Sequence record: NC_019410.1
Strand: one strand, 5' to 3'
Length of the DNA: 64,000 bases
The notes beneath the pieces are model-generated. The model did not search any database, was not told where the DNA came from, and was given only the letters and a program-made list of their open reading frames with translations. Each line of letters begins with the position of its first letter. The stretch's first letter is position 1. Positions 1 through 64,000 of the stretch are shown here, one piece after another. Both the position numbers and the translations under genes were made by a program.

Positions 1-3000
1 TACCTGACCGGCAACCCGACCTCGCCCACGCGGGGCGCGCCGACGTTCGGCCGCCGCCAGCCCTATACCGGCACCATGACCTTCGACGCGCGCCCGGCGG
101 GCCGGGCCGGTGGCATGGGCGGCCTGTTCGCCGCCATGGGTTCGGGCGCGGCGACCGCCGCCACCGGAGCCTTCACGGGCCTGCGCAAGGCGCTCAACGT
201 CCTGCCCGGCGTCGCCCTCGGCGCGGCGGTCGCCCTGGCGATCTTCGGCAACAGCATCACCAAGCTGAACGACAAGGCCGTCTCGTACAACAACATCGCC
301 GCCGGAGCCCTGGGCACGGCGGGCGACGAGATCGGCAACGGCATGACCGGGCTGATCAACGGCATCCGGGGTCTTTTCGGCGCCCAGCAGAAGGCCCAGG
401 GCACCGGCGATTGGCTGGTGGACCTCTCTGCCACGCTGATCGTCTTCGGCAAGGCCATCTTCACCCTGGCGACCACGCTCGGTAAAATCCTCGGCACGCT
501 GATGGCCAATGTCATCATCCCGTGGATCGAACTGGGCCAAAAGGTCGCTTCGGGCGACCTGAAGGGCGCGGCGGGCAAGGCCGGCGAGGTCCTGATGGGG
601 CAGATCGGCAAGGGCAATCGCGAGCGCTGGGCCGAACTGGGTAAGGAACTGGGCAAGGACTGGGGCAAGGCCCTGGACTACGCGGGCACGCGCCAGTCGA
701 TCGTCAACGGCGCCCTGAAGTCGGCGGCCGGCGACAGCGCCGCCCAGCAGGGGGCCAACGCCGCCGAGAAGATGACCGAGGCGGCTCTGGCGCAGATGAA
801 GGCCGCCGACCAGCAGGCCCTCGCCGCCGCCGACTTGAAGGACGCCACGGCGAACTTCAAGAAGGACCTGGAGCCGCTCAACTTCAACGACCTCTTCAAG
901 CGCGCCGCCGCCCTGGCCGACGGCAGCTTCGCGCGCACCGCCGCCGCGTCCAAGCCGGGTGGCATGATGGCGCCGCCGGCCGTGGCGACGCAACAGACCG
1001 CCGCCGCCGTCAAGGCGACCATCGCCTCGATGGGCGATCGCGTGTACGCGACGGCCGGGCAGCATCTCGGTCAGACCGAGGCCAAGGACGCCGCGTCCCT
1101 GCAAGCCTACTTCAAGGCCAACGGCGTCACCATCGATCCCAAGAAGCTCTCCTGGTGCGCGGCCTTCGTCAACGCCGTCCTGGCCCAGAACGGGCTCTCG
1201 GGCTCGGGCTCGCTGGCGGCCTCGTCCTTCAAGGACTATGGCGACGAGGTCTCGCGCACCGACGCCCGCAAGGGCGACATCGTCGTCCTCAAGCCCCAGG
1301 CGGCGGGCGCGACCGGTCACGTCGGCTTCCTCGACGGCTTCGACCGCCACGGCAATGTGCGGGTGCTGGGCGGCAACCAGGGCGCGGCCGGCGGCGGCGG
1401 CGTCAACGTCTCGACCTTCGCCTCCAATCAGGTCGTCTCCTTCCGCCGCACGGGCAGCGGCGGGGCCTCCAACTTCCTGGGCGGCGGCATCACCGAGGCC
1501 CAGGGCGAAGAAGGCGGCTCGCGCTACGAGCGCCGGATGAACGCCTTCAAGGCGCTCGGGACGATCACCGGCCAAGCCTCGCCGGCCGCCGACGCCCTGG
1601 CCGACTACCAAGGCAACCTCGAAAAGCTGCGCGACATCATCGTCTCGGAAGAGAAGCTGCTGAAGGACGTCGGGGCCGACGGCCAGTCGTTCTTCAACAA
1701 GACGAACCTGGAAGCCCTGGTCGCCGCTCAGAAGAAGTGGAACCGCTCGATCGTCGAGGCGCTCAACCCGATCGCCAAGGAAGCCCGGACCCTGTCTGAG
1801 GCCAACGACGTCCTGCAATTGCGCGCCAAGGGCCTGTCGCAGGAAGCCGACTGGCAAGAGCGTCTGACCGAACTGCGCAACTCCGGCATCAATGTCGACC
1901 TGATGCAGGATGAGGCCAAGTGGACCCAGTACCTGAACGAGTTGAAGAAGCAGGGCCTGGAGATCGACGTCAAGGCCCTGCAACTGAAGCCGGACGAACT
2001 GCGCTACCAGCAGGGTCGCGCCGAGGCGCTCCAGGCTGAACTCGACCTGACCAAGGCGCTGAACGACGCCAAGCTGGCGGGCATCGCCCGCACCGGCTCC
2101 AGCTACGACCGCACCCTGTCGGGCCTCGTCGCTGGCAAGGGCCGCGACGGCGAGACGCTCGACCAGACCCGCCAGCGTCTGGCGGGTTCGGTTGGCAGCG
2201 ACGGCCGCAACGCGCTGGAGGCCCTGCAAGAGCAGGCCGGCGTGATGGAAGGCTCGCGCATGGCCGACGTCAAGGCCAGCATGCAGTCGCAGCTTGAGAT
2301 CATGCGCGAGAGCGCGCGCCTCAACAACACCCAGCGCGGCATCTACGACGACTACCGCAACATCCTGGGCGAACTGCTGAACAAGCAGGGCGCCTCGCTG
2401 AAGGAACTGCTGGACTCGGCCGACGAGGAGACCAAGCGTCTCGCCCAGTCGTTCGTCCGCGCCAAGGCGGACTTCGAAAACCCGCCCGGCTTCCAGAAGT
2501 GGGCCGACTCCCTGGAGCCGCTGAACAAGCGCCTCCAGGACATCAAGGCCAACTTCCTCGACAACTTCTCCGGCGGCATCACCGATGCGCTGCTGGGCGA
2601 GAAGGTCGACTGGAAGGCGATGCTGCACGACACCTTCAAACAGATGCTGCGCGCCCAGGTCGATGAGGGTCTGAAGAGCCTCACCTACAAGCTGCTCGGC
2701 CAAGGAGGCGACCAGGGCGCGGCCCAAACCCCCGAAGCCCAGGCGCTGGTCTCGGCGGCCGATGTCCAATTGCAGGCCGGCAACAGCCTGCAACAAGCCG
2801 CCGCCAGCCTGATGCAGGCGGCTCAGACCACCGCGACCGCCGGCGCGGGCGGCGGCCTGGGCGTGATGACGGGCGGACCCGCGATGGGCGGCCTCGGCGG
2901 TCTCCTGGGTGGTGGCGGCGGCCTCGGCGCGCTGGCCGGCGTCCTGGGCGGCGGCGACGGCACGGCGACCAACCCGTTCTCGATCGCCGACACCATCCTC

Positions 3001-3783
3001 AAGCCCCTGGTCGTCGACCAGACCGGCGGACCGGGTTTCCAGGCGGCGGGCGCGGCGCTCCAGGGCCTGAACATCACTCCGCCGGGCGGCGGCGGCTTCC
3101 TGTCGGGCCTGGGCTCGATGTTCCAAGGGGGCCTGGGCTCGATGCTGCAAGGCGCTCTGAGCTTCGCCGGCCCGCTGCTGGGCGGCCTGCTGACGGGGGG
3201 CAAGAAGAGCCCCAAGACGCCGGCGAGCTATCGCATGCCGGGCGGCGTCATCGGTCAGGCGAGCACCAACAGCGTCTCGGGTCGCGTGATCGGTCCCAAG
3301 CAGAACCTGATCGGCTCTCTAGCGAACCTGGGCTTCCAGTTGTTCGCGGGCGGCATGGGTGGCGGCGGCGGCCTGATGAGCATGTTCGGCATGGGCGGCG
3401 CTGGCGGCGCGGGAAGCTTCATCGGCTTCAAGGAAGGCGGCCTGACGGGCGCGCCAGTCAACCGTTACACCGTCTCCTCGCTGGGCTCGATGTTCGCCAA
3501 CGCTCCGCACTATGCCGAGGGCACCAGCAACACCAAGCTGGCCAACGGCGGCATGCCGGCGATCGTCCACCCGGACGAGGCGGTGATCCCGCTGTCGCGT
3601 GGCCGCAACGTCCCGGTGGAACTGAAGGGCGCCGGCGGCGGAAGCTCGACCACCGTGGTCTCGCCGATCACCGTCTACGCCAACGACGTCGATAGCTTCC
3701 GCCCGGCCCAGGCGCAGATCGCCCGCAAGCAGAACCGCACCCTGCGCCGCGCGGCCCTGCGCAACGCCTCGATGGTCAACTAG
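1..3783 (+). CDS. Tail tape measure protein (5'-truncated by the window edge) with an internal TIGR02594-like peptidoglycan peptidase domain
   Basis: The frame is open from base 1. The protein is Ala/Gly-rich and helical, contains WCAAFVN...GDIVVL...GHVGF...VLGGNQ, ends in a GTA-type TMP C-terminus (YAEG...AIVHPDEAVIPLSRG) and lies directly upstream of the Dit gene. Confidence 0.9.
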   Translation, partial: YLTGNPTSPTRGAPTFGRRQPYTGTMTFDARPAGRAGGMGGLFAAMGSGAATAATGAFTGLRKALNVLPGVALGAAVALAIFGNSITKLNDKAVSYNNIAAGALGTAGDEIGNGMTGLINGIRGLFGAQQKAQGTGDWLVDLSATLIVFGKAIFTLATTLGKILGTLMANVIIPWIELGQKVASGDLKGAAGKAGEVLMGQIGKGNRERWAELGKELGKDWGKALDYAGTRQSIVNGALKSAAGDSAAQQGANAAEKMTEAALAQMKAADQQALAAADLKDATANFKKDLEPLNFNDLFKRAAALADGSFARTAAASKPGGMMAPPAVATQQTAAAVKATIASMGDRVYATAGQHLGQTEAKDAASLQAYFKANGVTIDPKKLSWCAAFVNAVLAQNGLSGSGSLAASSFKDYGDEVSRTDARKGDIVVLKPQAAGATGHVGFLDGFDRHGNVRVLGGNQGAAGGGGVNVSTFASNQVVSFRRTGSGGASNFLGGGITEAQGEEGGSRYERRMNAFKALGTITGQASPAADALADYQGNLEKLRDIIVSEEKLLKDVGADGQSFFNKTNLEALVAAQKKWNRSIVEALNPIAKEARTLSEANDVLQLRAKGLSQEADWQERLTELRNSGINVDLMQDEAKWTQYLNELKKQGLEIDVKALQLKPDELRYQQGRAEALQAELDLTKALNDAKLAGIARTGSSYDRTLSGLVAGKGRDGETLDQTRQRLAGSVGSDGRNALEALQEQAGVMEGSRMADVKASMQSQLEIMRESARLNNTQRGIYDDYRNILGELLNKQGASLKELLDSADEETKRLAQSFVRAKADFENPPGFQKWADSLEPLNKRLQDIKANFLDNFSGGITDALLGEKVDWKAMLHDTFKQMLRAQVDEGLKSLTYKLLGQGGDQGAAQTPEAQALVSAADVQLQAGNSLQQAAASLMQAAQTTATAGAGGGLGVMTGGPAMGGLGGLLGGGGGLGALAGVLGGGDGTATNPFSIADTILKPLVVDQTGGPGFQAAGAALQGLNITPPGGGGFLSGLGSMFQGGLGSMLQGALSFAGPLLGGLLTGGKKSPKTPASYRMPGGVIGQASTNSVSGRVIGPKQNLIGSLANLGFQLFAGGMGGGGGLMSMFGMGGAGGAGSFIGFKEGGLTGAPVNRYTVSSLGSMFANAPHYAEGTSNTKLANGGMPAIVHPDEAVIPLSRGRNVPVELKGAGGGSSTTVVSPITVYANDVDSFRPAQAQIARKQNRTLRRAALRNASMVN

Positions 3784-3798
3784 CTGTCACCCACGACA

Positions 3799-3814
3799 GT
3801 CGTGAATCTTGACG
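3799..3814 (+). promoter_or_regulatory. Recurrent phage promoter/operator motif GTCGTGAATCTTGACG (contains -35 TTGAC)
   Basis: Intergenic copy before the Dit gene; ATGGTTAA follows at 3853-3860. Confidence 0.65.
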
Positions 3815-3866
3815 TTCCTGGATGATCGTGGCATCCAGGGACACCTCCTTTCATGGTTAATGCCCG

Positions 3867-4517
3867 ATGCCGAGCTTCCACGACGTCCTGTTCCCCGAGA
3901 CTATCAGCTACGGCTCGTCAGGCGGGCCGAAGTTCAAGACCACGATCTTCCAGGCCGACAGCGGCTTTGAGCAGCGCAACAAGGACTGGAGCGACATCCG
4001 CTGCGAGTACGATGTCGCCCAGTCGATCCGCTCGACCGAGGACATGGACGAGCTTCGCGCCTTCTTCATGGCCCGCAACGGTCGCGCCCATGGCTTCCGC
4101 TACAAGGACTGGGGCGACTTCCGCCTCAAGAACCAGTTGATCGGCGTCGGCGACGGCCTCACCAAGGTCTTCCAGATCGTCAAGACCTATACCAGCGTCG
4201 CCCACGACGGCACCGAGTACACCTACACCCGCACGATCCGCAAGCCCAAGTGGGACTCGATCGCCGGCGTCAAGGTCGGCGCCGTGGTTCAGGTCGCCCC
4301 GACCAACTACGAGGTCGACTATTCGACCGGCCTGATGACCTTCGTCACCGCGCCGCCGGCCGACGCCCCGGTCACCATTGGCCTGGGCGAGTTCCACGTC
4401 CCCGTCCGCTTCGACACCGACTTCATGGACGTCACCCAGGAGTTCTGGATGCGCGAGACGTGGCCCAACATCCCGATCGTCGAAATCCGTGACTGGCAAG
4501 AGGCCCTGACGCCGTGA
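3867..4517 (+). CDS. Distal tail protein (DUF2460/TIGR02217, GTA-like)
   Basis: FP..ISYGSSGGP.F.T, FF.AR.GRAHGFR.KDW.D and F.VPVRFDTD signatures; located after the TMP. Confidence 0.85.
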   Translation: MPSFHDVLFPETISYGSSGGPKFKTTIFQADSGFEQRNKDWSDIRCEYDVAQSIRSTEDMDELRAFFMARNGRAHGFRYKDWGDFRLKNQLIGVGDGLTKVFQIVKTYTSVAHDGTEYTYTRTIRKPKWDSIAGVKVGAVVQVAPTNYEVDYSTGLMTFVTAPPADAPVTIGLGEFHVPVRFDTDFMDVTQEFWMRETWPNIPIVEIRDWQEALTP

Positions 4518-6139
4518 AATCCGTCCCCGAAGACCTGATGGCGCACCTCCAGGAGGAGGTGACCACGCTCGCGACGTGCATCACGATCGTGCGCCAGGAC
4601 GGCAAGGCGTTCTTCATGACCGACCACGATCGGCCGATCAAGTTCGAGAACCAGACCTACGTCCCCTACGACTCCTACCAGCGCACGTCGATCCTGATGT
4701 CGTCGGAACTGGAAGTCGACACCGCCGACATCACCGCCTTCCTGACCTCGAACGGGGTGACGCGCGACGACGTGGCCTCGGGCCTGTTCGACTATGCCGC
4801 GATCAAGGTCCAGTTGCTGAACTACGAGCGGCCCGAGGACGGGGCGATCCTGCTCCGCAAGGGCACGTTCGGCGAAGTGACCATGAACCAGGACGAGACC
4901 TTCTCGGCCGAAATCCGGGGCATGACCCAGGTCCTGACCTACCGGGTCGGGGAGACCTACGCGCCCGAGTGCCGGGCCGACCTCGGCGACCGCCGCTGCA
5001 AGATCGGACTGATGCCGGAGGAATGGCAGGCCAACAAATACTACGGCCTCGACGCCTGCGTGCTGGGCGAACTCGTCGCCCCTACGTCGTTCGTCAATCC
5101 CGTGGTCGTCAACGGCAACTTCGAGGACGGCGCCCTCAACGCCGTCGTCACCGCGCCGACGGGCTGGGTGGCCTATGGCGATCCGACCAGCCGCTGGGTC
5201 TACAAGCACGACTGGTACAATCTGTCTCGCCCGCAGGTCGGCAATCAGTTCATCGCCGCCACCCGCACCTCGATCTCCGACAAGCAGGAAATCGCCGGCA
5301 TCTACCAGGACATCAACCTCGTCTCCGCCGGCGTGCCCGCCGCCGCGATCGACGGCGGCCTCTGCCGCGTGCGCTACAAGTCCTTCGCCGCCTGCCTCAA
5401 CAACCGCGCCCAATCGCGCGAGCGCCTGACCTGCATCAAGGCCGACGGCTCGGTGGAGACGATCTGGGACACCGGTGAGATCAAGTACCCCGAGGACCGC
5501 TGGATCGCGGTCAACGCCGACGACGTCCTGATCCCGGCCGGCACGCGCGTCCTGCGCATCGACCTGTGGTCCAAGAAGCGCAGCGTCCACGAGGAGGGCG
5601 CGGCCTATGACGGGATCAGCCTGTCGATCAACCTGCCGGCGGGCACGGCCGGCAACGCCAACGTCTATGGCGGGGTGATGTTCAAGTGCATCCAGGCGGG
5701 GATCAGCGGCGGCACCGAGCCGGCCTGGACCAACGAACTGGGGGCCACCTATACCGACGGCACGGTCATCTGGCAGTGCGTGTCCAACTACAAGAAGGTG
5801 GGCACGGTCGCCACGGTCGCCTCCAACAAGTCGTTCACCTCGACCGACATCACCGAGCCGGCCGGTCACTATGACGGCGGCGTGCTCTACTGGGAAACCG
5901 GCCGCAACGCCGGACGCGCCCAGGAGATCAAGACCTGGGCCGCCAACCTCTTCACGCTCTTCCAGCGCACCTACTATCCGATCACGGCGGGCGACCGCTT
6001 CGTGGTCTATCCCGGCTGCGACAAGCGCCGCGCCACCTGCGCCGACAAGTTCCACAACATCCACAACTTCCGCGCCGAGCCCGACGTGCCCGGTCAGGAC
6101 ATCTACTACCGCACGCCCAACGCTCCGGAGCAGGAATGA
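4514..6139 (+). CDS. Baseplate hub protein (DUF2163/BR0599-like) with an inserted carbohydrate-binding-like module
   Basis: N-terminal TTLATC..I.R.DG....TDHDR, central CRA.LGD.RC and C-terminal GD.F..YPGCDK....C..KF.N..NFR.EP.VPG. Confidence 0.85.
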   Translation: MKSVPEDLMAHLQEEVTTLATCITIVRQDGKAFFMTDHDRPIKFENQTYVPYDSYQRTSILMSSELEVDTADITAFLTSNGVTRDDVASGLFDYAAIKVQLLNYERPEDGAILLRKGTFGEVTMNQDETFSAEIRGMTQVLTYRVGETYAPECRADLGDRRCKIGLMPEEWQANKYYGLDACVLGELVAPTSFVNPVVVNGNFEDGALNAVVTAPTGWVAYGDPTSRWVYKHDWYNLSRPQVGNQFIAATRTSISDKQEIAGIYQDINLVSAGVPAAAIDGGLCRVRYKSFAACLNNRAQSRERLTCIKADGSVETIWDTGEIKYPEDRWIAVNADDVLIPAGTRVLRIDLWSKKRSVHEEGAAYDGISLSINLPAGTAGNANVYGGVMFKCIQAGISGGTEPAWTNELGATYTDGTVIWQCVSNYKKVGTVATVASNKSFTSTDITEPAGHYDGGVLYWETGRNAGRAQEIKTWAANLFTLFQRTYYPITAGDRFVVYPGCDKRRATCADKFHNIHNFRAEPDVPGQDIYYRTPNAPEQE

Positions 6140-6561
6140 CCCGCGACGACATCGTGACCGAAGCGCGCCGCTATGTCGCGCTCCAAACCCCCTGGCGTCA
6201 TCGAGGCCGCACCGAACGCGGCCTCGACTGCATCGGGCTGGCCGTCATGATCTTCGAGAAATTCAACCTGGAATACATGGACCAGGACGGTTACGCGCGC
6301 ACGCCCGACGGCGAGAAGTTCGTCGAGGTGATCCGCCAGCACATGACCCTGGCCGATCCGACGGCGCTCAAGCCGGGCATGCTGCTGCTGTTCAACGACG
6401 ACGCCCGGCCCTGCCATGTCGGCATCCTGGCGCGCCAGCACGGACGCCTGACCCTGATCCACGCGACCGCCGACAAGAAGCGGACGGTCGAGGAAGTCTA
6501 TGACCGCCGCTATGCCGCCCGGTTCCGCATGGCCTTCGATTTCCCCGGCGTTGAGGACTAA
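6136..6561 (+). CDS. NlpC/P60 family tail-associated cell wall peptidase
   Basis: TPWRHRGR...GLDCIGL and CHVGIL motifs; GTA-like gene order. Confidence 0.9.
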   Translation: MTRDDIVTEARRYVALQTPWRHRGRTERGLDCIGLAVMIFEKFNLEYMDQDGYARTPDGEKFVEVIRQHMTLADPTALKPGMLLLFNDDARPCHVGILARQHGRLTLIHATADKKRTVEEVYDRRYAARFRMAFDFPGVED

Positions 6562-6563
6562 TC

Positions 6564-9500
6564 ATGGCCGCCGCCATTGCCCTTCCGATCGTCTCCGCCA
6601 TTGTCAGCACGGCGATCAGCTACGCCTTCCCGAGTGACGGCCCGCGCCTGCGCGACACTAAGGTCTCGGCCTCGACCTATGGCAACGTGATCCCGGAAAT
6701 CTACGGGACCGCGCGTGTCGGCGGCAACATGATCTGGTCCAAGCCGTTCACCGAGAAGAAGAAAAAGAAGCGGGCCGGCAAGGGCGGCTCCTACTACAAC
6801 GAGTACACCTACTACTGCGACTTCGCCATGGCCTTCTGCCGGGGACCGGTCAAGGAAGTGCGCCGCATCTGGGCCGACGGCAAGGTGATCTACGACACCA
6901 CCGGCGGCTCGGAGGTGATCGACAACAACAAGTACCGCTTCCGCTTCTATCCCGGCGACGAGGCGCAGCTTCCCGACAGCCTCATCGTCGAGGACAAGGG
7001 CGCCGACTACGCGCCCGCCTATCGCGGGCTCTGCTATGTCGTGTTCGACGACTTCGCCCTGGCCGATTTCGGCAACCGCATCCCGCAGATCATGGCCGAA
7101 GTCTACGCCGGCGACGAAGGCGGCGCGGCGATCACCGACATCGTCCCGCTGCCTAGTTCTCCGGTCACCGGCGGCTCCTACCAGCTTGGCCAGATGATGA
7201 TCGACGCCGACCGGGGCTACTTCTACCTCGTCGATTCGGTGTCCAACCCGGCGGGCACCGTCCTGCGTCGCTTCCTGCTGGCGAACGGTAAGGAAGACCG
7301 TCGTGAGATCGTCTCGATCCCGCAGGCCCAGTTCCCGCCCTCGGTCTATGACAGCCCCGACCTGACCTCGGTCCGGGCGGTCACCTCCAAGGGCGAGCTT
7401 CTCTGCGTCTTCGGCGGCATCAACAACTACATGCGGATCGAGAAGCTCGATCCCTATTCCTGGCAGTCCCTGGGGACGATCGGCCGCAGCTATCCCTTCG
7501 AGGGTACTCCCGAAAACAGCCTGGAGCACTCCAACACCAACTTCGAGATTTCGCGGGACGAGAAGGGCAACTACCTCTGCCTGACGCTGGGGGTGTTTGG
7601 CGAATACAACATCTTCGACCCCTCCGACATGTCGTTCAAGGGCAAGGGGGAAATGGCCGGATGGGGCGGTCCGGCGACGCCGATGTACATCTGCGCCCGC
7701 CAAGGCGGCTCGGCGGCCTCCCGCCGCTTCTATCACGTCACCTATACGGGCGGGGCGTCCTTGCAGGTGTGCAGCCTGGGCGAGGTGCTCTACAATCACC
7801 CGCTCGACCATCCTGGCGATTCCCAGACCGCGACGTCCTGGGCTTTCTGGGACGAGGGCGATCCGGGCGTGGTCTTCTTCTATTCCGACGGCCCCAACCG
7901 CTACATCGCCAAGTGGTCCGAATCCACTGGCGTGCTGGCCTGGAAGACCCAGCTTCGCAACGGCGATCCGTTCTGCGGCTACGGAGTCTACGGCCTGCGC
8001 GCCCGGATCAAGGATAACGAGTTCCACTGGGTCTATAACAAGCACCTGTTCTCGATCAACACCGCCACGGGGCAGTGGATCGACCGGACCTTCGACCAGG
8101 ACTTCTACAAGAGCGACAACGACAAGACCGCCGAACAGGTCAACGACGGCGACAAGGGCCTGCTGCTGCCGCGCGACATCTCCGAGGACTATGTCATCTA
8201 CGATCCGCGCCGCAACATCGTGATTTGCATCGGGGCGATTCAAGCCCAGAACGGTATCGTCCACGTCGGCGGCTATACGGGCGGCAAGACTTCGGTGGGG
8301 GCCATCGTCGAGCGTCTGCTGGTCTCCACGGGGCAGATGACCTCGAACGACTATGATCTGACGCCGCTCTATGACATCCCGGTCTACGGGTATGGCTACG
8401 CCTCTTCGACCGATATCAAGTCGATCATCGCCGAACTGCGCAACCTCTTCATGTTCGATCTCGTCGAAAGCGACGGCCGGCTGGTCGCGCGCGTGCGCGG
8501 CGATCAGGACCCCGATGCCGAGGTGCCCTGGAAGCTCCTGGGCTCCCAGGGCGGCCCGACCCCGGACAAGGCCGACTACTGGAAAGAGACCCGGATGTCG
8601 GAGTCCGATCTTCCGGCCTCGATCGACCTGACCTATTCGAACATCGACGACGACTATAACCCGTCGACGGCCAAGTCCAAGCGGATCGCCTCGCCGGTGG
8701 CGACCATGCTGTCGCGCCAGCAGGTCAAGGCCGAGTGCAACCTCGTCATGGACGCGACCGAGGCCAAGAACCGCGTCAACATCATGCTCTACACCCAGTG
8801 GGAGGAGCGCACGCAGCACCAGACGGCCCTTCCCTGGCTCTACGCCAATCTCGACGCCTCGGACCTGATCTCGGTGACCATGGAGGACGGTCGCAACTAC
8901 TTCGAGCGGATCGGCTCGATCGAGTTCGGCGCCGACTTCTCCTCGCGCCTGGAAACCTACGGTACCGACAGCGGCGCCTACCTTTCGGACAAGACCGGCG
9001 ACGGCGGCGGCGCCGGACGGCCCACGGTCGTGCCGGCCCCCAAGCCGGTGGTGGGCTTCATCCTCAACACCCCGCTGCTGCGCGACACCCACGACAGCGG
9101 CGGCAACTTCTCCAACTGGTATAGCGCCATCGGCGCCGGCGCGCCGGGCGTGTTCCTCGGCGGCACGATGTTCAAGTCCGCCAATTCGCAGGACTACATC
9201 GATCTCTACCAGGAGCCGGAGAGCGCAGAGTGGGGCACGGTGATGGGTGTCGTGCCCTCGCCCTCGCATGGCTGGTTCGCGCTCGACTGGGAGACGCGCA
9301 TCACCATCACGCCGGCGGTCGACTTCTTCGAACTGGAATCGATCACCGACGACGAGCTTTGGGAAGGCCTCAACCTCGTGGTGATCGGCGACGAGGTCCT
9401 CCAGTTCCGCGACGCGGTCCAGAACGCCGACGGCACCTGGACGATCTGGAACCTGCTGCGCGGCCGGCGCGGGACGCAGTACGCCTGCGACAATCACAAG

Positions 9501-10040
9501 GCCGGCGAGCGGTTCGTCTTCCTTGACGAGCGCTCGATCGAGTTCCAGGCCGAAAACCTCGACACCTCGGGTCAGAACCGCTGGTATAAGGCCGTCGGCT
9601 CGGGCATGTCGCTGTTCGAGACCGATCCGATCCAGATCAACTACCAGCCCCGCGACCTCATGCCCTACCGCCCGGCCGACATCCGTCGGGCGGTCGCGGG
9701 CGGCGACGTCACCGTAACCTGGAAGCGCCGCACGCGTTTCACGGCCACGCTGAAGGATGGCACCGGCGTGGTCAGCCTCAATGAAGGGACGGAAGCCTAC
9801 GAGGCCTATGTGCTCGCCGCGCCGTACTCGGGGGACCTGTCGCGTCAAGACGCGCCGACCGTCTACCGTCGCAAATACACCCTGACGAGCCCGAGCTTCA
9901 CCTACACGGCGGCCGAGCAGACGGCCGACGGATTTGACGTGAATCTTGACACTCTGCACGTGGTGATCTATCAGTTGAGTTCGGTTGTTGGTCGGGGTTT
10001 CCCCGGCGCGCGCTCGATTGAGTCCTGGCAGGACTTCTAA
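6564..10040 (+). CDS. Central tail fibre / tip attachment (J-like, GTA host-specificity) protein
   Basis: STYG..IP.IYGT.RVGGN.IW, RIWADGK, PAYRGLCY.VF..F.L..FGNRIP and NLLRGRRGT motifs. Confidence 0.85.
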   Translation: MAAAIALPIVSAIVSTAISYAFPSDGPRLRDTKVSASTYGNVIPEIYGTARVGGNMIWSKPFTEKKKKKRAGKGGSYYNEYTYYCDFAMAFCRGPVKEVRRIWADGKVIYDTTGGSEVIDNNKYRFRFYPGDEAQLPDSLIVEDKGADYAPAYRGLCYVVFDDFALADFGNRIPQIMAEVYAGDEGGAAITDIVPLPSSPVTGGSYQLGQMMIDADRGYFYLVDSVSNPAGTVLRRFLLANGKEDRREIVSIPQAQFPPSVYDSPDLTSVRAVTSKGELLCVFGGINNYMRIEKLDPYSWQSLGTIGRSYPFEGTPENSLEHSNTNFEISRDEKGNYLCLTLGVFGEYNIFDPSDMSFKGKGEMAGWGGPATPMYICARQGGSAASRRFYHVTYTGGASLQVCSLGEVLYNHPLDHPGDSQTATSWAFWDEGDPGVVFFYSDGPNRYIAKWSESTGVLAWKTQLRNGDPFCGYGVYGLRARIKDNEFHWVYNKHLFSINTATGQWIDRTFDQDFYKSDNDKTAEQVNDGDKGLLLPRDISEDYVIYDPRRNIVICIGAIQAQNGIVHVGGYTGGKTSVGAIVERLLVSTGQMTSNDYDLTPLYDIPVYGYGYASSTDIKSIIAELRNLFMFDLVESDGRLVARVRGDQDPDAEVPWKLLGSQGGPTPDKADYWKETRMSESDLPASIDLTYSNIDDDYNPSTAKSKRIASPVATMLSRQQVKAECNLVMDATEAKNRVNIMLYTQWEERTQHQTALPWLYANLDASDLISVTMEDGRNYFERIGSIEFGADFSSRLETYGTDSGAYLSDKTGDGGGAGRPTVVPAPKPVVGFILNTPLLRDTHDSGGNFSNWYSAIGAGAPGVFLGGTMFKSANSQDYIDLYQEPESAEWGTVMGVVPSPSHGWFALDWETRITITPAVDFFELESITDDELWEGLNLVVIGDEVLQFRDAVQNADGTWTIWNLLRGRRGTQYACDNHKAGERFVFLDERSIEFQAENLDTSGQNRWYKAVGSGMSLFETDPIQINYQPRDLMPYRPADIRRAVAGGDVTVTWKRRTRFTATLKDGTGVVSLNEGTEAYEAYVLAAPYSGDLSRQDAPTVYRRKYTLTSPSFTYTAAEQTADGFDVNLDTLHVVIYQLSSVVGRGFPGARSIESWQDF

Positions 10041-10112
10041 GCCCCCTTTCCACAATCCCGCGATCCCGGCCTGGGCGCCGGGATCGTCCCTTGTCATAAA
10101 AGTCGTGGAACG

Positions 10113-10955
10113 ATGAGCAATACGCCGATCCTGAGCATCCCCCAGGTTGCCCCCAACCAGAACCAAAAAGAAGACACGATCAACACGGGTCTGGCGATCC
10201 TGGAGGCGGCCCAGAACGACGACATCCAGCTTACGGTGTCGTCTGGCAACTACAACCTCACCACCGTTCAGTTCACCCGCGCCTTCCTGCATCGCTATGC
10301 GGGCCACACCAACGCCACGGTCGTGGTGGTCATCCCCAACACCCCGCGCTGGTTCGCCGTCGCCAACGAAGGCGGCTACGCGATGGGCCTGAAGGTCTTC
10401 GGGCAAACCCCGGTGACCACCATCCAGCCGGGCAAGATCGTCCTCTTCCAGTCCGACGGGACCACGCTGCGCGCGATCTCCGAGGGCGTCAGCCGCATCT
10501 TCGACCTGTCCGACGTCGATGGCTCCGACACGCCGTCCGACGGACAGGTCCTGGTCTGGAGCGCCACGACCAGCCGGTTCGAGCCGGCCGATCTGCCGGC
10601 CGATGTCGACTTCTGGACGACGGGCGTCACCCCCAACGACGGCGTCGTGCTGCGCAAGCTCTTTCTGCGCCCCGTGCGCTTCCTGGCCAACTTCCTGGGC
10701 TCGGTCGCCAAGGCGGGCGTCGCGGCGACCGCCAGCACCGTCTTCACGGTCAAGAAGACCACCGGAGTCACCACCACCACGGTCGGGACCATCACCTTCA
10801 CGGGCTCTTCGGCCGCCTTCTCGACGGACCAGGGCAGCGGCGCGGTCACCGTCAACTTCGGGGCCGGCGACGTCATGACCATCACCGGACCGGCCTCGGC
10901 CGACGCCACCCTCGCTGACATCGTCGCTTCCCTCAAGGGCGTCATCCTGCAATGA
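10113..10955 (+). CDS. DUF2793-like tail fibre protein (short paralogue)
   Basis: N-terminal TP.L.IP.VAPNQNQKE.TIN.GL..LE; its N- and C-terminal domains are shared with the next gene. Confidence 0.7.
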   Translation: MSNTPILSIPQVAPNQNQKEDTINTGLAILEAAQNDDIQLTVSSGNYNLTTVQFTRAFLHRYAGHTNATVVVVIPNTPRWFAVANEGGYAMGLKVFGQTPVTTIQPGKIVLFQSDGTTLRAISEGVSRIFDLSDVDGSDTPSDGQVLVWSATTSRFEPADLPADVDFWTTGVTPNDGVVLRKLFLRPVRFLANFLGSVAKAGVAATASTVFTVKKTTGVTTTTVGTITFTGSSAAFSTDQGSGAVTVNFGAGDVMTITGPASADATLADIVASLKGVILQ

Positions 10956-13900
10956 CCGATTACACGCCGATCCTGAAGCTCCCTGAGGTCGCGCCGAACC
11001 AAAACCAGAAGGAAGACACGATCAACACCGCGCTCGCCATCCTGGAGAGCGCGATGAACAACGTGAAGGTCTATACCCTCACCGGCGCGGGGCCGCGCAA
11101 CCTCACCGAGGACGACTACACCCGCTACTTCCTGCACCGGTTCTCGGGCCAGACCGCCGCCTACGAGGTCACCGTGCCGGCCGCCCTGCCGCGTTGGTTC
11201 GCGGTCGAGAACGCCGGCAGCTTCGCCATCACCGTGCGCTGCCAGGGCGTCACCGGCGGCCTGCCGTTCGAGGTTCCGCCCGGCAAGATCGGGCTGGCGG
11301 TCTCCGACGGCTCGGACGTCCGCACCGTCGTGCCGCAGTCGGGCATGGGCCTGCTCCAGGACCTCTCGGACGTCTCGGGCGTGCCGACCGACAAGCAGGT
11401 CCTGCGCTACGACGCCGCCACCAGCCTGTGGAAGCCTTCGACTTTCACGATGGCCTTCACCCAACTGACCGACGTGCCGGGCAGCTATTCGGCCCAGCAA
11501 GGCAAGCTCGTGGCGGTCAACGCCGCCGGCACGGGTCTGGAGTTCGTCACCTCGGCCTCCAACGTCAACGACTTCCTCGACCTCACCGACACGCCCAGTT
11601 CCTATGCGGGCGCGGCGGGCAAGACCGTCAAGGTCTCGTCCGGCGGCACGGGCCTCGTGTTCGGGAGCCCGACCTTCCTGGAGAGCACCGACACCCCGTC
11701 CAGCTACAGCGGCGGCGCCAACAAGTTCGTCCGGGTCAATCCCGGCTCCAGCGCCCTGATCTTCTCGGACGTCAAGCTGACCGACCTCTCGGACGGGCCG
11801 GGGACCTATACCGGCTTCGGCGGCATGTTCCTGCGCGTCAAGAACGATGGCACGGGGTTCGAGTTCAACACCGGCTCGGGCGGCCCCGATAACTTCCTGG
11901 ACCTGACCGACACGCCTGACGCGTACACGGGTCAGGGGAACAAGGCCGTGCGGGTCAAATCCGACGTCTCGGGCCTGGAGTTCTATACCCCCAACTTCCT
12001 GCTCCTGTCGGACACCCCGGCCGACTACTCGGGCGCGGCCAACAAGGTCCTGCGCGTCAATGGCGCGGGCAACGCCGTCATCTTCAGCACCCTGGCCTTC
12101 CAGGACCTCCAGAACGTCCCGACGGCCCAGGCCAACAAGTGGCTGCGCTGGAACCCGACGGCCACGGCGCTGATCAACGACACCCCGACCTTCCTGGGTC
12201 TGTCGGACACCCCGGCGGCCTATACCGGCAACGAGGGCAAGTACGTCTACGTCAAGGGTGACGGCTCGGGCCTGGGCTTCACCGCGACCTCGGCCAATCT
12301 GTCGTTCCTGGAATTGAACGACACGATCGACACCACCTACGATTCCAAGACCGACATGGTGCCGATCGTCACCATCGTCTCGGGATCGCCGGTTCTGCAA
12401 CTGGGCTACTACGCCTTCGCCAAGTTGGCCGGGATCAGCCTGTCCTCGCCGACCGAGGGCCAAATCCTCGGCTACAACGCCACCTCCGGCCTGTGGACCA
12501 ACATCGACGCGCCCGAGGGCGGCGGTGGCTCGATCGGCGTGCCGTCGTATGGAGCGCATCCCTATTGGCGCCTGCTCCTGCACGCCACCGACGGTTCGAC
12601 CGTCGAGTACGGCATCCAGGAGATCGAGTTCAAGCACACCAAGACCGGGGCTGATCTGGCCAATGGCGGCACCGCCTCGGCCTCCTCGACGGCCGAAGGG
12701 TCGCCGGATGGGGCTTTTGACAACACCGTGGGTGCGGCGTGGTTCTCCTCGACGGCGGCGGATGGCCAGTGGATCAAGTACCACTTCACCGCGCCGGTCG
12801 ACGTGCGCTACCTGACCCTGAAGGGCTCGCAGTCGCGGCCTAACGGCTCGCCCTCGGCCTTTTCCGTCCAGTACAGCGACGACGACTCGGCCTGGACCAC
12901 CGCCTGGGAAGTCACGGGCCAGACGGGCTGGGCGGCGGGCCAGACCCGCGAGTTCCACGCCCCGATCGATCTCTTCTTCACCGACCTCGCCGACGCGCCG
13001 CCCAGCTACATCGGGCAGGCGGGCAAGGCCCTGCGCGTCAACACCGGCGAGACCGCCCTGGAGTTCTTCACGCCCGCCACGACCCTGGCGACCATGGGCG
13101 ACGTCGACTTCACCTTCCCGCCGACCGATGGGCAGGTCCTGGCCTTCGACAACGCGACGGGCAAGTGGAAGCCCTACACCCTGACGTCCGAGGCCCAGCA
13201 GCCGGCCTTCCGGGGGGAATGGTCCGGCTCGGGCGAGAACGTCACCCTGACCTTCGATTCCCTGACCATTCCAAGCGAGTTGACGCCCGACGCCACCGGT
13301 TGGACGATCGTGGGGCAGGCCGACGCTACGGCCGGCACCACCCAGGCCCTGAAAACGCGCCCGATCAGCCACAACGGGCTCTGCTATATCCAGCAGACCG
13401 TCAACTTTGTCGGCGATACGCCGTTCAAGGTGCGCTACAAGGTTTCCTCTGAATCGGTGGACCTGTTCCGCGTTCTGGTGGATGGCTCGCAGGTCTACTC
13501 CGACGGCGGGAACAACGGGACCTTCGAAGAGTTCTCGACGACCCTGTCGGGCACGCACACCATCCGTTATCAGTACACCAAGGACCCTAGCGCTTCCATC
13601 GGCGATGACTGTGTCTATATCAGCCAGATCAGCTACAAGAAGGTTCTGGACACGCCGTTCATCTACGGTGACACCGTCACCTATCTTGGCGAGACCTATT
13701 TCTGTCTGACCAGCAACACCACCGAGACGCCGGGCACGGGGAACGACTGGGTCAAATACGGCGGCTCGGGCTCGGGCACCTTCCTGGGTCTCACCGACAC
13801 CCCGGCCAGCTATTCGGGACAGTCGCTCAAGGCCGTGCGGGTCAAGGCCGACGAGACGGGCCTGGAGTTCTACACCGCCGCGACCGGCGGCAGCGGCGGT

Positions 13901-15190
13901 GCGGGCGGCGTCCTGCCCGAGCGCACGCGCCTGCATCGCACCACCACCCAGGCGATCCCGTCGGGGACCTGGACGGCCGTCCAGTGGGACTCGGAAGTGG
14001 AGGACCCGGTCGGGGCCTTCGTGTCGAGCGCCAATACCCGCATCACCGTCCCGGCCGGCGTCCAGAAGGCGCGGGTGACGGCCTATACGACCTGGAACAC
14101 CAGCCCCACCAGCGCGACGATTGGCTTGGCGCTGCGGCGCAATGGCGTCGAGATTGGCGCCTCGGGCGGCACCAACATCGCCGCCACCCGGACGGGGTTC
14201 GCCGAAAGCCACCTGAACCTCACCTCCGAATGGTTCTCGGTCACGCAGGGCGACTACTACGAGGTCTATGTCCTCCAGAACTCCGGCTCCTCCCAGTCCC
14301 TGAACGGGCCGGTGTCGAAGTTCGGCGAGCACTCCTATGTCCAGTTCGAGTGGGACGTGGGACCGGCGGCCCAGCAGTACGAAGCCCACGCCGCCCATCA
14401 GGGCTGGCGCGTGGTGGTCACCGAGAGCCAGACCGACACCTTCGCGACGATCGCGGAATTGAAGTTCTACGACCGGTCCGGAACCTTGGTCCCGACGACG
14501 GGCGGCAAGGTCTACGACACCAACTCCCACGGGACCTATCCGGCCTCCCAGGCGTTCGACGGCAACACCTCCACCTACTGGTCGTCGTTGCAGCAGACCT
14601 CGACCGACCTCCCCGGCGGTCCCGGCTATATCTTTGCCTCGGGCGTGGACGTGGGGTCGTTCAAGATCACCACCACCGGCTCGGACTTCAACACCACCAA
14701 CTCCCCCAAGAACTTCTCGCTGCAATATACCGACGACGATGGGGCGTCGTGGAAGACCTACGCGATCTATACCAACCAGACGGGCTGGGGCGTCAGCGAG
14801 GAGCGCACCTTCACCGTGCCGGTGGTGGGCGTGGCGGCCAACGCGCCGGGCGGCGGCAACACCTCGGCCGACTTTGGCTCCTTCATCGCCGGCAAGCCCC
14901 TGGCCAGCGAGAAAGCGATCCGCTTCGTGGTCGCCACCCCGTTCACGGTCACGACCGGCGTCCACCAAGGCTCGGCCGAGACGGCGGCGACCGCTTCGCG
15001 CACGTTCAGCTTCGCCAAGAATGGCGTTGAGTTCCTGACCGCGACCTTCGCGGCGGCGGGGACGGTGGCCACGTTCTCGGCCAACACCGCCACGAGCTTC
15101 GCCGCCGGGGACATCCTGCTGATCACCGCCCCGTCGACCCAGGACGCCACCCTGGCGGACATCTCCTTCACCCTCAAGGGAATCCGATAG
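10952..15190 (+). CDS. Large tail fibre protein: DUF2793-like N-terminus, tandem 'FL.L.DTP..Y.G...K.V.V...G.GLEF' repeats and two discoidin (F5/8C)-like domains
   Basis: 1412 aa; the repeats are visible in the translation; two YWR/GWR...I.E..F...AFD.N....W.S modules. Confidence 0.8.
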   Translation: MTDYTPILKLPEVAPNQNQKEDTINTALAILESAMNNVKVYTLTGAGPRNLTEDDYTRYFLHRFSGQTAAYEVTVPAALPRWFAVENAGSFAITVRCQGVTGGLPFEVPPGKIGLAVSDGSDVRTVVPQSGMGLLQDLSDVSGVPTDKQVLRYDAATSLWKPSTFTMAFTQLTDVPGSYSAQQGKLVAVNAAGTGLEFVTSASNVNDFLDLTDTPSSYAGAAGKTVKVSSGGTGLVFGSPTFLESTDTPSSYSGGANKFVRVNPGSSALIFSDVKLTDLSDGPGTYTGFGGMFLRVKNDGTGFEFNTGSGGPDNFLDLTDTPDAYTGQGNKAVRVKSDVSGLEFYTPNFLLLSDTPADYSGAANKVLRVNGAGNAVIFSTLAFQDLQNVPTAQANKWLRWNPTATALINDTPTFLGLSDTPAAYTGNEGKYVYVKGDGSGLGFTATSANLSFLELNDTIDTTYDSKTDMVPIVTIVSGSPVLQLGYYAFAKLAGISLSSPTEGQILGYNATSGLWTNIDAPEGGGGSIGVPSYGAHPYWRLLLHATDGSTVEYGIQEIEFKHTKTGADLANGGTASASSTAEGSPDGAFDNTVGAAWFSSTAADGQWIKYHFTAPVDVRYLTLKGSQSRPNGSPSAFSVQYSDDDSAWTTAWEVTGQTGWAAGQTREFHAPIDLFFTDLADAPPSYIGQAGKALRVNTGETALEFFTPATTLATMGDVDFTFPPTDGQVLAFDNATGKWKPYTLTSEAQQPAFRGEWSGSGENVTLTFDSLTIPSELTPDATGWTIVGQADATAGTTQALKTRPISHNGLCYIQQTVNFVGDTPFKVRYKVSSESVDLFRVLVDGSQVYSDGGNNGTFEEFSTTLSGTHTIRYQYTKDPSASIGDDCVYISQISYKKVLDTPFIYGDTVTYLGETYFCLTSNTTETPGTGNDWVKYGGSGSGTFLGLTDTPASYSGQSLKAVRVKADETGLEFYTAATGGSGGAGGVLPERTRLHRTTTQAIPSGTWTAVQWDSEVEDPVGAFVSSANTRITVPAGVQKARVTAYTTWNTSPTSATIGLALRRNGVEIGASGGTNIAATRTGFAESHLNLTSEWFSVTQGDYYEVYVLQNSGSSQSLNGPVSKFGEHSYVQFEWDVGPAAQQYEAHAAHQGWRVVVTESQTDTFATIAELKFYDRSGTLVPTTGGKVYDTNSHGTYPASQAFDGNTSTYWSSLQQTSTDLPGGPGYIFASGVDVGSFKITTTGSDFNTTNSPKNFSLQYTDDDGASWKTYAIYTNQTGWGVSEERTFTVPVVGVAANAPGGGNTSADFGSFIAGKPLASEKAIRFVVATPFTVTTGVHQGSAETAATASRTFSFAKNGVEFLTATFAAAGTVATFSANTATSFAAGDILLITAPSTQDATLADISFTLKGIR

Positions 15191-15400
15191 ATGGCCGACG
15201 GTACGGCTCGCGTAACACAGGAGACGGTGGAGATCATCTCCACCGGCCCCAAGCCCGTTCGCCTGACCCAGGAGACAGTGGAGGTCATCTCGACCTCCCA
15301 ACGTCCCACCCGTTTGACCCAGGTCACCGTGGAGGTGATCCGATCGATCGGGATCGTGACGGAACGCCCGCGCCGCCTCATCTTCATGCTCGGAGCCTGA
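15191..15400 (+). CDS. Small virion-module protein with three 17-aa repeats (R[VL]TQ[EV]TVE[IV]I)
   Basis: Abuts both neighbours in the operon; internal repeats are visible. Confidence 0.7.
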   Translation: MADGTARVTQETVEIISTGPKPVRLTQETVEVISTSQRPTRLTQVTVEVIRSIGIVTERPRRLIFMLGA

Positions 15401-15401
15401 C

Positions 15402-16490
15402 ATGGCCTATATTTTCGTCGACGGCTGCGACAGCGGCAGTAACGCCACCAACACCCCGATGGCTCAGAAGTGGAGTTGGGCCGTCACCAATACGAGCTAC
15501 CTTAACTGGGGAGGCACGGGGCGTTTCGGCGGTCAGGCCTACTATGGCGCCATCTCCTCGCTCAACATCTATGGCGCCGGGAAGTCTTTCCCGATCACCG
15601 GGACGGCGGTCGGCACCGATGAGTTCTTCATGGGGTGTAGCCTCTACATGGCCGGCACCGCCAGCGGTGGCTACATCATGACGTTCCAGAACTCGTCGCC
15701 GGTTCTCGACGGGTCGGTCACCTATAGCGCCACGGCTGCGCCCACCCAACTGGCGATCCGCCTGACCGGTTCAATGACTCTGGCGATCTATCGGGGCGCG
15801 ACGCTCCTGGCGACGGGCACCACGGTGCTGACGGCGGGCCAGTGGTATCGCATCGAGGCGCGGATCGTGATCTCCAACACTGGGGTGTTTGATATTCGCC
15901 TGAACGGCAATCCCGAGATCACCTTCTCGGGCGACACCTATGACACCGGCGACCAGGGCGTGCGACAGTTCTGCATCTTGCCGACCGCCAACACCTCCAC
16001 GTCGCTGCGTTTCGACGACATCGTGCTCTACAACAGCGCGGCGGTCGAAGGCGAGCCGACGACGTGGCTGGGCGATCTGCGGATCGACACCCTGCGGCCG
16101 ACCGCCAACGGCGATGTCGTCAACTCCACGCCGCTCTCGGGCGCGGCCTATGCGGCGGTCGATGAGGTGGCTATCGATGGCGACACCACCTATACCGAGT
16201 CGACCAATGTCGGCGACAAGGACCTCTACCAGCTAGGCGACCTGACCGAAACGCCGCAGACGATCCATGCGGTGGTCGTCACCGCCGTGGCCAAGTCGAC
16301 GGGTACGACCAATCGGGCGCTCAAGCTCAAGGTCAAGTCGAGCGTCGAGGGCGACAGCGCCGCCAAGACCGTGCCGCTGAGCGCCTATGGGAGCCTGCAA
16401 GCGTCGTTCTCGCGCGACCCGGCGACGGCGGCGGCCTGGACCGCGACCGCCGTCAACGGCATGCAGGCCGGCTGGCAGGTCGACACCTGA
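15402..16490 (+). CDS. Putative tail-associated beta-sandwich (lectin/LamG-like) protein
   Basis: Thr/Gly/aromatic-rich with GQWYRIE; last gene of the tail operon. Confidence 0.55.
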   Translation: MAYIFVDGCDSGSNATNTPMAQKWSWAVTNTSYLNWGGTGRFGGQAYYGAISSLNIYGAGKSFPITGTAVGTDEFFMGCSLYMAGTASGGYIMTFQNSSPVLDGSVTYSATAAPTQLAIRLTGSMTLAIYRGATLLATGTTVLTAGQWYRIEARIVISNTGVFDIRLNGNPEITFSGDTYDTGDQGVRQFCILPTANTSTSLRFDDIVLYNSAAVEGEPTTWLGDLRIDTLRPTANGDVVNSTPLSGAAYAAVDEVAIDGDTTYTESTNVGDKDLYQLGDLTETPQTIHAVVVTAVAKSTGTTNRALKLKVKSSVEGDSAAKTVPLSAYGSLQASFSRDPATAAAWTATAVNGMQAGWQVDT

Positions 16491-16495
16491 CGAAT

Positions 16496-16511
16496 GTCGT
16501 GAATCTTGACA
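16496..16511 (+). promoter_or_regulatory. Recurrent motif GTCGTGAATCTTGACA upstream of the lysis cassette
   Basis: Intergenic consensus copy. Confidence 0.65.
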
Positions 16512-16569
16512 TCGGCATATTTCCGGACCATAGTCAAGGCCTTGATTTTCAGCACTTCCGGAATTCCAC

Positions 16570-17211
16570 ATGCGTGTCTCCGACACCGGCCTGAAGCTGA
16601 TCCAGGCCTGGGAAGGCCTTGGTGACGGGAACCCCGCCACGGTCGACCTGGAGCCCTATGTCTGCCCGGCCAAGGTCTGGACGGTCGGTTGGGGGCACGC
16701 CCTGAAGACGCCGACCGGTCAGATCATCGACGTCGACGTCTTCGGCGCCGCCAGGGCCAAGGTCCTGGCGGCCGAATCCATGCAGCGCAAGTTTGGCAAG
16801 GGCGCGATCACCCGTGATCAGGCCGTCGCCCTGCTGCGCGAGGATGTCACGGGCTTCGAGCGCTCGGTCGACAAGATGATCGGCGCGGCCGGCGCCACCC
16901 AGGCCCAGTTCGACGCCCTGGTCTCGTTCGCCTTCAACTGCGGTTCGGCAAACCTCCAGTCCTCGACCCTCCTGCGCCTGCACAACGCCGGCAAGCGCGC
17001 GGTGGGCGATGTGTCGATGTCGGCGCTCTGCAAGGAGAGCAAGCTCTCCACGCCGATCGGCAACATCGCCGTGGCCTTCTCGCGCTGGAACAAGGTCAAC
17101 AAGGTCTGGGCGCTGGGACTGTTCCGCCGCCGGCTGTCCGAGGTCCTGGTCTATGGCGGGCATAATCCCGACGAGGCGGTCAAGGCCGCCCAGGGCTTCA
17201 AGGGCTGCTGA
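16570..17211 (+). CDS. Endolysin, GH24 (T4-lysozyme-like)
   Basis: LI..WEG...Y.CPA.VWTVGWG and QFDALVSFAFNCG motifs. Confidence 0.9.
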   Translation: MRVSDTGLKLIQAWEGLGDGNPATVDLEPYVCPAKVWTVGWGHALKTPTGQIIDVDVFGAARAKVLAAESMQRKFGKGAITRDQAVALLREDVTGFERSVDKMIGAAGATQAQFDALVSFAFNCGSANLQSSTLLRLHNAGKRAVGDVSMSALCKESKLSTPIGNIAVAFSRWNKVNKVWALGLFRRRLSEVLVYGGHNPDEAVKAAQGFKGC

Positions 17212-17213
17212 TC

Positions 17214-17702
17214 ATGAGCCTGTTCGGTGTCATCGCCCTGGCCTGGAAGTTCTTCCTCAACCCGGCTGTCATGGGCGTCGTCTTCGCGGCGATCGCCGCC
17301 CTGACGGGATTGTGGCTGCTGGGCGGCCCGGTCCTGTTCTGGAAGGTGGTGCGCGACGCGCGCCTCTGGCTCGTCGTCGCCTGCGCGGCGGTGCTCTTCG
17401 GCTACGCCCATCTCCAGACCAAGCTCGAAAAGGCCGAGCAGCGCCTGGAGGAGATCGCCGACCAGAAGCAGGCCCATGACGACGGCCAGGAGGTCGTCAA
17501 GAACAACATCAAAAAGCAGGTCAAGCGCGCCAAGCAGGCGGCCAAGTACCAAGAGGTTATTCACGATGCCCCGACTGGCGAAAAGCTCGACGCGCTCCTC
17601 GACGAGTTCGCGCGTGATCAAGGCGGTGCTGCTCCCGTCCCTGGTGATGCTCAGCCTGACCCTGGCGGCGTGTCAAACCGTCCCGGTCGGGTTCTCCCCT
17701 GA
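17214..17702 (+). CDS. Inner-membrane spanin (Rz-like)
   Basis: Hydrophobic N-terminal segments followed by a coiled coil; overlapped by a lipoprotein gene. Confidence 0.7.
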   Translation: MSLFGVIALAWKFFLNPAVMGVVFAAIAALTGLWLLGGPVLFWKVVRDARLWLVVACAAVLFGYAHLQTKLEKAEQRLEEIADQKQAHDDGQEVVKNNIKKQVKRAKQAAKYQEVIHDAPTGEKLDALLDEFARDQGGAAPVPGDAQPDPGGVSNRPGRVLP

Positions 17703-17955
17703 CGACCTCTATCCCAAGGAACTGCGGACCTGCGCGCCCGCGCCGCAGGTTCCCCCGCGCCCCGCGCCCGGCGCGCCCCGCCCCGAGGACGTCCAGGCCG
17801 GCTACGTCAAGGATGACCATCTCGCCGGCGCCGACTGCCGCGACAAGGTCGAATCCTGGAACGAGCGGGCCGTCAAGTACGAGGCCCAGTACAAGGCCAT
17901 GAACGCCGGCCCGGTCGGCAAGTTCTTCAGCAAGCTCAAGGGGAAGACGCAGTGA
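17566..17955 (+). CDS. Outer-membrane lipoprotein spanin (Rz1-like)
   Basis: GAGG RBS at 17553 before ATG 17566; lipobox LTLAAC; Pro-rich mature region; overlaps the 3' end of the i-spanin. Confidence 0.75.
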   Translation: MPRLAKSSTRSSTSSRVIKAVLLPSLVMLSLTLAACQTVPVGFSPDDLYPKELRTCAPAPQVPPRPAPGAPRPEDVQAGYVKDDHLAGADCRDKVESWNERAVKYEAQYKAMNAGPVGKFFSKLKGKTQ

Positions 17956-18431
17956 CGCCGCCCTGGATCGCCGCGCCGCTGCGGGTCTGCGGCAACTTCT
18001 TTCGCTGGGTCCGCCTGACCCTGGACACGCTCTGCGATCGCCCTGACCACCTCCAGCGCCTGTCGATCATCGGCTCGGGCATGGCGGCCTTCCCGCTGAT
18101 CATCGGGATCATCGCGATCCTGGTGCATTTCGGCCTGCACGGGCCGGACAGCGCCGCCGCCCTGGCGACCATCCCGATCATCGGCAACATGGGCTATGGC
18201 GCCCTGGCGCTCTACGCCCTCTCCCAGGTGGCGCTCCTGGGGATCATCAAGGGCGTGCGCCTTTCCGGTCCTGGCGGCGTCAATGTCGAGATCGAGACCA
18301 CCTCGGGCGATGGCGACGGCCTGTCCGACACCCACACCACGATCGTCGAGCGCGGCCGGCGTCACGGCCGCGATCACGATTGTGTCCCCAACCCTCAAGC
18401 CGGCTCTGGCGCCGGCGCTATCACGGAGTAG
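17952..18431 (+). CDS. Membrane protein, putative holin
   Basis: Two or more hydrophobic helices within the lysis cassette. Confidence 0.45.
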   Translation: MTPPWIAAPLRVCGNFFRWVRLTLDTLCDRPDHLQRLSIIGSGMAAFPLIIGIIAILVHFGLHGPDSAAALATIPIIGNMGYGALALYALSQVALLGIIKGVRLSGPGGVNVEIETTSGDGDGLSDTHTTIVERGRRHGRDHDCVPNPQAGSGAGAITE

Positions 18432-18436
18432 GGACC

Positions 18437-18610
18437 ATGCGCGAAGGCTTCATGCTGGAAGGCTATGGCGGTCTGAAGATCGGTCCGGGCGGCGGGGCTG
18501 ACCCGTACACGACCTTGGGCGACGGCGGCTCGGAAGGCTGCATCCCGGTCAAGGACGACATCTCCGGCGACAGCGGGACCGAGATCATCTCCCCGCTCGG
18601 CTATGGCTAA
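18437..18610 (+). CDS. Small hypothetical protein (57 aa)
   Basis: ATG 18437 follows GGAG/GGGA; last ORF of the lysis operon. Confidence 0.5.
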   Translation: MREGFMLEGYGGLKIGPGGGADPYTTLGDGGSEGCIPVKDDISGDSGTEIISPLGYG

Positions 18611-18630
18611 CCTTGCGACATAAGGTCGCA

Positions 18631-18670
18631 TGTCATGATCCTTGACAGAACGACGATCTTCGAGTATGGT
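18631..18670 (+). promoter_or_regulatory. Sigma70-type promoter: TTGACA (18642-47), N17, TATGGT (18665-70), embedded in a variant of the recurrent motif
   Basis: Consensus spacing; the motif variant reads TGTCATGATCCTTGACA. Confidence 0.7.
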
Positions 18671-18676
18671 CGCGGC

Positions 18677-18968
18677 TCTTCGACGGCATCCCACCGTCAC
18701 CCATGGCTCGCGACCCACCGTTCGCAGGGAGATGCTCGCGACCAAGGCGGTAGCCGGAACGACGCTAGGCTGCGAAGCCAAGCCTCCGGAACACGCAGCA
18801 GCCGGCTGGAACGCTAGGCCGTTACGTCCAAACGGGGCCAGGACCTGTGAGGCGAAAGCCGAAAGGCCCCACCACCCGACAAGGGTTCACGCGTGATGCG
18901 GAAGAGGGACGTCAGTCCTGAAGTGTCTCAGGTGCAGAAGGCCCGCCGGTTTCCCGGCGGGCCTTTTT
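18677..18968 (+). ncRNA. Unassigned structured ncRNA candidate (~290 nt)
   Basis: Has its own promoter and terminator, no credible ORF or RBS, and GNRA-capped hairpins; ends are approximate. Confidence 0.55.
18938..18968 (+). terminator. Rho-independent terminator
   Basis: AGGCCCGCCGG/CCGGCGGGCCT stem followed by TTTT. Confidence 0.85.
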
Positions 18969-18987
18969 CTGGTCTGGGGACTAGGAC

Positions 18988-19788
18988 TTAGTCGACCGCT
19001 TCCAGGCGCCGGCGCTTGGGCGCGCTCGCCGGCAGGGACGGGGCAAGATCGCCGATCTTGCCGACCACCTTGCCGAGGAACACGATCCGCTTGGGATCGA
19101 CGTCGACATGATCCTTCAGGTCGGCGCTATAGACCCGGAACGCGCCGCCCTTGGAGGGACGGGTGACGTGCGCGACCTGCATGACCTTGTCCAGGCCGTA
19201 GACGAACTCGCCGCCGGCGGTGCTGGGCTCGACGTCGCGGCGGACCACCGCCATGTCGCCCGGCTTGAGGCCAGGGGCGAAGTCGTGGATCGGGGCCAGG
19301 GCCAGATCGGTCGGCTCGGCCTCGAAGCGCTCGCGAAGCCAGTCGGGATCGAGGTTCCAGGTCCGGGCGCGCTTGAACTCGCCAAGGCGGCCTTTGAAGG
19401 TCACTTCCTCGACCGGGTTGGGCGCGCCGACCCCGAAGGTGATGTATTCGGGCGTCGTCTTCAGGACGTGGGCGATCTGCTCCAGCACGTCGATGTGCGG
19501 CTTGACGCTGTCGGACTCGTACATGATGTACGCCGTGCGCGCCAGCGGCCGGCGCTCGCCCGCCTGCTTCGGCTCCCAGCCCGGTTTGGTGCTGGAGTCC
19601 TTGCGGGAATTGCTCTGCTGGGTCAGGAAGATCATCTTGGCGACCTGTTCCTGAGTCAGGTCGAGGGCCTTCCGGCAGGCGGTGATCCGCTGCCCGATGG
19701 TCTGAGGATGCGCAAGATCGGCATCCTTGTGGATCAAGGAACGAGCGCGATGGGGCACCATCGGCTTCAGTTCGGCCACGGCTTGCAT
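18988..19788 (-). CDS. XRE-HTH / S24 peptidase (LexA/CI-like) repressor
   Basis: N-terminal HTH (RI...RKALDLTQEQVA...LEQIAHVLKTTPEYITFG) and a C-terminal S24-like domain (PGDMAVV...GKVVG). Confidence 0.75.
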   Translation of the reverse strand: MQAVAELKPMVPHRARSLIHKDADLAHPQTIGQRITACRKALDLTQEQVAKMIFLTQQSNSRKDSSTKPGWEPKQAGERRPLARTAYIMYESDSVKPHIDVLEQIAHVLKTTPEYITFGVGAPNPVEEVTFKGRLGEFKRARTWNLDPDWLRERFEAEPTDLALAPIHDFAPGLKPGDMAVVRRDVEPSTAGGEFVYGLDKVMQVAHVTRPSKGGAFRVYSADLKDHVDVDPKRIVFLGKVVGKIGDLAPSLPASAPKRRRLEAVD

Positions 19789-19965
19789 TTCGTTCTCCTC
19801 CGTCCGTCGGGAACCGCGTCATTCGGTGTCGGGGTAACACCTGACATTTGCGATGGTTCCACGCCGCAACGTTTCCTTGTCGAAATTGACAAAGAGGGGA
19901 TGTACACCCTCTTTGGCAACACATCAAGGCCAGAGATGAAAAAAGTTGTTAACCCGACTTAAGAC

Positions 19966-20649
19966 TCAGGCGCCGGTCGAGCCGAAGCCGCCCGCGCCCC
20001 GTTCGGTGTCGTCCAGGCTATCGACCTCGACGACCGGCACGATCAGGCACTGTTCGAGGATGATCTGGGCGATGCGATCGCCGGGCTTGATCTCCACGGT
20101 CTCCCCGAAGAAGGGCGCGCCGAAGACGTCGGCCTGCTTGCCGTGGTGGGTCAGGATGACCTTGACCTCGCCGGTGTAATCCTCGTCCACCACGCCGGCC
20201 AGGACCCCGATGCCCTTGACGCCCAGGCCCGAGCGCGGGGCGACGCGGGCGTAGGTTCCCTCGGGCGCGGTGATCGAGAGGCCCGTCGACAGCAGGGCGC
20301 GATCGCCGGGGTTCAGGCGCACCGTCTTCTCGCCGTCGTAATAGACGTCCAGGCCGGCGGCCTTGGGCGAGCCGCGCGTCGGGAGCTTGGCGGTTTGGGT
20401 CAGACGCTTGACCTTCAGAACCGGGCCGTCGTGCTGCATCTTGGTCAACCCCCTCGCCTCCTCCCAGGACAGAAACTGGACGTCGCGCGTGAAACGCCCG
20501 TAGAGCACGACGTTCTGATCGACGCCCGAGCGGACGTCCACCTCGATGCCGGCGCCCCGAAGGGCGTCGGCGAGGGTGTAGGCCTGCTCAGCTTGCGCAG
20601 CCCTTTGATAGAAGACGGTAGCTCGGCCGTAAAGGTGGGTCGGGGACAT
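19966..20649 (-). CDS. dut: dUTPase (trimeric type) with a ~70-aa N-terminal extension
   Basis: AAGLDV, PRSGLG, GVVDEDYTGE, GDRIAQ and RGAGGFGSTG motifs. Confidence 0.95.
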   Translation of the reverse strand: MSPTHLYGRATVFYQRAAQAEQAYTLADALRGAGIEVDVRSGVDQNVVLYGRFTRDVQFLSWEEARGLTKMQHDGPVLKVKRLTQTAKLPTRGSPKAAGLDVYYDGEKTVRLNPGDRALLSTGLSITAPEGTYARVAPRSGLGVKGIGVLAGVVDEDYTGEVKVILTHHGKQADVFGAPFFGETVEIKPGDRIAQIILEQCLIVPVVEVDSLDDTERGAGGFGSTGA

Positions 20650-20666
20650 TATTTTCGGGCCTCTGG

Positions 20667-22100
20667 TTAACGGGGGATGTCGAGGTGATCGGCCAGGGCG
20701 TCGGCGCCTCCGATGAAGGCTTCCTCCTCGCCGCCCGCGTCCAGCAGGAAGATCATCGGCGAGGTGTTCCAGGTCGGGTGGCCCCAGTTCTGGCGGACGT
20801 CCTCGAACTTGGCGCGGCGGTCCTCGTCGCTGGGCTGGACGGCGTCATAGGGGATGCCCTCACGATCCAGGTAGGCCTTGGCCCGGTCGCAGTGCGGGCA
20901 GTTGGCCTTGGTGTAGACCCGGTATTCCGGCGCGCCGGCCGGCGCGGTGACCGCCACCTCGTCGAGGCGCTTGACCGACCAGTAACGCGGCGTCTCGGGG
21001 ATCGCGCAGACGCCATCCTCGGCGCAGCCGTCGTCCTCGGGCGGCGGCGTCCAGACCGGACGCTGAAGGAAGCTGAACGCCCGCTCCCAGCCGGGGATTT
21101 CGCCCTTGCCGTACTCCGTCGAGCGCTGCTCGAAGAAGTTGGTGTGGGTCGGGGCGTTCATGATCCAGTCGAGCCAGTCGAACGGATTGTCCTTGACGCC
21201 GTAGTTGGGCTTCAGGCCCAGTTGCAGCAGCCGGCGGTCGGCGATGTAGCGGATGTACTGCTTGGTGTCCTCGGGCGTGACGCCCTCGATCTGGAGTTTG
21301 CGGAACTTGCCCGAGCGGCGCTCGGCGCGGTTCTTCGCCGCCGGCTTGGCCTCGGCCATGTCCGGGGCGATCGCGAAGGCCTGATCGATGAACGCGTCTT
21401 CGAGGTCGACCATGGCGCGGCAGGCGTCATAGATGCGCTTCTTGGTCTCGTCGTTCCAGGAGCGCGGGTGCTCCTTGATCAACTCGTGCAGGAGCTTGAT
21501 CATCGACTCCACGTGATGGCTCTCGTCGCGGATCGACCACTCGACGATCGTGGTCATGCCCTTCATGCGGTTGCGGCGCTGGAAGGACATCAGCAGGGCG
21601 AAGGACGAGAAAAGCTGCATCCCCTCGCCGAAGGCCGAGAACACGGCGATGTCGACCATCAGGTCGGCGATCGAGTTGCCGCTGTCCCGATTGAACATGT
21701 ACTCGTGCTTCTCGCGCATCGCCTCGTAGTCGAGGAAGGCGCGGAACTCGACCTCGGGCAGGCCCAGGGTGTCGATCAGCGTCGAGTAGGCGTCGATGTG
21801 GTTGGCCTCGGCGGCGATGAACGCGCCCAGCATCATCCGCACTTCCGGGTGCGGGAAGCGCGGGCCGTACTTCTCGAAGTAGCCGCGCGCCACGTCGACG
21901 TCGGCCTGGGTGAAGAACCGGAAGAGTTGCGTCAGCAGGGACTTCTCGTCCGGCGTCAGCTTCTCGTTCCAGTCCTGGATGTCCTGGTCCATGGGGGCTT
22001 CGTGCGGAAGCCAGTGCATGGCCTGCATGGTCTTGTAGGCCTCATAGGCCCAGGGGTAGACGAACGGCTTGTAGTAGTCGCGGGACTTGAGCAGGGACAT
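20667..22100 (-). CDS. nrdB: Class Ia ribonucleotide reductase beta subunit with a C-terminal glutaredoxin (CPHC) fusion
   Basis: FFTQADVDV, EANHIDAY, EGMQLFSSF, WSIRDESHH and NFFEQRSTEY, then YTKANCPHCDRAK. Confidence 0.92.
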   Translation of the reverse strand: MSLLKSRDYYKPFVYPWAYEAYKTMQAMHWLPHEAPMDQDIQDWNEKLTPDEKSLLTQLFRFFTQADVDVARGYFEKYGPRFPHPEVRMMLGAFIAAEANHIDAYSTLIDTLGLPEVEFRAFLDYEAMREKHEYMFNRDSGNSIADLMVDIAVFSAFGEGMQLFSSFALLMSFQRRNRMKGMTTIVEWSIRDESHHVESMIKLLHELIKEHPRSWNDETKKRIYDACRAMVDLEDAFIDQAFAIAPDMAEAKPAAKNRAERRSGKFRKLQIEGVTPEDTKQYIRYIADRRLLQLGLKPNYGVKDNPFDWLDWIMNAPTHTNFFEQRSTEYGKGEIPGWERAFSFLQRPVWTPPPEDDGCAEDGVCAIPETPRYWSVKRLDEVAVTAPAGAPEYRVYTKANCPHCDRAKAYLDREGIPYDAVQPSDEDRRAKFEDVRQNWGHPTWNTSPMIFLLDAGGEEEAFIGGADALADHLDIPR

Positions 22101-22153
22101 GAAGGGGTCTCAGGAAAAGGAGGGAAGGGGAGGATGAAGGGGCCGCCGGCCCC

Positions 22154-24961
22154 TTACCCCTCACATGCCAAGCAGTCGGACGAGGCCGTCGGGTTGAGGG
22201 CCAGCATCGCGGCCTCCTCGGCGGAGCCCTCGGTCACGGGCTCCTCGGCGATCTCGATCTTCTTGCGCTCGACCTTGGCGTTGGTGTTCTCGGCCCGCTT
22301 GGGGGTCGACGAGCGCAGGTAGTAGAAGGACTTGACGCCGGCGCCCTCGCCCCAGCCCAGGAAGTGGAGTTCCGAGAGGTACTCGGCGTCCGCGTCGTGG
22401 GGCACGAAGACGTTCAGGGACTGGCCCTGGCAGATCGACTTGGAGCGGTCGACCGCGAGGGTCACGACCCAGCGCTGGTCCATTTCGCGGGCGGTCCGGT
22501 AGACCTTCAGGAGATGCAGGCGCTCGGCTTCCGGCATGGTCACGCCGTGCTCGGCCAGGAACTCGGGCGTGAAGTGCTGGATCGAGCCCTCGGCCGCGAC
22601 GATCGACTTCCAGACCGCCTCGGTGTCCAGGCCCAGTTCGCCCAGGCGCTTCTTCAGCCAGCGGTTCTTGACGGCGAACGAGCCCGACAGGGTCTTGTGC
22701 AGGAAGGTGTTGGCCGGGATCGGCTCGATCGACGGCGAGGTGCCCCCGCAGAGGATCGAGGACGAGGCGTTGGGCGCCACGGCCAGCTTGTGGGCGAACC
22801 GCTCGCCCGTGCCTTCCATGTCCGGCGCCTCGCCGCGCTCCTTGCCCAGCAGCAGGGAAGCCGCGTCGGCCTGCTTGCGCATGTGGACGAACAGTTCCAG
22901 GTTCAGCCGGCGGGCGGCGTGACTCTCGAACGGGATGTCCAGCATCTGGAGCAGCGAGTGGAAGCCGAGCAGGCCCAGGCCCACCGACCGTTCGCGCACG
23001 GCGCTGTAGGCGGCGCGGTGCATCTCGTCCGGCGCGTTGTCGATGAACACCTGGAGGCAGTTGTCCAGCATGCGCAGCAGGTCTTCGATGAAGGTCGGGT
23101 GATCCCGCCACTCCGGCCACTTCTCGGCGTTGACGCTGGAGAGGCAGCAGACGGCGGTCCGCATCTTGCCGAAGATGTCGCGGCCCGAGCCCAGCATGAT
23201 CTCCGAGCAGTTGCCCGTCAGATAGCCGTTGAAGACCAGACGGTTGCGCAGGGGCTCGGTCGCGCAGAAGACGTCGGCCTTGTGCGCGAGCGGGTGGACG
23301 TCGGCGACCGTCGCCGCCAGGATCGAGGCCACCCCGATCGCGGCATCGCGCGGCTCGATCGCGTGGGCCAGGACGATGCCGCGATCCGACAGGTAGGCCA
23401 CGTCCCACTCGGCGAGCGAGAAGGCGCTGACCGTGTCGGTCAGGCGGATGCGCGGGTGAAGGCCGGACTCGATGGCCATGAGGCGCATCTGGCGGATCAG
23501 GTCGACGTCGGTCGAGCCGACGGTCAGCCAGCGCGCGCCGTCGATCTCGACCCACTCGCCGGCCGCGTCCAGCGCGCCGGCCAGCCACGTCAGGCGGCGT
23601 TCGACAGTCCAGGCGAATGGCACCACGCCGGGATTGATCACCTGCGGGTCAAAGCGCAGGGTCGTGCCGTGCTCGTCGCCTTCCAGGTTGGTCGACAGCG
23701 TCGACAGGCGCTTGAGCACCTCGCCGGGCAGGGTCTCGGGCACGAAGGCCGACAGCCGGTTCTTGTCGTCGAAGCCAGCGAAGGTCGTCCAGCCGGCGGC
23801 ATAGGCCTGCTCGATCGGCGGCGTCGCGTCGGCCAGTCCCTCGATCACCGGCGCCTGGGCCTTGGCCAGCACGGTCCCGAGCTTCAGTTCGCCGGCCCGA
23901 ACCTCCACGCCGTCCTTGGTGTAGAACTTGTGGTAGGGGGTGCAGTCGAGATAGTCGCCGTCCTCGAACCAGACGCGCACCAGCGAGGCCTTCTCGTCGG
24001 TGGGGTTGGTCTGCTGGATCAGGACGCGGCTGAATTCCTCGCCGTTCCAGACGTCGTGGTATTCGCCCTTCAGGGCCTCGATCGGCAGGTGGCCGTTGCG
24101 GGTCAGGATTTCGGTCTCGCCGGTCACGCAGAGGTTCGACTGGCGGACCTTGAGGCCGAGCTTCTTCTGCGCCTCGGGGAAGTGGCGGTTGGAGGTGTCG
24201 ATGAAGTGGATGTAGGGCTCGCCCGTCTGCATCCGCGTCTCGATCAGCAGGCGCCACAGTTCGCGCGCCCGCTCGACGCGGATCACCTCGCCGGTCTTGG
24301 GCGAACGCAGGGCGAACTCGGTGTCGTCGCGCACCGCGATCATGAACTCGTCGGTGACGTTGACGGCGTTGTGCAGATTGGTGATCTTGCGGTTCTGGTC
24401 GCCGCCGGTCGGCTTGCGGGCCGTGATGAACTCGCGGATTTCCGGGTGGCTGATGTCCAGATAGACGGCGTTGGAGCCCCGGCGCGTGCCGCCTTGGCTG
24501 ACGGCGAGAATCAGGCGATCGTCCACCGCCATGAACGGGATCACGCCGGTCGACTGCGAACCCTTCGAGGTCTTCTCGCCCAGGCCGCGCAGGGCGCCGT
24601 AGTAGGAGCCGATGCCGCCGCCCATCGACGAGAGCCAGATAACCTCGTCATAGTGCTCGGAGATCGACTCGCGGCTGTCCTCGATCGCGGTGAGGAAGCA
24701 GGAGATCGGCAGGCCGCGCGCGGACCCGCCGTTCGACAGCAGGGGCGTGGCGAACATGAACCAGAGGTTCGAGACATAGTCGTAGAGCCGCTGGCCGTGC
24801 TCGGCGTCATCCGCGAAGGCCGCACTCGCGCGCGCGAAGGCCTCCTGGGGCGAGCTTTCCCCAGGCAGCAGATAGCGTTCACGGAGGGTCTGAAGGGTGA
24901 AGTCGTCGAGCAGGGCGTCGCGGGTGAGATCGATCTTGATTTCGGAGGGTGCGACAGCCAT
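22154..24961 (-). CDS. nrdA: Class Ia ribonucleotide reductase alpha subunit containing an intein
   Basis: ATG 24961 with RBS; ATP.LSNGG..RGLPISCF, SNL/CSEI, CCLSS.N, VAPNASSSI and CLACEG motifs. Confidence 0.93.
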   Translation of the reverse strand: MAVAPSEIKIDLTRDALLDDFTLQTLRERYLLPGESSPQEAFARASAAFADDAEHGQRLYDYVSNLWFMFATPLLSNGGSARGLPISCFLTAIEDSRESISEHYDEVIWLSSMGGGIGSYYGALRGLGEKTSKGSQSTGVIPFMAVDDRLILAVSQGGTRRGSNAVYLDISHPEIREFITARKPTGGDQNRKITNLHNAVNVTDEFMIAVRDDTEFALRSPKTGEVIRVERARELWRLLIETRMQTGEPYIHFIDTSNRHFPEAQKKLGLKVRQSNLCVTGETEILTRNGHLPIEALKGEYHDVWNGEEFSRVLIQQTNPTDEKASLVRVWFEDGDYLDCTPYHKFYTKDGVEVRAGELKLGTVLAKAQAPVIEGLADATPPIEQAYAAGWTTFAGFDDKNRLSAFVPETLPGEVLKRLSTLSTNLEGDEHGTTLRFDPQVINPGVVPFAWTVERRLTWLAGALDAAGEWVEIDGARWLTVGSTDVDLIRQMRLMAIESGLHPRIRLTDTVSAFSLAEWDVAYLSDRGIVLAHAIEPRDAAIGVASILAATVADVHPLAHKADVFCATEPLRNRLVFNGYLTGNCSEIMLGSGRDIFGKMRTAVCCLSSVNAEKWPEWRDHPTFIEDLLRMLDNCLQVFIDNAPDEMHRAAYSAVRERSVGLGLLGFHSLLQMLDIPFESHAARRLNLELFVHMRKQADAASLLLGKERGEAPDMEGTGERFAHKLAVAPNASSSILCGGTSPSIEPIPANTFLHKTLSGSFAVKNRWLKKRLGELGLDTEAVWKSIVAAEGSIQHFTPEFLAEHGVTMPEAERLHLLKVYRTAREMDQRWVVTLAVDRSKSICQGQSLNVFVPHDADAEYLSELHFLGWGEGAGVKSFYYLRSSTPKRAENTNAKVERKKIEIAEEPVTEGSAEEAAMLALNPTASSDCLACEG
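23210..24130 (-). mobile_element. Intein (307 aa) at the RIR1-b site, with a degenerate LAGLIDADG region
   Basis: QSNL|CVTGET...CTPYHKF...VFC...LVFNGYLTGN|CSEI; the +1 residue is the radical cysteine; WLAGALDAAG resembles block E. Confidence 0.92.
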
Positions 24962-25067
24962 GGGGTCTCGTTCTCGCGTCGAGGCGCGATGCGTTAAAAA
25001 GCCCTGAGAAATCAGGGCCTTAGATTGACAGCAAAGGATGGTTAAGATAGCCTGAGGGGTCCCGAAA

Positions 25068-25082
25068 GTCAAGATTCACGAC
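25068..25082 (-). promoter_or_regulatory. Recurrent motif / nrdA promoter (TTGACT...GCTATCTT on the minus strand) with TTAACCAT downstream
   Basis: GTCAAGATTCACGAC on plus; ATGGTTAA at 25038-25045. Confidence 0.65.
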
Positions 25083-25123
25083 ACTCGTGGACCCCTCAAA
25101 GATTCCTTGACAGCCCCTCGGAT

Positions 25124-25360
25124 TTACTCGTCGGCGAACTTCATTCCGGCCGCCTGGAGGATGTCCTTGGTATTGCAGGGCTTTCCATCCAGGAGGAAAC
25201 AGAGGCGGGTTTCGCGGACCCGATCCCCCAGCGCGGCGATCGCGCGTTCGAGGATCGTCATCCCATCGCCGAGGGGAGCGATCAGCGCTCCGGTCTCGCG
25301 CGGGAGGCGAGGGCCGCTGCCCTTCGCCTCCTTCGGGGCCTTGCTCCGCTTACCGGACAA
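25124..25360 (-). CDS. Hypothetical protein
   Basis: Operon-packed ORF with phage-typical codons. Confidence 0.6.
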   Translation of the reverse strand: MSGKRSKAPKEAKGSGPRLPRETGALIAPLGDGMTILERAIAALGDRVRETRLCFLLDGKPCNTKDILQAAGMKFADE

Positions 25361-25697
25361 CGCCAGCCACCCCCACCACCGCCTGGAACTCGGCCAGGGC
25401 TTGGTCGACGTCGTGCCCGGCGGCGATCTTCGCCGAGAGGTCCGCGACGGCGGTGTTGACCCGGTCGAGTTCGGCCTTGAAGTAGTCCGGGGTCTCCTTC
25501 AGGATGTTGACCAGCGCCAGGGTGACGATGTCGACCACCGGGATGCGGATGGTCTCCCCGTCGGCTTCGTTGAACGAGGCCAGCGACAGGCCGATGGTGA
25601 AGCCGCTCGGATTGTCCGGCGTCTCGGTCAGGGCCAGAACCGATTGGGCGAGCGCGCGCTCTTCTTGGACCTGGGTGTCTTCAGAGGGGGAGGTCAT
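25350..25697 (-). CDS. Hypothetical protein
   Basis: Operon-packed ORF. Confidence 0.65.
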   Translation of the reverse strand: MTSPSEDTQVQEERALAQSVLALTETPDNPSGFTIGLSLASFNEADGETIRIPVVDIVTLALVNILKETPDYFKAELDRVNTAVADLSAKIAAGHDVDQALAEFQAVVGVAGVVR

Positions 25698-25986
25698 GGG
25701 ATTCCTGCTGCATGAGGAGGGTGATGCGGTTGACGGCGTCGACTTCGCTGATCGGCCCGGCCTTCAGGAGGGCGTCGATCGTGTCGGCGATCACCCCCTG
25801 CTGGTCGAGGGTCATGATCGCGAGCCCGTAGAGCAGCGCCTGGGACGCGTGGCGCCGGACGCTCGGGGTGGTGTGGTGGATGATCAGGTCGGCCTCGGCG
25901 CGATCCCCGCTGGCGGGCACGAAGGCCGAGAGCGAGAATTCCGGGGCCAGATCGTCCGGGATATCGAGAGGGGCGGGGGAGGACAT
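25681..25986 (-). CDS. Hypothetical protein
   Basis: Operon-packed ORF with an RBS. Confidence 0.65.
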   Translation of the reverse strand: MSSPAPLDIPDDLAPEFSLSAFVPASGDRAEADLIIHHTTPSVRRHASQALLYGLAIMTLDQQGVIADTIDALLKAGPISEVDAVNRITLLMQQESHDLPL

Positions 25987-26053
25987 GCTCGGCTCCGGTG
26001 ATGTCGTGTCTCCTGACGATTGATGTCAGGATTCACGACATCGGTCAACAAGG

Positions 26054-27013
26054 TTAATTCGCCGCAGGGGCGTCCCAGACGGCTTCGCCCGGCACGAACT
26101 TGCGGAACTGCTGGAAGCCCCGGAAATTGCCCTGGTGCGCCTTGGTCAGCGCGGCGCCCGGACGGGCGGCGCGGGCTTGGTGCTCCAGCGGCGAGGCATG
26201 GACCGGCTGGGAGGCGGCCAGCTTCAGGAAGGTCCCGACGTCACGGGTGATCGAGGCCTTGGAGCCGTCGAAGTCGCGGTAGCTGGCGCGCGCGCAGCGC
26301 GACGCCGACGAGACGATCAGGAGGCGGTCGATCTCGGAGACCTCGCGCAGATTGACGAAGGCGAAGTCGATCAGACCCAGATTGTAGTCGGCCTGAGCCC
26401 GCTCGTTGCGCAGGAAGCGCGAGATCGTGTCGATGTCCTCTTCCAGGTTGATGAACGGCAGGTGCCATTCGCCCGGCCGCAGCAGGCGCGGGGTCTGGGC
26501 GTACAGGTCCGCCTTGATCCGTCGCGCCAGGGTCTGGATTTCGTCCTGGGCACCGGCGTCGTCGCGCAGGGTCAGGAAGTTGATCCAGTCGGTGGCCGAG
26601 ACCACGACCGAGATGTAGCCGAACCATTCGGTGGCGCGGTTGACCCACTGCTTATGGATGTTGAGGCCGCCTTCCTCGCGCGGCAGGCCCAGCTTGGCGA
26701 CGCCGGCGCGCACCGCGTCCGCCATCTCCATCCAGATCGCCTCGGCCGCCTCCTGGTCGGCGTTCGACAGATATTCGCCCGGTTGCATGCCCGGCTTGTT
26801 CTCGCGGAACAGCGGCACGTAGGGCTCGTCCAGCAGCATCTTCTTGAGCGGGATGGCCCGGCTCGACGAGGCGTTGCGGCTGAACACCCGATGGGTCATG
26901 AAGTCGGCGTGGACCATGCGCGGATAGCGCAGCAGCAGACTGTCCAGGCGCTTGCCGTCCTGGGTGATCGACGCGGCCAGCGGCGTCGTTTGAACGAAAT
27001 CGAGGGTCGGCAT
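26054..27013 (-). CDS. thyX: Flavin-dependent thymidylate synthase
   Basis: HADFMTHRVFSRNASSSRAIP signature; HASPLEH. Confidence 0.9.
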   Translation of the reverse strand: MPTLDFVQTTPLAASITQDGKRLDSLLLRYPRMVHADFMTHRVFSRNASSSRAIPLKKMLLDEPYVPLFRENKPGMQPGEYLSNADQEAAEAIWMEMADAVRAGVAKLGLPREEGGLNIHKQWVNRATEWFGYISVVVSATDWINFLTLRDDAGAQDEIQTLARRIKADLYAQTPRLLRPGEWHLPFINLEEDIDTISRFLRNERAQADYNLGLIDFAFVNLREVSEIDRLLIVSSASRCARASYRDFDGSKASITRDVGTFLKLAASQPVHASPLEHQARAARPGAALTKAHQGNFRGFQQFRKFVPGEAVWDAPAAN

Positions 27014-27016
27014 GGA

Positions 27017-27553
27017 TCAGTCCTGGGCGGCGTCGAGCACGATCATGGCGATCGCGTTGTGGAGATCGTCGATCCCCCGGTCGTTGGTGATGGTCCAGTC
27101 GGGGACGATCAGGTCCATCTCCAGTTCGGAGGCGTGCTGGGAGGCGGCGTCCTTGGTGACCTTGCGCGGGTCCTCGACGCGGATGATCCGGCCCTTCAGC
27201 GCCCGCACGGCGGCGGCCTCGTTCAGGAAGCGGCAGTCCGAGCAGACGACATGGCTGTAGCCGCCGGCCGCCCGCTTGAAGGCCTCGATCCAGGTGTCCG
27301 ACTCATAGGAGCGGAACATCTCGGTGCCGATCTTCTGGAGGATGTCGCGGGGGCTCTTGAAGGGGTAGCGGTCCAGGACCGTCTCCTTGAGCACCGGGTC
27401 CGACATTTCGAGGTCGGTCACGCCATAGGCGATCTTGGCGATCTCCCGCAGCGGGTCGGCGAAGTTGATGTGGCGGTAGCCGGCGGCTTCCAGGCGGCGG
27501 GCGGCCGTCGTCTTGCCGTGCCCGCGCTTGCCGGTGATGGCAATCAGGTCCAT
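27017..27553 (-). CDS. Deoxynucleoside monophosphate kinase
   Basis: ITGKRGHGKTT, FADPLR, PRDILQKIGTE, SDCRFLNE and HASE motifs. Confidence 0.9.
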   Translation of the reverse strand: MDLIAITGKRGHGKTTAARRLEAAGYRHINFADPLREIAKIAYGVTDLEMSDPVLKETVLDRYPFKSPRDILQKIGTEMFRSYESDTWIEAFKRAAGGYSHVVCSDCRFLNEAAAVRALKGRIIRVEDPRKVTKDAASQHASELEMDLIVPDWTITNDRGIDDLHNAIAMIVLDAAQD

Positions 27554-27562
27554 GGGGTTCTC

Positions 27563-28897
27563 CTAGCGAAGGATGGTGAGGGTCTTGGCCGCGCGGGTGA
27601 TGCCCGTGTAGAGCCACTTGTCTTCGTCGGCCCGGAAGCAGCCGCTTTCGTCGATCAGGACGACATCGTCCCACTGCGAACCCTGGCTGGCATGGCAGGT
27701 GATGGCGTAGGCCCAGTCCGCGACGATCGAGCTTTTCAGCGCCCGCCAAGCCTTCTGCTCAGGCGCGGTGTAGCCCTTGTTGGTGCGCGAGAAGTGCTCC
27801 TCGAACATCCCCTGGAACATCGTCTTGTCGTGGTACTCGACGCCGTTCTCGTCGCTGAACGAGCCCTGGAACGTCGCGTCGCCATGGGTGAACTCGACCG
27901 ACTTGAGCGAGGTCACTTCCGTGCCGTTGGTCAGGTCCGGGTTGTCGCGGACGTTCTTGCGGATGATCAGCGGCTCGTTCTTCTGCGGCCCCACGCGCTC
28001 GCCAGGGTACTCGACGTAGCCGAATTCCGAGCGAAGCTGCTGGTTGACGTTCCACCGGGTCTTGTTGCGGCCGACGATGAACTGCGGGCGGTCCTCGAAA
28101 TCGAAGACCTCCTCATATTCGGCGCGGCGCATGACCTTCACCCCGCTGCCGTAGTCGCGGAACGGCAGGTCCTTGCCTTCGCGCGCCAGGGTCGACAGGT
28201 GGATGATCGGATTGTCCTGGGCCTGCCGGTGGATTTCCGACAGGAAGAAGTCCGGATCATTGGCCAGCAGGCCCGCGTCGTCCTCGACCGGGGGAAGCTG
28301 ACCAGGATCGCCCATGGCGAAGATCGGCACCCCGTATTCCATCAGGTCGTCGGTCATCCGGCGCCCGACCATGGACGCCTCGTCGACGACGATCAGGCTC
28401 GCCAACTGGATGGCGCTGTCGGGGTTCAGTTGGAAGTTGATCTTGTCCTCGCGGTAGGCCGCGCTGAGTTCGGCCTCCAGGCGCTTGATCAGCTTCTTTT
28501 GCGTGAAGATGTGCTGGTCCTTGTCCGGATCGCCGCCTTCCATGGCGCAGATGTAGAGCGCTTCGCTGAGCGCTTCCCGGTGGTTTTCCAGGTCGGTTTC
28601 GAGTTGTGAGATCGGGGCCGGCTTGGCGCGGTAGATCGCCGAATGGATCGTGCCCGCGTTGGTGTTGGCGTAGCCCTGGGCCTTCAGCTTGGTCCGCATG
28701 ACCTTGGCGGCCTTGCCCGTCGGGGCGACGAAGGCCACGGTCTCGGGCGCGATGCCGAGGCTGTCGAGAATGAACGGCAGGATGGTGGACTTGCCCGAGC
28801 CGGCGAAGCCGGTCATCGTCGTCAGGGGTTGCCCGTCCTTGATCTTTTCGACAACGACCTTGCGGGCCGTGTCCTGTTGTGCGCTGAGCGTAGTCAT
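27563..28897 (-). CDS. SF1B (Dda/RecD-like) DNA helicase
   Basis: GFAGSGKST, VVDEASM, GDPGQLPP and AYAITCHASQGSQW motifs. Confidence 0.9.
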   Translation of the reverse strand: MTTLSAQQDTARKVVVEKIKDGQPLTTMTGFAGSGKSTILPFILDSLGIAPETVAFVAPTGKAAKVMRTKLKAQGYANTNAGTIHSAIYRAKPAPISQLETDLENHREALSEALYICAMEGGDPDKDQHIFTQKKLIKRLEAELSAAYREDKINFQLNPDSAIQLASLIVVDEASMVGRRMTDDLMEYGVPIFAMGDPGQLPPVEDDAGLLANDPDFFLSEIHRQAQDNPIIHLSTLAREGKDLPFRDYGSGVKVMRRAEYEEVFDFEDRPQFIVGRNKTRWNVNQQLRSEFGYVEYPGERVGPQKNEPLIIRKNVRDNPDLTNGTEVTSLKSVEFTHGDATFQGSFSDENGVEYHDKTMFQGMFEEHFSRTNKGYTAPEQKAWRALKSSIVADWAYAITCHASQGSQWDDVVLIDESGCFRADEDKWLYTGITRAAKTLTILR

Positions 28898-28970
28898 CGG
28901 AGACTTTCGGACGAGACGAGGGAACCCGCCCGGACGCGCCGGGCGGGTTGGTCGAAGAGATCAGGAGCGC

Positions 28971-30059
28971 TTAGAAGCGACCCCGGCCGCGCGAGGCGCG
29001 TTCGGTGCGCTCCTCGCCTTCGTCCTCGTCGTCGCGACCCCGGCCGCGCGTCGGACGCTCGTCACGCTCGTCCTCCTCGTCGCGGCTGCGACGGGCGGGG
29101 CGCTCGTCACGCTCCTCGCGGTCGTCGTCGCGGCTGCGGCGAGCCGGGCGCTCGTCTTCCTCGTCGCGCGAGCGACGGGCCGGACGTTCGTCCTCGTCGT
29201 CACGGCTGCGGCGGGCGGGACGCTCTTCCGGTTCGTCGTCGCGCGCGGCGCGGCGGCTCGAACGCTCTTCGCGCTCCTCCGGCTCGTCATCGCGGCTGCG
29301 GCGGCTCGAACGCTCTTCGCGCTCTTCGCGGTCGTCGTCACGCGAACGACGGGCCGGACGCTCGTCCTCGTCGTCGCGGCTGCGACGCGAGCGCTTGTCC
29401 TCGACGGCCTTGGGCTTGTCGTCGTAGTCGTCCGGCGTGCCTTCCAGCAGCGCGGCCAGTTCCGTCTCCGGCATCCAGCGCACGATCTTGAACTTCGGCG
29501 CGTACTTGGTGACCTTCCGGCCGCCCTTGGTCTTGCCCTCGAAGGGGTTGGAGTCCAGGGCGATGATCGGCACCTCGCCGGGGTGGTTGCGGAAGCTGTT
29601 GCCGAAGTCCTTCAGGAACGCGGCCAGCGCCCGGCGCTTGGAGACGTTGTTGGCCTGGAAGACCATCTCGACGTAGGGCTCGTCGATCAGACGGAAATCG
29701 ATCGTGTACTGCTCGACCGGGCCGTCTTCCTCGCCGTAGGGACCGTGGTCCGGCAGGCTGTTCTTCGACGGCTGCGGGCCGTCTTGCAGGGCGACCATTT
29801 CTTCGTAGACGACCTTGCCGTCCACCCAGATCACCCAGCCGCGCTTGTAGGAGCGCAGGTTGGCGGCCATTTCGGTGCCGTTCTTCAGCGGCTCGTCTTC
29901 GGCGCCGTAGGAGTACGTGCCGTCGTTGCCGTCGAACTTCATGAAGGCCTTGCCGTCGCCGCCGCCCTTGAGGTTGTTGGCCTCGTTGGCGATCGCGGCG
30001 TAGAAATCGTCCTGGCTGGCCAGATAGCCGCCGGCCGAACGCGTGGTGAGTTCACCCAT
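28971..30059 (-). CDS. Putative ssDNA-binding protein with a long R/D/E/S low-complexity C-terminal tail
   Basis: Located in the replication block; beta-rich N-terminal domain; the tail is made of RPARRSRDDEDE-like repeats. Confidence 0.55.
   Translation of the reverse strand: MGELTTRSAGGYLASQDDFYAAIANEANNLKGGGDGKAFMKFDGNDGTYSYGAEDEPLKNGTEMAANLRSYKRGWVIWVDGKVVYEEMVALQDGPQPSKNSLPDHGPYGEEDGPVEQYTIDFRLIDEPYVEMVFQANNVSKRRALAAFLKDFGNSFRNHPGEVPIIALDSNPFEGKTKGGRKVTKYAPKFKIVRWMPETELAALLEGTPDDYDDKPKAVEDKRSRRSRDDEDERPARRSRDDDREEREERSSRRSRDDEPEEREERSSRRAARDDEPEERPARRSRDDEDERPARRSRDEEDERPARRSRDDDREERDERPARRSRDEEDERDERPTRGRGRDDEDEGEERTERASRGRGRF
28990..29400 (-). repeat. Imperfect tandem coding repeats (ERPARRSRDDE.E units, ~36-48 bp)
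   Basis: About eight imperfect units are visible in both DNA and protein. Confidence 0.85.
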
Positions 30060-30171
30060 TTGCTGATACCTATTTTCTGTGGAGTTCCTCGGAGGCGCGA
30101 GTGCCTCCGAGGCTGTTACTAGGACTAGGCTGAGACTAGGCTAGGACTGGTGGAAGACTTCGTAAGTTGAG

Positions 30172-31308
30172 CTACTCCTCGTCCGCCTTCTGAGCACCCT
30201 TTTCAGAGATGTTCAGGCGACCGTGGCCCTCGCCTTCCCTCATGTAGTCTTCGATGTTGAGACCATTTTCCGCCAGCGCTTCGCGAACGGCGCTGGTGTC
30301 GAGGGTCTTGCGACCCTTGATCCACGAGATGGAGGCCTTGATCTTTCCGTCTGCCGACTTCGCGACCCGGACTCCGGTGTTGTGGAACCACTGCTTCAGA
30401 GCCTCCGAAGCAGCCTTGTGTCCCACTTCGGCCGCCTTTTTCGCAGCCGAGGCGCACCGCTCCTCGGCCACAAGGCGTTCGAACTCTTCCAGGATCGGCG
30501 CGGGCGTCGTCTTCGAGTTGGCCTCGCCGCTCGTGGGGGTGGACTTCTTGGTCGTCTGGGCGCAGGCGACCTTGAACGGGCAGTAGGTGCAGGAGCTATC
30601 GATCTTGCCCTCGGCCATGACCTCCGACGGGTCCTTGATGGCGAAGACGTCGTGCGCGCGCTGCATGGCGACGTCGAACACCTTCTGGTCGAAGGGGACG
30701 ACGAACACCTCGATGTCGTCGAAGAACGAAGCGTCGATGTAGATGATGACCGCGTAGTTGGGCCGCCAGGACGAAAGCTGGCGCGTCAATCCCATCTGGA
30801 CGATCGTCTGGCCCCTATGGATGCTTTTCTCCTCCTTCAGGTTCACCCGAGGATCGATCGACTTGATCTCCAGGTTGAAGCAGTTGGAGGGGTGCTCGAC
30901 GTCCTTGCGCGAGCCGCCCAGGGAGGCGATGCCGTACTCGGCCAGGGCGTCGTCGTCGGCGTAGATCACCAGACCGTCGGGCGTGGCCGACAGGGGCGCT
31001 TCGGGCGAGATGAGGGTCCGCTGGTTCGCGCCGCCCCAGATCAACTGGGCGTCGCGGGTCAGGTTCTCGGTGATCCACTTCACGCCGGGCTCGACGAAGT
31101 AGTTCTCGATCAGGTCGCCGCGTTGCAGCGCGCCCCAGGACTGCTCGTAGTCCGGGTCCTTCGGGGCGCCGTGCTTGGCGAACCACACCTTGCGCAGGCA
31201 CCCGAACGCCTCCGAGGCGCCGACCGACTTGCTGCGGTCGTGCTTCCACACCTTCTGGTGGGCCTCGACGTATTCGTTAAACCCGGATTTGAAGTTGATC
31301 GCAGCCAT
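30172..31308 (-). CDS. Cas4-like PD-(D/E)xK exonuclease
   Basis: GASEAFGCLRK, ATPDG, LEIKS, Q...QMG and C-terminal CTYCPFKVAC (Fe-S cysteines). Confidence 0.8.
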   Translation of the reverse strand: MAAINFKSGFNEYVEAHQKVWKHDRSKSVGASEAFGCLRKVWFAKHGAPKDPDYEQSWGALQRGDLIENYFVEPGVKWITENLTRDAQLIWGGANQRTLISPEAPLSATPDGLVIYADDDALAEYGIASLGGSRKDVEHPSNCFNLEIKSIDPRVNLKEEKSIHRGQTIVQMGLTRQLSSWRPNYAVIIYIDASFFDDIEVFVVPFDQKVFDVAMQRAHDVFAIKDPSEVMAEGKIDSSCTYCPFKVACAQTTKKSTPTSGEANSKTTPAPILEEFERLVAEERCASAAKKAAEVGHKAASEALKQWFHNTGVRVAKSADGKIKASISWIKGRKTLDTSAVREALAENGLNIEDYMREGEGHGRLNISEKGAQKADEE

Positions 31309-31379
31309 CGCGCACCGTCACATTTCTCTGGTATCGTGACTTGGGTTCATCCAGGGTCACGGGCCTGGGGCGCGGCGCG

Positions 31380-31463
31380 CTAGGGGCGATCGAGCTTGTT
31401 ACGCAGCCAGATCAGGAAGGCGGCCCCGATGCAGCCGGCGGCGATCCAGAACAGGTCGGTCAC
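31380..31463 (-). CDS. 27-aa single-TM peptide (MTDLFWIAAGCIGAAFLIWLRNKLDRP), not in the ORF track
   Basis: GTG start overlaps the upstream stop (GTGA); hydrophobic core. Confidence 0.5.
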   Translation of the reverse strand: MTDLFWIAAGCIGAAFLIWLRNKLDRP

Positions 31464-32089
31464 GCGGCCTTCTCCCGCATCTTGGCCGCGACCATGTCTT
31501 CCATGGCGTAGTAGCAGCGCTGGGTGGCGAGGACGTCGGCGATGGCGGTGTGGGCGTCCTCGAACCCCTCGCCGATCAGGTGCTTGTGGAGGTCGATCAG
31601 CTTGGGCTTGCGATAGCCGCCCTGGCGGGCCGGCAGCTTCATCAGCGGCATGCCGGCCAGGATGGTGTCGAACATCGCCTTGCCCGCGAACGGATCGGCG
31701 TCCGGGCGGCCCAGGACGCGCCGGACGACATTGGTCATGATCTTGTTGTCGAACGAGACATGGTTGTGGCCGACGACCACGTCAGCGACCGCGACGAGGT
31801 CGCAGAAGGCCTCGATGACCAGCACCTCGGTGATCCCGATCTGCTCGGAAAGCTCGGGGCTGATCCCGTGGATGGCGGCGGCCCCGCCCTTGCCGTCCTT
31901 GCCGACGGTCCAGTCTTGCAGCACGTTCGCCGGGACATCGCCCAGGCGCAGGATCATGTCCAGGCGCTGCATCTCCTTGCGTTCCGGATTGGCCAGGATC
32001 GCGCCCAGTTGGACGACGCGAGGCTGTTCGTCCAGGGAGCGTTTGCTGTCCGGAAAGCCGGTGGTTTCGGTGTCGTAGAAAAGGATCAT
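31460..32089 (-). CDS. DEDDh 3'-5' exonuclease (DnaQ-like)
   Basis: FYDTETTG, VGHNHVSFD and DAHTAIADV motifs. Confidence 0.9.
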   Translation of the reverse strand: MILFYDTETTGFPDSKRSLDEQPRVVQLGAILANPERKEMQRLDMILRLGDVPANVLQDWTVGKDGKGGAAAIHGISPELSEQIGITEVLVIEAFCDLVAVADVVVGHNHVSFDNKIMTNVVRRVLGRPDADPFAGKAMFDTILAGMPLMKLPARQGGYRKPKLIDLHKHLIGEGFEDAHTAIADVLATQRCYYAMEDMVAAKMREKAA

Positions 32090-32136
32090 CGGGCGATCTC
32101 GTTCGGGAGTGTCTTGTTAACCAAGTTCCGGATGGG

Positions 32137-32153
32137 TGTCAAGATTCACGACA
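32137..32153 (-). promoter_or_regulatory. Recurrent motif TGTCGTGAATCTTGACA
   Basis: Perfect consensus copy; GTTAAC lies about 16 bp downstream on the minus strand. Confidence 0.65.
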
Positions 32154-32160
32154 TAGAAAG

Positions 32161-32835
32161 TCACGAAGCACGACTCACGCCCTGGGCTTTGATGATCTCG
32201 TAGATACGCTGGGCCGACAGGCTGTAGGCCTCGGCCAGTTGCGCCACCGGCTCGCCCTTGGCGTAGCAGTCGGCGATCTCGGCGTAGAACCGCTTCTTGG
32301 CCTCCTCCCGGCGCAGCTTGGCGTCGGGGGCGTGGCGGTCGATGAAGCGGTAGATCGCGATCCGGCTGACCCCGTAGTCCTTGGCGATCAAGGGCACGGG
32401 GGCGAAGGCGGCGTAGCTTTCGATGATGTCGGCGGCGTGGTCGGCGAGGGCCATGGGGTTCTCCAGGAGGGCGAGAGCGCGGTCGATCACCACCGCCGCG
32501 CGCTTCGAGGGCTGTTTGGTCAGGAAGCCGCAGCGGCGGCCGGCGGCGTAGGGCGGCTCCAGCCCTACGCAGAGGTACTGGTCGGCGGTCGGGTCCGCGC
32601 GGTAGCCGCCGGCGGCCTCAAGCCACCAGTGGGTCCCGCCGTCGGGGTCGCGCCCGACCATCGGCCGCCAGCCGCCGTCCCAACCGTCCAGCAGATGCCA
32701 GAGCGCCTCGGAGGCGACATAGCAGTGCCCGGCGGTCGGGTTGGAAGCCGTGTACGCGGAACGATAGGGCTCGTGCAGAAGCTCGGGTGTGAGGCTCTTC
32801 TGGACCGCGATAAGGGTTTCGAGCGGCGCCTGCAT
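32161..32835 (-). CDS. Hypothetical protein with C-terminal tandem HTH-like motifs
   Basis: ATG 32835 overlaps the polymerase stop (TGATG); LIAKDYGVSRIAIYR and LAEAYSLSAQRIYEII. Confidence 0.65.
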   Translation of the reverse strand: MQAPLETLIAVQKSLTPELLHEPYRSAYTASNPTAGHCYVASEALWHLLDGWDGGWRPMVGRDPDGGTHWWLEAAGGYRADPTADQYLCVGLEPPYAAGRRCGFLTKQPSKRAAVVIDRALALLENPMALADHAADIIESYAAFAPVPLIAKDYGVSRIAIYRFIDRHAPDAKLRREEAKKRFYAEIADCYAKGEPVAQLAEAYSLSAQRIYEIIKAQGVSRAS

Positions 32836-35081
32836 CAGTGCGTCTCCGCCCAGGTGCGGCCCCACTTGACGTCGACATCGACCGGCAGGCGGAAATCGAA
32901 CCGCTCGCCGGCTTCCTTCGCCGCGTCGACGATGTTGCGGCGGCAGATTTCCTTGATCGCCGGATCGTCGCGCACCGCCACCTGCATTTCGTCGTGGACC
33001 CAGGCCAGGACGGCGTAGTCGCCGTGCCAGCCATGGACGAGCCCGTCGTCTTCGTTGAAGGTCTCGAAGTTGACGCACCAGCCCTTGGCGATCGTGGCGC
33101 CGGCGCCCTGGAGCTTGGTGTTGAGGGCCGAGTGCTTGGCCCGCACGAAGAGGTGGCGGCCGTCGAGGGCGTCGACATAGCCGCGCTTGGCCTCGCGCTG
33201 GACGGACTTGACCACCTGTTGCAGCGCCGGGATGCGCGTCATGATCCGCCGCCGCATTTCCGCGCCCAGGGCCTTGGCCTTGGCGACGTTCATGGTCAGG
33301 GACGGGTCGACGGTGCAGCCCAGCTTGTAGTCCTGGGCGCCGTAGATCATGGCGTAGATGAAGGTCTTGGCGGTGTCGCGCGACTCCATCTCCATGGCCG
33401 CTTGGTGGACGCCGTGGACATCGCCATCGAGCACGATCTTGCCGTACTGCCCGTTGTCGAACTCCGCCATGAAGTGGGCCAGACAGCGCAGTTCGATACC
33501 GGCTTGGTCGGCGCCCATCAGGGTCCAGCCCTCGGGGACGTAGAAGAGGTCGCGGCAGTCCCAGCCGTGATCGCCCTCGCGGCCCTTCATCAGGACCTTC
33601 TTGGTGACCACCTCGCCCTTTTCGTTCAGGGTGAACTCGCCCTCGGGCGTCAGCACCGGGCGGCCCCGGATTTGCTTGCCGTCCGGGCCGAGCAGCGGGA
33701 TCGTCTTGGCCTCGTCCTTCCACTGCGGCGGCGACTTGAAGACGACGCGGGGGACCTGGGCGATGTTGGGGTTGGAGTGCGAGGCCCGGTTGGTCACCGT
33801 GCCCCCGACGTTGACGCGGCCGTGAATCTTGCCGTCGCCGTTCCACTCCTCGCACTTGACCAGCCAGCCGTTCTTGCCGTCGACCAACTGCCCCAGGCGC
33901 TTCTTGTAGTAGAAGATTTCCGCCAGGGTCTCGCAGATCGGGATCACCAGCTTCTTGGTGTTCTCGTCCTCGGCCTTGGCCAGATCGCGCAGCACCTCGT
34001 CGTCCACCACCGGCGAGCCGGTTTCGGTGAACTCCTGGGGTTGCCAGCCATAGACCTTGGTCAGGCGGTCGATGATCTGCGGACGCGAGTTGGGGTTGAA
34101 CGGCGTCAGCTTGACCGGGCAGAAGGCCGCGCCGGCGGTGCGGTCCCCCTTCATCGGGTCCTTGTACTTGACATCGCGCGTCGGGACCGTCACCTCGGCC
34201 CAGTGCTCGCGGCTGTCGTCCTCGCCGAACTCGGGGCGCGGCTTGTAGGCGACCTGCTCCTTCTCGGGCTTGCCGGTCTCGGGCGAGGTGTAGGTGGTCG
34301 ACTTGTGGCGCTTGAGCCACTTGCCCGGCACCCACCAGGAGCCAAAGTGCGCGATCGCCTCGTCCGACATCCTAGTGTGGGCGGTGCGCAGTTCCTCTTC
34401 CAGGCGGCGCGCGCGCTCGCGGTGGAACGGGAAGCCGTTGCGCTGCACCCGCTCCATCATGTCGTGGATCATGTGTTCGAGCGTGATCGCGGTCTTCGAC
34501 CACGGCCGGCTCTCGATCTTGCGCCACAGGGCCTCGGTGACCTCGACGTCTTGAATCGCGTAGTCTTCCATGTCCTGGTTCCAGGACCCCCAGACGTAGC
34601 GACTGATCTCGGCCTTGTCGGTGATGCCCTTGGCCTTGGCCTCTTCCTCGGCCACGTCGGCGTAATCGCCCTTGGGGAAGCCCAGGCGCTGGCCCCAGGC
34701 ACCCAGTTCATGCGAGCCGATATAGCCGCCCCACAGGTCGCCGCGCTTCCACATCCGGAAGTCGTCGTCCTTGAGGTCGGCGAACAGCATGCGCGTCATC
34801 ACCAGGGTGTCGCGGATGATCCCCTGGGGATTGAACTTGTCGCCGTAGACCTTCCACAGGGCCTCGCAGTCGAAGCCGATGATGTTGTGGCCGATCAGCA
34901 TGTCGGCGTCGTTCAGCATCGCGACGCCTTCGAGGATGTTGTCCTCGCGCTTGTTGCGGTGGAAGACCCAGCGCTGACGGGTGTCGGCGTCCTTGATCAC
35001 CAGGATGTGGATGCGCGTCAGTTGCAGCAGCAGCCCATCGGTTTCCAAGTCGAACAGGAGCCGGCGCTTACGGAGCTTCAT
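32835..35081 (-). CDS. Family A (T7-like) DNA polymerase with a 3'-5' exonuclease domain
   Basis: FDLETDG, GHNIIGFD, GADQAGIELR, AKTFIYAMIYGA and WVHDE motifs. Confidence 0.95.
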   Translation of the reverse strand: MKLRKRRLLFDLETDGLLLQLTRIHILVIKDADTRQRWVFHRNKREDNILEGVAMLNDADMLIGHNIIGFDCEALWKVYGDKFNPQGIIRDTLVMTRMLFADLKDDDFRMWKRGDLWGGYIGSHELGAWGQRLGFPKGDYADVAEEEAKAKGITDKAEISRYVWGSWNQDMEDYAIQDVEVTEALWRKIESRPWSKTAITLEHMIHDMMERVQRNGFPFHRERARRLEEELRTAHTRMSDEAIAHFGSWWVPGKWLKRHKSTTYTSPETGKPEKEQVAYKPRPEFGEDDSREHWAEVTVPTRDVKYKDPMKGDRTAGAAFCPVKLTPFNPNSRPQIIDRLTKVYGWQPQEFTETGSPVVDDEVLRDLAKAEDENTKKLVIPICETLAEIFYYKKRLGQLVDGKNGWLVKCEEWNGDGKIHGRVNVGGTVTNRASHSNPNIAQVPRVVFKSPPQWKDEAKTIPLLGPDGKQIRGRPVLTPEGEFTLNEKGEVVTKKVLMKGREGDHGWDCRDLFYVPEGWTLMGADQAGIELRCLAHFMAEFDNGQYGKIVLDGDVHGVHQAAMEMESRDTAKTFIYAMIYGAQDYKLGCTVDPSLTMNVAKAKALGAEMRRRIMTRIPALQQVVKSVQREAKRGYVDALDGRHLFVRAKHSALNTKLQGAGATIAKGWCVNFETFNEDDGLVHGWHGDYAVLAWVHDEMQVAVRDDPAIKEICRRNIVDAAKEAGERFDFRLPVDVDVKWGRTWAETH

Positions 35082-36126
35082 GGAGCACCTTGAGGATTTG
35101 ATCGCCGATCCAGTCCACCATCGGGACGATCAGGCTGTTGCCGACGATGGTCCGGCGCTCGGTGTCCGAGAGCCCTTCGATCGCGGTGTGGCCGACGGGC
35201 ATGCCCATCAGGCGCTCGTACTCGGACACGGTGTGATTGCGGATGCGCCAGTCCTCGCCTTCCTTGACGAGCAGCATGGCGACGCTGGAGCCGCCGCCGG
35301 CCGTGCGCAGGCAGTTGGCGATTACGCCGCGCTCTTCGATTTGCTGGTCGGGGCGTCCGCGAACAGCGAGGGATCGAGCCCGTGGGACAGGGCGGCCGTC
35401 AATTCCGGCGACAAGGTCCGACCGGCTCGGATCGCGTTGTTCAGGAGGGTCAAACGCCGGGACGGGCTCATGTACAATCCGGCGGGGATCGATTCCGGAG
35501 CGTCGAGTACACGCGACAAGCACAAGCCGGGGGCGGGACTGGGGGATTCCGAACTGGGGACCGTCGAAGACCGTCCAGGCGATCGCGCGGCGCGGTCCCA
35601 GCACATAACCACAGTCCGGCCACCGATTCCCTGCCGCGTCGTCGTCACCTTCGGGCTTTCCGTAGGGATAGAGGGGTTCTCGCTCGCCGGCGAGGCGTCC
35701 GAGGAATTGTCCAAAGGCGTTGTCCTTGTTGGAGAGGAGCTTGACCACGTTCTCGAAGCAGAAGATCGGAGGATCGACCTCGTCGATCACCCGCAGGCCC
35801 GAAAGGGTCAGTTGTCCGCGCGGGTCGGCCAGACCCAGGCCCTTGCCGGCCTCGCTCCACGGCTGGCAGGGGAACGACGCCCACAGGACGTCGACCTTGC
35901 CCTCGTGAGGCGTGCCGTCGATCTGTTCGAGGTTCCCGAGGTTCGGGACGGCCTTCCAGTGCGTCTCCAGGAGACGGATCGGGGCCGAGGCGATCTCGCT
36001 GAAGAAGCGGGCCTTGCCGCCCTTCTTCTCCCACGCCACCGAGGGGACGTCGGCGCCGGAGCAAAGGGTCGCAAAGACCCACGGCGTGACGCCGGAGGCG
36101 TCCGCAGGGGAGGGGTTCGGGGACAT
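35068..36126 (-). CDS. DNA cytosine-C5 methyltransferase
   Basis: SFPCQPWS.AG, ENV, QSRPR and ERLMG motifs. Confidence 0.88.
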   Translation of the reverse strand: MSPNPSPADASGVTPWVFATLCSGADVPSVAWEKKGGKARFFSEIASAPIRLLETHWKAVPNLGNLEQIDGTPHEGKVDVLWASFPCQPWSEAGKGLGLADPRGQLTLSGLRVIDEVDPPIFCFENVVKLLSNKDNAFGQFLGRLAGEREPLYPYGKPEGDDDAAGNRWPDCGYVLGPRRAIAWTVFDGPQFGIPQSRPRLVLVACTRRSGIDPRRIVHEPVPAFDPPEQRDPSRSDLVAGIDGRPVPRARSLAVRGRPDQQIEERGVIANCLRTAGGGSSVAMLLVKEGEDWRIRNHTVSEYERLMGMPVGHTAIEGLSDTERRTIVGNSLIVPMVDWIGDQILKVLHEAP

Positions 36127-36181
36127 GGCTCTATGGTTAACGGATGTCGTGAATCACGTCAAGAAATGTCGTCAACGACGA

Positions 36182-36970
36182 CTACTCTTGAGGGGCGGCG
36201 GGCCGTTGCAGGCGCGCGTGCATGGCCTCGATCTCCTCGTCCGACAGGGGCCGGCGGCCCGTGGTCTTGACCTCGCCACGCCAGATGACGTCGGCGAGCT
36301 TGAGGAACGCCTTGGCGAGCTTCTGCTTGTCGGTGTGCCCGATCGCGCGCTGAAGGCCCTCGGGCCAGCGCGGCGGCAGGGCGTAGAAATACATCAGCCC
36401 CGGCCGGGTCCAGACGTCGACGGCGAAGTCGCCCGCCTGCCGCTTTCCCACCGCGAACGACTGGTCGCCCAGCATCGCGACGTTGTTCTCGTCGTAGTAG
36501 CCGATCCCCAGCCTGATCTTGTCGATCTCACTGTCATAGGCCAGCCACAGGCAGCGCCCGTCGCCCAGGGGGACGTTCTCGATCTCCCAGTCCTGGGGAT
36601 GGCCCCAGACCGCGTCGTGGGCTTCGCGGATGGCGTCGGCCAGCATGCCGGTGATCGTCTTGGGCGAGACCGAATCCCCGACCACCAGGAACGAGCCGGG
36701 CTCGATCTCCAGGGTCTTGTCGACCCCGAAGTGCTCGGCCAGCCGCCCGGCCTTGAACGAGAAGCCCTCGCGCTCGATGCGGTCGGCGATCTCGTAGGCG
36801 AATCCAGGCTTGAGGTTGAGCGTCATCACGTGCGAGACGTTCAGGCCCGAGGCCGATTCATGCCCGAGCCCGATCTGGATCGAGTGGGTCTCAGACGTCA
36901 CCAGGGCATAGAGGAAGCCCCCGGAGGGCCGGGTCGGATAGGCGACCCGGCGGGAGAAGAGAAGGGTCAT
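36182..36970 (-). CDS. Hypothetical protein
   Basis: 262-aa ORF with typical codons. Confidence 0.7.
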   Translation of the reverse strand: MTLLFSRRVAYPTRPSGGFLYALVTSETHSIQIGLGHESASGLNVSHVMTLNLKPGFAYEIADRIEREGFSFKAGRLAEHFGVDKTLEIEPGSFLVVGDSVSPKTITGMLADAIREAHDAVWGHPQDWEIENVPLGDGRCLWLAYDSEIDKIRLGIGYYDENNVAMLGDQSFAVGKRQAGDFAVDVWTRPGLMYFYALPPRWPEGLQRAIGHTDKQKLAKAFLKLADVIWRGEVKTTGRRPLSDEEIEAMHARLQRPAAPQE

Positions 36971-36972
36971 GA

Positions 36973-37425
36973 TTACTCCTGAAGGCTTTCGTAGAAACTA
37001 ACCAGGGCCTTGAGGTCCTTTAGATCGCCACTGTTTTTGAGGCGATTGGCTTTCCAACTCACGATCACGACGTTTCCAGGGACATAGCCTTGGGTGTTGT
37101 CGATACGATCAAGAGATGGCGAGTGATCGTGCATCCGTCCGGAACCCGCCGAAAGACGAAGTCCTAGCGCCGGACAGACTTCGGGAATCGTGAGGTCAGC
37201 TTCCGTCAGCGTGAAGGGGATGCCTGCCTGCTTCGCTCGTCCACGCGCGGTCGACAGGAGGGCAGAAAGAAACCCTCCCGTCGCATAGCGGAACCGCCGT
37301 TTAGCGGAACGACAAACCGAACACGTGCGTCGCCGCCCATTATTTCTCGACCGGTCTTTGGAGAACTGGTCGAGGGTTTTACGAACTCCGCAGGCATTGC
37401 ATCGCTGCGTGATCACAAGCGCCAA
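36973..37425 (-). CDS. HNH (His-Me) endonuclease, probably mobile
   Basis: CxxC pairs and SLDRIDNTQGYVPGNV.IVS..AN..K; visibly lower GC than the flanks. Confidence 0.8.
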   Translation of the reverse strand: MALVITQRCNACGVRKTLDQFSKDRSRNNGRRRTCSVCRSAKRRFRYATGGFLSALLSTARGRAKQAGIPFTLTEADLTIPEVCPALGLRLSAGSGRMHDHSPSLDRIDNTQGYVPGNVVIVSWKANRLKNSGDLKDLKALVSFYESLQE

Positions 37426-39116
37426 TACCTGCCGTTGAAGGTGATCAGCGCCCGCTTGCCGTTCGGGTACTGCACGCAGTGGGTGTGCGCCCAGGACGAG
37501 GGGCCGGTGTTGTAGCCCATGTCCAGCTTCGAGGTCGTGCCGGTGTTGTAGGCGCTCTCGAAAATGCCGGGCGAGTGGGTATGACCAAACGTAGTCTTCG
37601 GGCCGATCTTGGCGAACTGCTGGATGTTGCCGCGCGAGCCGTTGGCGCCGTTATGCCCGTGGTTGGAGTGCTCGACCCCGCCAACGACGCAGGACTCGTC
37701 CTCGCGCAGGAACTTCACGCCGTTGCAGTTCCAGACGTCGAAGGCGTTGGTCATCACCTCCTCGAAGATCGAGAAGTTCTTTTCGCCGGTCCGGATCGAG
37801 GCGTAGACCGCCCGCTGGCAGGTGAGGAAGAACTCGGCGTTGACCGGGTCGGCGCGGTAGTCGGCCGTCTTCAGCCATTTGTTGAGCGCCAGATCGTGGT
37901 TGCTCTCGACCACCGTGACCTTCGAGTCCGGGGCCTGCCGGCCCAGGATGGTCAGGAACATCGCCACCTCGCGTAGTTCCTGCTCGACGCTTTCGGAGCC
38001 CTTGACATAGAGCCGGAAGCGATCGTGCGGATCGGCGATGTTGTGGTGGTTGCGCGCCCGGAAGTCGGAGACGTCGTGGACGAAGATGTGCTCGGGCCGC
38101 AGGACGTCGATCATCGACGGCGTCGCCACGCTACCCCACACCCGGCTCCCGTCGGCCGAGCGCTGCTCGGTCGGGAAGAAGCCGAAGGTGGCGGCCGACA
38201 CCTCGGGATCGATCTGCGCCACGTGGACGTCGCCGGGCGTCAGGCAGGCCACGCGATGGCCCTCGGTGACCACGCCGTCCTTGACGAAGACGTCCAGGTC
38301 ATAGAACGAGCCGTCGGTGTCGCCCAGCAGGTGGCGGCAGAAGAACTTGCCGTCCTCGTCGACCTCGACCAGCACCGCGCCCAACTGGTGGTGGAAGCTG
38401 GCCTTGATCCCGGCCTTCTTGGGAACGTAGTTCGGCTTGGTGACCGCGCCCGTCGTCATGATCTGCTTGGACGGGGTGTGCTTCATCGTCGGAACGCTGA
38501 CGAGTTGCACCTTGGCGTGGGGGAAGATGCCCCAGCGCTCGCGGGTGTAGGAGTGGAAGCCCGACAGCGGGTTCTCGGCCGTGGGGAGGGTGTTCATCTC
38601 GCCGCAGAAGTCGATCCGGTCGGCGATCCGCACGCGCTCGGCGACGAGGTATTCCATCACCCGCTTGTGGAAGAACGCCGCGTGCTTGGCGTGGTCCTCG
38701 AACAGGCGCTTGGAGTAGGTGAAGCCAGCGATCATGATCTCGCACGGCGCGTCCCGGCGCAGGTGCTCGGCATAGGCCTCCAGGTTGTCGACGAACTCCT
38801 CGTGGATGTGCGTCGAATCCTGGGCCGAGGACAGGATGAACCGCCGGCGCCCGGTGGTCTCATCCACCGTCACGGTCCGGGCGGCGGGCGCCGGCCGGTG
38901 CGACAGCGGGTCCTTGCGCATCGAGTAGAGGCGGTTCTGGAGCGTCGTGCGCTTGACGCTGTACTTGCGCGAGAACGCCCGCTGGCCGCCGGCCTTCTTG
39001 ACCATCGCGTTCAGTTCTTCCGGCGACACCGAGTAGATGTCGAACGGACCCTCGGCCGGCAGGGCGGCCTTGGGCTTCTTGCCCGCCTTGGAAGCGTGTT
39101 CGAACTCAGCCGGCAT
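37413..39116 (-). CDS. Calcineurin-like metallophosphoesterase/nuclease with an N-terminal HTH
   Basis: GDVH, HD..D, ESNHD, HGH and GHTH motifs. Confidence 0.7.
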   Translation of the reverse strand: MPAEFEHASKAGKKPKAALPAEGPFDIYSVSPEELNAMVKKAGGQRAFSRKYSVKRTTLQNRLYSMRKDPLSHRPAPAARTVTVDETTGRRRFILSSAQDSTHIHEEFVDNLEAYAEHLRRDAPCEIMIAGFTYSKRLFEDHAKHAAFFHKRVMEYLVAERVRIADRIDFCGEMNTLPTAENPLSGFHSYTRERWGIFPHAKVQLVSVPTMKHTPSKQIMTTGAVTKPNYVPKKAGIKASFHHQLGAVLVEVDEDGKFFCRHLLGDTDGSFYDLDVFVKDGVVTEGHRVACLTPGDVHVAQIDPEVSAATFGFFPTEQRSADGSRVWGSVATPSMIDVLRPEHIFVHDVSDFRARNHHNIADPHDRFRLYVKGSESVEQELREVAMFLTILGRQAPDSKVTVVESNHDLALNKWLKTADYRADPVNAEFFLTCQRAVYASIRTGEKNFSIFEEVMTNAFDVWNCNGVKFLREDESCVVGGVEHSNHGHNGANGSRGNIQQFAKIGPKTTFGHTHSPGIFESAYNTGTTSKLDMGYNTGPSSWAHTHCVQYPNGKRALITFNGRYWRL

Positions 39117-39807
39117 AGAGAAGCTCCGGTTTGGCGCTGACCGGCTTGGACCAATCCCAGACGTACCAAGCGTAGGCGAAGCGCGGGGCGCCCTTGGTGC
39201 CGGCGATCCAGCGGGGGCGGTGACGAAGGGTGACCTTCGCGGTGAAAGCGGGGTGATCGAACAGGTCCGCGCGCGAGCGCGCCGCGTCCCATTCGTGGCG
39301 GCAGAGGAAGGCCACGAGGCCCTGGTCGGCCTCCATCAGGTCCAGCGCGTGGCGCGCGGCGCGCTCGGCGTCCTTGCCGTAGGGCGGGTTGGTGATGATC
39401 GCGTCCGGACGCGGCGGCAACGGCGTGCTCTTGCGCTCCTCGCCCTTCTCGTCGACAACCGTCTCGGGCCGGACCTTCAGCGCGCCCAGGCGGTCGAGGT
39501 CGGCCGGCGTCAGCTTGAAGAAGTCCTCGACCGCGTCGACCTCGAAGCCCTCGTAGCGGTGGATGTCCGTGGCGAGGACTTCCTGCACGAAGGGCTTGAG
39601 CGGCGTGGCGATGGCGCCGTTGCCGGCGAAGGGCTCCCAGGCGAAGAACGGGGCGAAATCATCGCCCAGGGCCTCGATCAGGGCGTCGAAGGCCGGCCGA
39701 GGAGTCGGGTAAAAGTCCAGCGGGGTCCTGGCATATCCGGAGGCGCCCAGCATGGAGGGGTCTTTGCGACCAGCATCGGAGAGAGACATGGTCGTGAGGG
39801 ATGTCAT
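39106..39807 (-). CDS. Amino (N6-adenine/N4-cytosine) DNA methyltransferase-like protein
   Basis: DFYPTP, WEPFAGNG (SAM binding) and TNPPY motifs. Confidence 0.8.
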   Translation of the reverse strand: MTSLTTMSLSDAGRKDPSMLGASGYARTPLDFYPTPRPAFDALIEALGDDFAPFFAWEPFAGNGAIATPLKPFVQEVLATDIHRYEGFEVDAVEDFFKLTPADLDRLGALKVRPETVVDEKGEERKSTPLPPRPDAIITNPPYGKDAERAARHALDLMEADQGLVAFLCRHEWDAARSRADLFDHPAFTAKVTLRHRPRWIAGTKGAPRFAYAWYVWDWSKPVSAKPELLYAG

Positions 39808-39820
39808 GGTTAACGAAGGG

Positions 39821-39867
39821 TGTCAAGATTCACGACATTGACTGTCGTGACGCAGCACGTTAATCAG
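39821..39867. promoter_or_regulatory. Divergent promoter region: recurrent motif (minus, 39821-39837) and TTGACT (39838-43)...GTTAATC (plus)
   Basis: The motif abuts a plus-strand -35 element directed at the 630-nt RNA. Confidence 0.55.
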
Positions 39868-39869
39868 GA

Positions 39870-40498
39870 GGCAACGGGCCGTCCTTCTGCATTAGCCCCG
39901 CCGCCGCGCCTTCCAGGCGGCACGGGCCGGGACGGTGGTTGGTGACGAGCAGGCCGAGGCAGCGGCGGGCGAGTCGAAGGAGAACCCGGCGAGCGGCGGA
40001 AGGCGTCGTTGACGCCCTCGGACTCGACAAGCACGTGGTGATGCCGGAAATCACCGCGATCGCGCGGACGTCTGGACGTTGCTAGGCGTAAGGCAGGCCT
40101 GCCGAGAAGTGGAAACGGCCGGGGCGGGCGGGACTTGATCTCGTCCGCCTTTCCGCCTAAGCTTCCCTCATTGCAGGCGCAGCACCGCCCTTCGCTAACG
40201 GCCCCGAGGGGTACGCAAGGGCTAGAAGCCTTGCCTGGGACAGGACTGCCTCTGATCCAGGAACGCCCTGGGCCGCGTAGCGCCCATGACGCGAACGCCG
40301 GCCGAGAATGGGCGACTAGGCGTGACGGCGGCCAGAGGCCGCAGCGACATTCCAAGCTCGATAGAGCGATCGGCGGGCCGGGGCGAAAGCCCTGTTTCGA
40401 GAGCCAGGGCAACCCGTCATAGGTCCTGGTCGGGCGACGAGGCAGCAAGTCCCGCGAACGGAGCCTCTGAGGTGGCGTCACCAAGATGCAGCAGACGC
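39870..40498 (+). ncRNA. Unassigned large ornate ncRNA candidate (~630 nt)
   Basis: Nested end-to-end helices (39887-93/40485-91; 39939-47/40476-84), many GNRA hairpins, its own promoter and terminator, and no credible ORF. Confidence 0.65.
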
Positions 40499-40531
40499 AA
40501 AAAGGCCCCGATCGCGAGATCGGGGCCTTTT
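40499..40531. terminator. Bidirectional rho-independent terminator
   Basis: AAAAGGCCCCGATC-gcga-GATCGGGGCCTTTT. Confidence 0.9.
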
Positions 40532-40536
40532 CATGT

Positions 40537-40625
40537 TGGAGCTTCGGGAGGGACTCGAACCCTCATAGGTGTTCCCACCAGCAGAGATTTGCAATCCCGC
40601 GCCTAACCTCTCAGTCCACCGAAGC
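40537..40625 (-). tRNA. tRNA-Cys(GCA) with a long (class II-like) variable arm
   Basis: Acceptor GCTTCGG/CCGAAGC, U73, encoded CCA, anticodon loop TT-GCA-AA, variable arm GGTG-GGAA-CACC, T arm GAGGG-TTCGAGT-CCCTC. Confidence 0.85.
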
Positions 40626-40809
40626 ACAAAAGGACCTCGACGCCCGAAGGCCCGAGGTCCGATCCGTAACCAGGGGAGGGCCGTAGCTGTCCCCTGACCC
40701 TGAACGACAGGTGGCGGGCTTGGTCGTCATCCCGTCAGGCTCGCGGCGCCGCTCGCCTGAACCGCCGATATGCCACGAGGGCAGTGATCCGCAGGTCCCC
40801 ACAAATAGC

Positions 40810-40844
40810 AAAAAGGCCACGATCCGCGAGGACCGTGGCCTTTT
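40810..40844 (-). terminator. Rho-independent terminator closing the GOLLD-like RNA
   Basis: AAAAGGCCACG...CGTGGCCTTTTT on the minus strand. Confidence 0.85.
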
Positions 40845-40845
40845 C

Positions 40846-41722
40846 GTTTTCCGATGGGCTGAGACTACACCCATCAGCAATCCCGCTTCGAGGATTATTC
40901 CCCAGGTGCGACCCCAGGTATTCCCTCGACGTCCACCAGACCCCTTGCGGTAGTCCAGTCCGAGATCATCGCCGCCGTTCTTGCGCACCCCGAAGGGATT
41001 GCGGGTCTGGCGTTTGACCCATCATGGCGAACTACTCGACAGTTCCTTCCCCGCTGGGCTTGCGACCCACTCACCGGCGCTAACCGGCTGACGAAGCTCT
41101 TCCTATCGACACCTCGCGGGCTTGCGACCCTTGAGATGACTCCGTTACCCGAAGGCCGGAGCATTTGGCGACTTACGTCCGCCACTGGACCAGTCTTTGC
41201 GTTTTTCATCGAAGCGGGGATTGAACCCGCGACCGACAGCTTAAGAGGCTGTTGCACTACCACTGTGCTATTCGCAAACCCACCAAGACGTGCTGGTCCA
41301 GTTGTTCCCAGAGCTTTTGACCCCGGAAATGCAACACGCCTCATATCTTTCGCCTTGCGGGCTACTCGACTGCTCTTCAGGACTCCGTCTCCCCCAACCT
41401 TTCGGCCAGGATGCCCAGCACCCCTCGAACTGAAGCAAAGCTCTTCACCGCGAAGTGTCGAACCCTGCAACCCAAACGGTTATCCGTACTCCCTAGACAC
41501 GCTTGCACGGGATAGTCCGCTTGCGACGGACTGGCGGTTAAAGCCTCGGAGTTACCCCGGCCCCGCCTTGTCTCCCACGGTCTTCAGGTCTATCCCCTTT
41601 TGCAAGAGGCGGCCAGCTTCCCAGCCCGGACCCGTCGGCTTCCTCTGTCCTCTTGCGAGGTCGGGCGGCCTATGGGAGACCGTCCCTGTCACCCCGTCGC
41701 CGGGGCTTTCGTCAGAAGCGAC
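40846..41722 (-). ncRNA. GOLLD-like giant ornate RNA (~870 nt)
   Basis: Size, tRNA association, an embedded tRNA, GAGUA E-loop motifs, repeated GCAA tetraloops, and 3' motifs GAGCUUCGUCAGC and GGUGUAGUCUCA recalled from GOLLD; has its own promoter and terminator. Ends are approximate. Confidence 0.78.
41206..41277 (-). tRNA. tRNA-Lys(CTT)-like element embedded in the GOLLD-like RNA; acceptor stem broken, no CCA
   Basis: D arm GCAC-AGTGGTA-GTGC, anticodon arm ACAGC-CT CTT AA-GCTGT, T arm GCGGG-TTCAATC-CCCGC; acceptor TTGCGAA/TTCGATG has only 4 Watson-Crick pairs. Confidence 0.8.
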
Positions 41723-41728
41723 GATGAC

Positions 41729-41757
41729 GTTCTAGCGACAGCCCACGTCGTCGTCAA
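41729..41757 (-). promoter_or_regulatory. Caulobacter sigma73-type promoter TTGACG-N15-GCTAGAAC for the GOLLD-like RNA
   Basis: Matches the recalled Caulobacter housekeeping consensus TTGACGS...GCTANAWC. Confidence 0.75.
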
Positions 41758-41813
41758 CGACTTTTTCCGTCTCGATGTCGAATTTTTTCGACAGTCGTGG
41801 ATGACGACAGTGC

Positions 41814-41841
41814 TTGACATTCTCGTAAGCCCATGCTAGGT
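41814..41841 (+). promoter_or_regulatory. Promoter TTGACA-N15-GCTAGG for the tmRNA
   Basis: Divergent from the GOLLD promoter. Confidence 0.65.
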
Positions 41842-41844
41842 GTC

Positions 41845-42225
41845 GGAAATCGTTGTAATTCGGACAACGGAACTGGCGGCAAGACAGGGGTGCGAATCCC
41901 CTCGCCTCCACCATCGACGCCCGGCGCTGGGAGTACGCGACTCCTGGGCAGGGAGTGTTACCCTGGCGGGCTGCGGCCCGAGCCAAAGGTAGCCGGGCGT
42001 CGTTGATGGGGGCGACTAGCTTTCGATTGGCGCTCGGGACTGAAAGACGCAACGGTGGGTGACCTCCACATCGGCTTGCCGGTGATCGGGTCAGGCAACA
42101 GTAAATGTCGCCGACAATGACAACGACGTCGTGGCTTTCGCCTCGGCTCGTGAAGCCATCGCCGCCTAATAAGCGGTAGAGGAGCCCGCCGGGAGCTTGG
42201 CAACAGAATCCCGGCAACCCCCTTT
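41845..42225 (+). ncRNA. ssrA: Circularly permuted (two-piece, alphaproteobacterial-type) tmRNA; tag ADNDNDVVAFASAREAIAA
   Basis: The acceptor piece ends T arm-CGCCTCC-A-CCA at 41913. The coding piece starts GGGGGCG at 42008, giving a G3:U70 Ala identity pair. The tag ORF at 42110-42169 ends in AA followed by TAATAA. Confidence 0.92.
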
Positions 42226-42350
42226 CGCAGGCGGGAACACCAACAGGCGATCTGTCGGGCGACCGATTTCCGATCCGTGTTCCCGTCTTCGAAAGGTGGT
42301 CAGGCCTACCCTCTTGGTGTGCTATCCAAGGGTCTGGCCACTTTACAGAA

Positions 42351-42429
42351 CGCGGGGTAGAGGAGTCCGGTTGTCCTCGTCTGGCTCATAACCAGGAGAT
42401 CGTGGGTTCAAATCCCACTCCCGCTCCCA
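42351..42429 (+). tRNA. tRNA-fMet(CAT)-like
   Basis: CGCGGGG 5' end with a C1:U72 mismatch, CTCATAA loop, TTCAAAT T loop and encoded CCA. Confidence 0.88.
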
Positions 42430-42510
42430 ATGCGAACGCCGGCTGTTGAGAACGACGGCGTGACAAGCTCGGAGAGAACGAGCACTCCAGTCCGGGGTAT
42501 GAGGCCGGAC

Positions 42511-42707
42511 TAGCGGACGCCGTAGCGATTGCAGGCGTGACACCCGGAGATAGCGGGACCGGCTTTCCGAGCCGCATGCTCGGCGCGTAAGACCGCAGGC
42601 CTCGGCCATCGGGCAGTGTCAGGGGATGAGGCTAGTCCTCGGCTAACCACCTAGCGGTGAAGCTAGGGCATGCGGTTCGGAAAGCCGGGTTCGCGGTTCG
42701 TCCGCTA
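42511..42707 (+). ncRNA. Unassigned structured RNA with a 27-bp stem and multibranch loop
   Basis: 42553-79 pairs with 42668-94 (26 of 27 positions, 3 GU); outer helix 42511-19/42699-707. Confidence 0.55.
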
Positions 42708-42708
42708 C

Positions 42709-42790
42709 GAGATGGAGATGTCGCCGGTTCGAGTCCGGCAGGTCCCCCAAAAGGAGGCCTTAGCTCAGTCGGTAGAGCGCTCCTATCCCA
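42709..42790 (+). ncRNA. YrlA-like Y RNA / circularly permuted tRNA mimic
   Basis: The order is stem 5' strand, T arm (TTCGAGT), acceptor-like hairpin closed by CAAAA, D arm (AGTCGGTA), stem 3' strand. Confidence 0.7.
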
Positions 42791-42795
42791 CCTTT

Positions 42796-42880
42796 GGTAC
42801 GGTGGCTCGACAGGTAAGGCATCGGCCTCATAAGCCGAGGGTTCGTCCCAATCCTGGTTCAAATCCAGGTCGTACCTCCA
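42796..42880 (+). tRNA. tRNA with CAT anticodon, long variable arm and U73 (Met/Ile2 identity uncertain)
   Basis: Acceptor GGTACGG/TCGTACC, anticodon arm TCGGC-CTCATAA-GCCGA, variable arm GGG-TTCGT-CCC, encoded CCA. Confidence 0.85.
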
Positions 42881-42954
42881 AATCGACGCTTGACCCCAGG
42901 CCGCAGGCTGCTAAGCTTCCCCGGTCGGGATCGTCCCGCGTCCTTTCCAAGGTC

Positions 42955-42985
42955 AAGCCCCCGGAGCTTCGCTTCGGGGGCTTTT
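42955..42985 (+). terminator. Rho-independent terminator ending the tmRNA/tRNA unit
   Basis: AAGCCCCCGGAG-cttcg-CTTCGGGGGCTTTT. Confidence 0.85.
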
Positions 42986-43338
42986 CAGTTCTTGACCACC
43001 CGCAGGCGCCGGGCCTCGATGGCGCGCTCCTCCGCCGCCACGCGCGAGACGTCTTGCAGGTGCGCCTTGGCGATCAGGTCGGGCGCGCCCACGGCCCGGA
43101 AGGGCACCTTGACGGAGAGGTCGACATAGCGCCGCAAGAGAGGCTCGAATTCCAGACCCCGCGCCTGGGCGATCCGCGACAATGCGCCGGCGACGATCGC
43201 CACGACCAGGACGTTGGTCGGGGTCTCCTTGGTCAGGGTCCAGATGCCCGGTATCGATTGTCCAGGATGGAGTTCCTGCCGCGACACGTCATCGGCGGCG
43301 GCGCGGAAGAGGTTCTCGTAAGGGACGTTTTCGAGCAT
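42985..43338 (-). CDS. Hypothetical protein
   Basis: 117-aa ORF converging on the terminator. Confidence 0.55.
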   Translation of the reverse strand: MLENVPYENLFRAAADDVSRQELHPGQSIPGIWTLTKETPTNVLVVAIVAGALSRIAQARGLEFEPLLRRYVDLSVKVPFRAVGAPDLIAKAHLQDVSRVAAEERAIEARRLRVVKN

Positions 43339-43417
43339 GCGACAACGATAGCGATCTTTTGCCGCCTGTCTACCCTCTACTCTTGATAGTAGTAAAGCCC
43401 TGATTTCAACACAAGCG

Positions 43418-43810
43418 CTAAAGACGTCCGCCGTAATAGTCCCGCCACATCCCCTCCCAATAGTCGATGTGGTAGTCGGTGCAATCCGGGCAGAGCCGGC
43501 GATCCCTGTTGGGGTCCTCGCCCTTGCCGTCCCAATGGTAGCAGGTCATCGACGAGACCATGCCCAGGCGCCAGAAGGTCCCACATCGCTCGCAGCCGCC
43601 CAGGGCGATTTGCTGCATCTGCCGGTGACCGTTCCATTTCGCCAGCGGCCGGGACCAGAGGAGATCGACCACCGCGTGGCGGATGCTCCCGTACTGGGTG
43701 AGCCCGACTTGCACGACCTTGCGCTTACCCGTCCGCCGGGACACACCGCCCATGAACCGGTAGGCGTCGGTGTAATAGATGCGCACCTTTGGGAGGCGGA
43801 GCTTCTTCAC
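43418..43810 (-). CDS. Hypothetical Cys-containing protein (GTG start)
   Basis: GTG overlaps the helicase stop; two CxxC pairs. Confidence 0.6.
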   Translation of the reverse strand: MKKLRLPKVRIYYTDAYRFMGGVSRRTGKRKVVQVGLTQYGSIRHAVVDLLWSRPLAKWNGHRQMQQIALGGCERCGTFWRLGMVSSMTCYHWDGKGEDPNRDRRLCPDCTDYHIDYWEGMWRDYYGGRL

Positions 43811-45753
43811 GTGTCCATGACCTTTGCGATGTTGTCCTCCTTCTCCTTGGCGGCCTGGGCGATGCGTGCGTCGAGCGAGCCGTTCGCCACCAGGAAGAAG
43901 CACATGATTTTCTCGGCTGTCTGCCCGATCCGGCAGGCGCGGTCCTCGGCCTGCTCGATCAGAGTCGGCGTCCAGTCCCCCTCGGCGAACGCCACGTCGT
44001 GCGCCCGCGTCATGGTGAAGCCTACACCGGCGGCCTGGAGGTTGCAAACGATGACCCGGCAGGTCTCGTCGTCCTGGAACTTGTCGACCTGAAGCTGGCG
44101 CTTGTTGACGGGGGTCCCGCCATAGATCATCGCCGGATTGTAGTCCGCCAACGCCTCGGCGAGCGCCCTGACGACGTCGGAGTGGTAGGCGAACAGGATC
44201 AGCTTGTCGCCGCCGTCGAGGAAGTTCTTGACCCAGGGGATGATCGCCGGGAGCTTGGCCATCCCCAGTTCGCGGCGGACGGCGGCGATCTCCTCGAAGA
44301 GCACCGCCACGGCCGGCGGCGCGAGCCCCAGAACGGCGGCGGCGTAGTCGAGATTGAGCGCCCGCGAGTTGGGCTTGTCGGGATCGCCGTCCTGTCCCAC
44401 CGCCTTGTCGAAGCCGTAGCGCTGGGCCGTCTCCAGGATCGACAAACCCAGGCGGATGTCGCGCTGGTCCTCGGTCTCGTTCTCGCCGGCCAGCACCGTG
44501 GCCTCGTAGAGCTTCAGCGCCTGGGAAAGCTCGTCCTCGCGCGCCACGACCTCGCGGATTTCCGGGCTGTCGAGGAGGACGATCTGGCGGAACTTCGGCG
44601 GAAGCTCGGGTAGCACCTCGCGCTTGTTCCGCCGCACCATGAAGGTCGAGCGCAGCCGATAGCCCAGTTCCTCCAGGTTGGAGGCCCCGGTGAAATTGTA
44701 GGCGCCGTGCTTGCCACGCGTGTTGTCGAACCAGCCGTCGCAGTAGCGGTAGCCGAAGTCGTTGTAGCTCTTCCCCAGGCCGTCGGGATCGAAGGCCTTG
44801 ACGATCGACCACATCTCGATCGGGCGGTTCATCATCGGCGTGCCCGACAGGAACACGCGGCGCTTGGCGTCGACCGGGTTGAACCAGATGTCGGCCAGCA
44901 CCGGCTCGCGGTTCTCGGCCTCGGCCTTCTTGATCTCGGCGGCGTTGGCTTCCTTGCGCTTCTTGCGCACCGCCGCCTTCGAGCGCGCATCCATCTGCTC
45001 GCCGCCGAGGATGAAGATCGTGCGCCCGCTGTCGGGGGTCTTGATCGCGTGACATTCGTCGCAGACCAGGAGGTCCCACGGCTGCTCGTGGATTTCCTTG
45101 GAGAAGCGTTCCAGGATGTCGTAGTTGATGATCACGACATCGGTCTTGGGCCACCAGCGCGGGTGGACGACCTTCTTGAAACGCGGCTTGCCGTTCTTGT
45201 AGAAGCCGTCGCGCACGGTCTCGCGATAGCGCGTCTCGGCGATCCCGACGCTCAGGCCCTTGCTGCACCAGAGCAGCCATTCGCGCCGCCAGTTCTCCTT
45301 CAGCGAGGCGGGGACCACCACCAGCACGCGGCGGATTTTCTTGATCGCGTTGGAGACGCCGATCGCCTGGATCGTCTTGCCCAGACCCGGCGGATCGGCG
45401 ATCAGGGTGTCGCGCCGCCCCGGCAGGGTGGCGAAGTCGATCCCGGCCCGCTGGAAGGGCTTGAAGTCCCAGCCCTTGGCCTCGACCGCCTTGGAGATCG
45501 GCGGCCAGAAATCACAGTCGGCCTTGTAGGACAGCGCCCGGCTGATATTGGCCAGATGCTCGCGGCGCCCCAGTTCGTCAAGCGCGTTGCTCTTCCAGAC
45601 CACGCCGGGCACCGCCAGGGCTACGGCCGGGTTGTGGGTGATCAGCGCCCGGCGCGGCGGGCTCCAGGTGAAGCCGGCCTCCTGGAACCGCTTGCGGTCT
45701 TCCCATTCGGTGACGGCCCAGAAGTAGCCGTCGCGATAGTCGATAAAAGCCAT
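43807..45753 (-). CDS. SNF2-family DNA helicase/annealing ATPase
   Basis: IADPPGLGKT, CDECH, LSGTPMMNRP and QAEDRACRIGQ motifs. Confidence 0.92.
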   Translation of the reverse strand: MAFIDYRDGYFWAVTEWEDRKRFQEAGFTWSPPRRALITHNPAVALAVPGVVWKSNALDELGRREHLANISRALSYKADCDFWPPISKAVEAKGWDFKPFQRAGIDFATLPGRRDTLIADPPGLGKTIQAIGVSNAIKKIRRVLVVVPASLKENWRREWLLWCSKGLSVGIAETRYRETVRDGFYKNGKPRFKKVVHPRWWPKTDVVIINYDILERFSKEIHEQPWDLLVCDECHAIKTPDSGRTIFILGGEQMDARSKAAVRKKRKEANAAEIKKAEAENREPVLADIWFNPVDAKRRVFLSGTPMMNRPIEMWSIVKAFDPDGLGKSYNDFGYRYCDGWFDNTRGKHGAYNFTGASNLEELGYRLRSTFMVRRNKREVLPELPPKFRQIVLLDSPEIREVVAREDELSQALKLYEATVLAGENETEDQRDIRLGLSILETAQRYGFDKAVGQDGDPDKPNSRALNLDYAAAVLGLAPPAVAVLFEEIAAVRRELGMAKLPAIIPWVKNFLDGGDKLILFAYHSDVVRALAEALADYNPAMIYGGTPVNKRQLQVDKFQDDETCRVIVCNLQAAGVGFTMTRAHDVAFAEGDWTPTLIEQAEDRACRIGQTAEKIMCFFLVANGSLDARIAQAAKEKEDNIAKVMDT

Positions 45754-45803
45754 GGGCGCCGCACGTGGTTAACGCGCGGACTGTCGCCCATCACGACACT
45801 AGA

Positions 45804-45840
45804 TGTCAAGATTCATGACTTGACCCAAGGCGTTAACCAT
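45804..45840. promoter_or_regulatory. Divergent promoter region with the recurrent motif (minus) and TTAACCAT
   Basis: TGTCAAGATTCATGAC at 45804-19; TTAACCAT at 45833-40. Confidence 0.6.
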
Positions 45841-45891
45841 GTCACGTTCGCCGCACGGCCGAGAGATCGGCCGGTCACAAGGAGAACTATC

Positions 45892-46191
45892 ATGACCCTG
45901 ATCGTCAAGATCATGTCGGGCGAGGACCTGCCCGACACCGCGCCCGAAAAGCGCTTCACCCTCCACGCCGGCGTCAAGTCCTTCCATCCGGTGGTCCAGC
46001 CCCCGGAGGCTCCCGGCGGCCAGCCCTACTGCTATGTCCGGCTCTACATCGCCGACCCGGTCAAGACCGCCGCCGTGCCCGGCTTTGTCGAGCATGAGGT
46101 CACGGTCGAGGCGCCGGGCAACGTCTATGTGATGAACGAGGCCGGCAAGACCATCGCCACCTGGACCCCGCCCTGCGGCAGGCCGAACTAG
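45892..46191 (+). CDS. Hypothetical protein (99 aa)
   Basis: AAGGAG RBS before ATG 45892. Confidence 0.65.
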   Translation: MTLIVKIMSGEDLPDTAPEKRFTLHAGVKSFHPVVQPPEAPGGQPYCYVRLYIADPVKTAAVPGFVEHEVTVEAPGNVYVMNEAGKTIATWTPPCGRPN

Positions 46192-46424
46192 GTTTCGCCA
46201 GCTTCCGAACCCGGCGCGTCATCCCAGGCCGCCGGGTTCTTCTGCCAGCCCATCCGCTCCAGGACGGCTTGACAGTTCAGAGGCGCACTACCGTCCTTGG
46301 GCTCGTCCCCCAGGACCAGGAAGACGAACCGCCGTCCCTTGGGGGCTCGGTAACGCAAGCGCAGGTCCCCGTCCTCCGAGACGATCTCGCAAGACGTCAT
46401 ATTGACGACTTCACCAGCACGCAT
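46188..46424 (-). CDS. Hypothetical protein (78 aa)
   Basis: The start overlaps the upstream stop. Confidence 0.55.
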   Translation of the reverse strand: MRAGEVVNMTSCEIVSEDGDLRLRYRAPKGRRFVFLVLGDEPKDGSAPLNCQAVLERMGWQKNPAAWDDAPGSEAGET

Positions 46425-46996
46425 CACGCAGCTTCCTTGATTTCCCGAGCCCGCTCGGTCCAGATCATCAGATCGTAGTCGGCCGGGCTCATCCCGGCGC
46501 GATCGGCCAGCGCCAGGAAGGCCTCCTCCAGCCGCCGGTAGACCTTGGCGTTGCCCGGCGTGGCCTTGGGGACCTCGATCCCGTGTTCGGCCAGATGCGC
46601 CAGGATGTGGGTGTCGAGCGCCGCCAGCCGCTGGTTGGGGCGCGAGTGCATCAGGAACATTCGGGCCGTCTTCGGTCCGACGCCGTGGATCGTCTCGAAC
46701 TTCTCGACCGGGTCGGCGCGCAGGTCCAGGCCCCAGACGCTCTGGGTGAAGCAGGCCTCCAGGCGCCCGTACTGACCGATGCCGAACATCTCCATGTAGC
46801 GCCGCAGCTTGTCTTCGTGGATGGCGCACCGCAGCTTGTCGAACGGCGAGACGCCGGTCATGGCGTAGAGCATGCGGTCGAGCTTGGCGGCCTGGACGTC
46901 GGCGGTCTTGCCCGCGACGATGCAGGAAAACAGCCAGAATTCCTCCAACTCGGCGTCGGTGCGGTCGAACTTGGTGACGTTGCGCGGGTCGATCAT
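46424..46996 (-). CDS. HhH-GPD DNA glycosylase (Ogg/8-oxoG-like)
   Basis: HhH motif IHGVGPKTARMFL and LDTHIL (catalytic Asp-His). Confidence 0.75.
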   Translation of the reverse strand: MIDPRNVTKFDRTDAELEEFWLFSCIVAGKTADVQAAKLDRMLYAMTGVSPFDKLRCAIHEDKLRRYMEMFGIGQYGRLEACFTQSVWGLDLRADPVEKFETIHGVGPKTARMFLMHSRPNQRLAALDTHILAHLAEHGIEVPKATPGNAKVYRRLEEAFLALADRAGMSPADYDLMIWTERAREIKEAA

Positions 46997-47475
46997 CAGG
47001 GGGCCTTTGCGGCGGGGGTGGTCTTGTACTTCTTGGCGTGGCGCAGGCCCTTCCACGAGGCCTTGTAGCCGTCGAGGTTGCGCCAGCCGCCACAACAGGG
47101 CGCGCCGCAGGAACAGCGCATGTAGGCCTTCTCGGCGTGCCCGCGATTGACTAGGACCTTCATCGCCGAGGCGGTGTATTCGTCCGGCGTGGGAAAGACC
47201 TTCTCGGGGTCGGCCGCCATCTCGATCAGCAGCCGCTTGGGGCCGTCGTTTTGGCACCTGCGGCAGTAGGCGACCTCGTCATAGGCCAGGGCCTCGGCCT
47301 CTAGCTCGGCCTGGGCCTTGACCTCCTCGACGAGTTCCTCGTAGGTCTGAGCCCCGCTCAGGTAACGCGAGACCTCGTGGGTCCTCGGGAGCGCCTTGGC
47401 GCAATCCCGACAATGGACGGTGTAGGTCGCCGTCCAGGCGGCGCGCTCGATATCGTCGAGATCGTAGGCTGTCAC
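46996..47475 (-). CDS. Hypothetical Cys-rich protein (GTG start)
   Basis: CRDC, CRRC and CSCG..CC; operon-packed. Confidence 0.6.
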   Translation of the reverse strand: MTAYDLDDIERAAWTATYTVHCRDCAKALPRTHEVSRYLSGAQTYEELVEEVKAQAELEAEALAYDEVAYCRRCQNDGPKRLLIEMAADPEKVFPTPDEYTASAMKVLVNRGHAEKAYMRCSCGAPCCGGWRNLDGYKASWKGLRHAKKYKTTPAAKAP

Positions 47476-47921
47476 AGGTGCGGAGCCAGTTCGCGGTCCA
47501 TGCGGTCGAGTTCGCCACGCTTGTGGAGTTCGGCGACCCGGTGCAGGGCGATCAGTTTCTGCTCGATATAGGTCATGGTCGCGGGCGAACGGGTCGGGAG
47601 TTCCGACAGGCCCGTACCGATGCCGTCCGAGGGCCAGACCACGATGCCGCCTTTCTTGACGTGGGTGAAGAGCCGGCGGAAGTCCTCGTCGATCGTCCGG
47701 CACTGGGCGTCGACCGCCACCGGATCGTCGCCGAAGAAGTCGGTGTCGTGCATGCCCGGCGTGCGCTTGGTCGCCACGCCCACGGCGTTGGGCTCCCCGC
47801 GCATGTGCCCGGCTTGGCCGCCCATGCCCTTGCGGATCATGTTGTCGCCGAACACGTAGAGCACGTCGGGATTGCGGCGCAGGTCTTCGCGGAAGATGCG
47901 GTGTTGGTAGATGAGGGGCAT
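47472..47921 (-). CDS. Conserved phage protein (VFGDN..GxGGQA family; possibly macrodomain-like)
   Basis: YVFGDN...G.GGQA..MRGEPNAVGV.TK and DGIGTGL motifs. Confidence 0.5.
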   Translation of the reverse strand: MPLIYQHRIFREDLRRNPDVLYVFGDNMIRKGMGGQAGHMRGEPNAVGVATKRTPGMHDTDFFGDDPVAVDAQCRTIDEDFRRLFTHVKKGGIVVWPSDGIGTGLSELPTRSPATMTYIEQKLIALHRVAELHKRGELDRMDRELAPHL

Positions 47922-47979
47922 CGGGCGATCCTTGAAAAGGCGGGGACCGGCGAACCGGTCCCCTGGAGGTGGGGTTCTG

Positions 47980-49608
47980 TTAGGCGCCGTGCGCCGCGAC
48001 ATAGGCCTTGGCGTAGGCCTCGCGGTAGGCGGCCTCGTGGACCACGCCCGCTTCGTCGGTGAGGTCCTCGAACGCCTCGTAGTGGACGCCATTGGAGGCG
48101 TCCAGGTCGAAAACGCCGTCGAGCCGGGCCTGCTGGGCGTCGGCGCGGCCGTCGATGTCGCCCACGAGCTTGGCCCAGGCCGCGTATTGCGCCTCGACCA
48201 CCGCGTCGAAGGCGGCGATGTAGGCGTTGCTCATCGCCGCCTCGCTGTCGAGCGGCGATTCGGTGACGTCGTTGTAGCGCTCGCCCTCGAAGCCGTCGAG
48301 GATATCGACGATCGCGTCGGCCAACGCGTCTTCGTCGGTTTCGGCCATCGCCTCGGCGATCGCCTTATGGGCGTCTTGCTCGCCCCAGGTCCGAGCGATG
48401 CTCTCGCCCAGGACCGCGTCCTCGGTCGGGAAGCCGTTCTCGTCGAGCACCGGATCGGTGCTTTCGGCCGTTTCTTCGTCCTCGGCTTCGGGGCCGGGGT
48501 CGGTTTGCTCGGCGTCAGCCTTGCCGGCGGCGAAGGCCTCGCCATAGCCGCGCACATAGCCCTCCGAGTAGGCTTGCCGGGCCGAATCGGGGCCGTCGCT
48601 GAGTTCGCCCGGCATGTCGAAAGACGCGTCATACTCCCAGCCGTTCTCGGCGTCGGCGGCCCCGGCCTTGCGACCAGCTTCTTCGCCGGCCTTGTCCCAG
48701 TTGGTCTCGACGTCGTCGAACGACACCGACACCTCGGCGGTGGTCGCGGCTTCCGGCGCCGAGGCCGTCACGGTCACGCCGTCGGCGGCCGTGGCGTCGG
48801 TGGCGTCTTCCGGGTCCTCGACCGGCGCGGCGGCCTTCTCCTCGGCGAAGCGCCGCTCGACGGCGGCCGAGAAGTAGTTCTTGGCGTCGGCCTCGGGGAT
48901 TTCGGCCAGCACTTCCATCTTGCAGCAGCGCAGCTTGGCTTGGTTGTAGTCGGTCGGGATCGCCGTCACGTCGCTCGGATTGATCTCGACGATGATGATC
49001 TTGCCGACGCCGTTGTGGAACTGGAGCAGGTAGTCGAACGAGCAGGCGTGCAGGCCACGCGAGCAGAGCGAATTGCGGTTGGGGTCGCACTTGTCGCGGT
49101 CCATCTCGACCGTCGAGCCGATCTTGTATTCGACCGTGCCCGAGTGGTGGTCGAAGAAGTCGGCGCGCACGCGCTTGAAGGCGTGGAAGTTGCCGTCCGG
49201 GGTCAGGGGCAGGCGACCCTTCTCCAGGAAGGCGTAGAGGTCAGCCGCGATCGACTTGTCGGGGTTGAGGTGAACCTTCTCGATGAACTTGGTCAGCGGC
49301 TCGATGTCGAAGCCTTCCGACAGCACGCGCTTGAAGGTGCCGGCCGCCACGTAATCGATCACGTGGCCGTCCAGGCGCAGACGGTCGCGGTCATCGAGGA
49401 TGACGCGCCCGAACGACTGGGCCGCGACATAGGCGGCGACGTCGGCGATCAGGCGGATTTCGTCGATGTCCTGCGGCACCTTGCGCAGGGCTTCCTCCAG
49501 CTTCTTGGCCTGGGCCGAGGCGCGGGGGAACACGCGGTAGCGACCATCGAGCGTGATCGAGATCACGTCGTTGGTGATCGTCGACGCGATCTTCTTGGGG
49601 GTGGTCAT
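47980..49608 (-). CDS. rIIB: rIIB-like protein with an acidic C-terminal extension
   Basis: LPLTPDG.F.AFK.V..DF.D.HSG, CSRGLHACS..YL and DY...K.R.C motifs. Confidence 0.88.
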   Translation of the reverse strand: MTTPKKIASTITNDVISITLDGRYRVFPRASAQAKKLEEALRKVPQDIDEIRLIADVAAYVAAQSFGRVILDDRDRLRLDGHVIDYVAAGTFKRVLSEGFDIEPLTKFIEKVHLNPDKSIAADLYAFLEKGRLPLTPDGNFHAFKRVRADFFDHHSGTVEYKIGSTVEMDRDKCDPNRNSLCSRGLHACSFDYLLQFHNGVGKIIIVEINPSDVTAIPTDYNQAKLRCCKMEVLAEIPEADAKNYFSAAVERRFAEEKAAAPVEDPEDATDATAADGVTVTASAPEAATTAEVSVSFDDVETNWDKAGEEAGRKAGAADAENGWEYDASFDMPGELSDGPDSARQAYSEGYVRGYGEAFAAGKADAEQTDPGPEAEDEETAESTDPVLDENGFPTEDAVLGESIARTWGEQDAHKAIAEAMAETDEDALADAIVDILDGFEGERYNDVTESPLDSEAAMSNAYIAAFDAVVEAQYAAWAKLVGDIDGRADAQQARLDGVFDLDASNGVHYEAFEDLTDEAGVVHEAAYREAYAKAYVAAHGA

Positions 49609-49629
49609 GGTCGTCTCCTTGAGACCGGC

Positions 49630-51753
49630 TTAGCTGAACGCCAGGGTGAGCGGGATGGCCTTGATCAGGCCCGGCAGGGCCTTGATGCAGGCGGTGATCT
49701 GCGCCTCGGTCGAGGCGTGGTTCATCATGTCCAGGTATTTCCGGACCGGGTGGTTGTAGTGCTTGTAGACCTTCTGGTGGCCCTCTTCGATGATCTGGAT
49801 CGTCTTGCTCTTGGGCGGGGCCTTGTAGGAGCCGTTCTCCTCATAGAGCGACTTCAGGTAGGAGCGCTCGCGCTCGGTCCATTCGGCGATGTTCGCCGCC
49901 AGGAACGGCTTGAGCGCCACGAAGAAGGCCGCCAGCGGCGAGGAGGTCATGCGGCCCAGGGCGTCGTATTCCGCCGGGCAGTGCTTGACCGCGCGGGTGA
50001 AGAACCCGAAGGCCGTCGACGAGGAGGAGAACTTCCCCAGCAGGTTGACGCACTCGTCGAGCGCGATCTTGTGCTTGGCTTGCAGGGCCGCGTCCACGGC
50101 CGCGCGCAGCGACGGGATGTTGGCCTCCTCGACGTGCTTCTGGGCGGTCGGCGAGGCGATGTAGATGTGCTTGATCCCGAACTTGTTGGCCACCACGAAG
50201 GTGTCCTCGGGCTTCTTGCGGTACTGGTCCGACGAGACCCAGGCCACGCCGCCATCGAGATTGGTCTCGACCTCGACCACCGCCCGCTGCTCGCCCGCCC
50301 GCTTGGCCAGGGCCAGACCCCGGATCGGCGGGGTGTAGACCGCCTGCGGCTTCTTGCCCTCGACCCGGCGCGGCACCACGCCGCGCAGGTCGTCGATGTC
50401 GACCTCGACGAACTTGGCCTTCGGCAGGGCGCATTTCCAGAACTTGGCGGGCTTGTCGAACGCCAGCAGGAAGTCGCCGGACTTCACCTTCAGCTTCTCC
50501 TCCAGGTAGAGGCGGAAGAGCCGGGCCAGACGGCGGGTCTCGCTCTGGCTGAACTCGCTCTGCGTCGAGGCGTCGCGCGAGGGGTCCATCAGGTCGGAGA
50601 CGTCGCGGATCACGTAGAAGGTTCGCTCGGCGTCATTGTCGAGAGACAGGGTCTTCTCGATGCGGTAGCCCCAGCGCTCGCGGTACTGGTCGAACGTGGC
50701 CTTGTAGATGCACGACACGCCCGAGAAGGAGATGCTGGAGGTGGTCAGACCCGTCGCCGGATGGGTCACCGACTTGTTGAGGAACTGCGGCTTGAGCTTG
50801 TTGTAGGTCTTGAAGAACTCGACCACCGGCTCGATGTCCTTGACCTTGTCCCAGATCACCATCTCGACCTCGGTGGTGATCTCGCCGATCTTCTTGATCA
50901 GGGCCTCGACCGCGTCGGGCTTGTACTGAATCTCTTCCCGCGACGGGATCGGCTCCACCGTGCCGATCGGCACCGTGATCAGCCATTTGCGGCCCATGTC
51001 ATGCGGCAGCGTCAGCCCGCCCTTGTTGGCCAGCGGATAGATCACGCAGCCCTGGCGCACGTTCCAGACCGAGGGCAGGGCCGAATTCTCGTAGGCCGCC
51101 CAGGTGCCGTCGGCGGCCTCGAACTGCGGGGTCCCCAGGCCCTGGCCCAGGTCGATGTTGGTGTCGAACATCGGCGAGTAGCCGAGCGCGACGTTGCGGA
51201 TTGCCTTCTCGAAGGCGGGGAAGTCCTTGGCCGCCACGCCGACCGTGACGCGCACCCCGACCGGCTCGGCGCACTCCTCGGTGCCCTGGAGCATGATCCG
51301 GGGCCGGCCGCCCTCGCCGATCGCGGCGGTATAGTGACGCACCACGTCGCCGTCATAGCAGGACACCGAGAACTGGCTGGTGTAGGCGAACGGGCTCTTG
51401 GAGCCCAGGCCGAAGGCGCCGACCAGATCGTCGGTCTGGTCCTTGTCCGACTCGAACAGCGTCGAGTAGAGGAACATCACCTTCTCGTGGCTCATGCCGA
51501 CGCCATAGTCGCGGACGTAGAATTCCGGGCGCAGTTCGTTCGGAGCGTGGACGAAGAAGGTGCCCTTGTAGCCCGAAACCAATTGGGAGTCGTAGGCGTT
51601 GGTGGTGACTTCGCGCACCATCGAGCCGATCTTGTCCGAATAGAGACCGTCGATCAGCATCCGGAAGGCCTTGCCGGAGGCCTTGATCGTGAACTCCTGC
51701 TCCTCCTCGACCCCGATGGTTTCAAGGATGACGGGCTCGGCTCCAAGACGCAT
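49630..51753 (-). CDS. rIIA: rIIA-like protein (N-terminal GHKL/HATPase fold)
   Basis: LYSDK...VREVTTNA.D, VRDYGVGM and GAFGLGSKSPFAYT; adjacent to rIIB. Confidence 0.88.
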   Translation of the reverse strand: MRLGAEPVILETIGVEEEQEFTIKASGKAFRMLIDGLYSDKIGSMVREVTTNAYDSQLVSGYKGTFFVHAPNELRPEFYVRDYGVGMSHEKVMFLYSTLFESDKDQTDDLVGAFGLGSKSPFAYTSQFSVSCYDGDVVRHYTAAIGEGGRPRIMLQGTEECAEPVGVRVTVGVAAKDFPAFEKAIRNVALGYSPMFDTNIDLGQGLGTPQFEAADGTWAAYENSALPSVWNVRQGCVIYPLANKGGLTLPHDMGRKWLITVPIGTVEPIPSREEIQYKPDAVEALIKKIGEITTEVEMVIWDKVKDIEPVVEFFKTYNKLKPQFLNKSVTHPATGLTTSSISFSGVSCIYKATFDQYRERWGYRIEKTLSLDNDAERTFYVIRDVSDLMDPSRDASTQSEFSQSETRRLARLFRLYLEEKLKVKSGDFLLAFDKPAKFWKCALPKAKFVEVDIDDLRGVVPRRVEGKKPQAVYTPPIRGLALAKRAGEQRAVVEVETNLDGGVAWVSSDQYRKKPEDTFVVANKFGIKHIYIASPTAQKHVEEANIPSLRAAVDAALQAKHKIALDECVNLLGKFSSSSTAFGFFTRAVKHCPAEYDALGRMTSSPLAAFFVALKPFLAANIAEWTERERSYLKSLYEENGSYKAPPKSKTIQIIEEGHQKVYKHYNHPVRKYLDMMNHASTEAQITACIKALPGLIKAIPLTLAFS

Positions 51754-51845
51754 GGCAAACTCCGAAAGGCAGGCTTGAGTGAATGTGTTGCCGATCCTTC
51801 TAGCGAGGCGTTCTGGCTCTGTCAACACACTCCAGCCTGCCGGGA

Positions 51846-51862
51846 TGTCGTGAATCTTGACG
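51846..51862 (+). promoter_or_regulatory. Recurrent motif TGTCGTGAATCTTGACG
   Basis: Intergenic consensus copy at a divergent junction. Confidence 0.65.
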
Positions 51863-51880
51863 TTCCGCGACGCCTGAGGC

Positions 51881-52132
51881 ATGCTCGTATTCATGCGGAA
51901 CATCACGGCTGAAGCGACGGGCAAGACCCGCACTTGCACGTCCGAGGATTATCCCTGGCCCCCGCGCGGGTCCGAGGGATGCGATTGCATGGAAAAGTCC
52001 AGCAACCCCAAGCGCGACTTCATGCTGATCGCCGACCGCACCGGTGTAATCGTATGGTACGCGAGGATGACATGCCCGATTCACGGCCCGAAGATCAAGA
52101 CGTCGGACGTCGCAACCGAATCCACGACCTGA
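51881..52132 (+). CDS. Hypothetical Cys-containing protein
   Basis: GAGG RBS; located downstream of the motif promoter. Confidence 0.5.
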   Translation: MLVFMRNITAEATGKTRTCTSEDYPWPPRGSEGCDCMEKSSNPKRDFMLIADRTGVIVWYARMTCPIHGPKIKTSDVATESTT

Positions 52133-52479
52133 TCGTCGGCGACCCTCGGGAGGACGCCCGCTACGCCCGCAAGCTCAGCAACCGCGACAAGACGATGTTC
52201 GTCTGCGGGGTCCTCAACCATCCCGCCTCGGCTTTCGATCTCGATCTCCCGTTCCCGATCGAGGACTGGATCGCCTCGGACGACAATTCCCTGGTCTGCG
52301 CCGGGCTCTACCTGACCGATCTGCGCCTCCAGTTCTACGAGGCCCTGGCGCCGGCCCAGGACGACGAGCAGGCCTTCGTCCGCCAGGGCGAGGCCGAGTT
52401 CTGGTATCACCGCTTCAACGTCATGATCGAGCGGCGCGCCCACGGCGTGCTGGTCACCGACGGGCGCGTCCTCCATTGA
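52072..52479 (+). CDS. Hypothetical protein
   Basis: GAGG RBS before ATG 52072; typical codons. Confidence 0.65.
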   Translation: MPDSRPEDQDVGRRNRIHDLIVGDPREDARYARKLSNRDKTMFVCGVLNHPASAFDLDLPFPIEDWIASDDNSLVCAGLYLTDLRLQFYEALAPAQDDEQAFVRQGEAEFWYHRFNVMIERRAHGVLVTDGRVLH

Positions 52480-52850
52480 GCAGCGATCTGCCCCTCTACG
52501 ATGGCGCGCTGACGGGCAAGCTCGTCGGCCGCTTCGTGCGCGCCGGGCAGGCCTTCGACGTCGTGCGTCCCGGCTTCGACGCCCAGGGGATCAAGCGCCA
52601 GACCTGGACCCAGATCGTCCATGGCGGCGTTCCCGTCTTCGAGGTCAAGGTCCGCACCGATCTCGACAACGTGATCGACCGCTTCGACGAACTGTGGGAG
52701 CGCCATATCGGCGAGGACGAGGACCTGCTCGCCCGCGCCCTGGCCTCGGTCAAGAAGGAGCGGACCGCCAAGTTCCGGGATGGCAAGTCGGGGGTCACGC
52801 CGGCCCCGACCGTCCACGACGTCCGCATCCCCACCGCCTATAGCGGTTGA
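52476..52850 (+). CDS. Hypothetical protein (TTG start)
   Basis: The start overlaps the upstream stop. Confidence 0.65.
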   Translation: MSSDLPLYDGALTGKLVGRFVRAGQAFDVVRPGFDAQGIKRQTWTQIVHGGVPVFEVKVRTDLDNVIDRFDELWERHIGEDEDLLARALASVKKERTAKFRDGKSGVTPAPTVHDVRIPTAYSG

Positions 52851-52929
52851 CATTTTGTTGGCGTTCGAGGGTTGACAGCCCGGATTTCATGACTTAGATG
52901 CCTCCTCGACGACAACGAAGGAGGTTCTC

Positions 52930-53556
52930 ATGCCCAAGCGGATCAAAGGCAAGCGCATCGCCCTGCACCGGGCCAAGGTGCTCGACGCCGACGAGTTCAA
53001 CAACCTGATCGAAGGCGTGTCCCGCCGCGAGCACGGTCTGCGTGACCGCGTGCTCTTCAAGCTCTCCTTCTATTGCGGCCTGCGCGTCGCCGAGATCGCC
53101 GGCCTGGAGTGGCGCAAGCACCTGCTGGACGCCAGCGGCCGTCTGCGTCCCGCCATCCACGTCACCCACGACATCGGCAAGAACTCGGTCGAGCGCTTCA
53201 TCCCGATCGAAGCCTCGCTGGCCGAGGACCTGCGCACCCTGCGCAAGACCTGCCGCGACAAACGCTTCGTCATCTACCCCCTGCGCGTGACCATGCGCGG
53301 CGGCCCGGAGAAGACCGACGCCAACACCCTGGCGCAATACATGCGCCGGACGTTCCTGGAGTTCGGCCTGGACGGCGCCTCGTCGCACTCGGGCCGCCGC
53401 ACCTTCATCACCGATCTCGCGCGGAAAGCGAACCTCGTGGGTTGCTCGCTCCGGGACATCCAGGGCATGGTGGGTCACAAGCGGATCGAGACCACCGGCA
53501 GCTATATCGAGACCAGCCGGCAGCAGGACCAACTTGTCGCCCTGGTCCTGCGATAG
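52930..53556 (+). CDS. Tyrosine recombinase, catalytic domain only
   Basis: RDRVLF...[15 protein letters not shown] and MVGH..IETT..Y. Confidence 0.9.
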
Positions 53557-53565
53557 GAGGGCGCG

Positions 53566-53979
53566 ATGACCTATGTCTGCACCGCCGAGACCGACGAGAT
53601 CATCAACGCCCAGCCCGTCGATCTGGACGCGGCCGAGGCCCTGCTGCGTCCGCGTCCGAACTTCGCCAAGGCCAGGGGCGTCTGCCGCGAGTGCGGCGCG
53701 CCCAAGAACGAACGGCGCCTGGGTGCGGACTTCTGCTCGACCCGCTGCCGCTCGGATTTCCACAACCGGGCCAAGATCGAGGGCGCGTCGCTGATTCACA
53801 TCGTCAAGCGCTGGCGGCGCTATCGTCGCCCTGGCGACTTCGCCCTGATGACCAAGATGGCGGACGACCTGATCCGCGCCGACAAGCTCGCCAACCGCAA
53901 CTTCTATCCCGACCCGCCGGCCACGGCTCACGCCAAGGTCGTCGCCACCAACATCGCCGGGCGCCGCAAGGCCCGCTAG
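53566..53979 (+). CDS. Zn-finger hypothetical protein
   Basis: CRECG...FCSTRC. Confidence 0.65.
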   Translation: MTYVCTAETDEIINAQPVDLDAAEALLRPRPNFAKARGVCRECGAPKNERRLGADFCSTRCRSDFHNRAKIEGASLIHIVKRWRRYRRPGDFALMTKMADDLIRADKLANRNFYPDPPATAHAKVVATNIAGRRKAR

Positions 53980-53993
53980 TCCAGGAGTACAGT

Positions 53994-54248
53994 TTGACCA
54001 CACCGAACCAAGTCCCCGTCCACACCGTCGAGAGCGGTGGTCACCTCTTCCAGGTCTATGCGGCCCCGGAGAACCACACCCACCGCTACCTCGGCTATTG
54101 CGACGGGGCGATCAGCGTCAGCGGCTCCAGCGTTGACGTCGTCCTGCGGGCCTTGGTGACCAAACATCCGGCGGTGCGGCCCAGCGGCGAGGTGATCGAT
54201 TTCACCGCCTATCGCCTCAAACGCCTGGGCGAGGAGTTCGCCGCCTGA
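53994..54248 (+). CDS. Hypothetical protein (TTG start, 84 aa)
   Basis: AGGAG RBS at 53983. Confidence 0.55.
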   Translation: MTTPNQVPVHTVESGGHLFQVYAAPENHTHRYLGYCDGAISVSGSSVDVVLRALVTKHPAVRPSGEVIDFTAYRLKRLGEEFAA

Positions 54249-54264
54249 CGTCGTGATTTAACAC

Positions 54265-54281
54265 TGTCATGAATCTTGACA
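54265..54281 (+). promoter_or_regulatory. Recurrent motif TGTCATGAATCTTGACA upstream of the primase gene
   Basis: Intergenic copy. Confidence 0.65.
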
Positions 54282-54339
54282 CCTGTCGGGATTGGAGGCT
54301 AGATGGCTCCCGCCTTTCACCCCCGTCCCGACAGGCTTC

Positions 54340-57300
54340 ATGTCCCACTCTTTCGATTTCCTCGCCGCGCTGTTCGCGGCGCATGAAGGCCCGATCGCCT
54401 TCGAGCACAACAACAAGACCGTCAAGACCCGCGATCCCGCGTTCGTGGAAGAGCACGACGGCGAACTCTATGTCTCTCCGACGACCCCGGACGGCCGCGT
54501 GGCCTTCGTGTTCGGCACGGACCAGGACGTCGACGCCGATGTCTGGGAGGCGTTTCGCCTCAAGCCGACCGTCGTCCTGTACAAGGAAAAGACTGGCGAC
54601 ATGATCGTGGCCTGGGCCTTCGAGGAGACCCAGGAGATCGACGACGTGCGCCGCCTCGCCGAGGCGCTGGGCATGGCCGATCTGGAAGAGCCGATCCCGC
54701 TGCCCGGCACCAACGGCTGGTCGCTGGTCCGCGCCGAGGAGAGCGACTACTACCTCCTCGACGAGGTCGAGCGCGTCTATGCCCCGGCCAAGAAGACCGG
54801 CTACGACGACCCGCCGAAGAACCGGCAAGAAAATCGGCAATTTTCTGACACGCAATCGGCGCAAGCTGCGGAAAAGGCTGGCAAAAAAGCCTCTTCCAAG
54901 ACCGGCAAAAAGACCGGCGCCGACGCGCCGCCGTGGGACGAGGACCTCGGGACCTACGCCGACGCCGTGATCAAGCGTCCCTATGACGAGGGCGACCCGG
55001 CGCTGGCCCAGGAGATCATCGTCTCCGTCGGGGCCAACAGCAAGTCGATGAACTGGCAACCCAAGGCCATGCCGCTGGGCGCGTTCGTCGCCCAGTTCTG
55101 CCAGCACCGCGAGGGCGCCAAGGACGGCGTCTCCTTCGTGCTGGGCGACATGGTGCCGGGCCAGCGCAAGAAGACGGCGATCAAGGCCCTCTACGCCGTG
55201 GGCCTGGACGTCGACGTGGGCATGTCCTCGGCGGCGATCGACGCGGCCCTGGCCAAGTTCGGGCGCATGGCCGTCCGCTATACGACCCATTCCCACCTGA
55301 AGGCGGTCACCGACGTCAAGAAGGACGTCCTGATCAAGTGGTGCGAGCAGGAAGCCGACGGCGCCGACTACGAGGAGGACGAGGTCCTCCAGCGCTACTT
55401 CCTGGCCAAGGAACTGATGACCCCGGACGTCGCCAAGACGGTCGAGTTCAACGGGACCGAGCACAAGGACGGCGGCATCATGGTCACCGTCAAGCACGCG
55501 CCGATCGCCAAGCACCGGATCATCGTCCCCCTGGCGGCGGCCTTCGACATCTCCAAGGTCGCGCCGACCCAGAAGGAGGCGATGGACAAGTGGGCCAAGG
55601 TCCCGACCGCGCTCGCCCGCGAACTGGGCGTGCCGCTGGACAAGTCGTGCCTGGACCCCTCGCGCCTGTTCTATCTGCCGCGTCACGCCAAGGGCAAGCC
55701 GTTCGAGATCAGCCTGTTCGGCGGCGACCTGTTCGACTGGAAGAGCCTGACCCTCGACGATCCGTTCGAGGCCGAGATCGCCAAGCTGACCAAGGGGACC
55801 AGCAAGTCCAAGACCGAGGCCGGTCGCAACCTGGGCCGCTGGTCGATGAAGGCCGCCCACGGCTTCCAGGTCGTCCAGGTCATGGAGGAGCACTGCCCCG
55901 ACAAGCTGCGCCACCAAGTCTCGGCCGGCTACGAGATCGAGTGCCCGTTCGACGAGCTTCACTCCAACGCCGGCGACACCGAGGATCGCGCCTGTCTGGC
56001 GGTCAACGCCGGCGATGGTCCGAGCGAGTGGTTCACCGTCCGCTGCCAGCACGAGTCCTGCCGCGAGTTCACCAATCTCGACATGCTCGGCAAGATGGTC
56101 GAGGACGGCTGGTTCGACCGCGACGTGCTCGACGACGAGACCTACAACATCGTCGAGGCCGAGAACGCCCCCAACCCGCAGGCGGCCAAGAAGATCGAGA
56201 AGGAGGACAAGGCCAAGGAAGCCTATATGCAGGCGATCTTTGACCTCCCCGAATCCGACTTCACCGACGACGACGTTGAAAAGGTCCTGCGCGTCTGCTG
56301 CGAGGCCAATCTGGGGACCCTGGCCGAGAACAAGGCCAAGGAAGCCCTCAAGGCGCGCCTGGGCGTCACCGGCACGGTGATCAACAAGATGTTCAAGGAC
56401 ATGAAGGCCACGGTCGCGCGCGAGCAGAACGCCGAGGGCGCGGTCAAGGACCCGCTGGGCCGCAGCATCTTCGCCTATGCGGGCGAGTTCAACTTCGACG
56501 AGGCCTTCGCCTGCTGCTTCCGCGCGCTGGTCAACACCAACCGCGAGAAGGACCAGCCGATCTTCTCCTGCTTGCAGGACAAGCCCGTGCGCATGGCGCC
56601 CGAGCCGGATGGTCGTCTGAAGTTCACCGAGATCGGCACGGCCGCCTCCATGGGGGCCGAACTGAACGAGCTTGTCACCTTCGTGCGCAAGAACGAGCAG
56701 GGCCAGGGCGCGCGCGGAAGGGTTCCCGACGACGTGGCGCGCCACGTGTTCGAGAAGGCCTACACCCGCCTGCCGCGCACGCCCGAGATCATGTACACCC
56801 CGATCTATACGGCCGAGGGTGACTTGATCCGCAAGCCCGGCTGGTATCAGAACCTCGACATCCTGATGGCCGACATCGGCTTCGACGTTCCGAAGGTGTT
56901 CAGCGATCCGACGCCCGAGGAGGTCGAGGACGCCGTGAAGCTCCTGACCGACGAGGTCCTGATCGACTTCCCGTTCCTGGACTACGACACCGCCGGCAAC
57001 GAGCGGCGCGAGCCGTCCATGGCCAACGCCCTGGCGATGCTGATCACCCCGTTCATGCGCCGCATGATCGATAGCTGCACGCCGGTGTTCTTCGTCTCCA
57101 AGCCGACGCCGGGCACGGGCGGGACCTTCCTGGGGATGGTGCCGATCATCCTGTTCGACGGCGAGGAGCCGGCCCCGATTCGCTACACCCAGAACGAAGA
57201 GGAAATGCAGAAGGCGCTTTTGGCTTCTCTCATGAATTCAAAGGCTTACCTCTTCTTCGACGACGTCAAGGAGTTCAACAACCGGGTGTTGCTGATGGCG

Positions 57301-57996
57301 ATCACCTCGCGTTATATTGGTGGTCGCGTCCTCGGCTCCTCGAAGAACATCGAGATGCCGAACAACTCGATCTGGATCGCCACGGGCAACAACCCGCTGA
57401 TCTCCTCGGAAATGGCCCGGCGGGTGGTCGACATCCGCCTCAACGCCAAGACCTCGGACATCCAGAAGCGCACCTACAAGCACCCTGACTACGTCCAGTG
57501 GCTCAAGGCCAATCGCGGCGAGATCGTCCACGCGATCCTCACCCTGATCGCCCATTGGATCAACTGCGGCATGCCGAAGTTCACGGCCCGCAAGCGCGCG
57601 TCGTTCGAGGACTGGTCCGAGAAGGTGGGCGGCGTGCTGATGTGCGCCAACATCGAGGGCTTCCTGGACAACCGCCGCTCGGTCGCCGCCGACATGGACG
57701 AAGCCGCGATCAAGCAACTGGTCCGCGACTGGCTGCTCAAGTGGGGCGAGAAGACCCAGGTCAAGATCGCCGACCTGTGGAGCTACGCCTACGACATGGA
57801 ACTCGACATCGTTTCGGGGGCCAACGACGACCAGAAGAAGGCCCGCTTCATGCGCATCCTTCCGACCCTGGACGGCCGGACGTTCAAGATGCCGCGCGGC
57901 GACTGCATGGTCCGCGCCGGCTCCGACGCCGACGGCAATGTCACCTATCATCTGGAGCGCCTGAGCGCGACGGAGGAGGTCCTGGAGACTGCCTGA
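54340..57996 (+). CDS. DNA primase/replication protein (RepB/AEP-like N-terminal modules, Zn-binding CPF..LH motif, C-terminal P-loop-like domain)
   Basis: GLDVD, YTTHSH, DPSRLFYLP, ECPFDELHS...CQHESC and FFDDV...IATGNN motifs. Confidence 0.7.
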   Translation: MSHSFDFLAALFAAHEGPIAFEHNNKTVKTRDPAFVEEHDGELYVSPTTPDGRVAFVFGTDQDVDADVWEAFRLKPTVVLYKEKTGDMIVAWAFEETQEIDDVRRLAEALGMADLEEPIPLPGTNGWSLVRAEESDYYLLDEVERVYAPAKKTGYDDPPKNRQENRQFSDTQSAQAAEKAGKKASSKTGKKTGADAPPWDEDLGTYADAVIKRPYDEGDPALAQEIIVSVGANSKSMNWQPKAMPLGAFVAQFCQHREGAKDGVSFVLGDMVPGQRKKTAIKALYAVGLDVDVGMSSAAIDAALAKFGRMAVRYTTHSHLKAVTDVKKDVLIKWCEQEADGADYEEDEVLQRYFLAKELMTPDVAKTVEFNGTEHKDGGIMVTVKHAPIAKHRIIVPLAAAFDISKVAPTQKEAMDKWAKVPTALARELGVPLDKSCLDPSRLFYLPRHAKGKPFEISLFGGDLFDWKSLTLDDPFEAEIAKLTKGTSKSKTEAGRNLGRWSMKAAHGFQVVQVMEEHCPDKLRHQVSAGYEIECPFDELHSNAGDTEDRACLAVNAGDGPSEWFTVRCQHESCREFTNLDMLGKMVEDGWFDRDVLDDETYNIVEAENAPNPQAAKKIEKEDKAKEAYMQAIFDLPESDFTDDDVEKVLRVCCEANLGTLAENKAKEALKARLGVTGTVINKMFKDMKATVAREQNAEGAVKDPLGRSIFAYAGEFNFDEAFACCFRALVNTNREKDQPIFSCLQDKPVRMAPEPDGRLKFTEIGTAASMGAELNELVTFVRKNEQGQGARGRVPDDVARHVFEKAYTRLPRTPEIMYTPIYTAEGDLIRKPGWYQNLDILMADIGFDVPKVFSDPTPEEVEDAVKLLTDEVLIDFPFLDYDTAGNERREPSMANALAMLITPFMRRMIDSCTPVFFVSKPTPGTGGTFLGMVPIILFDGEEPAPIRYTQNEEEMQKALLASLMNSKAYLFFDDVKEFNNRVLLMAITSRYIGGRVLGSSKNIEMPNNSIWIATGNNPLISSEMARRVVDIRLNAKTSDIQKRTYKHPDYVQWLKANRGEIVHAILTLIAHWINCGMPKFTARKRASFEDWSEKVGGVLMCANIEGFLDNRRSVAADMDEAAIKQLVRDWLLKWGEKTQVKIADLWSYAYDMELDIVSGANDDQKKARFMRILPTLDGRTFKMPRGDCMVRAGSDADGNVTYHLERLSATEEVLETA

Positions 57997-58023
57997 CGGG
58001 GGTGAGTGCTCCAGGCCCACGAG

Positions 58024-58054
58024 AAAGGCCCCAGGATCGCTCCTGGGGCCTTTT
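58024..58054. terminator. Bidirectional terminator
   Basis: AAAGGCCCCAGGA-tcgc-TCCTGGGGCCTTTT between convergent genes. Confidence 0.88.
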
Positions 58055-58074
58055 GAGTGTCTGAGGCTGGCCGA

Positions 58075-58419
58075 CTAGAGCCAGATGATCTGAGGGGCCT
58101 TGCCGCGCTTCCTGACGATCTGCACGAGGCCTTCGGCGACGAGCTTGCCATACAGGCGGTCGAGCGAGGCGGTCTTGGTCCGGCCTTTGTCCCCGGCTTG
58201 CTGGCGCCGGCGCGCCTTGCGGTTCTGCGCCTCCCGTCCGTAGGTCATCTCGATCCCGGTCTGGAGGTCCTGGCGCGTCAGCTTGCCGCTGGCGAGGGCT
58301 TGATCGAGCACCGCCACGGCCTCGGGCGGGTACTTCTCCCGCGCGGCCTTCAGATAGGCCGCCTTCTCCTCGGGCGACAGGGTTTCGACGGGGTCTTGTT
58401 CGGGGGTCGGCGCGGTCAT
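58075..58419 (-). CDS. Small basic, putative winged-helix DNA-binding protein
   Basis: GGAG RBS before ATG 58419; LDRLYGKLVAEGLVQ. Confidence 0.55.
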   Translation of the reverse strand: MTAPTPEQDPVETLSPEEKAAYLKAAREKYPPEAVAVLDQALASGKLTRQDLQTGIEMTYGREAQNRKARRRQQAGDKGRTKTASLDRLYGKLVAEGLVQIVRKRGKAPQIIWL

Positions 58420-58534
58420 GAAAATCTCCAGGCGCGGGAATGTCACCCCTGATGACACACCCAGCACGAGACGTAAAGTGTTGACAGACGACACTCGAAG
58501 CCGGTATTGAAACTCCTGTACGGTAAGGGAAAAC

Positions 58535-59134
58535 ATGATCGACGACGATTCAGACTGGCAGGAAGGCGAGCTTTCGCCGCCCCGCGCCCCGATCACCACC
58601 AAGGACCTGACGGCCGCCGCCCAGAGCGTCGCCGGCGGGCGCATGGCGGCGATGCGGGCGGCCGGAGAATCCCATCGACGCGATTTCCTGATCCTGCGCG
58701 GGCCGCTGGGCGTCGTCCGGCTCTCGTTCGCGCATGTTCCGGTCCTCCAGGCGCTTTGGCGTGTCTGGGCTCGCAAGCGGCTCCAGCGGATCGATGATCC
58801 CGGCGCCAATCTTGCAGAGATCGGAGCCGAGATGGGTTTGGAGGTCAGCGCGGTCCGCCCGGTGATCACCAGCCTGCACAAGAACCGACTGATCCGCACG
58901 CGCCGCAGCCACCACGGCTGGCAGGGCGTGCGGGCGACCTACTACCCGTCGGAGATCGCCGTCCAGGCCCTGGGCTTGGCGGAGGTCCTCGGCCCTGGTC
59001 ACGCCGTCCAGGTGGGGCGTAACGCCTCGGCCTGGGCGAGCCGCAGCCAGACCGAGCCCGGCAACCTGTTCCAACACGCCGCGCTGTTGCGGGGCGGGGC
59101 TCATGCCAGGGCCTACGATTCGGAGTATTCATGA
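58535..59134 (+). CDS. Winged-helix (MarR-like) DNA-binding protein
   Basis: LAEIGAEMGLEVSAVRPVITSLHKNRLI. Confidence 0.6.
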   Translation: MIDDDSDWQEGELSPPRAPITTKDLTAAAQSVAGGRMAAMRAAGESHRRDFLILRGPLGVVRLSFAHVPVLQALWRVWARKRLQRIDDPGANLAEIGAEMGLEVSAVRPVITSLHKNRLIRTRRSHHGWQGVRATYYPSEIAVQALGLAEVLGPGHAVQVGRNASAWASRSQTEPGNLFQHAALLRGGAHARAYDSEYS

Positions 59135-59135
59135 A

Positions 59136-59552
59136 ATGCCGCAAACCGCGAAAGACCTCAAAGCCGCCGACGTCCAGCCCGCCGGGGCTAAGGGAAGCGC
59201 GCAGCCTGGAGGTGCTGAAGGGGCGGCCTCCACGGGTGCGGTCCTTCTGAGCAAGGAGGCCATCGGCCAGATCGGCGAAGCCCTCGGCGGCCGGACCCAT
59301 TGGCAGGCCTCGATCGCGCGTCGGGTCGGCGTCTCCAAGTCGCAGATCACCCGCTATCTCAACGGCGATCGCACGCCCAACACCGCCCTGGGCGACATCT
59401 TCATGGACCTGATCGTCGGGAACATCGAGGAACTGTCCGACCTCCTGAGCACGCCCGGCCTGCCCGAGGCCGAGGGCGCGGTGGTCGCCGAAGCCCAGCG
59501 CCACATCCAGCAAGCCGTGCAGTTGCTGCGCGACAAAATCCTGTATTCCTGA
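59136..59552 (+). CDS. XRE-family HTH protein
   Basis: WQASIARRVGVSKSQITRYLNGDRTP. Confidence 0.75.
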   Translation: MPQTAKDLKAADVQPAGAKGSAQPGGAEGAASTGAVLLSKEAIGQIGEALGGRTHWQASIARRVGVSKSQITRYLNGDRTPNTALGDIFMDLIVGNIEELSDLLSTPGLPEAEGAVVAEAQRHIQQAVQLLRDKILYS

Positions 59553-59560
59553 GGTCCCGC

Positions 59561-60031
59561 ATGTCCCTGATCGAGAAGCTCAACAACGACGCCCTGGCCG
59601 CCCGCAAGGCGGCGATGCGCAAGGAAGCCGGCGGCGAGCACGCCGTTCTCCTGGCGACGGTCGCGGCGGACGCCGCCATGATCGCCAAGAACGACCGCCA
59701 GAACCCCGGCCGCGACGTCACGGACGAGGACGTCGTCGCCACGCTGAAGAAGCACATCGGCGGCATCGACACCACCCTGGCGGAACTGACCAAGCGCGGC
59801 CGGTCCGAGGAGGAGCAGTCGCGCTTCATCGTCGAGCGCCGGCGCCTGGAGGCCTATCTGCCCCAGACCCTGTCGGGCGGCGATCTGACCGACGCGATCC
59901 ACGCCACGGCCGCCAAGCTCGGCGTCGACCTGCACGTCAAGAGCACCAAGGCGATCGTCGCCGATCTGCAAGAGCAGTTCCCTGGCCAGATTGATTCTTC
60001 GGAAGTCGCGCGCTATCTTAAGAACGTCTGA
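59561..60031 (+). CDS. GatB/YqeY-domain protein
   Basis: SL..KL..D...A.K, E...LEAYLPQ.LS and terminal V...L. Confidence 0.8.
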   Translation: MSLIEKLNNDALAARKAAMRKEAGGEHAVLLATVAADAAMIAKNDRQNPGRDVTDEDVVATLKKHIGGIDTTLAELTKRGRSEEEQSRFIVERRRLEAYLPQTLSGGDLTDAIHATAAKLGVDLHVKSTKAIVADLQEQFPGQIDSSEVARYLKNV

Positions 60032-60058
60032 TCCCAGACGAAATCCCAGTCAGAACTT

Positions 60059-60091
60059 AAAAGGCCCCGGAGCGATCCGGGGCCTTCTTCT
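60059..60091. terminator. Bidirectional terminator
   Basis: AAAAGGCCCCGGA-gcga-TCCGGGGCCTTCTT. Confidence 0.8.
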
Positions 60092-60109
60092 ATGCGTGGA
60101 TCGGAAGTC

Positions 60110-61180
60110 CTACGCCGCTTCCGTCTCGGGACCATCCTCGATCCAGGCCGCATAGAGGTCCTCCAGGACCTTGACGCGGGCCGGGTCCATGTCGGACGGA
60201 TCGCGGATGCCTTCGAAGACCCCATGGCGCGGCAGGTCATAGTCGCCGGCCAGGGCGTAGCTCATCTTGATGAACTTCCCCAGCGGCGGGTTGTCATAGA
60301 ACTCCGCCTTCTGCTTGGCGTTGAGCCCCGAGGCGACCCTGGCGACCTTGCCCGGCCATTCGGGGAACAGGACCAGGAGCCCGCCGGCGATCCCCTTGGC
60401 GACCTTGCCGGCCTTGTGGGTCGAGCGCTTGGTGTAGCCGCGCTCGTCGAGCGTGGCCTCGTTGGTGTTGGCCTTCTCCTCGTAGCGTCCGATGCAGACA
60501 CCCTCCAGGTCGGCCTTGTCCTTGGCCTTGACGTTGAACCCCTCCAGGACGGTCGAGCGGCCGGGCTTGTAGGGCGCGTCCAGCGAGCAGAAGATCAGAC
60601 CCTCGTCGTCGTTTTCGAGGGCCTCGTAGAACATCGCCACTGCCTCCTGGGCGTTCTTGAGCAGGCGCTGCTCCAGGATGACCACCCAGGACGGCAGCGA
60701 CAACTCCAGGGCCTTCAGGGCGTCCAGACGCTCGGTCTTGCCGCCCGGCGCCAGGAAGTGCTCGAAGACATAGTAGCGGATGTCCGGCTCGCCTTCCTGG
60801 GTCATGACCGCCGAGGTCGACCCCCGGAAGTTCAGCTTGCCGTCGGTCAGGATGCCGATCTCGCCGTCCAGGCCGTGGGGCAGGGTCGACAGCAGCCGCC
60901 GCACGTGGTGATTGGGGATGTACTTCAGCGACCGGGTGATCCCGTGGCCGATCTCGTCGGCCTCCAGGGTGATCCAGCCGGCCTCGGTGTGGACGAGGGA
61001 GGTCTCGATCTTGTCGGGGTGGACGGGCGACACGCTGGCCCGCACCCCGTCCTTCTTGAACGAGGCGTAGCAGGGGAACTGGATGCGGGCCTCGAACTCC
61101 TCGGGACGCACCGAGTCGGTGTCGGCCAGGGCGATCCGGAACCGCTTGTAGGGCTTGAAAGGCTTGGGTTTCTTGGTCAT
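60110..61180 (-). CDS. ATP-dependent DNA ligase
   Basis: KKDGVR (KxDG), GLDGEI, EGLI, K.KD and LPRH.VF..IRD motifs. Confidence 0.9.
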   Translation of the reverse strand: MTKKPKPFKPYKRFRIALADTDSVRPEEFEARIQFPCYASFKKDGVRASVSPVHPDKIETSLVHTEAGWITLEADEIGHGITRSLKYIPNHHVRRLLSTLPHGLDGEIGILTDGKLNFRGSTSAVMTQEGEPDIRYYVFEHFLAPGGKTERLDALKALELSLPSWVVILEQRLLKNAQEAVAMFYEALENDDEGLIFCSLDAPYKPGRSTVLEGFNVKAKDKADLEGVCIGRYEEKANTNEATLDERGYTKRSTHKAGKVAKGIAGGLLVLFPEWPGKVARVASGLNAKQKAEFYDNPPLGKFIKMSYALAGDYDLPRHGVFEGIRDPSDMDPARVKVLEDLYAAWIEDGPETEAA

Positions 61181-61629
61181 CTCAACTTCCCCTCGATCAG
61201 TTTGAGGCCGGGCTGGTCCCGGTTCATTTGGTAGACGATGTAGCGATCGCCGCTGAACTCGACGCTGTAGACCGTCATGCCGGCGTCGAGGCACTGCATC
61301 CACATGTGCCGCGTCCCCGGCCCGCCGGGGAAGGCCACGCAGACGTTGGCCCCGCTCTCCACGCGCATCCGGGTGTTGCGGTTCTTGGGCGCGTCGTCGC
61401 CCTCGCCATCCAGGAGCGGATCGACCTTGTAGACCTCGGTGGCGAAGCCCCACTTCTCGGCCCAGGCGCGGCAGAGCCGGTCGTAGCCCTCGGCGTCGCC
61501 GTCGACCCAGACCATGTCGCGCGGCCAGCGAAGCATCGAGACCAGGGCCGACAGGACCAGACGCGGGGCCTGCTCGACGACCCCGACCCGGCCGCCGCAG
61601 ACCACCGCCTTGAACGGATCAGGCTTCAT
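61177..61629 (-). CDS. SLOG-superfamily (DUF2493/YspA-like) protein
   Basis: VVCGGR, GDAEGYD.L...WA, RN..M and VAFPGG.GT..M motifs. Confidence 0.75.
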   Translation of the reverse strand: MKPDPFKAVVCGGRVGVVEQAPRLVLSALVSMLRWPRDMVWVDGDAEGYDRLCRAWAEKWGFATEVYKVDPLLDGEGDDAPKNRNTRMRVESGANVCVAFPGGPGTRHMWMQCLDAGMTVYSVEFSGDRYIVYQMNRDQPGLKLIEGKLR

Positions 61630-63254
61630 CGCCGAAAATCTCCGGATCGAGCACGTCTTCCTCCATGTCGATGAACCCCTGTAGCGGCTGGCGCGGCTCG
61701 ACGCGCCTGTTCTCCAGCATGATCTCGTCATGCACCCGCATCTGCGGGATGTAGTCGTACTCGAAGCGCCGCTGCCGGCGTCCGAGCGCGTCGAGGCTCA
61801 GATGGCTCCCGTGATGGCGCTGGGCGTCGGACAGGAATTCCTGATAGGCGGTCCGCGTCGAGGCGGCATGGGTGGTGGCGGCGGACAGCGCGACGGTCAG
61901 GGGCTTGAACGAGGTGGCCCCGTCGCTCATCTCGGTGATGGTGTCGAAGAAGGGCTCCAGGTCCGCCACCCCGCGCGGGCCGATCCCCAGCCATCCCGCC
62001 AGCCGCTCGGGCTTGACGTCGTAGCACGAGCCGTCGATCGCCCAGGCGCCCTCCTTGGGGTCCCAGGTCCAGGGCGCGTCGTTCATCGTCGCCAACACCC
62101 CGAAGGCGTCGCAGCGGTCCTTGCCGTCGCGCAGCACCCCGTAGCCGAACTTGGCCTTGCCAAGCATCGTGGTCCATTCGAGCAACACCGTCGGCTCGAT
62201 GTTCAGCGCCGAAAGATGCCGGGCCAGACGGCGCGTGTTGGCGGAGGCCGGCGAGGAAATGCCCAGCACGTCGTGCTCGAAGATCGCCCAGTCCTCGTAG
62301 TCGGCGAACCGGCAATGTTCGGGATAGTCCTCGAACACGCGGTCGCGGTCGTATTTCGGATCGTAGATGTCGCGGAAGTCGTAGTGCCGCCCGCCGCCGC
62401 GAATCAGGGTGGGGTTCGTGTTGAGCCTCAGGGCGTAGCCAAGTTCGATGTAGCGATTTTGGCGCTCGGCCGCGCGTCCCAGCGTCGAGGAATCAGGCAT
62501 CCAGCACCCGGTCCACTCCCCTTCCGGTCCCCAGATGAACAACTGCGCGATCTCCGGGCGGATGTTACGAAGGTGCGGCTCGGTGGGCGGCAGATAATAG
62601 GCCAGATCACCGATCTTGAACCGCATGCTCTGGACGTGCTGTTCGTAGCGGCGCACGGCGTCGTTATAGCGACCGCCTGAAAAAGGCTCGATCATCCTGG
62701 TCGCCATCGCGTAGTCCTTACTCATCAGCCAGTCCATGGCTTGCTTCTGATAGGGGTAGGGCTGAAAGGCCTTGACCATCTTCTGGCTTATGACCGTCTC
62801 GGACTTCAGTATCTGAGCCATGGTCTCCTGGAGGCGCGACTTGCCGGCTTGCCGGGGCGCGACGAGGAGGTCGCCCAGGCCCAGGGTGGTGTCCTCGATG
62901 ATCTTGAGATCGTTCCAGGACGTCGCGTGCGCGGTGACGCTTCCCACGGGCGAAGCGGGGTCGACCCCGAGGATCATCTTGCCGATCTTGTGGTCGAACG
63001 CCGCCACGATCTGCTCGATCTTCGAGAGCGGCGCGGTGTCGTCGAGGGGATAGGCCACATCGAGCGTGCTCGCCGGCAGCGGCGGCTTGGCGTAGGCTTC
63101 CCGCAGCTTCATGAGCGCGTCGGCCGCCTTGCCGGTCGGGGCGATGACCTGGGCGATCGCCGTTTCCGGCGGACGGGCGGTCTTGCCGCCCAGGCCCAGA
63201 TTGCTCAGGAAGGCCGGCTCAGGCGGAACGGAGGGGGACGACAGGCTGATCACC
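61619..63254 (-). CDS. Mosaic hypothetical protein (start uncertain; the frame is open to 63373)
   Basis: Long ORF of heterogeneous composition; candidate starts are GTG near 63254 or ATG near 63113. Confidence 0.55.
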
Positions 63255-63893
63255 TCGGAGATAGAGGGGATGGCGCGGGTGGCCGTCCTTGGACTTCCCG
63301 AGGCACTTGACCTCGACCCCCGTGATTTCCGCCTGCTGGACCGCGCCATAATCCTGATCCTTGAACTCTCCATGCACGCCCCAGGCGGCGATCACGTCGG
63401 CGCCGGCGGTCATGGCATATTCGAACACGTGCTGGAGGACGCGGGCGTTCATCGGCCCGATCGGGTCCTCGGCCGCCTTCATCTCCGCCGGCGAGGGCGA
63501 GCGGAAGGCGAAGAGATTGGCGACGATGATCCCGCCATAGTCGTCCCGACGCGCAAAGCCCATGCAGCGGCGGATCGTCGGATCGTCCAGCCGCGCCGTC
63601 GCGGTCGACGGGTTCAGCATCAGGAAGATCAGCAGCGGCTTGCCGGGGTCCCAGACCCGCATGAGGAGGTAGCGGAAGGTCTCGCACCGCGACAGCAGGG
63701 CGGCCTTGATCACGCCTTCCTCCATCACCGCGTCGCCGTAGACGTCGGTCAGGTCGGGATCGAACACGGCCTCCAGCGAGGTTCCGTCCAGGACCTGGAG
63801 CAGGCCTTTCCAGGTGGCTTCCGCCACCTCGGCGTCGATCTGGGGTGCTGTCGTCATTCCTGACATTTGCCCTGAAACGCCAGGGCCTGTCAA
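63219..63893 (-). CDS. DUF1643-family protein
   Basis: RYLL.R.WD, MLNPSTA...DDPTIRRC..FAR, NLFAFRS and G.PRHPLY motifs; the true start may be about 63857-63866. Confidence 0.85.
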   Translation of the reverse strand: MTGPGVSGQMSGMTTAPQIDAEVAEATWKGLLQVLDGTSLEAVFDPDLTDVYGDAVMEEGVIKAALLSRCETFRYLLMRVWDPGKPLLIFLMLNPSTATARLDDPTIRRCMGFARRDDYGGIIVANLFAFRSPSPAEMKAAEDPIGPMNARVLQHVFEYAMTAGADVIAAWGVHGEFKDQDYGAVQQAEITGVEVKCLGKSKDGHPRHPLYLRGDQPVVPLRSA

Positions 63894-63904
63894 CGCTTGA
63901 AATC

Positions 63905-63935
63905 AAAAGGGCCGCCCCGGCGGGACGGCCCTTTC
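63905..63935 (-). terminator. Rho-independent terminator (for minus-strand genes beyond the window)
   Basis: AAAGGGCCG...CGGCCCTTT inverted repeat. Confidence 0.7.
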
Positions 63936-64000
63936 TCGATCTTGTCGAACTTCGCCGATCCGAAACCGGGGCTTCCCGGCGACCGCCTCGGAGTTCGACC

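Follow-up and report, generated by a model that had tools for sequence, protein, structure and literature searches.

The 64,000-nucleotide stretch of sequence record NC_019410.1 that we analyzed (the window) comes from Caulobacter phage CcrKarma (GenBank JX100811; subtracting 62,000 from a JX100811 coordinate gives the window coordinate), and the evidence strongly supports a gene for a structured noncoding RNA of about 290 nt at positions 18677 to 18968 on its plus strand. Equally strong is the support for placing this RNA in an uncatalogued family found in the phiCbK-like phages (Dolichocephalovirinae) of Caulobacter and Brevundimonas. An earlier note, made by reading the letters without database searches, had proposed a stand-alone structured noncoding RNA after the lysis cassette. 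Both parts of that proposal stand: the gene has its own promoter, its own terminator, and covarying helices, and its position after the lysis cassette is held in every lineage found, including Gurke and Domovoi.

Genomic setting and transcription signals

The RNA occupies a 377-bp gap without annotation between gp109 and gp110, and no gene is annotated within this gap in any of the 26 phiCbK-like records matched. The Karma lysis cassette lies directly 5' of the RNA gene on the same strand and ends in the small gene gp109 (Table 1). Homologues of gp109 with IGDGGxxC repeats are present in Colossus, PW, and Bajun, and gp109 itself has no match in Pfam. We rejected gp109 as an obligatory partner of the RNA because no homologue lies beside the RNA in Gurke, Domovoi, or the UViG contig described below. 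Between gp109 and the promoter is an inverted repeat that occurs once in the window, with an invariant stem and a variable loop among 10 phages and a folding energy of -8.5 kcal/mol; Bajun has another inverted repeat at the equivalent site. This element could be either the 3'-end hairpin of the lysis mRNA or an operator. The hairpin lacks a U tract, and transcription of the lysis genes therefore probably continues into the RNA, stopping at its terminator.

The near-consensus TTGACA-N17-TATGGT promoter that the earlier note had placed within a phage motif is the sole sigma-70-like site between 18000 and 20000, where shuffled sequences give 0.2. The motif belongs to a phage-wide promoter family, GTCGTGAATCTTGACA, which has 31 matches at three or fewer mismatches in the Karma genome, another of them being the promoter of the lysis cassette. 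Both hexamers are invariant across 10 aligned phages. Promoters resembling TTGACA-N16/17-TATAAT also precede the homologues in the UViG contig (TTGACA-N16-TATGGT, with a terminator of its own), Colossus, PW, Gurke, and Domovoi; in Bajun, TTGACA is kept and the -10 element is poor. At the other end, the strong terminator that had been noticed proved to be a 14-bp G+C hairpin (18936 to 18967) overlapping a UUUUU run (18964 to 18968), with an energy of -28.5 kcal/mol (z = -6.2) obtained by separate folding, the element having been overlooked by a simple scan. It is annotated in three GenBank records (Karma, Swift, and phiCbK), and its stem covaries between lineages. These signals suggest that a host-type promoter of its own drives transcription of the RNA, which would stop at an intrinsic terminator. 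Four transcriptome sequencing (RNA-seq) runs from one 2023 study of phiCbK infection contain phiCbK-like sequence, and in each of them positions 17200 to 20200 are covered in one piece by a contig of 14 to 47 kb, which makes these contigs uninformative on transcript starts, ends, and strand. The supplementary tables of PMC10688885 contained no usable phage-gene rows.

Table 1. Coordinates of the RNA gene, its predicted structural elements, and its neighbors in the window
Feature	Coordinates	Strand	Basis or remark
Lysis cassette: endolysin gp105, i-spanin gp106, o-spanin gp107, holin gp108	16570-18431	+	GenBank JX100811
gp109, Gly-rich small ORF of 57 aa, last of the lysis cassette	18437-18610	+	
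Inverted repeat TGCGAC-N5-GTCGCA, between gp109 stop codon and promoter	18614-18634	+	
Promoter: extended -35 element GTCATGATCC+TTGACA (-35 at 18642-18647), 17-nt spacer, -10 TATGGT (18665-18670)	18632-18670	+	
Predicted transcript, ~290 nt	18677-18968	+	Start inferred ~7 nt past the -10 element, end inferred in the U run
P1, 5' hairpin GACGG-CAUCCCA-CCGUC	18682-18698	+	-6.9 kcal/mol, z = -3.3; invariant in Karma-type phages
P2: UGG, bulged C, UCGCGA, apical CCC..GGG with 10-nt loop, closed by UCGCGA-CCA	18704-18744	+	
Invariant junction A-R-GCGGUA-N	18745-18753	+	
P3 (CCGG/CCGG) with Karma-type extensions P3a and P3b	18754-18789	+	
P3b hairpin GGCU-GNRA-AGCC	18764-18783	+	2 covarying pairs within Karma-type phages
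Invariant ACACGC: 3' strand of P4 and one side of an internal loop	18790-18796	+	
P5 hairpin with hexaloop UGGAAC (18807-18812)	18801-18819	+	3 pairs changed on both sides
P6 (GGGGC/GCCCC) enclosing P6b GGC-GAAA-GCC (18851-18860)	18834-18870	+	
P7 hairpin ACCC-GACAA-GGGU	18874-18886	+	3 alignable pairs invariant
Conserved 3' block UCACGCGUGAUGCGGAAGA	18887-18905	+	Shared-word comparison and alignment
P8 hairpin GGGAC-GUCA-GUCCU	18906-18919	+	3 pairs changed on both sides
Intrinsic terminator: 14-bp stem, UUUC loop, U5 tail; faces the 3' end of gp110	18936-18968	+	
gp110, convergent XRE-family HTH protein; neighbor, outside the RNA	18988-19788	-	Pfam HTH_3, E = 2.6e-7

The absence of a credible open reading frame (ORF), also claimed from the letters, is supported by comparison with relatives. 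The ORFs of 60 and 84 amino acids are real, with starts that lie no further downstream than the -35 hexamer and hence ahead of the predicted transcription start. All five Shapiroviruses keep both frames open; stops or frameshifts interrupt the 60-aa ORF in BL57 and Rogue and the 84-aa ORF in BL57, BL10, RBC63, and BL64. Indels of 1 to 2 nt fall within the region of these ORFs, the 79 variable sites are spread over the three phases (24/26/29) with no codon periodicity, and no ORF in the RNA region is conserved among the aligned relatives.

Conservation and covariation of the RNA structure

In an alignment of 10 close relatives (Shapirovirus, BL57, and Poindextervirus), most of positions 18680 to 18905 are invariant, and the RNA core is more conserved than the flanking DNA; the 701-bp region as a whole has 74 to 81% identity between genera, and the HTH protein about 81%. 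Folded as a single sequence, the RNA has an ordinary energy (z = -1.0), which makes the case for structure a comparative one. When a model of 53 pairs was laid on a MAFFT alignment (A2) that had not been fitted to structure, 99.7% of cells were paired and 7 pairs (18 cells) had changed on both sides, compared with at most 47% paired and 0 to 1 both-side changes in slid controls. The 12-sequence core alignment gave 97.8% paired cells, to be read with the core alignments (A7 and A9) having been fitted to the model, which inflates that share, and 13 pairs (30 cells) changed on both sides; none of 500 shuffles reached this result, and slid controls were 27 to 40% paired. Where the RNA varies, its helices are thus kept by compensatory changes. 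Several conserved G-U pairs fit the plus strand only, which argues for RNA rather than DNA structure. For the 77-nt core of Gurke, the unconstrained minimum-free-energy fold is exactly P2, P4/P3, and P5.

At the 5' end of the Karma RNA is the hairpin P1, whose site is taken in other lineages by a 5' hairpin of unrelated sequence. P2 follows, with 4 pairs changed on both sides and 100% of cells paired in the 12 sequences; its apex is a UGGAAN hexaloop in Gurke, Domovoi, Colossus, and PW and AGCA in the UViG contig. The word CCAARGCGGUA, which runs from the end of P2 into the junction, is invariant in all 12 aligned sequences. So is CACGC on the other side of P3; the longer ACACGC is found in 11, Domovoi differing only by the alignment of the first A. 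Within these two words, we modeled GCG (18747 to 18749) as paired with CGC (18794 to 18796) to form P4, which never varies, so covariation neither supports nor refutes it. All four pairs of P3 have changed on both sides across lineages, and P3 is either a plain tetraloop hairpin or extended as in Karma, where the P3b pairing GGCU/AGCC becomes GGCC/GGUC or GACC/GGUC in close relatives. The loop of P5 is UGGAA(C/A) in every lineage. A UGGAAN loop stands on both P2 and P5 in Gurke, Domovoi, Colossus, and PW, and Karma-type phages, Bajun, and the UViG contig have the UGGAAC loop once. RNAalifold proposed that the 5' end pairs at long range with GCCGGAACGA; this was rejected, as the UViG contig, Bajun, and the jumbo phages have a local P3 after GCGGUA.

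The 3' part of the RNA is also built of local hairpins. The GGGGC/GCCCC helix enclosing GGC-GAAA-GCC, noticed at the outset, is borne out by covariation in both of its parts: P6 has a C-G to U-A change in relatives, and in P6b one pair is flipped (GGC/GCC to GCC/GGC) while the loop passes from GNRA to UUCG (GCC-UUCG-GGC). The P7 site reads ACCUC-GAAA-GAGGU in the Poindexterviruses and CCCCA-GACG-UGGGG in Bajun. The GAUGCGGRA of the conserved 3' block is common to Bajun, Colossus, PW, Gurke, and Domovoi and is absent from the mini form in the UViG contig. P8 shows changes of A-U to C-G or G-C, of C-G to U-A, and of a G•U pair (G-C in relatives) to A-U, and relatives have GGGCU-GAAA-AGCCC or GGGC/GCCC at this place.

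Every motif quoted in the earlier note is present where the note had put it, and several of the roles it gave them did not survive comparison. The suggested AGGAC/GTCCT pseudoknot is broken in BL57 and BL10, and its GTCCT pairs locally with GGGAC (18906 to 18910) through three covarying pairs. The suggested CCTGA/TCAGG hairpin is lost in the Poindexterviruses and overlaps the local hairpin P8. Both direct repeats exist, and ACGCTAGGC is invariant in Karma-type phages; as candidate sponge sites they fail, being mostly strands of helices. The GCTCGCGACC repeat, for example, arises from the self-complementarity of UCGCGA and corresponds to the two strands of P2.

Homologues and distribution

Covariance-model homologues range from about 150 to 600 nt and are present in Shapirovirus, Poindextervirus, BL57, Colossusvirus, Brevundimonas phages (four tested: Bajun, Gurke, and Domovoi, with Kikimora by blastn), and one IMG/VR contig. 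A search of related phages with nhmmer, one of the checks the earlier note had listed, showed that Brevundimonas phage Bajun has a form of about 400 nt (E = 2e-11). The IMG/VR contig, UViG_3300001199, carries a mini version of about 150 nt in the flank of an HTH homologue. Our covariance model of the core (R1; positions 18700 to 18822, 32 pairs) was built from six sequences including Karma, which as one of its sources scores 150.9 bits. R1 recovered the Bajun and UViG_3300001199 versions, and whole-genome searches with it located a single clear copy in each of Colossus, PW, Gurke, and Domovoi (E between 6e-6 and 2e-3); over both models used (R1 and R2), the E values of these six homologues run from 1e-8 to 1e-2. 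The Domovoi form was also found by blastn in Kabachok, Papperlapapp, Bambus, Marchewka, and Kikimora. The Bertelyviruses (CcrBL9, CcrSC, and C2) and UViG_3300025924 yielded no convincing core match. Partial matches turned up in sequencing runs from wastewater.

The core common to the lineages consists of A-UGG-C, the P2 stem-loop, CCA, A-R-GCGGUA, P3, ACACGC, and P5 with UGGAA(C/A), and all 12 aligned sequences have both the invariant words and the covarying helices that define it. Peripheral hairpins and 3' domains are lineage specific, and size varies through peripheral hairpins capped by tetraloops. When two patterns of conserved blocks were run against IMG/VR, JGI metagenomes, and GTDB genomes, only the known phages were recovered, apart from chance matches within coding sequence, for example in a transposase and an unrelated ORF. 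These scans suggest a narrow distribution, as read from exact patterns that miss divergent members.

Synteny with lysis genes

In every lineage found, the RNA is 3' to the lysis genes and shares their strand, and this neighborhood was seen in Colossus, Gurke, Domovoi, Bajun, and UViG_3300001199. It follows the lysis genes directly in six lineages; in the UViG contig, a gene for a CCA-adding enzyme on the opposite strand lies between them. A terminator-like hairpin is present between the lysis genes and the RNA core in Colossus and PW. On the 3' side, a convergent gene faces the RNA in five of seven lineages. The RNA had been described as converging on a repressor gene: convergence with gp110 is correct for Karma, although it is not universal, and Pfam identifies gp110 only as an XRE-type HTH protein. 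Karma-type phages, Bajun, and the UViG contig have the HTH gene as the convergent neighbor; in Colossus and PW it is separated from the RNA by a Ro60/TROVE gene and a tRNA. Gurke and Domovoi have the HTH gene 25 to 30 kb away, with the RNA still beside the lysis cassette. The Ro60 gene of Domovoi adjoins the HTH gene, about 25 kb from the RNA, and a similar ORF of about 460 aa that was not Pfam scanned adjoins the HTH gene of Gurke. We therefore rejected a link of the RNA to the HTH gene, which is broken in Gurke and Domovoi, and one to Ro60, which is broken in Domovoi. It is only the survival of the association with lysis genes through this rearrangement that suggests functional coupling of the RNA to lysis. 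Since Gurke and Domovoi represent in effect one rearrangement, the link may also be historical rather than functional.

Comparison with known RNAs

Rfam 15 assigns no family to the RNA, neither when the whole window is scanned at the gathering score nor when the threshold is relaxed to an E value of 10 over positions 18500 to 19100, and none to the homologues. The Rfam searches yielded only terminator-like chance matches, and no family recurs on the core among Karma, Colossus, PW, Gurke, and Domovoi. This negative result covers OLE, Y RNA, 6S, SRP, Csr/Rsm RNAs, and the known riboswitches and ribozymes. Resemblances of short words to SRP 4.5S RNA, c-di-GMP-I, 5S RNA, and boxA were dropped for want of an Rfam match. 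The element is mentioned neither by Gill et al. in 2012 (PMC3556154) nor in the phiCbK infection transcriptomics study (PMC10688885), and full-text literature searches found no description of it.

OLE RNA is a molecule of about 600 nt from anaerobic Firmicutes, where it is associated with oapA, oapB, and oapC. The earlier note had likened two segments of the Karma RNA, as a hypothesis, to part of the OLE 3' domain. Both are sizeable, ornate, stand-alone bacterial-type noncoding RNAs with many hairpins. However, the Karma RNA is found in alphaproteobacterial phages without ole-associated protein genes, its genomic context being a phage lysis cassette and an XRE HTH gene, and its OLE-like words fall in hairpins that vary between lineages. 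The resemblance is not backed by any covariance-model match to OLE or another Rfam family at E values up to 10 across 18500 to 19100, and we rejected identity with OLE (RF01071).

Stable structured RNAs of phages, such as GOLLD, ROOL, and the phi29 pRNA, have functions that are structural or not known, and the phi29 pRNA is restricted to phi29-like podophages and maps near the genome end. Like these RNAs, the Karma RNA is phage encoded, highly structured, and conserved within a phage lineage; it has no Rfam match to GOLLD or ROOL in sequence or structure, is much smaller than GOLLD, and adjoins lysis genes rather than a tRNA/RNA island. The Rfam scan also showed that the Karma genome encodes a GOLLD RNA and a tmRNA. 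DapZ and MicL are small RNAs embedded in 3' untranslated regions (UTRs) and made from internal promoters. The Karma RNA is similar to this type in following an operon at its 3' end, in having a dedicated promoter, and in probably sharing a terminator with the upstream mRNA, but it is fully outside the coding region, longer, and far more structured.

Proposed role and alternative explanations

Considered as a whole, the locus is best explained as a noncoding RNA gene family with a protein-binding role in trans, a reading to which we give a little less than an even chance; the putative role taken by itself, that of a trans-acting scaffold or decoy for a protein, is held more tentatively. An invariant junction and loop, covarying helices, and peripheral size variation form the pattern of a ribonucleoprotein RNA or aptamer rather than that of a seed-pairing small RNA (sRNA), and this favors the scaffold or decoy. 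The RNA would act in trans, with the invariant junction and the UGGAAN hexaloop or hexaloops serving as a recognition surface for a host or phage RNA-binding protein and the variable helices merely holding that surface in place. The same hexaloop on two helices in four lineages suits a dimeric binder, and the binding protein would probably be a dimer where two identical loops are displayed. Lysis mRNAs, too, would probably have the RNA at their 3' end, and its action may therefore be tied to the late or lysis phase. A role in lysis timing as an sRNA or protein sponge, which the earlier note had raised, is a reasonable hypothesis. The further step to a new class of phage ribonucleoprotein RNA, whose three-helix core binds protein through its junction and UGGAAC loop(s) and whose output is coupled to the lysis module (for example, lysis timing or protection of late transcripts), would be speculative, and we regard it as doubtful.

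Among protein-binding RNAs, CsrB/RsmZ offers a comparison. The Karma RNA shares with it a dedicated promoter and intrinsic terminator as well as hairpin loops that contain GGA (C-UGGAAC-G), of which four lineages have two per molecule. On the other hand, members of the Karma family have one or two such loops and not many, have no Rfam match to these RNAs, and have a conserved junction core without counterpart in Csr/Rsm RNAs. The Karma phage has no CsrA gene; CsrA was found in 40 of 201 sampled alphaproteobacterial genomes.

An unlikely alternative is a base-pairing sRNA in which the UGGAAC hexaloop would pair with GUUCCA-like sites in host or phage mRNAs and the A/U-rich linker and terminator would supply a 3' module of the Hfq type. 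Every lineage conserves the loop and four carry it in duplicate, much like redundant seed loops, and the stand-alone promoter and terminator are laid out as in such sRNAs. Set against this, most invariant nucleotides are in the junctions and not in one single-stranded seed, and an ornate, size-variable architecture is unusual for seed sRNAs. A specific target in the endolysin start region was rejected: the UUCCA directly before the endolysin AUG in Karma, which would favor such pairing, is not conserved in Colossus, Domovoi, or Bajun, and a simple comparison of the loop with the start regions of the lysis genes gave no conserved pairing site.

Less probable again is that the RNA has no function in trans and is a cis-acting 3' module of the lysis operon, that is, a stabilizing or insulating 3' UTR with a shared terminator. 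Its place after the lysis cassette on the same strand in every lineage, the probable read-through past the hairpin without a U tract that follows gp109, and the convergent gene that it faces in most lineages would all fit. Yet a dedicated promoter precedes the RNA in every lineage (with the poor -10 element of Bajun), the invariant junction and loop sequences extend over more than 100 nt and exceed what a stabilizer or terminator needs, and the terminator-like hairpin of Colossus and PW parts the lysis genes from the core.

The compactness of the core (75 to 90 nt, three helices, invariant junction nucleotides, and tolerance of peripheral insertions) would also suit a ligand-sensing aptamer or a ribozyme, with the junction as a metabolite or ion pocket or a catalytic site. 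We consider this very improbable, as the RNA has no gene downstream that it could control (the next one is convergent in most lineages), no antiterminator alternative was seen, and no riboswitch or ribozyme in Rfam matches.

A Y-RNA-like partner of the Ro60 (TROVE) protein has still less to recommend it and would be a long shot. The RNA converges on the adjoining Ro60 gene in Colossus and PW, and its P2 has a single bulged C, a feature that YrlA-type Y RNAs share and that we take to be loosely like a Ro-binding helix. Against this, the RNA occurs in Karma, whose genome lacks TROVE, and lies apart from Ro60 in Domovoi. Rfam gives no Y_RNA or YrlA match, and the RNA has neither a tRNA-like module nor a terminal stem joining its 5' and 3' ends; we did not identify it as a Y RNA or YrlA.

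A small protein gene (the 60-aa or 84-aa ORF, both open in the Shapiroviruses) or chance conservation of regulatory DNA is scarcely credible, given ORFs that start at or before the -35 hexamer, are interrupted in relatives, and show no codon periodicity and indels of 1 to 2 nt, and given compensatory pair changes with G-U pairs that indicate selection on RNA.

Implications for phage biology

The RNA family is genuine, specific to phiCbK-like phages, and located beside the lysis cassette, and we found no earlier description of it. As the standard phage of the Caulobacter cell-cycle model, phiCbK already comes with genetics, infection time courses, and RNA-seq data, and the RNA is a testable new player in phage late-gene and lysis biology. 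The size series, from a 77-nt core through the mini form of 150 nt to members of about 600 nt, provides a ready minimal construct. The group was already unusually rich in RNA, with GOLLD, tmRNA, tRNA mimics, and Ro60. Should the RNA bind a protein or control the timing of lysis, it would represent a new type of regulatory RNA in phages, and if the ribonucleoprotein reading is true, phage lysis would be regulated at the RNA level in a way for which no counterpart has been described. Without such a role, the RNA would still be a well-supported new family and a candidate Rfam entry.

Genes and control elements around the RNA locus

The structured RNA gene of Caulobacter phage CcrKarma lies 3' of the lysis cassette, which closes with the small ORF gp109. 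In Colossus, PW, and Bajun, members of the Gly-rich peptide family of gp109 contain IGDGG(T/S)xC repeats, and a Pfam search with the gp109 peptide gave no match. No gp109-type ORF was found adjoining the RNA in Gurke, Domovoi, or the UViG_3300001199 contig. On that contig, which carries a mini form of the RNA, a CCA-adding enzyme/poly(A) polymerase family gene sits between the RNA and the lysis cassette and is divergent from the mini-RNA promoter.

Upstream of the RNA promoter, an inverted repeat, TGCGAC-N5-GTCGCA, is invariant with a variable loop, and the same spot in Bajun, Colossus, and Gurke is occupied by inverted repeats of other sequence. Its role may be that of an operator or of a hairpin at an mRNA 3' end. 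A promoter family marked by the extended -35 element GTCGTGAATCTTGACA is represented at 31 sites across the whole Karma genome when up to 3 mismatches are allowed. Because the -10 elements of this family are of several types, including TAGGGT-like and TTAACCATG-like, their sequences suggest promoter classes with one upstream element in common.

Features of the RNA locus, its relatives, and the Karma RNA island
Feature	Location	Strand	Remark
gp109, small ORF closing the lysis cassette	window 18437-18610; family also at L050:2894-3052, L011:4489-4680		
Inverted repeat TGCGAC-N5-GTCGCA	window 18614-18634		between gp109 stop codon and RNA promoter
GTCGTGAATCTTGACA promoter family, example sites	window 16496, 18632, 25082, 32152, 39836		
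GOLLD RNA	window 40856-41342	-	Rfam match, 171 bits
Permuted tmRNA	window 41851-42169	+	Rfam match
Four tRNA-like matches	within window 40540-42877		Rfam
Ro60/TROVE-vWA region	JX100810 107047-109284 (L050); ON529855 226698-228083 (L014:4715-6100)		
CCA-adding enzyme/poly(A) polymerase family gene	L041:3880-5094	+	UViG_3300001199
Stretch resembling Domovoi/Gurke RNA 3' domain	MH588546 80934-81027 (L083:3001-3094); MH588547 80431-80515		

Distribution and associated RNAs

Between 12 and 33% of sampled words of window 18437-19100 were present in five wastewater runs (X5-X9), labeled RNA-Seq libraries whose RNA type is a guess and which may be DNA; relatives of the locus therefore occur in wastewater samples. 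Elsewhere in Karma, Rfam matches mark window 40540-42877 as an RNA island holding a GOLLD RNA, a permuted tmRNA, and four tRNA-like matches.

Ro60/TROVE-vWA proteins are encoded beside the HTH gene (gp110 in Karma) in Colossus, PW, and Domovoi, and the gap between the two genes holds a tRNA or approximately 1 kb of unannotated sequence. Rfam at the gathering score returned no match in this gap, where it also missed the annotated tRNAs, and further ncRNAs are likely there.

Approximately 90 nt of the Domovoi and Gurke RNA 3' domain is 81 to 84% identical to an unannotated stretch within a tRNA cluster of the Bertelyviruses CcrBL9 and CcrSC, neither of which carries the 5' core of the RNA. The stretch looks like a mobile RNA module common to different phage RNAs.

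Follow-up and report, generated by a model that had tools for sequence, protein, structure and literature searches.

A conserved island of structured RNA genes in phiCbK-like Caulobacter phages

GOLLD RNA, which like ROOL belongs to the large ornate phage RNAs found by tRNA genes, assembles as a 14-mer cage, and its linker sometimes holds a tRNA (Kretsch et al., bioRxiv 10.1101/2024.12.08.627333). Phage tRNAs themselves can neutralise tRNA-cleaving defences (PMC11464382, PMC11555353), as in the cases of T5 tRNA-Lys versus PARIS and of tRNAs versus a retron. YrlA RNAs (RF02553; PMC4201824) combine a T arm, an acceptor-like stem-loop and a D arm with a Ro60-binding helix, two-piece, permuted tmRNAs occur in Alphaproteobacteria, and tmRNAs are also carried by phages. 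The 64,000-nucleotide stretch of DNA analysed here (the window) belongs to Caulobacter phage CcrKarma (Karma; JX100811, 100% identity; window position equals record position minus 62000). The phage genome paper states that Rfam detected nothing but tRNAs; below, the RNAs of the window are compared with these described systems.

Layout of the RNA island

Positions 39860-42990 comprise three promoter-to-terminator units spanning 3.1 kb with no credible protein gene, and we are nearly certain that this stretch is a protein-free island of the structured RNAs listed in this report. RNAs were identified by Rfam models at their gathering scores and by ARAGORN. GOLLD (RF02032), tmRNA_permuted (RF04321) and four tRNA matches were at or above the Rfam gathering score, while ARAGORN called tRNA-Cys(GCA), a tRNA-Lys(CTT) inside GOLLD, a permuted tmRNA and two tRNA-Met genes. 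The original prediction had described three transcription units holding GOLLD, a tmRNA, a tRNA mimic, atypical tRNAs and two unassigned RNAs; this inventory was essentially right, with GOLLD, the permuted tmRNA and tRNAs recovered above threshold and the unit bounds matched by terminator hairpins and promoter-like sites. The elements that delimit the units are as follows.

39838-39866, plus strand: unit 1 promoter-like site (TTGACT-N16-GTTAATC in Karma; read from the sequence and alignment)
40497-40531, both strands: bidirectional intrinsic terminator ending unit 1 (plus) and the tRNA-Cys transcript (minus) (scan, GenBank 'terminator' feature, sequence)
40626-40808, minus strand: structured leader 5' of tRNA-Cys, with a terminator-like hairpin at 40632-40653
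40809-40846, both strands: strong bidirectional terminator at the GOLLD 3' end (17-pair stem, then a U tract)
41732-41757, minus strand: GOLLD-unit promoter-like site (TTGACG-N14-GCTAG)
41814-41839, plus strand: tmRNA-unit promoter-like site (TTGACA-N15-GCTAG)
42881-42985, plus strand: 3' trailer (CUUGACC...GGUCAAG stem) and intrinsic terminator at 42957-42985 (sequence, terminator scan)

The terminator scan returned nine intrinsic-terminator-like hairpins against 2.9 expected, and four promoter-like sites of the form TTGAC-N14-18-GCTAG are present in the window against 0.2 expected. The unit 1 site, which reads TTGACT-N15-GCTAGAC in phiCbK, Ccr10, Magneto and Swift, is of the same type as the other two. 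The 3' part of the tRNA-Cys leader is kept in Rogue-type phages. With a genome GC content of 65%, raw folding energy did not distinguish island regions from the genes around them.

Members of known RNA families

The following features of the island can be placed relative to described families.

40537-40625, minus strand: tRNA-Cys(GCA), 89 nt, class-II-like (ARAGORN; Rfam tRNA, 33.8 bits)
40856-41342, minus strand: GOLLD RNA, conserved 3' domain and linker (RF02032, 171.2 bits, gathering score 150, model positions 1-416)
41205-41278, minus strand: tRNA-like domain in the GOLLD linker, tRNA-Lys(CTT) in Karma (ARAGORN)
41242-41246, minus strand: five hypervariable anticodon-loop bases of that domain (five-phage alignment)
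41343-41722, minus strand: GOLLD 5' (variable) domain (alifold)
41846-42260, plus strand: two-piece (permuted) tmRNA (RF04321 and ARAGORN 'Permuted')
42351-42429, plus strand: tRNA-Met(CAT), 79 nt, initiator-like (Rfam, ARAGORN)
42715-42782, plus strand: YrlA-like permuted tRNA mimic with T arm, acceptor-like hairpin and D arm (RF02553, sub-threshold)
42796-42880, plus strand: second tRNA-Met(CAT), 85 nt, class-II-like (Rfam, ARAGORN)

Like other members of its family, the Karma GOLLD passes threshold over the full model, is preceded by a variable 5' domain and lies among phage tRNA genes with a tRNA in its linker. It differs in its host clade, phages of Alphaproteobacteria, for which we found no report of GOLLD. 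The model also scores 165-170 bits in phiCbK, Ccr10, Magneto, RBC57 and BL57, and 104 bits in Brevundimonas phage Bajun. An alifold consensus of four 5' domain sequences contained 107 pairs, of which 23 carry compensatory changes, and the minus strand folded better than the plus strand. A further difference from the family lies in the embedded tRNA-like domain, whose acceptor stem is degenerate and lacks CCA (only positions 4-67 of the Rfam tRNA model align) and whose anticodon loop is the only variable segment among relatives: across a 111-nt alignment of five phages, the sole differences fall in five consecutive loop bases, giving the variants CUCUUAA, CGUCCUA and CAUCCUA. Over the 867-nt GOLLD transcript, Karma and phiCbK differ at 10 positions, and by our own arithmetic the chance that five of these would fall in one 5-nt window, as they do here, is ~1e-6. 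Two of the three variants carry G33 or A33 and U37, which we take to be incompatible with normal decoding. As judged from the alignment, this loop-only variation would fit an arms race with a factor that binds the anticodon loop.

The tmRNA scored 71.9 bits (41851-42169, plus strand; gathering score 47) and was assigned a span of 41821-42260 (plus strand) by ARAGORN. As in the two-piece tmRNAs of Alphaproteobacteria and in phage-borne tmRNAs, the gene is permuted, with an acceptor piece that ends in CCA at 41913, a coding piece from 42008, and, read from the sequence, the alanine identity elements G3-U70 and A73. The tag ORF (42107-42172) encodes VADNDNDVVAFASAREAIAA followed by two stop codons, and here too the tag ends in AA and a stop, as it does in every lineage with an ARAGORN-reported tag. 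In contrast to the tags of those tmRNAs, the Karma tag is longer and phage-specific (ADNDNDVVAFASAREAIAA), and it differs between genera (..VMEQRLAA, ..FAVREAIAA, ..TSVKLAA). The same gene is annotated as a tmRNA in Bajun, the only one among the GenBank records examined to carry a tmRNA feature at the locus.

The three free-standing tRNAs are unusual in architecture. Both tRNA-Cys(GCA) and the second tRNA-Met have a 3-bp D stem, a long variable arm, U73 and an encoded CCA, and the initiator-like tRNA-Met has a 1-72 mismatch, an enlarged D loop and an encoded CCA. Anticodons, loops and the encoded CCA of all three are retained through compensatory changes, for tRNA-Cys in seven lineages. The long variable arms are missing in the 317-322-kb relatives and are therefore accessory rather than essential.

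The element called a Y-like RNA in the original prediction was upheld only in part. Its T arm, acceptor-like stem-loop and D arm follow the YrlA order with conserved loop sequences, but it scored 29.7 bits against a gathering score of 69, with only model positions 23-85 aligned; positions 1-22 and 86-114, which form the Ro60-binding stem, were unmatched, and no GNCGAA motif was seen by eye. The YrlA family has been reported from phages next to Ro60 (PMC4201824), and one could propose a surveillance module like those of Deinococcus and Salmonella, in which the Karma element would bring a Ro60-like protein and an exonuclease to damaged RNAs. No Ro60/TROVE, RtcB or other partner gene flanks the island, and the element, which unlike YrlA occupies a variable slot of a tRNA operon, is absent from BL57 and the Rogue-type phages, and in Magneto and Swift a different insert takes its place. 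We consider such a module very unlikely.

Unit 1, RNA X and a shared motif

The two remaining RNAs have no Rfam family, so the expectation that the island's members are probably known was correct for GOLLD, the tmRNA and the tRNAs but not for these.

39870-40496, plus strand: unit-1 RNA, ~630 nt, without Rfam family (covariation, no codon periodicity)
40282-40345, plus strand: signature motif M, UGAsGCGAACGCCGGCCGAGA..GAC.AGGCGUGAC and then a hairpin whose loop is AGAG (blastn, 17-copy alignment)
42430-42706, plus strand: RNA X, ~275 nt, without Rfam family, between the two tRNA-Met genes (alifold, M-like motif)

Databases annotate the strand opposite unit 1 as a hypothetical protein (gp130 in Karma, GenBank minus strand 39864-40445; gp128 in phiCbK). 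A minus-strand ORF of 193-206 codons is indeed present and matches PHROG 13461 at E=6e-102, but this match is circular, because the PHROG was built from these same annotated ORFs, and a Pfam search gave no match. Among five close phages that are 91-96% identical, variable columns are spread over the codon positions as 17/25/25, versus 8/5/33 and 5/3/39 in neighbouring control genes, and unit 1 contains three 1-nt indels whereas the control genes have no gaps. The ORF also varies in length from 137 to 206 codons and was left uncalled by several annotators (RBC57, BL10, RBC63). On the plus strand, by comparison, the RNAalifold consensus comprises 150 pairs, in which 94.8% of cells are paired and 40 pairs have changed on both sides; no shuffle out of 500 was as good, slid controls gave 5-16, and the plus strand folds better than the minus (-172 versus -138). 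A protein gene at this position is thus largely refuted and, in our estimate, highly improbable; the comparison shows gp130 to be non-coding, which bears out the claim of an all-RNA stretch free of credible coding sequence. Unit 1 is a non-coding structured RNA.

RNA X is likewise a non-coding structured RNA. Its 5' domain contains two M-like elements and its 3' domain a 29-bp helix enclosing a conserved hairpin; this 3' domain is kept even in the 317-322-kb relatives. In the alifold consensus of 67 pairs, 97.7% of cells are paired and eight pairs have changed on both sides; again none of 500 shuffles was as good, and slid controls gave 0-1. Compensatory pairs in both RNAs therefore exceed the shuffles and slid controls, although the cell counts overstate the number of covariation events because only ~3-4 independent lineages underlie them.

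Motif M, the unit 1 segment that blastn still finds in the distant relatives Colossus, PW and the Brevundimonas phages, is common to unit 1 and RNA X and was found only in Dolichocephalovirinae phages. In 17 aligned copies, all on the plus strand, helix 1 never varies and the hairpin shows covariation, and Colossus-type and Brevundimonas phages carry three to four copies in tandem. Unit 1 resembles ROOL and GOLLD as a kind, being 630 nt long, multi-helical and phage-encoded, with GNRA-type loops, adjoining tRNA genes and its own predicted transcription unit. It differs in its own signature motif, and it matches neither of these families in sequence or structure, nor any Rfam model (E<=5). The proposal of two giant ornate RNAs is accordingly supported by covariation in that unit 1 is a second large RNA, but it is neither a second GOLLD nor a ROOL.

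Conservation of the locus might instead act on the DNA, as a replication origin, packaging site or regulatory region, given that the island separates early genes from the replication module and that two of its terminators are bidirectional. The consensus folds are nonetheless strand-specific, with many G-U pairs (unit 1 has 147 G-U cells), the annotated RNA strand is always the better folder, promoter and terminator orientations agree with the RNA strands, and bona fide RNA genes make up half of the island. We regard conservation at the DNA level as exceedingly improbable.

Modularity across relatives and proposed function

The locus is syntenic across Dolichocephalovirinae yet modular. Gene order is kept: an A1-like gene, a methylase, the RNAs, hypothetical genes and a helicase follow one another in Shapirovirus, Poindextervirus, Colossusvirus and Bajun. 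For Kabachok and IMG/VR contig L140, synteny is documented only on the helicase side or in the order of the RNA genes. RNA content varies within this frame, with GOLLD and the YrlA-like slot gained or lost and both elements dispensable in whole genera. Taken together, phiCbK-like (Dolichocephalovirinae) phages share a conserved locus of stable-RNA genes.

For the phiCbK tRNAs, Gill et al. put forward a role in codon supplementation, and the island could be a plain codon supply. The tRNAs and tmRNA would then only top up host translation, and GOLLD, unit 1, RNA X and the YrlA-like element would be mobile passengers, neutral or selfish, without a role in infection. Variable presence of GOLLD and the YrlA-like slot between genera, and the occurrence of GOLLD in horizontally transferred tRNA arrays, would suit this reading. 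Unit 1 and RNA X, however, hold their position with compensatory changes across genera that are only ~68% identical there, the 17 copies of motif M hardly vary, variation restricted to five anticodon-loop bases, with the rest of the RNA identical, does not reflect neutral drift, and the island's tRNAs have unusual features and do not copy abundant host isoacceptors. We consider codon supply alone unlikely.

We propose instead a role in translation upkeep and evasion. Host RNA polymerase would transcribe the three units from the Caulobacter-type TTGAC...GCTAG sites to the intrinsic terminators, yielding polycistronic precursors that host RNases (P, Z, III and E) would cut into mature RNAs. A core of tmRNA, initiator-like tRNA-Met, tRNA-Cys and second tRNA-Met may then sustain ribosome initiation, elongation and rescue during host shut-down, with the phage tmRNA appending its own degradation tag. 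GOLLD, by homology, would form a multimeric cage with one tRNA-like arm per subunit, and the accessory RNAs (GOLLD, the YrlA-like mimic, unit 1 and RNA X) may, as RNA alone, bind host factors that read tRNA shapes and anticodon loops or act as decoys for them; for unit 1 and RNA X the decoy role is pure conjecture.

As with T5 tRNA-Lys against PARIS and the tRNAs against a retron, the Karma RNA is tRNA-shaped and its anticodon loop appears to be under selection. In Karma, by contrast, the variable loop is fixed inside a larger RNA, two of the loop's variants look unable to decode, and no cognate nuclease is known. We know of no nuclease or decoy target in Caulobacter. The idea of a translation-protection module against tRNA- and rRNA-cleaving defences is partly supported: the loop-only variation and the phage tRNA precedents speak for it, and the lack of flanking Ro60 or RtcB genes and of a Ro60-binding stem speaks against it. 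That the island is selected mainly for keeping up translation and evading tRNA-directed host factors is a tentative proposal that we hold at somewhat less than even confidence. The full explanation, which blends this role with the nearly certain RNA island, is on balance mildly favoured: phiCbK-like phages may carry the island to keep translation running during infection and to evade host factors directed at tRNA.

Layout and transcription of the RNA island

The window matches Caulobacter phage CcrKarma (Karma; JX100811) at 100% identity, record coordinates being 62000 higher than window coordinates. Its RNA island, at 39860-42990, is bordered on its left by a T5 A1-like gene and a DNA methylase gene and on its right by two small hypothetical genes and a SNF2-type helicase gene. 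Searching Rfam at gathering thresholds returned GOLLD, a permuted tmRNA and four tRNA matches, which are listed here with the ARAGORN calls, the terminator- and promoter-like sites and the RNAs defined by comparison among phages.

Features of the RNA island, in window coordinates
39870-40496, plus strand: unit 1, ~630-nt RNA without an Rfam family
40282-40345, plus strand: motif M, within unit 1
40497-40531, bidirectional: terminator-like hairpin (terminator scan)
40537-40625, minus strand: tRNA-Cys(GCA) (ARAGORN)
40809-40846, bidirectional: terminator-like hairpin (terminator scan)
40856-41342, minus strand: GOLLD, RF02032 (Rfam)
41205-41278, minus strand: tRNA(CTT) in the GOLLD linker (ARAGORN, in agreement with Rfam)
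41732-41757, minus strand, and 41814-41839, plus strand: divergent promoter-like pair ahead of GOLLD and tmRNA (match to TTGAC-N14-18-GCTAG)
41821-42260, plus strand: permuted tmRNA (ARAGORN)
41851-42169, plus strand: permuted tmRNA, RF04321 (Rfam)
42351-42429, plus strand: first tRNA-Met(CAT) (ARAGORN)
42430-42706, plus strand: RNA X, ~275 nt, between the two tRNA-Met genes
42715-42782, plus strand: YrlA-like element
42796-42880, plus strand: second tRNA-Met(CAT) (ARAGORN)
42957-42985, plus strand: terminator-like hairpin (terminator scan)

The original prediction had described this locus, from sequence alone, as an all-RNA island divided into transcription units. Terminator-like hairpins, which are enriched in our scan (9 versus 2.9 expected), were found at the sites where it had placed the unit ends, and its all-RNA observation is confirmed by the Rfam and ARAGORN matches, the non-coding character of unit 1 and covariation in unit 1 and RNA X. 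A standard promoter scan of the E. coli type gave no match. Four matches to the Caulobacter-type pattern TTGAC-N14-18-GCTAG were present in the 64-kb window versus 0.2 expected, and two of them make up the divergent pair ahead of GOLLD and tmRNA. Upstream of unit 1, phiCbK, Ccr10, Magneto and Swift carry TTGACT...GCTAGAC and Karma carries TTGACT...GTTAATC. We infer that the host polymerase transcribes the island units. The other two exact matches to the pattern lie outside the island, at 51800-51825 (minus strand) and 54276-54302 (plus strand), and may mark further host-polymerase units.

Karma departs from its relatives at 39838-39866, where the second promoter element of unit 1 reads GTTAATC rather than GCTAGAC. 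The first ~100 nt of its unit-1 RNA have also diverged, and the remainder of the unit is near-identical to that of the relatives. This divergence at the 5' end could reflect altered expression or recombination there.

Unit 1, RNA X and motif M

GenBank annotates a hypothetical CDS, gp130 (39864-40445, minus strand; gp128 in phiCbK), over unit 1. The gp130 ORF has no Pfam match, and its match to the protein family PHROG 13461 was discarded as coding evidence because it is circular. Among five phages that are 91-96% identical over unit 1, gp130/gp128 did not evolve as a coding sequence: variable columns fell on the three codon positions as 17/25/25, without third-position bias, and the three 1-nt indels do not preserve the frame. 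The neighbouring methylase and A1-like genes, which served as controls, gave 8/5/33 and 5/3/39 and were gap-free. ORFs of the gp130 type are left uncalled by several annotators and differ in length between phages.

The consensus structure of unit 1, built from nine sequences of three lineages and hence few independent lineages, contains 150 pairs in 26 helices with 94.8% of cells paired. In this consensus 40 pairs are changed on both sides, a number reached by 0 of 500 shuffles, with slid controls giving 5-16, and the plus strand folds better than the minus strand. A single-sequence minimum-energy fold of Karma unit 1, mapped on Rogue-type sequences, was rejected, with 22 compensatory versus 93 broken pairs, barely above slid controls. 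Minimum-energy folds cannot be relied on for a GC-rich RNA of 670 nt, and the alignment consensus was therefore used. Folding stability was likewise left out of the evidence because, in this GC-rich genome, energy per nucleotide does not separate the RNAs from neighbouring coding sequence. An Rfam 15 scan of 39500-43400 gave no match for the bodies of unit 1 and X at E<=5, ROOL included, and the weak matches in that interval were trivial (for example PhotoRC-I at 17 bits and the terminator-like ncS011). PHROG 13461 is most likely an RNA gene. Some genomes label its members "DNA transfer protein", apparently propagated by similarity, and ORFs have been annotated over the island in several relatives. 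These overlap homologues of unit 1, GOLLD or X and probably do not represent genes.

ORFs annotated over the RNA island in relatives
L008:3315-3728: RBC8_126c
BL64: H23/H55
L011:3232-3825 (CcrPW): CcrPW_gp171
L010:4961-5170 (CcrColossus): CcrColossus_gp163
L003:3312-3440 and 4957-5163 (BL57): BL57_145 and BL57_146c
L009:4331-4456: annotated ORF

RNA X has two domains by consensus fold, a 5' domain and a 29-bp helix enclosing a conserved hairpin. Its consensus holds 67 pairs with 97.7% of cells paired, and 8 pairs are changed on both sides, again reached by 0 of 500 shuffles, with slid controls at 0-1. The 3' domain is still recognisable in relatives of 317-322 kb. Unit 1 and X share motif M, the unit-1 segment that blastn still detects in distant relatives, which reads UGAsGCGAACGCCGGCCGAGA..GAC.AGGCGUGAC followed by an AGAG-loop hairpin. 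RNA X also starts with the motif, and a second, variant copy comes after it. Upstream of tRNA-Cys, CcrColossus, CcrPW and Brevundimonas phage Kabachok carry 3-4 copies spaced ~225-290 nt apart, in every case on the RNA strand, and CcrPW has one additional copy ~870 nt downstream.

Motif M was assessed by pattern searches and alignment. In an alignment of 17 copies, helix 1 does not vary and the hairpin shows covariation. Strict pattern scans found M in this phage family only (isolates, one IMG/VR contig and one metagenome fragment), and the strict scan found none in 185,579 bacterial and archaeal species represented by one genome each. The loose pattern GAACGCCG-N8-36-GGCGTGAC gave more than 100 single matches in IMG/VR, probably by chance, and a stricter pattern returned the phage family alone. 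Scans of genome collections and metagenomes yielded 9 matches, one of them a true relative (L148). The other eight look like chance, having no flanking motif, hairpin or flanking tRNA genes (one tRNA-Ser excepted).

tmRNA, tRNAs and tRNA-like elements

The tmRNA scores 71.9 bits in Rfam versus a gathering score of 47, and ARAGORN classes it as "Permuted", with the acceptor and coding parts in the permuted order of a two-piece tmRNA and the tag VADNDNDVVAFASAREAIAA followed by two stop codons. The short tag frame closes on a hydrophobic ..AA predicted degron and a stop, and this ..AA ending is kept in every lineage for which ARAGORN reports a tag. Read from the sequence, the acceptor is tRNA-Ala-like: 5' GGGGGCG pairs with CGCCUCC, followed by A and CCA, giving G3-U70 and A73. 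The genome paper reported, from Rfam, no functional RNA besides tRNAs; this claim no longer holds, and newer annotations of related phages list a tmRNA. The spacer at 42261-42350, from the tmRNA to the first tRNA-Met, shows by eye a long hairpin (GGUGGUCAGGCC...GGUCUGGCCACU) that could be a processing signal.

The three free-standing tRNAs form cloverleaves that pass tRNA models, with a 7-bp acceptor stem and an encoded CCA, and their anticodons and loops are kept via compensatory changes in seven lineages. The first tRNA-Met is initiator-like in its mismatched 1-72 position and enlarged D loop. Both the 89-nt tRNA-Cys and the 85-nt second tRNA-Met depart from class I architecture in having 3-bp D stems and long variable arms, features unexpected for putative Cys and Met acceptors. 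In the largest relatives, L153 and L154, the corresponding tRNAs are 77 nt and the long variable arm is missing. The 3' half of the first tRNA-Met (42385-42429) is 91% identical over 45 nt to Synechococcus phage S-PM2, where the matching stretch overlaps an annotated tRNA-Met; this similarity probably reflects tRNA conservation and not exchange.

GOLLD scores 171.2 bits versus a gathering score of 150, with model positions 1-416 of 416 covered, and its unit measures ~910 nt from promoter to terminator, within the family's total of ~800 nt or more. Its 5' domain is less conserved yet structured, with a fold containing 23 compensatory pairs. Location in a phage, adjoining tRNA genes and a tRNA in the linker also agree with the family, whose members occur in phages and prophages beside tRNA genes and sometimes carry a linker tRNA (family description; bioRxiv 10.1101/2024.12.08.627333). 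Assembly into a 14-mer nanocage is established for env-38 only (bioRxiv 10.1101/2024.12.08.627333), and our literature search did not turn up any paper that connects GOLLD with Caulobacter phages. The embedded tRNA copy is not a canonical tRNA: the tRNA model aligns over positions 4-67 only, the acceptor stem is degenerate and CCA is missing. In a 111-nt alignment over this domain, five phages are identical save for five consecutive anticodon-loop bases, the loop being CUCUUAA in Karma and Magneto, CGUCCUA in phiCbK and Ccr10, and CAUCCUA in BL57. These five bases make up half of the Karma-phiCbK differences in the 867-nt GOLLD transcript, a clustering with a chance of ~1e-6 under even spread by our own arithmetic. 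Two loop variants lack U33 and carry U37, and for this reason are presumably not able to decode. Comparison among the phages found no covariation of the 5-nt loop change with other differences in GOLLD, unit 1 or X. Variation so confined to the loop gives the strongest indication that an anticodon-loop-recognising factor is involved.

The YrlA-like element reaches 29.7 bits versus the RF02553 gathering score of 69. Model positions 23-85 align with high posterior probabilities and contain a T arm, an acceptor-like stem-loop and a D arm in the order of the tRNA-like module. Positions 1-22 and 86-114, which form the Ro60-binding helix with its GNCGAAN0-1G motif, are unaligned; by eye the flanks hold no GNCGAA and only a ~7-bp stem, and none of the five flanking genes gave a TROVE (Ro60) match. 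Junctions of tandem tRNAs are known false positives of this family (PMC4201824), but such a junction was rejected here, as the two acceptor-like strands form a stem capped by a 5-nt loop, and no halves of two full tRNAs flank them. The element would resemble the tRNA-mimic half of a Y RNA, and we do not assign it to the family. In Kabachok a second weak YrlA-like match (L013:1446-1516; 27.1 bits, model positions 23-85) has an HTH gene on one side and gp540 on the other, and permuted tRNA mimics may recur within the subfamily.

Conservation, modularity and proposed function

The RNAs follow the order unit-1-type RNA(s), tRNA-Cys, (GOLLD), tmRNA, tRNA-Met, X, (slot), tRNA-Met. Shapirovirus, Poindextervirus, Colossusvirus and Brevundimonas phage Bajun keep both this order and the flanking genes, and the order itself recurs in Kabachok and the uncultured contig L140. 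Shapirovirus and BL57 carry GOLLD, Bajun has it at a sub-threshold 104 bits, and Rogue-type and Colossus-type phages lack it. Between X and the second tRNA-Met, Karma, phiCbK, Ccr10 and RBC57 have the YrlA-like element and Magneto and Swift an unrelated insert; in Rogue-type phages and BL57 this slot is empty. In contig L140 (L140:900-5035; IMGVR_UViG_3300033068_001629), ~4 kb upstream of tRNA-Cys contain at least 2 M motifs, and the upstream ORFs of at least 100 codons overlap on both strands; in this relative the island's RNA portion may be far larger. The RNA strand of L153:13984-15330 and L154:13969-15313 carries tmRNA, tRNA-Met, an X-like spacer, tRNA-Met and tRNA-Cys, with all three tRNAs 77 nt long, the tag VNAANDNDVVVSTMTSVKLAA, and a spacer that retains the X 3' domain only.

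The island resembles known phage tRNA and ornate-RNA islands and contains two RNA families absent from Rfam 15. The interpretation first attached to it stands in part: the RNA identities and non-coding nature are well supported, and the proposed Ro60/RtcB link is unsupported, given the unmatched Ro60-binding helix and the lack of a TROVE gene flanking the island. The accompanying idea of a defence against ribotoxins is treated here as a hypothesis. We propose that the core would be a translation-maintenance set of tmRNA with initiator-like and elongator tRNAs, and that the accessory structured RNAs may bind or mislead tRNA-recognising host factors. This reading is drawn by analogy from the GOLLD cage with its linker tRNAs (bioRxiv 10.1101/2024.12.08.627333) and from phage tRNAs that defeat tRNA-cleaving defences (PMC11464382, PMC11555353). 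It is rather improbable that the island is, in all of the following parts, an RNA-only counter-defence arsenal. GOLLD cages would then present a rapidly evolving anticodon loop in many copies, serving as a multivalent decoy or sensor for host nucleases or modifiers directed at anticodons; unit 1 and X, with motif M at their centre, would add to GOLLD and ROOL a third class of large phage RNA that had gone unrecognised, and might assemble with themselves or tie up a host factor for translation or RNA processing; and the long-arm tRNA-Cys and tRNA-Met would be re-shaped to evade host tRNA-targeting enzymes.

Of the bacterial and phage RNAs whose cage structures have been solved, GOLLD and ROOL rank with the largest, and we know of no function for either. 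The present analysis corrects the record for an annotation error (PHROG 13461) that had spread into a protein-family database, and assigns a GOLLD to phiCbK and related phages, whose host Caulobacter crescentus is genetically tractable, beside a tmRNA, special tRNAs and two more conserved structured RNAs. As these relatives differ naturally in the presence of GOLLD, in a filled or empty YrlA-like slot and in a Lys-type versus Gly-type loop, RNA function is directly testable in them by deletion and loop swapping.

Follow-up and report, generated by a model that had tools for sequence, protein, structure and literature searches.

The DNA analysed (the window) is a 64,000-nt stretch of sequence record NC_019410.1, and its source phage is Caulobacter phage CcrKarma (Karma, 100% identical). 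At the locus studied here the record carries the following annotation:

39864..40445, minus strand: CcrKarma_gp130, annotated CDS for a 193-aa hypothetical protein (PHROG 13461), judged here to be a mis-annotation

A homologous locus is conserved in 38 records of Caulobacter and Brevundimonas phages. Its position is constant, with a DNA methylase gene on one side and tRNA-Cys on the other. That gp130 is a genuine minus-strand protein-coding gene, as annotated, is suggested by its open frame of 193–206 aa and by similar ORFs annotated in other Shapirovirus phages, grouped as PHROG 13461; we nevertheless consider this extremely unlikely. Variable sites were spread over the three codon positions of gp130 (15/18/22), with no codon periodicity and no third-position bias, compared with 8/5/33 and 5/3/34 in the flanking genes gp129 and gp128. 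Between the closely related Shapirovirus phages, 1-nt indels occur at five places across gp130, so that the reading frame is not preserved. The ORF found at this position is discordant in strand and length among relatives (137 aa in Rogue; 42 aa and 197 aa, both on the opposite strand, in BL57 and PW) and is absent from Colossus. No domain was matched in a Pfam search with gp130, and at 65–70% GC long spurious ORFs are expected. The lack of codon periodicity, the frame-breaking indels, the discordant ORF calls and the Pfam result together show that gp130 is mis-annotated; the window carries at 39830-40535 a plus-strand, non-coding RNA locus. We found no description of this locus in the literature on phiCbK and GOLLD and on the RNA island.

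The assignment of the RNA to the plus strand follows from four observations: the invariant promoter described below; the consensus fold, at −167.5 kcal/mol for the plus strand versus −144.5 for the minus strand; hairpin 2 of the module described below, whose outermost pair is G.U in 6 of 22 copies, a feature counted as support for plus-strand RNA; and the orientation of the units in Colossus, PW and the IMG/VR contig L018, where they are co-directional with the adjoining tRNA-Cys, tmRNA and tRNA-Met genes. The promoter elements are:

39830..39850, plus strand: palindrome TCACGACA-TTGAC-TGTCGTGA, containing the −35 box of P1 (TTGACT, 39838-43)
39861..39866, plus strand: −10 box of P1, TAATCA in Karma and TAGACA in phiCbK, at a spacing of 17 nt from the −35 box
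40135..40163, plus strand: P2, internal promoter-like element, TTGATC (40135-40), 17 nt, TAAGCT (40158-63)

The first-pass annotation of this DNA, made by eye, had pointed to a promoter formed by TTGACT (39838-43) and GTTAATC (39859-65), and both strings are in place. The 21-nt palindrome TCACGACATTGACTGTCGTGA (39830-50) was invariant in all eight aligned phages, which are only ~70% identical elsewhere; it occurs once in the window, with 0 chance matches expected, and may also be an operator. From these boxes we infer that P1 is a sigma-70-type promoter, with a predicted transcription start at ~39873. The same TTGACN-N17-TAnnnN geometry recurs at the GOLLD and tmRNA promoters. P2 is likewise a predicted second promoter inside the locus, with a putative start at ~40170. 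Its boxes and spacing are retained in BL10 (TTGACC..TAGCGT), Rogue and BL57 (TTGACG..TATCAT), with a variable spacer sequence, and a TTGAC box follows each unit in Colossus, PW, Kabachok and L018. A search of IMG/VR with the promoter core (CGACATTGACTGTCG) returned chance matches only. At the other end of the locus, the hairpin plus T-run at 40499-40531, previously read as a terminator, is present and conserved. Positions 40502-40531 have the GC-rich hairpin and U-run of an intrinsic terminator, which was also called on the minus strand; it is bidirectional and common to the locus and to the tRNA-Cys/GOLLD unit, on which the locus is convergent as had been proposed.

The locus consists of three tandem units, A (~39873-40151), B (~40152-40344) and C (~40345-40530), each of which is a string of local hairpins ending in a version of one ~60-nt two-hairpin module. 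The unit bodies are:

39873..40086, plus strand: unit A body, hairpins 39899-39922, 39950-39969, 40002-40016, 40037-40059 and 40068-40089
40170..40284, plus strand: unit B body ('type-1 unit'), 5' block GCGCAGCAC (40177-85), hairpin GGCU-AGA-AGCC with an AGA loop (about 40220-40230), hairpin with loop GGACUGCC (40243-50)
40345..40465, plus strand: unit C body, hairpins 40357-68, 40380-93, 40403-30 and 40439-67

Seventeen local helices had 92.9% of their cells paired, compared with at most 44% in slid controls, and 30 of their pairs were changed on both sides, versus 15.0 ± 2.4 in shuffles (0/500 reached it); this support is inflated, as the helices were taken from the alignment used for testing. 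Compensatory changes were seen in unit A in hairpins 39899-39922, 39950-39969, 40002-40016 and 40068-40089 (helices 1, 2, 3 and 6) and in unit C in hairpins 40380-93, 40403-30 and 40439-67 (helices 14–16), the comparison for both units being one of three lineages at ~70% identity. Hairpin 40037-40059 of unit A has AGGAG/CUCCU substituted in Rogue and BL10, and the stem of hairpin 40357-68 of unit C is conserved without covariation, as judged by eye. The blocks of unit B keep their order with different stems in Rogue, BL10, BL57, CcrPW (L005 3859-4060), Kabachok (L012 3602-3795) and L018 (4814-5034). In related phages (Colossus, CcrPW, the Brevundimonas phages and one IMG/VR contig), 3–7 such units lie in tandem at the same genomic position, 180–265 nt apart, and the relatives that lack GOLLD (Rogue, BL10, Colossus, PW) retain the unit array.

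The region had first been read as one ~630-nt 'ornate' RNA of a new large class, its two ends joined by nested long-range helices in the manner of ROOL or GOLLD. The non-coding, structured, plus-strand nature of the locus stands, and so do local hairpins: Ccr10, Swift and Magneto have GGCGAG/CTCGCC as the compensated form of GGCGTC/GACGCC, GTGGTGAT/ATCACCGC is replaced by AGGAG/CTCCT in Rogue and BL10, GGGC-GAAA-GCCC is supported in the alignment of relatives, and the remaining internal hairpin strings are where they had been placed. The closing helices do not hold. The strings of the 9-bp helix TTGGTGACG/CGTCACCAA are present, but Karma alone has the helix intact: phiCbK, Ccr10, Swift and Magneto, 90–96% identical overall, carry CCGAAGGCG opposite CGTCACCAA, and only 57% of the cells are paired. 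Moreover, a perfect 9-bp complement is roughly at chance level in 630 nt (~0.75 expected, from ~2x10^5 9-mer pairs x 4^-9). Shapirovirus retains the 7-bp helix CTGCATT/GATGCAG and BL57 has most of it, with one C.A mismatch, but in Rogue and BL10 it is broken, and CGAGTC/GACTCG, also proposed as a helix, is present among the aligned relatives in Karma only. End-to-end closure of one RNA is therefore not supported, the closing helices being lineage-specific or broken in relatives. The single-sequence fold was not more stable than shuffles (z = −0.92 for the plus strand, 0.06 for the minus strand). In PW and L018 the type-1 units lead straight into tRNA-Cys, and, unit C being missing there, cannot use long-range pairs between B and C. 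The repeat architecture is a better account of the region, and a single closed RNA is unlikely even though the region has a single strong, invariant promoter at one end and a single strong terminator at the other, Karma has the perfect 9-bp and 7-bp end-to-end complements, and RNAalifold proposes some long-range pairs (e.g. 40180-87 with 40372-78). Transcription of hairpin 2 of module A has to begin at P1, so that P1 transcripts should reach at least into unit B; one primary transcript of ~660 nt starting there is possible, as a polycistronic precursor rather than a ROOL/GOLLD-like fold.

The module consists of the flanks YUGAVGS-GA and GUGAC around hairpin 1, followed by hairpin 2. The three copies in the locus are:

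40087..40151, plus strand: module A, divergent, with 5' flank GUAAGGCA; hairpin 1 GGCC 40096-99 / GGCC 40117-20 with loop UGCCGAGAAGUGGAAAC; hairpin 2 40121-33 / 40139-51 (helix 7, 13 bp, 92% paired)
40285..40344, plus strand: module B, the canonical 'long form', CAUGACGC-GA-[ACGCC ... GGCGU]-GAC-G-[GCGGCC AGA GGCCGC]
40466..40530, plus strand: module C, the terminal variant, CUGAGGU-G-[GCGUC ACCAAGAUGCAGCA GACGC]-AAAAA-[terminator hairpin 40502-13 / 40518-29]-UUUU

Hairpin 2 differs in role between units: that of A includes the −35 box of the promoter that follows, that of C is the intrinsic terminator, and that of B is a short GC stem capped by an AGAG-type loop. The hairpin of unit B (40328-42) does not qualify as an intrinsic terminator, having no U-tract and being followed by AGCGACAUUCC. 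Two models of the module, R1 and R2, were used for scoring. Module B was matched by R1 with 82 bits (E ~1e-20) and by R2, at 40289-40348 on the plus strand, with 25 bits (E = 1e-4). Across 22 copies there were 24 double-change cells versus 9.7 in shuffles (0/500). Module A gave only a weak, partial R1 match of 4.4 bits in Karma; the homologous place gave 15.3 bits in Rogue and 9.4 bits in BL57. Its hairpin 1 covaries (GGCC/GGCC in Karma, GGAC/GUCC in BL10, CGCCC/GGGCG in BL57). An assignment of module A to ACGUC/GGCGU at 40068-89 proved wrong, as R1 matched Rogue and BL57 at the positions equivalent to 40087-40151. Module C aligned over its full length with R1, at a weak 6.6 bits in Karma, and its hairpin 1 covaries as well (GCGUC/GACGC versus GCGCC/GGCGC). 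The replacement of hairpin 2 by a terminator was also found in BL57 (13.7 bits), Bajun (21.1 bits) and Kabachok (L012 4515-4590), and overall the positions of modules A and C were matched in relatives at 9–21 bits. A candidate pseudoknot of module B, CGCCCAU (40283-89) with AUGGGCG (40307-13) across hairpin 1, can form in the Karma lineage and, in part, in Swift, Rogue and BL10; by eye, no consistent partner was seen in the Colossus, PW, Kabachok and L018 copies.

A short form of the module is found beyond the locus. The R2 definition of the module (hairpin 1 flanked by GAAC...GUGAC, and downstream of it a hairpin 2 whose loop is of GAGAGA/AGAG type, scored by covariance model) fits three Karma sites, and the features concerned outside the units are:

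42351-42429: tRNA-fMet, with a short-form module directly downstream
42430..42488, plus strand: short-form module within a few nt of the tRNA-fMet CCA end, R2 33.9 bits, E = 7e-7, a partly circular match, as this copy sits in the R2 seed
42511..42564, plus strand: second short-form module, between two tRNA-Met genes, R2 32.7 bits, E = 1e-6
41757-52 and 41734-29, minus strand: predicted GOLLD promoter, TTGACG, 17 nt, TAGAAC
41672..41716, minus strand: variant of the module, about 5 nt downstream of where the GOLLD transcript is predicted to start

The second short-form copy is conserved in Rogue, BL10, BL57, Colossus and PW. The variant at the GOLLD start was matched by R1 at 15.2 bits in Karma, phiCbK, Ccr10 and Swift and at 11.3 bits in BL57; its sequence is conserved, with a single U/C difference in BL57, and the promoter spacer differs. 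More than 120 IMG/VR viral contigs were among the matches listed for the short-form pattern. The R2 seed comprised 42 rows, mostly unrelated IMG/VR contigs, 6 of the 42 being short-form copies taken from the phages studied here and from two metagenome contigs. R2 found 115 copies in 100 loci, with 93.7% of the cells paired and 147 double-change cells compared with 42 in shuffles (0/500), and hairpin 1 was compensated (ACGAC/GUCGU, ACGUC/GACGU) in copies that lay outside pattern selection. The loop of hairpin 1 ranged from 8 to 30 nt across copies, one of which apparently lacks hairpin 1. In genome contigs the long-form pattern gave seven likely chance matches, with R1 scores of 11–17 bits that are in the range of pattern selection, and no cellular copies of the long form were found there at that pattern's stringency. 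Searches of Karma, Colossus, the metagenome contigs and the IMG/VR loci with Rfam, at gathering score and at E<=10, returned nothing at the locus or module. A two-hairpin RNA module thus occurs widely in uncultured phages and has no entry in Rfam 15, and the module of the locus is an elaboration of it specific to this lineage.

Modules lie 4–21 nt after and/or roughly 4–12 nt before tRNA genes. In Colossus, PW and L018 the module ends 2–5 nt upstream of tRNA-Cys, and in the IMG/VR set all 21 tRNAs within 150 nt were on the module's strand. Some modules are directly upstream of terminators, and in many contigs the module lies about 10 nt downstream of TATACT-like −10 boxes. Co-orientation of ORFs downstream of the module was 72 versus 39, in a crude ORF-based test of orientation relative to flanking genes, for which such a GC content leaves too much noise.

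From its position we take the module, as a best guess, to be a cis-acting RNA boundary or processing element. Transcription would start at P1, probably at P2 too, and would end at the bidirectional terminator that also serves tRNA-Cys; the P1 transcript of ~660 nt would be a precursor and not one closed fold. The module would mark, in cis, the borders between neighbouring RNAs (units, tRNAs, GOLLD, mRNA leaders), an endonuclease would separate them there, and hairpin 2 would remain as a protective end. The unit bodies would be the functional cargo, probably trans-acting RNAs of the phage tRNA/tmRNA/GOLLD 'RNA island'. We give this whole explanation (a three-unit RNA locus, a precursor transcript and the module as a cis boundary element) about an even chance of being correct. 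The positions of the module are also compatible with an antitermination element or a ribozyme.

According to an alternative drawn from the analogy with HK022 put, the module would be a cis-acting element for processive antitermination, its nascent hairpins being predicted to modify RNA polymerase; unit arrays, tRNA arrays and GOLLD would then escape both Rho-dependent and intrinsic termination, and the module would be needed anew after each excised RNA. Two adjacent hairpins in ~55–65 nt with invariant unpaired nucleotides agree with this, as do the location of the module about 5 nt past the predicted GOLLD start and ~10 nt past −10-like boxes in many contigs, and its repetition along untranslated RNA operons and after tRNAs. 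However, a module variant immediately precedes the evident locus-ending terminator in Karma, BL57, Bajun and Kabachok, and in L142 a full module is directly followed by a terminator; read-through of 40499-40531 in Karma would give RNA antisense to tRNA-Cys and GOLLD; and R2 found nothing credible in HK022. We regard antitermination as an unlikely role. It is quite unlikely that the module is a new small self-cleaving ribozyme that severs polycistronic phage RNA at the boundaries of units, tRNAs and mRNAs. Its distribution is that of known small ribozymes (phage, intergenic, multicopy, tandem, a few nt from tRNA ends), invariant unpaired nucleotides surround its covarying stems, and the tRNA-flanking HDV-like 'theta' ribozymes provide a precedent (PMC10879173), but no Rfam ribozyme family was matched, and a fold of two hairpins only, with a hairpin 1 loop down to 8 nt and one copy apparently without hairpin 1, leaves little room for an active site. 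A broader version, in which the ~55–65-nt GAAC/GUGAC/GAGAGA module is either a new self-cleaving ribozyme class or the site of a dedicated processing enzyme, is unlikely too; if it were true, phages would use the module to cut polycistronic precursors into tRNAs, GOLLD, mRNAs and a new family of ~200-nt RNAs, and the '630-nt RNA' of Karma would be a three-unit array matured in this way.

The repeats could also act as DNA, as a promoter/operator array or as a replication origin within the replication module, given the TTGAC boxes at each unit, the perfect palindrome that encloses the −35 box of P1 and the location of the locus among replication genes. We regard this as very unlikely: the stems covary and the unpaired bases are fixed, which indicates selection at the RNA level; the tRNA strand bias is strict (21 on the same strand, 0 on the opposite one); the variable length of the hairpin 1 loop (8–30 nt) rules out a protein site of fixed spacing; and the GC skew has no inflection and gives no origin signal.

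These findings bear on several points. A false protein family (PHROG 13461) can be dropped from the annotations of phiCbK-like phages and replaced by an RNA locus. The tRNA/tmRNA/GOLLD island of these model Caulobacter phages carries many more RNA genes than recognised, as tandem units, of which related jumbo phages carry 3–7. The module is small, strongly covarying and absent from Rfam 15; it punctuates phage tRNA arrays and offers a concrete way to study the maturation or protection of long untranslated RNA operons by phages, and its presence at the predicted GOLLD 5' end is a possible link to GOLLD biology. Strand-specific RNA-seq of a phiCbK infection time course is public (PMC10688885), the region of phiCbK that corresponds to the locus is JX100813 101,263-101,972, and phiCbK with C. 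crescentus is a tractable laboratory system.

With regard to known RNA families, no Rfam 15 family was found at 39870-40498, even at E<=10; below threshold, cmscan reported PrrB/RsmZ at 19.6 bits (gathering score 44) and PhotoRC-I at 17.2 bits (gathering score 45). The first-pass annotation had seen no features of RNase P, group I or group II introns and no likeness to ROOL or OLE, and the covariance models bear it out: RNase P RNA and the introns had no match at E<=10, and neither did ROOL (RF03087), OLE, HEARO or raiA in Karma or in the Colossus array; at gathering score the latter four were also absent from Rogue, BL57, Colossus, PW, L018, Bajun and Kabachok. The whole locus is within the size range of ROOL, OLE, HEARO and raiA, and ROOL too is associated with phages and tRNAs, but no model matches and the end-to-end architecture of the locus is not conserved. 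By eye, the order of conserved elements in the module does not fit hammerhead, twister, pistol or hatchet ribozymes, nor ZTP, guanidine-III, K-turn / box C/D or sarcin-ricin-like motifs, and none of these had Rfam support.

The put RNAs of phage HK022 are cis-acting antiterminators made of two adjacent hairpins. They resemble the module in size (about 60–70 nt), in having two hairpins a few nt apart and in their location near promoters in phage transcripts, and the module too would act, if at all, in cis. They differ from it in that the module is multicopy within a genome and in some cases sits between tRNAs or immediately ahead of a terminator. Run with filters off on the whole HK022 genome, R2 gave a best score of 12.9 bits, in IS903, and then 5.4 bits in coding sequence. 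Theta ribozymes, which are minimal HDV-like ribozymes, flank phage tRNAs (PMC10879173). Like the module they are small structured RNAs a few nt from tRNA ends in phage tRNA arrays, and tRNA-Met is a frequent neighbour of both. However, the module cannot form their nested double pseudoknot (P1, P1.1, P2, P3, P4, with a catalytic C in J4/2), since in several copies the strands of hairpin 1 are separated by 8–9 nt and P2 plus P3 need more; the HDV ribozyme families in Rfam did not match it. T7-like phages have RNase III processing hairpins, and T4-like phages have promoter/stem-loop cassettes (PeSLs). Both recur between genes, as the module does, and are structured elements by which polycistronic phage transcripts are punctuated, with promoter boxes beside stem-loops and cassettes recurring before different genes, whereas the module has two short hairpins with invariant GAAC/GUGAC/GAGAGA and no long irregular duplex. 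Finally, the locus differs from GOLLD by its opposite strand, by the absence of similarity to the GOLLD model (RF02032), which at E<=10 matched between 39500 and 41600 only at 40856-41342 on the minus strand, with nothing in 39870-40498, and by its three repeated ~180–265-nt units instead of one large fold. Both are nevertheless phage-encoded, highly structured non-coding RNAs that lie beside or embrace tRNA genes in the same tRNA/tmRNA island, and the predicted GOLLD transcript begins with a variant of the module of the locus.

The 711 nt around the locus are 100% identical to the Caulobacter phage CcrKarma genome (JX100811; Karma below), where record position equals window position plus 62,000. 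The locus is conserved in 38 phage records, whose hosts are all Caulobacter or Brevundimonas: 17 of the 38 are at least 90% identical to the Karma locus over its full length, the Rogue/BL10 group is about 70% identical, BL57 is about 77% identical over part of the region, and the jumbo phages Colossus and CcrPW, with several Brevundimonas phages, share only a core of about 55 nt (83-93% identity). The Karma annotation has gp130 here, with a DNA methylase gene and tRNA-Cys as its neighbours; the RNA genes listed with it were detected by Rfam at gathering score:

39864-40445, minus strand: gp130, annotated hypothetical protein (Karma annotation)
40537-40625, minus strand: tRNA-Cys
40856-41342, minus strand: GOLLD with embedded tRNA-Lys
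41821-42260, plus strand: permuted tmRNA
near the locus, plus strand: two tRNA-Met genes

The first-pass annotation had placed one undescribed RNA of about 630 nt, closed by nested end-to-end helices, at 39870-40498. No Rfam family was assigned to this interval, either at gathering score or with permissive filters (E ≤ 10), which gave only two matches, both below threshold (PrrB/RsmZ at 19.6 bits, PhotoRC-I at 17.2 bits), and the homologous region of Colossus had zero matches at the permissive setting (E ≤ 10). The phiCbK genome paper (PMC3556154) mentions neither this RNA nor the island's non-tRNA genes, and our literature search found no paper connecting phiCbK with GOLLD; an RNA-seq time course of phiCbK infection is published (PMC10688885). 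The adjacent phage tRNA-Cys(GCA) (40537-40625, minus strand; 4069-4155 in Colossus, L004; 5033-5119 in the IMG/VR contig L018) measures 87-89 nt and has a long extra arm, features unusual for tRNA-Cys, and the tRNA model gives it only 34-48 bits; all relatives examined keep this gene, and its orientation switches between phage groups.

Among five Shapirovirus phages, variable sites in gp130 were distributed 15/18/22 over the three codon positions, compared with 8/5/33 in the flanking methylase gene and 5/3/34 in the flanking A1-like gene, and 1-nt indels were present at five places in the gp130 region. The ORF at the syntenic spot encodes 137 aa on the minus strand in Rogue, 42 aa on the plus strand in BL57 and 197 aa on the plus strand in CcrPW; Colossus and BL10 have no ORF there. 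The gp130 translation has no Pfam domain, and its sole match is PHROG 13461, a family without assigned function, presumably made up of the equivalent ORFs called in related phages. Because of the codon-position pattern, the 1-nt indels and the inconsistent ORFs, gp130 was rejected as a protein gene; the locus is non-coding.

The -35 box of a predicted promoter, P1, lies within a 21-nt palindrome, TCACGACATTGACTGTCGTGA (39830-50), which occurs once in the window and is invariant in eight phages otherwise diverging to about 70% identity; the -10 box follows 17 nt after the -35 box. The 3' end is a hairpin with a U-run (40499-40531) that also terminates tRNA-Cys on the minus strand, as expected from the proposal of a terminator shared with the opposite unit. 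The consensus fold is -167.5 kcal/mol on the plus strand versus -144.5 kcal/mol on the minus strand. Over eight sequences, 17 local helices were 92.9% paired (slid controls, 44% at most), and the compensatory changes that the first-pass annotation had suggested looking for were present: 30 pairs changed on both sides versus 15.0 ± 2.4 in shuffles (0/500 reached this value), a support somewhat inflated because RNAalifold derived the helices from the test alignment itself. That alignment was made from sequence only. The locus is a plus-strand structured RNA locus. Transcription from P1, and probably also from an internal promoter-like element, P2, would proceed on the plus strand as far as the shared terminator, the P1 transcript probably being a precursor.

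The first-pass description stood only in part. Several of its internal local hairpins are real; CGAGTC/GACTCG is found in Karma only. The perfect 9-bp helix TTGGTGACG/CGTCACCAA is restricted to the Karma lineage; at this place CCGAAGGCG stands in phiCbK, Ccr10, Swift and Magneto, although these are 90-96% identical overall. About 0.75 such complements are expected by chance in 630 nt. The 7-bp closing helix is broken in Rogue and BL10. This loss of helices in relatives and the chance-level 9-bp complement speak against the end-to-end closed architecture, which we consider unlikely. The stability of the single-sequence fold is not unusual (z = -0.92).

In Colossus, CcrPW and Kabachok, the conserved core is repeated 3-4 times on the plus strand, with start-to-start distances of 225-265 nt inside each tandem run. 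A covariance model, R1, was built for a two-hairpin module of about 60 nt, YUGAVGS-GA-[ACGCC...GGCGU]-GAC-[GC hairpin with an AGA/GAGAG loop]. It matched 40285-40344 (module B) at 82 bits and 22 more sites at 46-84 bits, in relatives, in L018 (7 copies) and in a metagenome contig. The two hairpins contain 24 double-change cells versus 9.7 in shuffles (0/500; sequence-only alignment), and G.U at the outer pair of hairpin 2 in 6/22 copies favours the plus strand. In the arrays, every unit is followed by a TTGAC box and, about 17 nt on, a TAnnnN box; P2 of Karma (TTGATC-N17-TAAGCT, 40135-63) has the same geometry and is conserved in BL10, Rogue and BL57. A perfect inverted repeat of 8 bp (39830-39850), invariant across genera, has the P1 -35 box in its loop, and that of P2 is also inside a hairpin, which covaries (40121-40151); an operator or a promoter/stem-loop cassette would be possible explanations.

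With filters off, R1 aligned the 3' end of the locus (40466-40530, module C), where the terminator replaces hairpin 2. BL57 (13.7 bits), Bajun (21.1 bits) and Kabachok show this variant more clearly, with covariation in hairpin 1 (GCGUC/GACGC versus GCGCC/GGCGC). R1 matches of 15.3 bits in Rogue and 9.4 bits in BL57 located a third, diverged copy corresponding to Karma 40087-40151 (module A), in which hairpin 1 covaries (GGCC/GGCC, GGAC/GUCC, CGCCC/GGGCG) and hairpin 2 is a 13-bp helix whose loop holds the P2 -35 box. From the copies at 40087, 40285 and 40466, the locus therefore consists of three tandem units, A, B and C, each ended by a module, with module starts spaced by 198 and 181 nt; this array replaces the single closed RNA. 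Unit B is a 'type-1' unit, recognisable across genera by the block GCGCAGCAC, a GGCU-AGA-AGCC hairpin and the hairpin loop GGACUGCC. Further unassigned, apparently non-coding stretches occur in the RNA islands of the jumbo relatives: Kabachok (L012) 5440-5710, with a module-free RNA-like stretch of about 200 nt before tRNA-Cys, and CcrPW (L005) 3190-3860, about 670 nt annotated as gp171.

A short form of the module, GAACGCC-loop-GGCGUGAC-stem-GGAGAGA-stem, lies a few nt after tRNA-fMet in Karma and again 80 nt later, with copies at the same places in relatives. The pattern was found in at least 120 IMG/VR contigs among the matches listed, where few matches are expected by chance (an estimate). 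A second covariance model, R2, built mainly from those unrelated contigs, gave 115 copies in 100 loci, with 93.7% of cells paired and 147 double-change cells versus 42 in shuffles (0/500); copies outside the pattern selection carry the compensated hairpin 1 variants ACGAC/GUCGU and ACGUC/GACGU. R2 recovered 40289-40348 (25 bits, E = 1e-4), 42430-88 and 42511-64, and nothing credible in the rest of the 64-kb window (single other match, 13.7 bits, E = 0.09). Rfam had no match at the module sites of twelve test contigs. The module is thus part of a much larger family without an Rfam entry. It may be listed, under an anonymous identifier, in a catalogue of about 10,000 structured RNA candidates from IMG/VR (PMC10690425).

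About 8-12 nt after the module, many viral contigs (L131, L144, L147, L169, L186, L191, L199, L213, L221, L222, L224) carry another conserved element, GCGACACCUGC(C), and ACACCUGC separates module and tRNA-Cys in Colossus (L004 4062-4068) and CcrPW. In related contigs, an identical cassette (TATACT box, about 10 nt, module) precedes quite different downstream sequences (L113, L141, L144, L162, L166, L169, L191, L192, L198, L200 and others) and looks like a mobile promoter-leader cassette.

Modules are positioned at RNA boundaries: 4-21 nt after and/or about 4-12 nt before tRNA genes. They also precede many start codons by 24-37 nt, follow TATACT-like boxes at a distance of about 10 nt and, in some cases, stand immediately before a terminator. 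In several contigs the module occupies the entire inter-tRNA spacer, and all 21 tRNAs within 150 nt of a module (21/21) are on its strand. In Colossus, CcrPW and L018, 2-5 nt separate the end of the long form from the tRNA-Cys that follows. A module variant (41716-41672, minus strand) lies about 5 nt after the predicted GOLLD transcript start, downstream of a predicted promoter (TTGACG-N17-TAGAAC, 41757-41729, minus strand); across Karma, phiCbK and BL57 the variant has a single U/C difference, and the promoter spacer differs.

With a terminator at 40846-40809, the predicted GOLLD primary transcript is about 910 nt, far more than the 487 nt matched by the Rfam model. Rfam detects GOLLD in Karma and BL57; a GOLLD-type locus that likewise contains a tRNA and carries the same module at its 5' end is present in phiCbK, Ccr10 and Swift, and the corresponding island of Rogue, BL10, Colossus and CcrPW lacks GOLLD. 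This internal tRNA is Lys in Karma, Swift and Magneto, and Gly in phiCbK, Ccr10 and BL57. Between the two tRNA-Met genes, after both short modules, about 230 nt (42565-42795, plus strand) appear structured and include tRNA-like pieces (T-arm-like GCCGGUUCGAGUCCGGC, then ...CCCCCA, then D-arm-like UAGCUCAGUCGGUAGAGCG); no tool assigns them an identity. After the second tRNA-Met (42889-42990, plus strand), a promoter-like box, TTGACC-N16-TAAGCTTCCC, with the same -10 context as P2, precedes a hairpin-rich stretch of about 60 nt and a terminator (42967-42979) with a T-run, possibly another small RNA gene.

These positions suggest a cis-acting function of the module at the borders of RNAs. We favour a putative role in processing or end protection because it is compatible with all the settings in which modules occur: between tandem units, on either side of tRNAs, ahead of terminator hairpins and at 5' ends. 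The module would be an endonuclease entry site, with hairpin 2 remaining as a stable end; ahead of terminator hairpins, it would act where these otherwise block 3' trimming. Promoter-proximal and repeated copies would also be consistent with a put-like cis antitermination element, but copies right before functional terminators are not, and an R2 search of HK022 found nothing credible; we consider this explanation unlikely. A new self-cleaving ribozyme, which would agree with the distribution and the invariant unpaired bases, is to us improbable, as the fold is minimal, the hairpin 1 loop is as small as 8 nt and one copy apparently lacks hairpin 1. HDV-like 'theta' ribozymes flank tRNAs in gut phages (PMC10879173); theirs is a fold that the module cannot accommodate.

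The mechanism of the module is readily testable by experiment. In conclusion, an uncatalogued structured RNA locus is present here, a three-unit tandem array with a widespread, undescribed module and not a single closed 630-nt RNA. The sequence family is new; it belongs to a known general kind, that of non-coding phage RNAs and cis-acting elements of transcripts in tRNA islands.
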